Positions 1 through 11,155 of a DNA stretch of 11,155 nt are shown here, piece after piece. The position numbers and the translations under genes are program-made. Under the pieces are notes generated by a model. That model saw only the letters and a list, made by a program, of their open reading frames with translations, was not told the DNA's origin and made no database searches. Source of the stretch: an uncultured Deinococcales bacterium (GTDB lineage Bacteria > Deinococcota > Deinococci > Deinococcales > JAAFIG01); NCBI GenBank assembly GCA_964244895.1, contig CAXTKV010000035.1, positions 1 to 11,155 on the forward strand. The letters are read 5' to 3'. The first letter of the stretch is position 1. The number at the start of each line of letters is the position of its first letter.

Positions 1-1467
1 CGCCACAATTTCCTCGGCGGTCACGCGCTTCGCATCGAACTCCGCGACCATCCGGCCTTCGCGCATGACGATGATGCGATCACTCATGTGCATGACCTCC
101 GGTAACTCGGAGCTGACCAGCACGACCGCCAGACCCTGACTGACCAATTCCGCCATGAAGCTGTGTACGGCGGCTTTCGCGCCCACGTCGATGCCTTTGG
201 TGGGTTCGTCCAGAATGATCGCGATGGGGTTGGTGGCCAGCCATTTGCTGAGCACGACCTTCTGCTGGTTGCCGCCCGAAAGCTCAGACACGTTCTGATC
301 CAGGTGCGCGGCCCGCAACGACAGGCGCTGCGCGAGCGGCATGGCGACAGATTCTTCTTTGGGTCGGTCGAGCAGGAATCCCAACCGTCCGAGCATCGGC
401 AGCGTGATGTTGTGCAGGATGCTCATCGGTAAAATGGCGCCCGCGATCTGGCGGTCTTCGGGGACGTACACCAGGCCGTGCGCCACGGCATCGGCGGGCG
501 AGCGCACGTTGAGGGTGATGCCGCCGATGCTGACGGTTCCGCGCGCCTGCGGGTTCAAGCCGAAGATCGCCTGCATGACTTCCGAACGCCCCGCGCCGAC
601 CAGACCGTAGAAGCCCAGGATCTCGCCCTGACGGACGCTGAAGCTGATGCCATCGAACTCTGTCGGGTGCGAAAAATCCGTGGCCTCGAGCACCACGTCC
701 CCGCTGAAGGCTGCCGTTTTTGGGAAGAGGCTGCCCACGTCGCGGCCCGCCATCAATCGGATCAGGCCATCGCTCGTGGCGTCCTGAATTCGTCCCTCTC
801 CGACTTTCTCGCCGTCGCGCAGCACCACGTACCGATCCGCCAGGGCGAAGACTTCATCGAATTTGTGGGTGATCAACAAGATGGCTTTGCCTTCAGTTCG
901 CAACTGCCGCACGACGCGGTACAGGTCGTCGATCTCGGCTTTGGAAAGGGACGCCGTGGGTTCGTCCATGATCACCACGCGCGCGTCCTGCGAGAGCGCC
1001 CGCGCGATCTGCACGAGGTGCTTTTGGGCCACCGAGAGTTCCTTCAGTGGCGTCTGCGGGTCAATTTTGGCGTCAATCCGATCCAGCACGCGCTGCGCGT
1101 CCTCGAGCAAGCGCTTCCAGTCCACCAGCCCGAAACGGTTCCTGACCGGGTGATGCCCGACGAACAGATTTTCCGCGACGGAGAGTTCGTCGAACATCAC
1201 GGTTTCCTGGTGAATCGCGGTGATGCCCGCCTTCCACGCGTCCTGCGGCGTGTTGAACGTCAAGGGTGCGCCCTCGAGCAGAACGCTTCCGGTATCGGCT
1301 TTGTAAATCCCGGTCAGCATCTTCACGACCGTGCTTTTGCCCGCGCCGTTCTCGCCGATCAACGCCAGCACCTCGCCGGTGTTCAGGCCAAAACTCACGT
1401 CGTGGACGGCTCTGGTCGGGCCGAAAGATTTTCCGATGTTGTGAACGTTCAAAAAGTCGTTTGGCAT
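1..1467 (-). CDS. rhaT: Sugar (L-rhamnose-type, CUT2) ABC transporter ATP-binding protein, 3' end outside the window
   Basis: Hand translation from ATG at 1467 (missing from the ORF track because no stop lies in the window): MPNDFLNVHNIGKSFG...GENGAGKST (Walker A)...IMDEPTASLS...second ABC domain LSGGNQQKVVLSKWL...ILDEPTKGIDVGAK. Two-domain RbsA-like ATPase downstream of the RhaS-like binding protein. The symbol follows Rhizobium rhaSTPQ usage, not the E. coli symporter, and is assigned from context. Confidence 0.9.
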   Translation of the reverse strand, partial: MPNDFLNVHNIGKSFGPTRAVHDVSFGLNTGEVLALIGENGAGKSTVVKMLTGIYKADTGSVLLEGAPLTFNTPQDAWKAGITAIHQETVMFDELSVAENLFVGHHPVRNRFGLVDWKRLLEDAQRVLDRIDAKIDPQTPLKELSVAQKHLVQIARALSQDARVVIMDEPTASLSKAEIDDLYRVVRQLRTEGKAILLITHKFDEVFALADRYVVLRDGEKVGEGRIQDATSDGLIRLMAGRDVGSLFPKTAAFSGDVVLEATDFSHPTEFDGISFSVRQGEILGFYGLVGAGRSEVMQAIFGLNPQARGTVSIGGITLNVRSPADAVAHGLVYVPEDRQIAGAILPMSILHNITLPMLGRLGFLLDRPKEESVAMPLAQRLSLRAAHLDQNVSELSGGNQQKVVLSKWLATNPIAIILDEPTKGIDVGAKAAVHSFMAELVSQGLAVVLVSSELPEVMHMSDRIIVMREGRMVAEFDAKRVTAEEIVA

Positions 1468-1504
1468 TTTCGTTCTCTCGGGCGTTATTTGAGGTCTGGA
1501 TTCC

Positions 1505-1559
1505 CGAGAACACCGTCCGGGACGATGTTCTTAACTTGTCGCACTGGACGGTGTTCCCG
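1505..1559. repeat. Intergenic palindromic repeat family, copy A
   Basis: cgagaacaccgtcc (1505-1518) pairs with ggacggtgttcccg (1546-1559), 13/14. The left arm also forms its own palindrome, agaacaccgtcc-g-ggacgatgttct (1507-1531), 11/12. Confidence 0.9.
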
Positions 1560-1567
1560 TATTTTTT

Positions 1568-1618
1568 GTAGGGGCGAAGCGTGCTTCACACTGTGCGCGC
1601 TTCACACGACGCCCCCAC
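1568..1618. repeat. GTAG-tagged REP-like element
   Basis: GTAGGGGCG (1568-1576)...CGCCCCCAC (1610-1618) inverted ends, 8/9. Internal direct repeat gcgtgcttcacac (1579-1591) / gcgcgcttcacac (1595-1607). Confidence 0.6.
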
Positions 1619-1657
1619 GCGGGTTTACGTGCGTTCCCGAGGCTTAACGCCCGAGGC

Positions 1658-2662
1658 TCAGAACGCCTTGGCGAACTTATCGATGTTCGACTTGTCGAAG
1701 GTGAACGGCTCGCCCATCACGGCTTCCGTGTTGGCGTCCAGCGTGGCCATGCCCATGCGACCCATGCTGATCTTCTCGCCGGGCTTACCGGTGGCCTTGC
1801 CGGTCACGAACTGGTACGCCAGGTACACGGCGCTGTAGCCGAAGTCGATCGGGTTCCAGAGCGCGAAGGTGTCCACGGAACCGTTCTTGACGTAGCTGAT
1901 CATCTCGGACGGCAAGCCCAGACCGGAGACGAAGACCTTACCGATCAACTTCTGATCCGTCACGTACTTGGCGGCGGCGGCGATGCCGACGGTCGTGGGC
2001 GCGATGATGCCCTTCAGGTTCGGGTACTTGGTGATCAAGCCCTGCGCCTCGCGGTAGGACTTGTCGCTGGCGTCGTCACCGTAGACCACGTCAACCAGCT
2101 TCAAATCCTTGTACTTGGGGTCCTTCAGGGTTTCTTTCATGGCCGCGATCCAGTTGTTCTGGTTGGTGGCCTGCGCGGTGGCGGACAGCACCGCGATTTC
2201 GCCCTTGCCGCCGATGGTCTTGGAGATCATCTCGATCTGCTTGCGCCCGATCAATTCCGTGTTGGACGGGTTGAGATGCATCAAACGCCCGTCCTTGGCG
2301 ACGCCCGAATCCCAGGAAATCACCTTGACGCCGCGCTCGGTGGCTTTCTTCAGGGCGGGCACGAGCGCGTTCGTGTCGTTGGCGCTGATGGCGATGGCGT
2401 CCACCTTCTGCGCGACCAGGGCGTTGATCTGCTCGATCTGGCCTTCGGCGGTGGCGGTGGTCGGGCCGGTGTAGATCAGTTCCACGTCCCCGAGTTCCTT
2501 GGCGGCTTCCATTCCGCCGTCCCTTGCAGCCTCGAAGAAGCCGTTGCCGAGGCTCTTGACCAGCAGCGCGATCTTCTTCTTGCCCTGCGCTTCGCCCGTG
2601 CCGATCACGGCGAGCGCCGCCGCGCCCAACAATGCTGCACCGACCAGAATGGCTTTCTTCAT
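1658..2662 (-). CDS. rhaS: Rhamnose ABC transporter substrate-binding protein (RhaS-type periplasmic binding protein)
   Basis: True start is ATG at 2662 (MKKAILVGAALLGAAALAVIGTGEAQG, signal peptide) with SD GAGGAGG just upstream; 334 aa. Motifs LVKSLGNGFFEAA...IYTGPTTATAEGQI...AISAND...SWDSGV...GLGLPSEM...ALWNPIDFGY match the rhizobial RhaS family. This is not the E. coli AraC-type regulator RhaS. Confidence 0.9.
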   Translation of the reverse strand: MKKAILVGAALLGAAALAVIGTGEAQGKKKIALLVKSLGNGFFEAARDGGMEAAKELGDVELIYTGPTTATAEGQIEQINALVAQKVDAIAISANDTNALVPALKKATERGVKVISWDSGVAKDGRLMHLNPSNTELIGRKQIEMISKTIGGKGEIAVLSATAQATNQNNWIAAMKETLKDPKYKDLKLVDVVYGDDASDKSYREAQGLITKYPNLKGIIAPTTVGIAAAAKYVTDQKLIGKVFVSGLGLPSEMISYVKNGSVDTFALWNPIDFGYSAVYLAYQFVTGKATGKPGEKISMGRMGMATLDANTEAVMGEPFTFDKSNIDKFAKAF

Positions 2663-2690
2663 GCGTTCCTCCTCGCAGTGCTGACCGAAC

Positions 2691-2709
2691 AGCGCCGTCC
2701 CGGACGATG
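2691..2709. repeat. Intergenic palindromic repeat family, copy B (degenerate half copy)
   Basis: agcgccgtcccggacgatg resembles the family arm aacaccgtccNggacgatg; it lies in the putative rhaS 5' UTR. Confidence 0.55.
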
Positions 2710-2727
2710 CCGGGCCAAAGCAGAACA

Positions 2728-2743
2728 AAAGTCGAACGACTTT
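2728..2743. promoter_or_regulatory. Candidate operator palindrome upstream of rhaS
   Basis: AAAGTCG-AA-CGACTTT, a perfect 7-2-7 inverted repeat between the putative promoter and the rhaS start. Confidence 0.35.
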
Positions 2744-2781
2744 CGCACATGAATCTGTTGGTTTGTCACACTGTACGAACA

Positions 2782-2811
2782 AAGATAGCGCAAGCTTCAA
2801 TCGTCCGTCAA
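2782..2811 (-). promoter_or_regulatory. Putative sigma70-type promoter of the rha ABC operon
   Basis: The minus strand reads TTGACG (2811-2806)-18 nt-TATCTT (2787-2782) in an AT-richer patch. AAGCTTCA occurs both within the spacer and just upstream (TGAAGCTTCA palindrome, 2816-2825). Confidence 0.5.
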
Positions 2812-2836
2812 CTGGTGAAGCTTCATCAATCGAGAG

Positions 2837-2896
2837 GCAGCCGTGAGCCGCAAGCCGCAAGGGTTTAGCTTGCGGCTTGCGGCTAATGGCTTGCGG
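2837..2896. repeat. Inverted heptamer tandem array forming a perfect 16-bp hairpin
   Basis: gcagccg|tgagccg|caagccg|caag - ggtttag - cttgcgg|cttgcgg|ctaatgg|cttgcgg. agccgcaagccgcaag (2846-2861) pairs perfectly with cttgcggcttgcggct (2869-2884). Confidence 0.85.
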
Positions 2897-2899
2897 CCT

Positions 2900-2942
2900 A
2901 CCATCCCGGACGCGATCTCGAGAATGCGTCCTGAACGGTGTC
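2900..2942. repeat. Intergenic palindromic repeat family, copy C
   Basis: accatcccggacgcgatctcgagaatgcgtcctgaacggtgtc aligns with copy D and shares the ctcgagaatgcgt centre. Confidence 0.8.
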
Positions 2943-2950
2943 CATGAACG

Positions 2951-2956
2951 TATACT
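2951..2956 (+). promoter_or_regulatory. -10 box of a probable leaderless promoter (pxpA)
   Basis: TATACT-cgaggc-ATG: hexamer 6 nt before the start codon. Confidence 0.65.
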
Positions 2957-2962
2957 CGAGGC

Positions 2963-3739
2963 ATGAGAATAGATCTGAACGCGGACGCGGGGGAATCTTT
3001 CGGCGCGTACAGCATCGGCGACGATGCGGCCCTGATGCCGGTCATCACCAGCGTCAACCTGGCGTGCGGATTTCACGCGGGCGATCCGATGGTCATGCGC
3101 GATTCCGTCAAGCTGGCCATGCAGCACGGCGTGGAAATTGGCGCGCACGTCGGCTACCCGGATCGGGTGGGCTTCGGACGGCGCGTGATCGACGCCACCC
3201 CAGACGAGGTTTACGCCGATACCCTCTACCAGATCGGCGCGCTGCGGGCGTTCATCCGCGTGGCCTCCGGCGATCCGCGCGGCGGGCGGATGCAGCACGT
3301 CAAACCGCACGGCGCGCTCTACAACCACATGATCCATCACGAACCCACCGCGCGAGCCGTCGCCAGGGCCGTCCACGATTTCTCCGAGACGCTGCCCGTG
3401 GTCGTGCTGGCGGGTTCCCGGTGCGCGGAATGGGTCAAATCGGAGGGCGCGAGCGTGATCGAAGAACTCTTCGCGGATCGCGGCTACGCGCCCGACGGCA
3501 CGCTGCTGCCGCGCTCGAAACCCGGCGCGCTGCTCACCGACCCGGAAGCAGTCGCGGCTCGAGTCGTGAAGATGGTGCTCGAGGGGAAAGTCTCGACTTC
3601 CGGCGGCGAGATTGCGGTTCGCGGTCAGACCGTCTGCTTCCACGGCGACACGCCCGGCGCGGCCAGTATTGCCCGTGCTGCGCGGCGCGCGCTCGAGGCG
3701 GCGGGCGTTGAGATCAAAGCCATGCGCGCCAAAGAATGA
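2963..3739 (+). CDS. pxpA: 5-oxoprolinase subunit A (LamB/YcsF family)
   Basis: MRIDLNADAGESFG...NLACGFHAGDP...GAHVGYPDRVGFGRR...HVKPHGALYN...FADRGY...TVCFHGDTPGA are the canonical LamB/YcsF motifs; 258 aa. Confidence 0.95.
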   Translation: MRIDLNADAGESFGAYSIGDDAALMPVITSVNLACGFHAGDPMVMRDSVKLAMQHGVEIGAHVGYPDRVGFGRRVIDATPDEVYADTLYQIGALRAFIRVASGDPRGGRMQHVKPHGALYNHMIHHEPTARAVARAVHDFSETLPVVVLAGSRCAEWVKSEGASVIEELFADRGYAPDGTLLPRSKPGALLTDPEAVAARVVKMVLEGKVSTSGGEIAVRGQTVCFHGDTPGAASIARAARRALEAAGVEIKAMRAKE

Positions 3740-3748
3740 TGCGTTTGG

Positions 3749-3767
3749 CTCGAGTCTGAATCTCGAG
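3749..3767. terminator. Short hairpin between convergent genes (possible weak terminator)
   Basis: ctcgag-tctgaat-ctcgag, two XhoI palindromes in the 30-bp gap between two convergent stop codons; no clear U-tract. Confidence 0.25.
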
Positions 3768-3769
3768 TT

Positions 3770-4534
3770 CTACAGACTTGCGGGATTGGTGGTTGTGTTT
3801 GCTGCGGGCGTCGCTGTGGCGTGCGCCGTGAATGCACCGAAGAACTCGCGCCAGTACCACCCAGTAGCGGTATTGAGGACGAGTCCACCCAATGCTGTTA
3901 AAAAAATGGCGGTACGCGCTTCGCTGGGCATTGGCAATGCGGAAAGGCTAATAAACATGAGATATAAAAACATGATGACATTACATACCAAAGCCACCAT
4001 GTACCAGTTTCGCAGCGTTTTGCTCAACGCCCCGAATGCGTATGTGACGCGCCGCATCTCAGTCCAGAGGGTGGCATCAGTAATCCAGGCTTTATACCAA
4101 CCCATTACTGCGTATCCGACCCAAAAAACAATTTCGATGATGACGTAAAATACGACCATTGGGAGTTCTATGCCTGTAGTTAACCCTCGAATCAACAGGA
4201 TGACGACCAGAAGGACTCCAAAGATAGCAATTATGACCTGAAAGGCTCTCATCCAGCGTCCTAGTGTCTCAGTGAGTTTTTGAACACGTTGGGTCTGATC
4301 TGTGCGCTCCTCGAGCAAGATCGAACTAATTCGGGCGACCCATTCTGCCCACCAAGTTGTCAGGATGTATCCGAAAACAGCGCTCACGAGGCGGCCCAAA
4401 ATGACCCCTACTGAATTCTGATTCGGCTGCGGGAACAAAATGCTTAACAACGACAACGCGGGTAGTACGAATCGGCTGATGTTCAACCACAAGACAAGGT
4501 TGCGTGAGACGTTTTCCAGATTGCTCGAATTCAT
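3770..4534 (-). CDS. Hypothetical multi-pass membrane protein (~6 TM) with apparent 3-fold internal repeat
   Basis: 254-aa ORF filling the gap between genes, with about six hydrophobic segments and a TACGAT -10-like box 6 nt before the ATG. GC is markedly lower (sampled 60-mers 38-48%) than in neighbouring genes. Confidence 0.8.
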   Translation of the reverse strand: MNSSNLENVSRNLVLWLNISRFVLPALSLLSILFPQPNQNSVGVILGRLVSAVFGYILTTWWAEWVARISSILLEERTDQTQRVQKLTETLGRWMRAFQVIIAIFGVLLVVILLIRGLTTGIELPMVVFYVIIEIVFWVGYAVMGWYKAWITDATLWTEMRRVTYAFGALSKTLRNWYMVALVCNVIMFLYLMFISLSALPMPSEARTAIFLTALGGLVLNTATGWYWREFFGAFTAHATATPAANTTTNPASL

Positions 4535-4540
4535 CTTGCC

Positions 4541-4546
4541 ATCGTA
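4541..4546 (-). promoter_or_regulatory. -10 box of a probable leaderless promoter (membrane protein gene)
   Basis: Minus strand reads TACGAT-ggcaag-ATG, 6-nt spacer. Confidence 0.6.
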
Positions 4547-4600
4547 CTCGACCGCAAGGATCGAGGATGTGCAGGCACGATGGCGTTCAACTCAAATCTC

Positions 4601-4652
4601 GAGAACATCGTCCCGGACGCAAACTCGAGAATGCGTGTGGCACGGTGTTCTC
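4601..4652. repeat. Intergenic palindromic repeat family, copy D
   Basis: gagaacatcgtcccggacgcaaactcgagaatgcgtgtggcacggtgttctc; terminal gagaaca/tgttctc inverted repeat with CTCGAG in the centre. Confidence 0.9.
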
Positions 4653-4685
4653 TTGAAGATTCGCGTCTCGGCCCTTGAGCGAGAT

Positions 4686-5576
4686 TCAGGTCGCTGATTT
4701 CGTCGTCAGCCCAATCAATGTTGCCTTTGCGTTCCGCATGTGAAAATCCTTGTAGAACGCTTCCACACCATCAGGCTCGAGGTTCAGGCTTCTGATGGCA
4801 TCCTCGAAATTCCAACCGATGCGCTCGGGCAAATCTTCGAGATCCATCCAGTGTTCCGGCAGATTTCCCGCGCCAATTGTGCGCCTCGCGTGTGCCTCGA
4901 GCGTGGCGTAATACGAGAGGTTGCGCGAGATCAAACCGGGATCGCTCGTACCGCCGTGGCAGGGCAGAACCACGCTCGGGTTCAACGCTTCCAGGTTCCG
5001 CAACGTCCGGAGCAGCACGGGCAGATCGGTGGGATTCTTGGCGTAAGGCCACGGGTGTTCGGCGGCGTCGGCGGCCAGCAGCGCGCGCAATTCCGGAATC
5101 CACACGACCGCGTGATCCTCGCTGTGACCGGGCGCTGGAATCAATTCCAGCGTCAAATCCCCGCCGTGAATCGTGAAGCGATCCGTGAACGTCAGCGTGG
5201 GCGGCACGAGGCGCACGTTCGCGTATCTCTGGTCTGTGGCCTGAGCATTCCGCAATTTCTCGAGCGTTTCAGGGCTTCTGGCGATCCCAACTGATTTCTC
5301 GTGACCGATGATCGGTGCCATACCGTCAAACGTGGTGTTCCCCCAGACGTGATCGCTGTGCTGGTGCGTGTTCACGACCAGCAGCGCTCGAGATTCAAGG
5401 TCTGGTTGGATCGCGGCGAGCATCTGCGCGGCGTCTTCCGGCGTGATCATCGTGTCGATCACGACCACGAACCGTTGTGTGGTCACGACGAAACAATCCA
5501 CGTCGTCGGAATGGAACAACTGGATTCTGTCGTCCCAATCGCTGTGACCTTCGGTCACGGTTTTCTCGAGATCCAT
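4686..5576 (-). CDS. MBL-fold metallo-hydrolase (glyoxalase II/cyclase-like)
   Basis: VVIDT, NTHQHSDHVWGN (HxHxDH), APGHSEDH, AADA and LPCHG metal-binding motifs; 296 aa. Substrate unknown. Confidence 0.9.
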   Translation of the reverse strand: MDLEKTVTEGHSDWDDRIQLFHSDDVDCFVVTTQRFVVVIDTMITPEDAAQMLAAIQPDLESRALLVVNTHQHSDHVWGNTTFDGMAPIIGHEKSVGIARSPETLEKLRNAQATDQRYANVRLVPPTLTFTDRFTIHGGDLTLELIPAPGHSEDHAVVWIPELRALLAADAAEHPWPYAKNPTDLPVLLRTLRNLEALNPSVVLPCHGGTSDPGLISRNLSYYATLEAHARRTIGAGNLPEHWMDLEDLPERIGWNFEDAIRSLNLEPDGVEAFYKDFHMRNAKATLIGLTTKSAT

Positions 5577-5642
5577 ACCGATCAGTATTCATCCCCCGCC
5601 TGAGTTTCGCCTCAGCCCGTGCGTCCCTGTCGCCGCTTTTGT

Positions 5643-5702
5643 CCTCCCCTGCCTCGGTAGGGGAGGTGTCATCCTCGCGGTTTTCGAGGATGACGGAGGG
5701 GT
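5643..5702. repeat. Double-hairpin intergenic element (CCTCCCC...GGGGAGGTGTC...GACGGAGGGG type)
   Basis: Stem 1: cctcccctgcc/ggtaggggagg (5643-5666, one G-T). Stem 2: gtcatcctcg/cgaggatgac (5668-5694, perfect 10 bp). Followed by ggagggg. Confidence 0.75.
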
Positions 5703-5711
5703 CGCCTTCAA

Positions 5712-5759
5712 GAGCACCGTCCAGCACGCAATTTCAGGAATGCGTGCTGGACGGTGTTC
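5712..5759. repeat. Intergenic palindromic repeat family, copy E
   Basis: gagcaccgtccagcacgca-atttcaggaa-tgcgtgctggacggtgttc: 19-bp stem (one G-T) with a 10-nt loop, 2 bp from the hemW stop codon. Confidence 0.92.
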
Positions 5760-5761
5760 CC

Positions 5762-6898
5762 TTACAGAAATTCCGACACGACCGCGTTCAGCACCCAAAT
5801 CCCGTCCGGCGTGGCGCGTACCGTTTCGCCGTCCGTCTCGAGCAAGCCTTGTGTAATCAACGAATCGAAGGCGCGCGCGAACCTGGCGCGCACGTCCACG
5901 CCGGAACGATTCGAGAGTTCCGTCAGGTTCACGCCGCTCTTGAGCCGCAATCCAGAAAAGAGCGCGTCCGTGACGAACTCCTCGCCGCTGACAGGTTCCA
6001 GCGATCCGTCCTGAAGGCTGGCGCGCGCACCCTCGAGCCAGGATGGTAACGGCGGGTTCTTGCGGCGCTCGGAGACGGCGTGCTCTGACAGTGAAGGGTA
6101 ATGTCCGGTCGCGCTCGGGCCGAGTCCGAACCAGAAGCGGTTCTCCCAGTACGCGATGTTGTGCCGCGATTCGCGCCCCGGCCTGGCGTGGTTGCTGACC
6201 TCGTAACGCTCCAAACCGTACTCGAGCAGCACGCTTTCGGCCAGTTCGAGCGCGGTTTCCTCGTCCTCCTCGCGCACTTTGACGCCCTGGCGCGCGAAGG
6301 GCGTGCCGTCCTCGATGGTCAGGGTGTAGGCGCTGATGTGTTCCAACCCGACGCTGGCCAGGGCGCGCAGGTCGCGTTCCACGTCCTGTCCGGGCACGGC
6401 GGTGATCAGGTCGGCGCTGACGCGGAATCCCGCCTCGAGCAACATCGCCAGCGCCGTGTGCGCCTGCTTTGAATCGTGGGTGCGCCCCAGGAATTTCAGC
6501 ACGTCGTCTTGCGTGCTTTGCACGCCCAGGCTGGCGCGGTCGAAGCCCAACTCGCGCCAGAGTCGAGCGCGGGCTTTCGTGACCGTGCCGGGGTTGACTT
6601 CCAGGGTCGCCTCGCCGCCATGCGCAAAGTCTGGAACCCAGCCGAAGGCGCTCTTGATGGTGGTCACGAAGTCCGTGATCTCGCGGTCGCGCAGAAAGGA
6701 GGGCGTGCCGCCGCCGACGTAGATGGTCGTCAGGTGTGATGGGAACTCGTCCGCAAGCTCCCGTGCCTCTCGCTCGAGTTCCGCCAGGTACGCGTCGACC
6801 AGCCCGGAGCGCCGCTCCAGGACGTGAAAATCGCAGTACGGACAGATCGTCGGGCAGAACGGCACGTGAGCGTAGAGGTGGCGGATCGGGTCGGGCAT
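5762..6898 (-). CDS. hemW: Radical SAM heme chaperone HemW (HemN-like)
   Basis: Start probably ATG at 6898 (MPDPIRHLYAHVPFCPTICPYCDF, CxxxCxxC), then YVGGGTPS, LEVNPGT, YEVSNHA and HNIAYW (the HNxxYW motif typical of HemW); 378 aa. The ORF-track extension to 7921 is antisense to the next gene. Confidence 0.92.
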   Translation of the reverse strand: MPDPIRHLYAHVPFCPTICPYCDFHVLERRSGLVDAYLAELEREARELADEFPSHLTTIYVGGGTPSFLRDREITDFVTTIKSAFGWVPDFAHGGEATLEVNPGTVTKARARLWRELGFDRASLGVQSTQDDVLKFLGRTHDSKQAHTALAMLLEAGFRVSADLITAVPGQDVERDLRALASVGLEHISAYTLTIEDGTPFARQGVKVREEDEETALELAESVLLEYGLERYEVSNHARPGRESRHNIAYWENRFWFGLGPSATGHYPSLSEHAVSERRKNPPLPSWLEGARASLQDGSLEPVSGEEFVTDALFSGLRLKSGVNLTELSNRSGVDVRARFARAFDSLITQGLLETDGETVRATPDGIWVLNAVVSEFL

Positions 6899-6931
6899 CG
6901 CGGGGTTCACGGTACATGAATCCTGCGCCTT

Positions 6932-6987
6932 CAGGAACACCGTCCAGCACGATGTTCGTGTATTTACGTCCAGGACGGTGTTTCCTG
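6932..6987. repeat. Intergenic palindromic repeat family, copy F
   Basis: caggaacaccgtccagcacgatgttcgtgtatttacgtccaggacggtgtttcctg, between divergent hemW and the dehydrogenase gene. Confidence 0.9.
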
Positions 6988-7027
6988 GCGTGCGGCGCTG
7001 GAATGTTGGCGGTGGAATACTGGGCGC

Positions 7028-8098
7028 ATGGAAGACCTGACCATCCGCGCACCGCAACTTCAGGCCGCCGTTCAGATCATCGTGGAACGGGGCGGCAGCA
7101 GCCCGCTCGAGGCGGAGCGCGTGGCCTCGAACCTGATCGAGGCGAACCTGACCGGGCACGATTCGCACGGTGTGGGCATGATCCCGCGCTACGTGGCGGC
7201 GCTCCAGGATGGCGGCTTGCGGGTCAACCAGCACGTCAGCCTGGCGCTGGACGCGGGCGCGATGCTCCGACTGGACGGTCACGCGGGCTACGGCCAGGTG
7301 ATCGGCCTGGAAGCCATGCAGCTCGGCATCGAACGGGCGAGGGCGCAGGGCGTGTGCGCCCTCGGGATCGCGGGTTCGCACCACCTCGGGCGGATCGGGC
7401 ACTGGGCGGAACAGTGCGCGGCGCAGGGGCTGATCTCGATGCACTTCGTCAACGTCGTCTCGAGGCCGGTCGTGGCGCCGTGGGGCGGGCGCGATGCGCG
7501 GCTCGGCACCAACCCGGTCTGCGTCGGCATTCCCAGGGCGGATCGACCGCCGATCGTTCTGGATTTTGCCACCAGCCGGATCGCGCAGGGCAAGACCCGC
7601 GTGGCGCGCAACCGCGGCGAGGACGTGCCGCCGGGCGTGCTCATAGACGACCTCGGCGATCCGACCACCGATCCCAAATACGCCGTGGTTCCGCCGTTCG
7701 GCGCGATCCTGCCCTTCGGCGAGCACAAGGGCTACGGCCTGGCGTTGATCTGCGAGTTGCTCGGCGGCGCGCTGACCGGAGGCCAGACGCAGCACGGGCT
7801 GGACGGCGGGCAAAAGCGCATCCTGAACGGGATGTTCTCGGTGATCATTGACCCGAACGCGATGGGCACGGCGGCGCACCTGACGGCGGAAACGGAGGCC
7901 TTCGCCGCCTGGGTGCAGCAATCGCCGCCATCCGGGACGGAACCCGTGCAGTTGCCCGGCGATCCCGAACGCGCCCGTAAACGCGAGCGGCTCGAGCGGG
8001 GCATTGCGGTGGATGCGATCACCTGGGCGGAGATCCTTCAGGCTGCCGAATCGCTCGGCCTCGAGCCTGATGTGGTGTCTCGCGCAGCGGGTGCTTAA
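7028..8098 (+). CDS. Malate/L-lactate/ureidoglycolate dehydrogenase, Ldh_2 family (YbiC/HcxB-like)
   Basis: EANLTGHDSHGVGMIPRY, SHHLGRIGHWAE, GTNPVC, LDFATS, FGEHKGYGLA and LPGDPER are Ldh_2 family motifs; 356 aa. AATACT lies 6 nt before the ATG. Confidence 0.9.
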   Translation: MEDLTIRAPQLQAAVQIIVERGGSSPLEAERVASNLIEANLTGHDSHGVGMIPRYVAALQDGGLRVNQHVSLALDAGAMLRLDGHAGYGQVIGLEAMQLGIERARAQGVCALGIAGSHHLGRIGHWAEQCAAQGLISMHFVNVVSRPVVAPWGGRDARLGTNPVCVGIPRADRPPIVLDFATSRIAQGKTRVARNRGEDVPPGVLIDDLGDPTTDPKYAVVPPFGAILPFGEHKGYGLALICELLGGALTGGQTQHGLDGGQKRILNGMFSVIIDPNAMGTAAHLTAETEAFAAWVQQSPPSGTEPVQLPGDPERARKRERLERGIAVDAITWAEILQAAESLGLEPDVVSRAAGA

Positions 8099-8159
8099 GG
8101 CATTTCATTCTGCTCGAGTACGTGTGGGGATCAACCCTCGGGCTTCGGGAATTTTTCGT

Positions 8160-8181
8160 GAGAACACCGTTCCAGACGATG
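8160..8181. repeat. Intergenic palindromic repeat family, copy G (half copy)
   Basis: gagaacaccgttccagacgatg matches the left arm of copy A; no intact right arm. Confidence 0.75.
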
Positions 8182-8242
8182 CGCGCCGCCATGTGCGAAA
8201 TGAACGCGAGATCGGCTTCGGCGCGCCCTAAACTGCTCACAT

Positions 8243-8707
8243 ATGCGTCTTCTTCGCTCGTTGACAGTGCTGTCCATTTGCGCCCTGACCCTGCTCGCGT
8301 GCGCGCCCGCCGCCACCACGAACGCCCGTCCCGCTTCGGCGCTCGAACGGATCGCCATCAAGGGCAGCGACGCCTGGACGATGGTGGCCTCCAGGGCCGA
8401 CAAATCGGAGGATCGCAGCTTCAAAATTGAGCTTCTGGAAGACCCGCAGGTGACGCGCACCGGGATTTACATCGCCGAGGCGAGCGCGGGCAAGTTCGAC
8501 GCGCTGGTGTTCTTCTTCCCGAAGGACGACACCATCGCCGTGCGGGTCGATCTGGATCGCAACAAGGACCCGCAGGTGATCGTCTGCGTCTTCCCCCAAA
8601 CCGTCGCGAGCGGCGTGCAGTTCACGGGCAGCGCGTATTTCGGGTTGTTGAGCGGACTGGAAAACGCGAGCGGTTACGGTCGGTGCGCGCTCAACAAGAA
8701 CCAGTAG
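8243..8707 (+). CDS. Hypothetical lipoprotein
   Basis: MRLLRSLTVLSICALTLLA-C has a signal peptide II with lipobox LLAC; 154 aa; host-like GC3; TAAACT 8 nt upstream of the ATG. Confidence 0.8.
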   Translation: MRLLRSLTVLSICALTLLACAPAATTNARPASALERIAIKGSDAWTMVASRADKSEDRSFKIELLEDPQVTRTGIYIAEASAGKFDALVFFFPKDDTIAVRVDLDRNKDPQVIVCVFPQTVASGVQFTGSAYFGLLSGLENASGYGRCALNKNQ

Positions 8708-8741
8708 TCGCTCGACGCTTCAAAGGCGAGTTCTGTAGCTC

Positions 8742-8794
8742 GAGAACACCGTCTGGCGCGCATTCTCGGGATGATCGCGCCAGACGATCTTCTC
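8742..8794. repeat. Intergenic palindromic repeat family, copy H (reverse orientation)
   Basis: gagaacaccgtctggcgcg-cattctcgggatgat-cgcgccagacgatcttctc, 17/19 stem. The loop carries cattctcg, the reverse complement of the cgagaatg centre of copies C and D. Confidence 0.88.
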
Positions 8795-8837
8795 CGGGTC
8801 GGTCTCGAGCATCCACGGCTCGCGGAACCCCTCGCGG

Positions 8838-8843
8838 TATCCT
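8838..8843 (+). promoter_or_regulatory. -10 box of a probable leaderless promoter (purB)
   Basis: TATCCT-gagccc-GTG, 6-nt spacer, no clear SD sequence. Confidence 0.6.
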
Positions 8844-8849
8844 GAGCCC

Positions 8850-10154
8850 GTGATTGACCGTTATTCCACTCCTGAAATGCGCGCCCTCTGGAGCGAGGCC
8901 AACCGTTACCGCGTCTGGCTCGAGGTCGAACTGGCCGCCGTGGACGCCTGGGTCAGCCTGGGCGAGGTTCCAGCCGATGCCGCCGCCGACCTGCGCGAGC
9001 GTTCCGTGGCCGACCCCCTGGACGACGCCTTCGCGGAGCGCGTCGCGGAAATCGAGGCCGTCACGCGCCACGACATCGTGGCCTTCACGACCGCGCTGTC
9101 CGAGCGCTACGGCCAGAACGCGCGCTTCGTGCACAAGGGTTTGACCAGCACGGACGTGGTGGACACCGCGCAGAACATCGTGCTGCGCCGCGCGTTGGGG
9201 ATCGTGGCGGCGGACGCCGTGCGCCTGCGCGATGTCTGCCGCGATCAGGCGGTGCGCTACAAGCACACGCCCTGCATCGGGCGCACCCACGGCATTCACG
9301 CGGAACCCATGACCTTCGGCCTGAAATTCCTGAACTGGATGTCGGCCTTGAACCGTGACCTGGAACGATTGGATCGCTCCACGCGCGCGATTTCGGTGGT
9401 GATGCTCTCGGGCAGCGTCGGGACGTTCGCGCACGTCAGCCCGAAAATAGAGGGCATCGTGGCCGAAACGCTGTCCCTCGAGATCGATCCGGTCACGAAC
9501 CAGACCATCGCGCGGGATCGGCACGCGGAAGTGCTTTCGGCGCTGGCCATTCTGGGCACGAGCCTGGAAAAGATTTCCATCGAAATCCGCCACCTGCAGC
9601 GCTCAGAGGTGCGCGAGGCGATGGAGCCCTTCAGCCTCGGTCAGAAGGGCTCATCTTCGATGCCGCACAAGAAAAACCCGATCGGCACGGAGAACATCGC
9701 GGGCCTGGCGCGGATCTTGCGCGGCAACCTTCAGGCGGGCCTGGAGAACGTGGCGCTCTGGCACGAGCGCGACATCTCGCATTCCAGCGTGGAGCGCATC
9801 ATCTTGCCCGACAGCACGACCCTGGCCAGTTACGCCACGCGGCGTCTGGCGGGCATCCTGGAAAAACTGGTCGTGTTCCCGGAACGCATGATGACCAACC
9901 TGGACGGGCTGGGCGGACTGGTGTACTCGCAGCGCGTGCTGGGCTTGCTGCTCGATCACGGCCTGATGCGCGAGGCCGCCTACGAGATCGTGCAACGAAA
10001 CGCATTGCAGGCCTGGGAATCCAGTACATCCTTCCGAGATCTCTTGGAGCGCGACCCGGAAAACCCCTTGAAGGGCGCGAGCCTGGACGCAGCCTTCGAT
10101 CTGGGCTGGTACCTGCGCGAGGTGGACACGATCTACGCGCGGTTCGGGCTGTGA
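8850..10154 (+). CDS. purB: Adenylosuccinate lyase
   Basis: MIDRYSTPEM...TRHDIVAF...HKGLTSTD...GRTHGIHAEP...QKGSSSMPHKKNP (fumarate-lyase signature)...WHERDISHSSVER; GTG start; 434 aa. Confidence 0.97.
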   Translation: MIDRYSTPEMRALWSEANRYRVWLEVELAAVDAWVSLGEVPADAAADLRERSVADPLDDAFAERVAEIEAVTRHDIVAFTTALSERYGQNARFVHKGLTSTDVVDTAQNIVLRRALGIVAADAVRLRDVCRDQAVRYKHTPCIGRTHGIHAEPMTFGLKFLNWMSALNRDLERLDRSTRAISVVMLSGSVGTFAHVSPKIEGIVAETLSLEIDPVTNQTIARDRHAEVLSALAILGTSLEKISIEIRHLQRSEVREAMEPFSLGQKGSSSMPHKKNPIGTENIAGLARILRGNLQAGLENVALWHERDISHSSVERIILPDSTTLASYATRRLAGILEKLVVFPERMMTNLDGLGGLVYSQRVLGLLLDHGLMREAAYEIVQRNALQAWESSTSFRDLLERDPENPLKGASLDAAFDLGWYLREVDTIYARFGL

Positions 10155-10512
10155 GCCCGCAAGCCGTCGTGCAGCGCCAGCTCGAAGCGTACAACGCCCG
10201 CGACATCGACGCGCTGATGGAAACCTACGCCGACGACGTTCAGGTCTATGAGCATCCAGCCACGCTGTTGGCGAGCGGCGCGGCGCAACTCCGCGAGCGC
10301 CAGAGCGTGCGCTTGCAGGAACCCAACCTGCGCGCGCGCACCTGGTCAACCGCATCGTGACGGGCGACCTGGTGATCGATCACGAGATCGTGACCCGCAC
10401 CTTCCCTGAGGGTAGTGGACGGCTCGAGATGGTCGCCATGTACGAGGTGGACGCCGCAAAGATCGCTCGGGCGTGGTTCGTGTTCGGCGCCAAAACCCTC
10501 GATGCGGATTGA
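10151..10512 (+). pseudogene. SnoaL/NTF2-like protein gene, frameshifted in a (GC)5 tract
   Basis: The GTG start overlaps the purB stop (GTGA). VVQRQLEAYNARDIDALMETYADD...EPNL continues in another frame as HLVNRIVTGDLVIDHEIVTRTFPEGSGRLEMVAMYEVDAAKIARAWFVFG...TGA(10512). Removing 2 nt from gcgcgcgcgc (10330-10339) gives an intact 119-aa ORF. Confidence 0.85.
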
Positions 10513-10609
10513 AGCTCAATTTTCTCGGACTCGAGCAACCCGCGTCAGCCTCGGAATAGCTTAGGGATTCATTCGGTCAGGGAAATAGACGATGCAAAAA
10601 GGAGACACC

Positions 10610-11155
10610 GTGTCAATGAAAGCGTACCTGGACAATATTCAGGCCAAAACCGGCAAGACGGTCGCCGATTTTCGGGCGCTCGCCGCCGAAAAGGGTCTGG
10701 TCAAAAGTGGCGAGATCGTCGCGTGGTTGAAAGCGGATTTCGGTCTGGGGCACGGGCACGCGCAGGCCATCGCCGCGAACCTGGCGCACCCAAATTTTGG
10801 CAAGACCAGCCAGGAAGACCGCTTCAGCGCGCTCTTTGCGGGCAACAAAGCGCACTGGCGCGAGGCTTTCGACGCGTTGATCGCGCAATTGAAAGCGTTC
10901 GGGTCGGACGTGGACGTATCGGCCAACCAGACTTACGTCAACGTCAACCGGGGCAAGAAGAAATTCGCGATCCTGCAAGCGTCCAAAGACCGATTCGATA
11001 TCGGCATCAAACTCAAAGGATTTGTGGCGACCGAACGGCTCGAGATCGCCGGATCGTGGAACGCGATGGTCACGCACCGGGTGCGCATTAATGATGCCGC
11101 GCAAATGGATGCTGAAGTGCTGGCCTGGCTGCGGCGCGCCTACGACGCGGCCTGA
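10610..11155 (+). CDS. DUF4287 + DUF5655-like domain protein
   Basis: Likely start GTG at 10610 after SD AAGGAG (an in-frame ATG at 10592 is the alternative). N-terminus AYLDNIQAKTGK...WLKADFGLGHGHAQAI resembles DUF4287; C-terminus TYVNV...KKKFA...THRVRI...EVLAWLRRAYDAA resembles DUF5655. Assignment is from recalled family patterns. Confidence 0.8.
   Translation: MSMKAYLDNIQAKTGKTVADFRALAAEKGLVKSGEIVAWLKADFGLGHGHAQAIAANLAHPNFGKTSQEDRFSALFAGNKAHWREAFDALIAQLKAFGSDVDVSANQTYVNVNRGKKKFAILQASKDRFDIGIKLKGFVATERLEIAGSWNAMVTHRVRINDAAQMDAEVLAWLRRAYDAA

What the first reader, a model, noticed from the sequence alone, without database searches (positions are those of the whole stretch)
685..11044. CTCGAG is a highly iterated palindrome (HIP1-like), at least 35 sites in 11 kb
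Seen: a hand count gives at least 35 CTCGAG sites (e.g. 685, 1102, 1273, 2917, 2955, 3558, 3578, 3692, 3749, 3762, 4310, 4598, 4624, 4776, 4896, 5259, 5387, 5565, 5837, 6032, 6221, 6434, 6773, 7106, 7459, 7991, 8060, 8113, 8739, 8804, 8919, 9477, 10423, 10530, 11039). About 4 are expected from base composition if GC is ~63% (my estimate). Many are Leu-Glu (CTC GAG), but ten are intergenic and some use codons normally rare in GC-rich genomes: GCT CGA G (3558), TCG AGG (7459) and TCT CGA G (5387, minus strand). Established: six-base palindromes are usually avoided; the main known exception is cyanobacterial HIP1 (GCGATCGC), linked to a DNA methyltransferase. Inference: an analogous methylation/repair- or recombination-driven system that creates or maintains XhoI-type sites. 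The motif also lies in or beside the repeat family (C, D, H).
Basis: partly seen in the sequence, partly recalled or inferred. Interest (0 to 1): 0.72.

Follow-up and report, generated by a model that had tools for sequence, protein, structure and literature searches.

The report
Hyper-abundant CTCGAG palindrome tracking AddAB
The six-letter palindrome CTCGAG is the commonest six-letter word in this uncultured Deinococcus relative (one every 234 bases, in and between genes, with twice the expected Leu-Glu pairs in its proteins), and it is possibly the stop signal of the DNA-end-trimming enzyme AddAB rather than a methylation mark, which would give a testable cause for a kind of repeat known so far from cyanobacteria.

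Summary
Confirmed. All 35 sites are real (4.5 expected). The genome holds 21,883 (4.3/kb). With proteins and codon usage fixed, the excess is 4x, 16x and 7x in the three frames; it is 11x between genes. Leu-Glu pairs are doubled. All 19 genomes of the family carry 4.3-6.8/kb. Between four close relatives, sites are lost at 0.40 of the neutral rate, for every mutation type.

SMRT data list orphan CTCGAG methylases in three cultured relatives (Blow 2016 supplement), but the two candidate families occur in 0 of 6 family genomes, and none is shared across the family.

The best correlate is AddAB. 100 of 101 Deinococcota genomes without it lack the excess (about three independent losses, one within a genus). 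But three AddAB-positive genomes also lack it, known Chi sites are not palindromic, and no strand polarity was found. Mechanism is open: Chi-like signal about 0.4.

Five paper searches found no report of the excess. This scan found it before on other DNA (77 findings, at least 13 genomes), and the AddAB lead came from those notes.

The parts
685..690 (.). CTCGAG, in-frame Leu-Glu in sugar ABC ATPase gene (1-1467, minus)
1102..1107 (.). CTCGAG, Leu-Glu, same gene
1273..1278 (.). CTCGAG, Leu-Glu, same gene
2917..2922 (.). CTCGAG, intergenic, inside a REP-like repeat copy
2955..2960 (.). CTCGAG, intergenic, just upstream of pxpA
3558..3563 (.). CTCGAG, off-frame (GCT CGA GTC, Ala-Arg-Val) in pxpA
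3578..3583 (.). CTCGAG, Leu-Glu in pxpA
3692..3697 (.). CTCGAG, Leu-Glu in pxpA
3749..3754 (.). CTCGAG, intergenic
3762..3767 (.). CTCGAG, intergenic
4310..4315 (.). CTCGAG, Leu-Glu in an unassigned ORF (3770-4534, minus; provisional)
4598..4603 (.). CTCGAG, intergenic, at a REP-like repeat copy
4624..4629 (.). CTCGAG, intergenic, in a REP-like repeat copy
4776..4781 (.). CTCGAG, Leu-Glu in metallo-hydrolase-fold gene (4686-5576, minus)
4896..4901 (.). CTCGAG, Leu-Glu, same gene
5259..5264 (.). CTCGAG, Leu-Glu, same gene
5387..5392 (.). CTCGAG, off-frame (TCT CGA GCG, Ser-Arg-Ala), same gene
5565..5570 (.). CTCGAG, Leu-Glu, same gene
5837..5842 (.). CTCGAG, Leu-Glu in hemW (5762-6895, minus)
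6032..6037 (.). CTCGAG, Leu-Glu in hemW
6221..6226 (.). CTCGAG, Leu-Glu in hemW
6434..6439 (.). CTCGAG, Leu-Glu in hemW
6773..6778 (.). CTCGAG, Leu-Glu in hemW
7106..7111 (.). CTCGAG, Leu-Glu in malate/lactate/ureidoglycolate dehydrogenase gene (7028-8098)
7459..7464 (.). CTCGAG, off-frame (GTC TCG AGG, Val-Ser-Arg), same gene
7991..7996 (.). CTCGAG, Leu-Glu, same gene
8060..8065 (.). CTCGAG, Leu-Glu, same gene
8113..8118 (.). CTCGAG, intergenic
8739..8744 (.). CTCGAG, intergenic, at a REP-like repeat copy
8804..8809 (.). CTCGAG, intergenic, upstream of purB
8919..8924 (.). CTCGAG, Leu-Glu in purB
9477..9482 (.). CTCGAG, Leu-Glu in purB
10423..10428 (.). CTCGAG, Leu-Glu in a short ORF (10357-10512; provisional)
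10530..10535 (.). CTCGAG, intergenic
11039..11044 (.). CTCGAG, Leu-Glu in DUF4287/DUF5655 gene

Best explanation
CTCGAG is a highly iterated palindrome held in place by a DNA-level force that overrides codon and amino-acid choice, and it is possibly the Chi-like stop signal of the AddAB helicase-nuclease (untested). Shown: the abundance, the frame independence, the doubled Leu-Glu pairs, the reduced loss rate for every mutation type, and the co-occurrence with addAB. Inferred mechanism: AddAB would chew back broken or incoming DNA until it meets the word. In cells with several chromosome copies that also take up DNA, an allele with the word would be spared at the resected end, and an allele without it would be degraded and recopied from a homologue. 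That gives a conversion bias (or plain selection) toward the word at any position in the genome. A palindrome would act from both directions. The orphan TCGA/CTCGAG methylases of other Deinococcota would then be a consequence, kept to shield thousands of sites from restriction.
For: (1) Profile over 251 Deinococcota genomes. AddB was found in 148 (one weak extra hit, G242, set aside), and 145 of the 148 have at least 0.6 sites/kb.
(2) Same-genus pair: G253 has 7.0/kb with AddA and AddB; G197 has 0.3/kb with neither, although it keeps ComEC.
(3) AddB is in 18 of 19 family genomes, and the missing one has AddA.
(4) Deinococcota AddB aligns to B. subtilis AddB (E 1e-10). The Q42-equivalent is invariant in the 20 aligned sequences; Q42 is a tested Chi-recognition residue (PMC3321194 passages).
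(5) Silent and intergenic losses were 37 observed against 92.5 expected, lower for all six mutation types, as expected of a force on the whole word.
(6) T. thermophilus AddAB destroys incoming DNA: knockouts transform 30- to 1000-fold better (PMC9751324 passages). Deinococcus lacks addAB (PMC11143384 passages). T. thermophilus carries 4-5 genome copies (PMC6469415 abstract and introduction).
Against: (1) G195 and G243 keep AddA and AddB yet are depleted of the word (O/E 0.2-0.4), and no replacement word stands out in 256 kb. G205 keeps both at O/E 1.5-1.7.
(2) G074 has 1.1/kb with neither gene found.
(3) The co-losses are only about three independent events, two of them in small genomes (2.1-2.3 Mb) that lost many genes.
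(4) Known Chi sites are neither palindromic nor methylated, and deleting addAB did not remove HIP1's transformation benefit in Synechococcus 7002 (bioRxiv 10.1101/2024.09.10.611283 passages).
(5) No strand polarity of flanks or near-matches was found beyond background skew.
(6) Changes in AddB's N-terminal pocket do not follow density: clade-level rho was -0.05, and G241 shares L39P/P40G with motif-poor G205 yet holds 1.3/kb.
(7) Single-step gains are not visibly raised (3 observed, 3.0 expected), although parsimony misses fast regains.
(8) Ploidy and transformability of this family are unknown.
Confidence: 0.4

Rival explanations
1. An unidentified dimeric double-strand DNA-binding protein (a nucleoid organiser or a DNA-uptake or recombination receptor) reads CTCGAG. 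Selection or uptake drive keeps the sites, and AddAB is only a fellow traveller lost in the same lineages.
For: A perfect palindrome suits a dimeric reader (established knowledge). There is no strand polarity, and sites are spread evenly (gap CV 0.96). Loss is reduced for all mutation types. The AddAB-positive, motif-free genomes G195, G243 and G205 are explained simply. HIP1 has been tied to chromosome structure and to uptake (PMC5861425 abstract and introduction; PMC13756078 abstract and introduction).
Against: No candidate protein was identified. ComEC does not separate motif-rich from motif-free genomes (28 of 30 carry it, including G197). A whole-proteome profile could not be run, so the rival is untested rather than supported.
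Confidence: 0.28
2. Methylation-linked HIP: an m6A mark at CTCGAG or TCGA directs repair or recombination and builds the sites. The methylase is lost, unassembled or of an unrecognised class in this family.
For: Orphan m6A cTcgAg methylases are 94-99.5% active in Marinithermus hydrothermalis, Meiothermus ruber and M. chliarophilus (PMC4752239 S3 table rows). An M.TaqI-like enzyme (E 2.5e-126 to M.TaqI) is in 30 of 30 genomes of genus g9, and shares the same neighbouring gene in 18 of the 19 loci fetched from the other genomes. Alternate cyanobacterial HIPs come with cognate methylases (PMC4390886 abstract, section 7 and part 1 of section 18).
Against: Neither family was found in 6 family genomes, nor in G253 or G196, the densest genomes outside the family. 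The 550-aa family is in only 15 of 251 genomes. Single-contig G006 holds only a 1111-aa and a type I-like Eco57I-domain protein, no N6_N4 enzyme, two D12 enzymes and one island C5 enzyme. No CTCGAG enzyme is listed for M. silvanus. Sites are still protected in relatives where no shared enzyme was found. Density is low (about 1/kb) where the TaqI-like enzyme is fixed.
Confidence: 0.18
3. VSP-type short-patch repair (a C5 methylase plus Vsr) converts T:G mismatches into CTCGAG.
For: CTCGAG C5 methylases with Vsr genes exist in Nocardia and Rhodopseudomonas. 18 of 18 relatives have some C5 methylase match.
Against: G000 has no C5 methylase hit (91% complete). The C5 enzymes are not orthologous across the family. 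TTCGAG and CTTGAG are not depleted. C>T losses are no better protected than other types (25 of 57 expected, against 12 of 35.5). Vsr itself was not searched.
Confidence: 0.04
4. Codon, dipeptide or repeat-element bias with no DNA-level force.
For: 22 of 35 window sites, and 11,039 of 15,002 coding sites genome-wide, are in-frame CTC GAG. REP-like repeats carry extra sites (8.6/kb against 5.8/kb). In GC-rich genus g9 the control GAGCTC is about as common.
Against: There is a 7-16x excess off-frame and 11x between genes. The density is the same at 47% GC (5.2/kb in G008), and O/E is 8-11 in two 40-42% GC Trueperaceae records. Leu-Glu O/E is 2.1-2.2 in motif-rich genomes but 1.05-1.14 in motif-free relatives and 1.06 outside the phylum.
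Confidence: 0.02

Closest known systems
HIP1 (GCGATCGC) and the alternate HIPs of cyanobacteria (Elhai 2015 PMC4390886; Xu et al. 2018 PMC5861425)
   Same: A short perfect palindrome, by far the most over-represented word, inside and between genes, conserved between related genomes.
   Different: Different sequence and phylum. Denser: 4,300-6,800 per Mb, against about 500-2,500 per Mb (PMC4390886 section 7) and at most one per 350 nt (PMC5861425 introduction). No cognate methylase was found in the densest lineage. It visibly doubles a dipeptide. Long-range periodicity was not tested.
Chi sites of AddAB/RecBCD (B. subtilis AddAB, PDB 3U44/4CEH; PMC3321194)
   Same: A short over-represented genome-wide word in organisms that encode AddAB with a recognisable Chi-scanning AddB domain. 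The word is mostly absent where addAB is absent.
   Different: Palindromic and without strand bias, unlike described Chi sites (passage). Much stronger excess. No biochemical evidence. Absent from three AddAB-positive genomes.
DNA uptake sequences of Neisseria and Pasteurellaceae (recalled, no call)
   Same: A genome-wide word that can bend protein sequences. The host family carries ComEC.
   Different: Those words are 9-12 bp and non-palindromic (recalled). ComEC presence does not follow the motif here.
Orphan CTCGAG m6A methylases M.Mhy14884I, M.Mru1279II, M.Mch9957IV (Blow et al. 2016, PMC4752239 S3 table)
   Same: The same target word, in cultured members of the same phylum, with no cognate endonuclease listed.
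   Different: The candidate families are patchy and of two distinct kinds, and are not found in this family. In the main-text passages I read, the paper mentions CTCGAG only for Nocardia origin clusters and not for genome-wide excess in Deinococcota.

Membership tests
Highly iterated palindrome (HIP class) | Perfect palindrome that is the most over-represented word of its size | tested here: met
   Commonest hexamer; top z (110) under the maximal-order Markov null; O/E 9-10 at orders 1-2; the next palindrome is 4.25 on 25 sites
Highly iterated palindrome (HIP class) | At least about 500 sites per Mb, genome-wide | tested here: met
   4,270 per Mb; longest gap 2,509 nt; O/E 12-15 across 45-70% GC windows
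Highly iterated palindrome (HIP class) | Excess in all reading frames and between genes, beyond codon usage | tested here: met
   4.0x, 15.9x, 7.3x; intergenic 11x
Highly iterated palindrome (HIP class) | Sites conserved between related genomes more than control words | tested here: met
   266 of 294 kept against 71.9% of all hexamers; silent and intergenic losses 37 of 92.5 expected; 14 control words 0.55-1.33. Tested in G008/G017/G016/G018, not in G000, which has no congener
Highly iterated palindrome (HIP class) | Cognate DNA methylase in the genome (Elhai 2015) | tested here: not met
   None found in G000 (91% complete), and none shared in the family. Specificity was judged by family, not measured
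Highly iterated palindrome (HIP class) | Periodic spacing at 10-90 kb (Xu 2018) | not testable with these tools
   G000 is in 328 contigs (longest 66 kb); only part of single-contig G006 was fetched
HIP1 proper | Sequence GCGATCGC or a GATC/CGATCG core, in cyanobacteria | tested here: not met
   The word is CTCGAG; CGATCG is under-represented (O/E 0.32-0.59); the host is Deinococcota
Chi site of AddAB | addA and addB present, with a Chi-scanning AddB domain | tested here: met
   G000:C128 addB (ADDB_N, E 9e-11) and contig-cut addA; profile match to B. subtilis AddB; 18 of 19 family genomes
Chi site of AddAB | Word comes and goes with the enzyme | tested here: inconclusive
   100 of 101 AddAB-negative genomes lack the excess, but 3 of 148 AddB-positive genomes lack it too; about three independent losses
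Chi site of AddAB | Non-palindromic and biased to one strand relative to replication | tested here: not met
   Palindrome; flank asymmetry within background (all 32 |z| at most 2.1) on 106 oriented contigs; contig orientation rests on weak GC skew
Chi site of AddAB | Attenuates AddAB nuclease activity and yields a Chi fragment | not testable with these tools
   Needs purified enzyme or genetics
DNA uptake sequence | Competence machinery present and tracking the word | tested here: inconclusive
   ComEC in 28 of 30 genomes, motif-rich and motif-free alike
DNA uptake sequence | Sequence-specific binding and uptake | not testable with these tools
   Needs uptake assays
VSP-repair signature | T-variants of the word depleted and C>T losses selectively prevented | tested here: not met
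XhoI/PaeR7I restriction-modification site | XhoI-family endonuclease encoded | tested here: inconclusive
   PF04555 had no match in G000, but no control genome rang either

The most novel reading that the evidence does not exclude
CTCGAG is the still unidentified Chi site of Deinococcota AddAB and the first palindromic one. In multi-copy, transformable cells it spreads itself by winning gene conversion at resected DNA ends, strongly enough to rewrite proteomes. Highly iterated palindromes could thus arise from a recombination drive with no methylase.
Probability: 0.3. Interest if true: 0.88.

Novelty: new variant of a known kind. Interest (0 to 1): 0.66.

Why it matters
HIP1 has been unexplained for thirty years and was described as confined to cyanobacteria (PMC5861425 introduction). 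This is an independent and denser case, with natural on/off contrasts: G253 against G197 in one genus, G195/G243 against G196, and G205 against its congeners. It reaches into culturable, genetically tractable Thermus and Meiothermus, where addAB knockouts exist and SMRT methylomes already list CTCGAG methylases. That makes methylase, recombination and DNA-binding explanations separable by experiment. It also shows a DNA-level word doubling a dipeptide across a proteome, which matters for codon and protein-evolution models and offers a binning signature for this family.

Tried and rejected
- Shared family methylase: four Pfam families over 19 genomes (30 loci fetched per search, not all hits), clustered. 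The widest single cluster was a Dam-like D12 enzyme in 7 genomes, absent from G000.
- PF12705 (PDDEXK_1) missed G000. AddB was found by motif scan instead, and its C-terminal nuclease part looks divergent.
- 'Motif writing' in one step: 13 of 59 discordant sites differ at 3 or more bases, against 6.5% background (p 1e-4). But the absolute rate per site (about 2.2%) matches the background for any hexamer (about 1.8%), so imports of diverged alleles explain it. Rejected.
- Loss of AddAB in G008's subclade as the cause of losses exceeding gains: rejected, because G016 and G017 have AddB and G008 has AddA.
- Protection of flanking DNA near conserved sites: none.
- A longer, direction-sensitive signal or another skewed Chi candidate: none beyond generic G/T skew.
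- AddB pocket residues as a predictor of density: suggestive (circular definition), gone under leave-clade-out.
Uninformative.
- Sequencing run X1 (share 0.07): only short pieces laid. No use made.
- M.TaqI-like enzyme on plasmids: no match.
- A species tree for the key genomes was not built, so the order of motif loss and addAB loss in family f3 is open.

Full report
Observation. The window holds exactly the 35 CTCGAG sites listed; shuffles give 4.5 on average and never more than 11. The genes are ordinary: sugar ABC parts, pxpA, hemW, a dehydrogenase and purB. The closest purB relatives are records titled Deinococcus, Deinococcota or Trueperaceae. 22 sites are in-frame Leu-Glu, 10 are intergenic and 3 are off-frame.

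Genome-wide. G000 (5.12 Mb, 328 contigs, 91% complete) has 21,883 sites, one per 234 bases. CTCGAG is the commonest hexamer, at 9.1x and 9.8x over order-1 and order-2 Markov nulls, and is the top word under the maximal-order null. Most other GC-rich palindromes are strongly avoided: CGGCCG is at 0.01 and CCCGGG at 0.02-0.04. I called genes with a simple codon model and used 4,190 of 4,555. With proteins fixed and genome codon usage, observed/expected counts are 11,039/2,742, 778/49 and 3,185/434 in the three frames; GAGCTC is at 0.28, 0.28 and 0.09. Gaps of 20-300 nt hold 7.9 sites/kb, 11x their own order-2 null. Leu-Glu is the most over-represented dipeptide (18,606 against 8,789 expected), and 59% of these pairs are spelled CTC GAG. 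Spacing is close to random (CV 0.96, longest gap 2,509 nt). The excess is 12-15x in 1-kb windows from 45 to 70% GC, 6.2/kb in an integrated-element-like region, and 5.8/kb in gaps without the REP-like core against 8.6/kb with it. Density falls from 4.4 to 2.6/kb across codon-score quintiles, a partly circular measure.

Phylogenetic spread. All 19 genomes of the family have 4.3-6.8 sites/kb, while GAGCTC has 0-161 copies per genome in the 18 relatives. G008 reaches 5.2/kb at 47% GC. Among 251 Deinococcota genomes, genus g7 is at or below 0.27/kb, g9 is near 1/kb, g13/g18/g19 are at 1.4-3.5/kb and family f2 is at 0.3-2.6/kb. That g7 is Deinococcus-like and g9 Thermus-like is my inference from group size and genome size; named Deinococcus records hold 0-1 sites in 8-21 kb. 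Samples give O/E of 3.5-4.4 for a g9 genome, 6-13 for a g13 genome, 1.3-1.6 for G197 and 0.2-0.4 for G195/G243. Within family f3, G253 (7.0/kb) and G196 (3.6/kb) are rich, while G253's congener G197 is not. Leu-Glu O/E follows: 2.2 in G006 and G008, 1.9 in G196, 1.05-1.14 in motif-free relatives, and 1.06 in 63 loci from other phyla. The most economical reading (inference) is an old Deinococcota trait, amplified in this family and in G253 and lost several times.

Dynamics. I aligned four 20-kb pieces of G008 to G017 (93.7% identical, 56 kb), G016 and G018. 266 of 294 sites are kept in G017, against 71.9% of all hexamers. Polarised on three terminal branches, silent and intergenic losses are 37 against 92.5 expected from matched background rates (ratio 0.40; 14 frequent control words give 0.55-1.33). 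All six mutation classes are lower than expected. Amino-acid-changing losses are 16 against 18.9. Single-step silent gains are 3 against 3.0, with a wide interval. Visible losses exceed gains, which fits slightly harmful variants not yet purged, or fast regain that parsimony cannot see. I cannot separate selection from conversion with these data. Conserved sites do not protect their flanks. Multi-base switches occur at about the background absolute rate.

Methylases. G000 encodes a BREX PglX-like enzyme, a type I HsdM-like enzyme, a beta-class enzyme beside an unassigned ORF, a D12 enzyme beside a NotI-family endonuclease, and one on an integrated element. It has no C5 enzyme and no XhoI-family hit, though that last control did not ring. 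Profiles built from relatives' enzymes found nothing further in six frames. Family-wide searches gave many patchy enzymes and no shared orthologue among the loci fetched. However, Blow et al. 2016 (PMC4752239; I saw main-text passages and matching rows of supplementary tables S1, S3, S4 and S5) list active orphan m6A cTcgAg methylases in Marinithermus hydrothermalis, Meiothermus ruber and M. chliarophilus, and none in M. silvanus. Searching five motif-rich genomes gave two candidate families; tying them to those enzymes is an inference by family. One is M.TaqI-like and is found in 33 of 251 genomes: g9 30 of 30, g21 2 of 2, g11 1 of 1. The other is a 550-aa Eco57I/TaqI_C enzyme (likeness to PaeR7I/XhoI methylases is recalled), found in 15 of 251. 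Neither is in the six family genomes of that set, nor in G253 or G196. So methylation accompanies the word in parts of the phylum but does not track its strength.

AddAB. Earlier scan notes proposed it, and I tested it. G000 has addB beside a contig-cut addA. AddB hits are 5 of 6 in this family, 67 of 69 in f2, 12 of 12 in f4, 60 of 61 in f5 and 5 of 103 in f3, one of those five being weak. Over the whole family it is 18 of 19. AddA, tested in 30 chosen genomes, is present in G008, G237, G195, G243 and G205. It is absent from G197, G192, G074 and the nine other f3 genomes tested, where only weak UvrD-like hits appear. Thus 100 of 101 AddAB-negative genomes have at most 0.46 sites/kb, and 145 of 148 AddB-positive genomes have at least 0.6/kb. 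That 0.6/kb line is crude: many g9 and f2 genomes above it have a similar GAGCTC count. ComEC, as a control gene, is in 28 of 30 genomes, including G197. The alignment to B. subtilis AddB places an invariant Gln at Q42, a Tyr at W73 and an E-x-K-R stretch. D41, Q42, T44, F68, R70, W73 and F210 are tested Chi residues (PMC3321194 passages); that E129 is the latch residue is recalled. Against the idea: G195, G243 and G205 keep AddAB without the excess; pocket changes do not predict density; no polarity is seen; and known Chi sites are not palindromic, while addAB deletion did not cancel HIP1's effect in a cyanobacterium.

Mechanism. Shown: a force acting on the exact hexamer at the DNA level, on both strands, at all positions and against all mutation types. 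Inferred: its reader. I put AddAB first (0.4) because it is the only gene tested whose loss coincides with loss of the word. Also, T. thermophilus AddAB destroys incoming DNA (PMC9751324 and PMC11143384 passages) in a polyploid cell (PMC6469415 abstract and introduction), a setting in which a stop signal would be favoured by selection or conversion. An unknown dimeric reader (0.28) fits the palindrome and the three exceptions better but has no candidate. The methylase ratchet (0.18) fits the cultured relatives but not this family.

Novelty. Paper searches returned no report of CTCGAG excess in Deinococcota (listings only; the library lacks most subscription papers, and bioRxiv supplements are closed). 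For HIP background I read PMC4390886 (abstract, section 7, part 1 of section 18), PMC5861425 (abstract, introduction) and PMC13756078 (abstract, introduction). The feature meets four of five testable HIP-class criteria, fails the cognate-methylase one, and is not HIP1 itself: a new variant of a known kind. The scan has recorded it 77 times in at least 13 genomes. Those notes are not independent support.

Noticed in passing
window 1501-1558, 2892-2952, 4596-4659, 5707-5768, 6928-6985, 8155-8181, 8739-8772: A family of intergenic palindromic repeats with an ACACCGTCC-type core. Its words top the 7-mer and 8-mer over-representation lists genome-wide, and gaps holding it are richer in CTCGAG.
   Followed up: partly
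window 10151-10512: Two short adjacent ORFs. The first matches the first half of a SnoaL-like domain, so this is probably one frameshifted or mis-assembled gene.
   Followed up: partly
window 3770-4534 (minus): A 254-aa hydrophobic-looking ORF with atypical codon use (missed by my codon model) and no NCBIfam or Pfam hit, flanked by CTCGAG pairs and a repeat copy.
   Followed up: no
L009 (G000:C6:29480-33046): A NotI-family endonuclease beside a D12 methylase. CGGCCG is almost absent from the genome (30 sites, O/E 0.01), which suggests an EagI-like specificity (name recalled).
   Followed up: no
family-wide; L092 (G006), L082, L091, L096: GAGCTC is nearly absent in the family (0-161 per genome in 18 relatives). 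A D12 methylase plus an ORF with a weak SacI-endonuclease match (E 0.007) occurs in four genomes.
   Followed up: partly
L328-L346 (genus g9 and g21): The M.TaqI-like methylase sits at a conserved spot beside a class II aminotransferase-like gene and a gyrB-like gene (labels recalled from the sequence). An endonuclease-like neighbour appears in only 7 of the 20 loci fetched.
   Followed up: partly
G000:C139:8305-14325: BREX-type gene row (BrxB-, BrxC- and PglX-like; labels recalled, PglX-type methylase domain), cut by the contig end.
   Followed up: no
L227:5523-8111 and relatives: The C-terminal nuclease part of Deinococcota AddB looks degenerate: no PDDEXK_1 match in G000, though the terminal cysteines are invariant. 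AddB is about 800-860 aa against 1166 in B. subtilis.
   Followed up: no
L189 (Fervidobacterium thailandense record): CTCGAG at O/E 4.0 in 21 kb (20 sites; GAGCTC 6), the highest among the long loci outside Deinococcota.
   Followed up: no
G074: A g9 genome in which neither AddA nor AddB was found, yet with the usual g9 density of 1.1/kb; possibly a recent loss.
   Followed up: no

Follow-up and report, generated by a model that had tools for sequence, protein, structure and literature searches.

Evenly spaced, paired dyad boxes with helically phased flanks in an uncultured Deinococcales bacterium: candidate docking sites for a protein complex

The genome of the uncultured Deinococcales bacterium represented by assembly GCA_964244895.1 carries thousands of short dyad boxes which are paired in a turn-dependent geometry, flanked by DNA with a regular A/T phase and evenly spaced; they persist in relatives and sometimes occur free of insertion in conserved genes. 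We favour, with moderate confidence, the explanation that the element (paired boxes plus phased flanks) is the docking site of a putative lineage-specific protein complex wrapping about 190 bp. The window referred to below is the stretch of 11,155 nucleotides at the start of contig CAXTKV010000035.1.

The repeat unit is a dyad box of 21-27 bp, GAACACCGTCC-N-GSACG..., with the half-site GAACACCGT and the core CGT-N5-ACG, the core positions being conserved at 93-99%. A preliminary description of the window had taken a hairpin of about 50 bp as the unit; since each arm of that hairpin is itself a dyad box, the "half copies" which it reported are whole single boxes and the orientation it gave to the copies is ill-defined. 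Box scoring recovered every copy it had listed, and a copy is indeed present in every intergenic gap of the window longer than about 100 bp. Pairs of the 26-bp class are located at 1506..1558 (centres 1519 and 1545; 33 and 19 bits), between the sugar ABC ATPase gene and the periplasmic binding-protein gene; at 6933..6985 (centres 6946 and 6972; 30 and 28 bits), in a divergent gap; and at 8742..8794 (centres 8755 and 8781; 25 and 16 bits), upstream of purB. Those of the 25-bp class are found at 2894..2945 (centres 2907, the decayed left box, and 2932; 4 and 23 bits), in the divergent gap before lamB/ycsF; at 4601..4652 (centres 4614 and 4639; 28 and 26 bits); and at 5710..5761 (centres 5723 and 5748; 35 and 32 bits), abutting the stop codon of a hemN-like gene. 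A single box lies at 8160..8186 (centre 8173; 15 bits) and a weak one at 2688..2714 (centre 2701), the latter scoring 6 bits, which is under the threshold used for counts.

A scan with the half-site matrix located 5,048 box centres genome-wide, grouped in 3,109 clusters; the matrix had 8,426 strand matches in the real genome and 254 in a fifth-order Markov control. Single boxes make up 1,200 of the clusters, and the 28 clusters of three to four boxes lie beside ordinary genes. On gene calls produced by our own simple model, 2,653 of 2,966 elements (89%) are wholly intergenic, against 514 expected. That no copy lies inside a gene, as had been stated, is correct for the window, where the best in-gene matches (9.8 and 8.9 bits) are at chance level, but not for the genome, in which 257 of the 4,696 boxes of at least 14 bits (about 5%) fall wholly within called genes. 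The family was not found in 300 other Deinococcota genomes. A contig scan of other genomes yielded a lone palindrome in L233, an unrelated genome, and an excess of CGT-N5-ACG in a further genome (G006; 109 vs 55) is scattered and without spacing peaks. Plasmids contained no box match and viral contigs no doublet, the 88 single half-site matches in the latter being approximately the chance number by our estimate. A search of Rfam gave no match above the gathering score, only miRNA-like hairpin matches far below it, and no description of the motif was found in the literature covered, which lay outside subscription journals and supplements. The proposal of a lineage-specific extragenic family with thousands of copies, without a catalogued Rfam counterpart and without a GTAG tag (the consensus has no terminal tag), is upheld. 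The excess of CTCGAG, of which there are 21,883 copies here, is family-wide, and this sequence abuts just 10-15% of outer box ends.

The spacing of the boxes follows the helix. There are 1,881 doublets, 953 of them at 25/26 bp and 759 at 35/36 bp, and the step between these two frequent distances is one helical turn. The bare CGT-N5-ACG core has spacing peaks at 25 (518), 35 (336) and 36 bp (112) over a background near 10. The strong halves face outward in 795 of 851 pairs at 25 bp, whereas at the half-turn offset of 30/31 bp (n=47) they are more often inward (21 in, 4 out). Of the 40 pairs in coding DNA, 14 are spaced at 30 and 34 bp, compared with 73 of 1,881 doublets overall. Almost all doublets are different from one another (806 of 807 and 552 of 552 distinct).

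It is very improbable, in our estimation, that the copies are RNA hairpins at gene 3' ends selected as terminators or mRNA stabilisers, although their occupancy is highest in convergent gaps (145 occupied out of the 172 measuring 100-200 bp), their positions peak abutting stop codons and doublets are able to fold, hairpins of -13 to -24 kcal/mol being predicted for five of the six in the window; the pair at 2894..2945 folds no better than shuffles. As many as 364 clusters lie in divergent gaps, G-U is not above A-C in the transcribed orientation (482 vs 528; 374 vs 457; 188 vs 159), and TTTT follows just 51 of 839 oriented doublets. Many clusters consist of one box, and two single boxes when folded gave -0.9 and -1.6 kcal/mol (z -0.36 and +0.46), no better than shuffles; the Rfam result points the same way. 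An RNA-stability role, one of the options in the preliminary description, therefore finds no backing in G-U bias, U-tracts or gap orientation. Covariation is lacking within the box. Between the arms it is weak in the 25-bp class, where 14.79 of 18 positions match against 14.33 +/- 0.03 with partners shuffled and perfect concordance reaches 8.8% against 2.3%, and in the 26, 35 and 36 classes the arms match no better than shuffled partners do. The compensatory look of the inner stems is accordingly real in the two copies in which it had been noted (E and H) and atypical of the family.

Outward from each box, coding DNA included, an A/T phase with a period of 11.4 bp extends for about 75 bp. Its amplitude is 0.042, 0.026 and 0.016 out to +90, with the phase constant, and 0.030, 0.030 and 0.022 in flanks which are more than 90% coding. 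For composition-matched anchors the amplitude stayed at or below 0.011 in 23 of the 24 cells compared, the exception being a small non-coding TGTTCT set (n=269) with 0.022 in one flank window.

The clusters are more evenly spaced than at random (CV 0.82 vs 1.29), and their number per gap is 0.70-0.98 over gap lengths of 100 to 800 bp. Coding boxes occupy long stretches otherwise free of boxes: strong ones are 986 bp from non-coding boxes, compared with 576 bp for random coding positions (n=83, p 2e-8), while weak ones show no such extra distance. Stretches of up to 55 kb are box-free, and integrase genes are present in 3 of the 25 longest. Such stretches count in favour of a signal for DNA uptake or self-recognition, of the DUS/USS type, which would be spread through biased uptake and recombination and read by a lineage-specific receptor. 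According to the accessible parts of PMC2817400 and PMC2397512, DUS have in common with the boxes a density of about one per kb, even spacing, an origin by mutation and recombination and not by insertion, a preference for certain reading frames, a lack of copies in acquired regions and inverted pairs after genes. ComEC- and DprA-like genes are present, as judged by motif; a search for the ComP family (PF16732), which matched neither any of the 19 genomes nor a control genome, carries no weight. We nonetheless consider this explanation improbable, because some 5% of boxes are coding as opposed to 34.5-65% of DUS/USS, DUS act singly and without turn-dependent pairing, known uptake motifs are far shorter than the 190-bp phased footprint, and DUS pairs are terminators whereas the boxes lack a U-tract. 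Were it true, the boxes would be, to our knowledge, the first uptake signal outside the Neisseriaceae and Pasteurellaceae.

The sites are retained in a relative of about 90% identity, as judged from the spans of its contigs, one of which bridges the pair at 6933..6985 without a large gap. In a second relative (L071), whose adjoining proteins are 52% and 74% identical, an orthologous pair is kept while the spacer has diverged. Coding boxes of at least 24 bits number 44, against 3-5 after synonymous shuffling, and 36 of 40 coding pairs are spaced at 24-26, 30 or 34-36 bp. The pairs in PheT and MiaA align without gaps to five of five orthologues, which are motif-free, and so do the AlaS and GntR boxes of 35-36 bits. 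Among 43 coding sites with orthologue cover there is no net gap against any orthologue at 16, eleven of which score at least 20 bits, and four or more extra codons at 11; MetH and FtsK have extra residues at the box pair. As the orthologues compared come from other genera, intermediate states are unseen.

Compared with relatives, the median excess length is 67.5 bp for gaps bearing an element (n=28) and 5 bp for those without one (n=24), and 8 of the 28 orthologous gaps are shorter than 30 bp; against element-free gaps of at least 45 bp, a fairer control (n=11, median +24), the gain is no longer significant (p 0.14). The length gain at some sites would fit a mobile history of the elements. The corresponding reading is that the copies are non-autonomous elements resembling REPINs or MITEs, in size classes of about 50 and 60 bp, which spread long ago or are still spreading slowly, with their transposase missing from the assembly and the positions read by the enzyme conserved. 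The inverted doublets at fixed distances, their intergenic location and folding, the weak arm covariation of the 25-bp class, the roughly 50 bp gained at several junctions, often directly past a stop codon, and the MetH copy, which looks like an insertion, all speak for it, and selfish spread is also compatible with the filling of nearly every permissive gap by boxes without any tie to gene class. We think it unlikely all the same. PF01797 (Y1 HUH transposase) has no match in this assembly but is present in 16 of the 18 genomes of the family, so that the search for a RAYT was negative; completeness stands at 91%, and transposase genes with several copies are often lost in assembly. Flanking direct repeats are not above shuffled pairs, indicating no target duplication (old ones could have decayed), and there is no young subfamily, nearest-neighbour identity being barely above column-shuffled values (0.85 vs 0.83 and 0.79 vs 0.74); identity of at least 92% to a neighbour is reached by 57 of 809 copies. 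The spread of the boxes is over-even whereas REPIN doublets are described, in the part of PMC3116915 available, as random in extragenic space. Some coding boxes and pairs are gap-free, and the phasing extends over flanks of unique and coding sequence, which could not have travelled with a copied element. With single boxes unfolded as well, the REP-like element with a mobiliser encoded elsewhere, which had been put forward initially, is poorly supported.

Other mobilisers and arrays were considered and set aside. DUF559 gave one weak match (a 213-aa frame) and GIY-YIG one, in a frame of 613 aa whose length suggests UvrC; tyrosine integrases gave 11, none seen to be marked by special arrays; and no reverse transcriptase was found in this genome. 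CRISPR-like arrays are ruled out by a maximum of four boxes in a row. Integron attC sites are characterized by AAC...GTT ends and stop-codon overlap; they are ruled out here by the symmetry, the presence of both orientations, the core-gene setting and the want of covariation.

A genome-wide protein-binding element was rightly listed among the early options. In the docking-site explanation the putative complex would read double-stranded DNA, each box being read by a protein dimer through its half-site and core. Two dimers would cooperate on one helix face across the A/T-rich spacer, and the flanks would curve around the complex with the 11.4-bp repeat. A node every 1.5 kb would most likely serve to manage supercoiling, or to compact the DNA, between one transcription unit and the next, for instance by pinning a supercoil loop or by loading the single gyrase. 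Under selection for even spacing, sites may arise by substitution or by short-patch conversion and gain about 50 bp of length if there is room. Against this explanation, the search for a binder was negative: a codon-bias screen gave no candidate among codon-biased small proteins, and gyrase and TopA proved ordinary, family-wide and without extra domains. If docking is correct, the binder should lie among gene gains restricted to the one genus. More tentatively, and with rather less confidence than doubt, we suggest a nucleosome-like, sequence-encoded layer of the chromosome in a single Deinococcota genus, in which a new protein complex would wrap stretches of about 190 bp, one at each of some 3,000 even, self-assembling addresses, with selection strong enough to rewrite codons and amino acids of essential genes and to phase nearby coding DNA.

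Bacterial chromosome packing is thought to be due mostly to proteins of little sequence specificity. Thousands of base-specific, helically phased and even sites that reshape proteins would, if true, amount to a different packing design, and they bear on the old question of the purpose and spread of highly repeated elements, REP, HIP1 and DUS among them. Among known systems, the parS, matS, SlmA and Noc sites are dyads recognised in double-stranded DNA by a protein that organises the chromosome; they number tens and are regional and unpaired, whereas the boxes run to thousands and are spread over the core genome. HIP1 of the cyanobacteria is similarly a hyper-abundant palindrome, its distribution under selection and with a proposed role in chromosome structure, as presented in the portion of PMC5861425 at hand; the HIP-like element here is the CTCGAG excess and not the boxes, which are long, paired, mostly intergenic and confined to one genus. 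The DUS/USS of the Neisseriaceae and Pasteurellaceae resemble the boxes in density, evenness, insertion-free occurrence in coding DNA and absence from acquired regions (PMC2397512, PMC2817400, accessible parts); the boxes differ in their longer dyad motif, turn-dependent pairing, low coding fraction and 75-bp phased flanks. With REP/REPIN-RAYT systems and BIMEs, as far as the text available in PMC3116915 and PMC3733652 describes them, the boxes share abundance, an extragenic and palindromic nature, inverted doublets and preferred distances. They differ in lacking a terminal GTAG or CGTC tag (CGTC is internal), a stem-loop unit and, in this assembly, a RAYT; further differences are the over-even distribution, two spacings one turn apart, gap-free coding copies and phased flanks. 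BIME-2 elements of E. coli are strong gyrase sites independent of transcription, and the E. coli gyrase motif covers 130 bp, a 36-bp core and two 47-bp flanks whose periodicity is attributed to wrapping (PMC6379681, available portion). In both it and the boxes, a central segment is bordered on either side by flanks with A/T-G/C periodicity; the gyrase motif, on the same source, is degenerate with a phase of about 10 bp, whereas the boxes are base-specific, with a core of 46-57 bp, a phase of 11.4 bp and a total extent of about 190 bp.

In the source genome, which its relatives and proteins place in the Deinococcota (5.12 Mb in 328 contigs, 62.7% G+C, 91% complete), a half-site matrix gave 8,426 strand matches, against 254 in a Markov control, and left and right half-sites formed 3,378 pairs that span 21 bases. 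Each "arm" of the palindromes of about 50–55 bp in the preliminary description is therefore itself a dyad motif, here called a box (21–27 bp). In the window, the opening 11,155 bases of contig C35, all eight features of that description were found, six as pairs of boxes (centres 1519/1545, 2907/2932, 4614/4639, 5723/5748, 6946/6972 and 8755/8781) and two as single boxes (8173, and 2701, which is weak). Each box has (G/A)AGAACACCGTCC as its outer half and, across a variable central base, an inner half in which GSACG is followed by either GTGTT or the looser CAWWT; its ACCGT and ACG are 83–99% conserved and the spacer hardly at all. The 5,048 box centres form 3,109 clusters (1,881 doublets, 1,200 singlets and 28 larger). 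Doublets have main centre-to-centre spacings of 25 (809), 26 (144), 35 (553) and 36 bp (206), and minor ones of 34 (38), 30/31 (52), 41 (25) and 24 bp (19); the same peaks are obtained from the bare core CGT-N5-ACG, with no matrix. At 25 bp the strong halves point outward in 795 of 851 pairs, and at 30/31 bp they point inward in 21 of 47 and outward in 4. On one face of a duplex, cooperative binding gives spacings that differ by a helical turn, with polarity switching at a half-turn offset, and the two main spacings and the polarity switch are as such binding would produce.

Matches to the doublet pattern number 946 in this genome and 0–7 per genome in 300 other Deinococcota (0–5 for the reversed control); a 16-mer has 1,166 copies here and no more than 3 in 40 relatives. 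The perfect palindrome had one isolated match across the genome collection; no doublets were found in viral contigs, and a plasmid search gave no match.

Outside the pairs, A/T content rises and falls every 11.4 bp in register with the outer box, with amplitudes of 0.042, 0.026 and 0.016 out to +90, vanishing farther out. This oscillation is as strong (0.030, 0.030, 0.022) in flanks that are more than 90% coding (n=828). A weak 11-bp autocorrelation is general to the genome, but composition-matched anchors away from boxes gave at most 0.011 in 23 of the 24 cells, and their phase shifted. Since a copied element cannot bring unique flanks, the phasing suggests that selection acts on the shape of the DNA around a bound complex some 190 bp in width.

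Genes were called with our own model (4,310 genes, 79% coding), which misses atypical genes. The intergenic preference first noted in the window holds genome-wide, 2,653 of 2,966 elements being wholly intergenic against 514 expected. Among gaps of 100–200 bp an element is present in 145/172 convergent, 459/709 tandem and 49/128 divergent cases, and boxes often directly adjoin a stop codon. Clusters are spaced more evenly than under random placement in non-coding DNA (CV 0.82 vs 1.29), and the mean number of clusters in a gap is 0.70 at a gap length of 100 bp and still only 0.98 at 800 bp, where long gaps may contain uncalled genes. The longest stretches without boxes measure 55 and 38 kb (contigs C5:1-55057 and C15:2358-40409; both keep CTCGAG at 3.5–3.9 per kb), and integrase genes occur in 3 of the 25 longest. 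The age of acquired DNA in this genome might be estimated from its box density.

Boxes within genes were assessed in 3,415 confident coding regions against synonymous shuffles; their excess is 3-fold at a matrix score of 14 bits and grows to about 10-fold at 24 bits (44 vs 5, 4 and 3). Coding pairs fall at 24–26, 30 or 34–36 bp in 36 of 40 cases, and the shuffles give 3–4 pairs in total. Spacings of 30 and 34 bp account for 14 of these 40 pairs, compared with 73 among all 1,881 doublets, as would be expected if pairs arose within the constraints of the reading frame instead of being imported whole. For 11 of the 64 listed coding cases, orthologues from other genera were aligned. Against 5/5 orthologues there is no gap at the pairs in PheT and MiaA or at the single boxes of 35–36 bits in AlaS and a GntR regulator, where ancestral residues are kept within and between boxes and several amino acids are altered; FadB, GlcE, PurD and NuoG differ by at most a few codons, LpxD has 3–8 extra codons, MetH has about 18–20 extra residues against 4/5 orthologues, and the RecQ site is an uninformative linker. 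Orthologues cover 43 coding sites in all; 16 of these show no net gap (11 scoring at least 20 bits), and 11 have at least 4 extra codons. Strong coding boxes lie farther from non-coding boxes than do random coding positions (median 986 vs 576 bp, p 2e-8), an extra distance not seen for weak ones; coding boxes thus fill holes in the spacing.

The RAYT mobiliser (PF01797) that the preliminary description suggested looking for had no match in the source genome, compared with matches in 16 of 18 related family genomes. Searches of the source genome gave no reverse transcriptase, one weak DUF559 match, and one GIY-YIG match in a 613-aa frame. Doublets were distinct in 806 of 807 and 552 of 552 cases; nearest-neighbour identity was 0.85 against 0.83 for column-shuffled copies, 57 of 809 doublets had a neighbour at least 92% identical, and the suggested target duplications failed to appear, flanking direct repeats being no commoner than around shuffled pairs. 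There is thus no sign of RAYT or of recent movement in this genome. Judged by length, contigs of sequencing run X2 (a relative about 90% identical) span the window copies at 2701, 6946/6972, 8173 and 8755/8781 with no room for loss. They likewise span six clusters of locus L160, except for one piece 28 bases short across three clusters, and the gap around 1519/1545 is unaligned and 16 bases shorter, again by length only. Metagenome contig L071, whose adjacent proteins are only 52% and 74% identical, has a pair at the orthologous place with a spacing of 36 rather than 35 bp and a diverged spacer. Against relatives, intergenic gaps with an element gain a median of 67.5 bp (n=28) and those without 5 bp (n=24); when the control is restricted to element-free gaps of at least 45 bp (n=11) the difference is not significant (p 0.14), and orthologous gaps shorter than 30 bp number 8/28 and 0/11, respectively. 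At several junctions a pair is present where the relatives' genes abut, which together with the length gain indicates that some copies arrived with new DNA. This gain is the chief support for a REPIN/MITE-like mobile history, which we consider unlikely. Alternatively, the added length may come from boxes duplicated by fold-back, a process that would also account for the arm concordance left in the 25-bp class.

Arms of the 25-bp class match at 14.79 of 18 positions against 14.33 ± 0.03, and perfectly in 8.8% against 2.3%, an excess that is small but real. No covariation was detected inside a box, and no arm-to-arm excess in the 26, 35 and 36 classes. All but one of the six window doublets fold well, as any inverted pair should, and neither single box does; an Rfam search of the window gave no match above the gathering score. 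In the transcribed orientation G-U is not above A-C, and TTTT follows only 51 of 839 doublets. The hairpin is not what selection keeps, and an RNA element is highly improbable.

We think it somewhat probable that the boxes are docking sites for a putative wrapping complex. Each box would be read in double-stranded form by a lineage-specific dimer, a second dimer would cooperate with the first across the A/T-rich spacer, the flanks would wrap or curve round the complex, and about one node per 1.5 kb would be favoured; the likeliest job would be managing supercoiling or compaction. GyrA (one copy), GyrB and TopA have ordinary domain content common to the family, so site specificity would require another protein, for which no candidate was identified in the source genome. 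Loci L234 and L236 show a single GyrA/ParC-type gene and a helix-turn-helix-like TopA C-terminal tail conserved across the family; three HU-like paralogues were recognized by motif (C10:5198-5500, C103:16593-16886 and C117:13596-13862). The original observation is confirmed, and its interpretation as a mobile or protein-binding/RNA element is supported in part.

Window genes are ordinary (sugar ABC transporter, lamB/ycsF, MBL hydrolase, hemN-like, Ldh_2, purB). A 254-aa membrane-protein ORF (3770-4534, minus strand) of lower G+C, with no Pfam match and poor coverage in sequencing run X1, looks like a recent acquisition. A SnoaL-like gene (10151-10512) is divided between two reading frames, 10151-10360 and 10357-10512, and may carry a frameshift. 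The purB type at 8850-10154 (75% identity) was found among the 18 family genomes only in genus g2, the remainder giving only distant lyase matches. Other repeats include a GTAG-tagged REP-like hairpin (GTAGGGGCG...CGCCCC; 1568-1615) adjoining a box pair, whose 9-mer occurs 84 times in the genome though no Y1/RAYT gene was found there; a hairpin of GCCGCAA heptamer units (2839-2891; 12-mer, 37 matches), a third repeat type; and CTCCCCTGC...GGGGAGG...GACGGAGGGG (5641-5704; 9-mer, 78 matches), which we take to be of a kind often beside DUF559 genes. CTCGAG (source genome and loci L031-L070) is a HIP1-like hyper-abundant palindrome, with 21,883 copies (4.3 per kb) in the source genome, and each of the eight family genomes sampled has 4.8–7.3 per kb; it abuts 10–15% of outer box ends.

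The CTCGAG excess, which is separate from the boxes, resembles HIP1 as outlined in PMC5861425. A search of the main texts of open-access papers gave no description of the box motif, and RepRanger (PMC12306157) gives palindrome counts only, for three Deinococcota. As REPINs are sketched in PMC3116915 and PMC3733652, the boxes are likewise inverted extragenic doublets but differ in tag, stem-loop, RAYT and random spread. DNA uptake signals (DUS/USS), in the outline of PMC2397512 and PMC2817400, are similar in density and even spread, likewise arise in place and are likewise missing from islands; the boxes differ from them in being paired, in the fraction that is coding and in footprint, and an uptake role seems quite unlikely. 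The account in PMC6379681 makes BIME-2 repeats strong gyrase sites; the E. coli gyrase motif described there is laid out much like a box pair with its flanks but is degenerate and 130 bp long, with a phase of about 10 bp.
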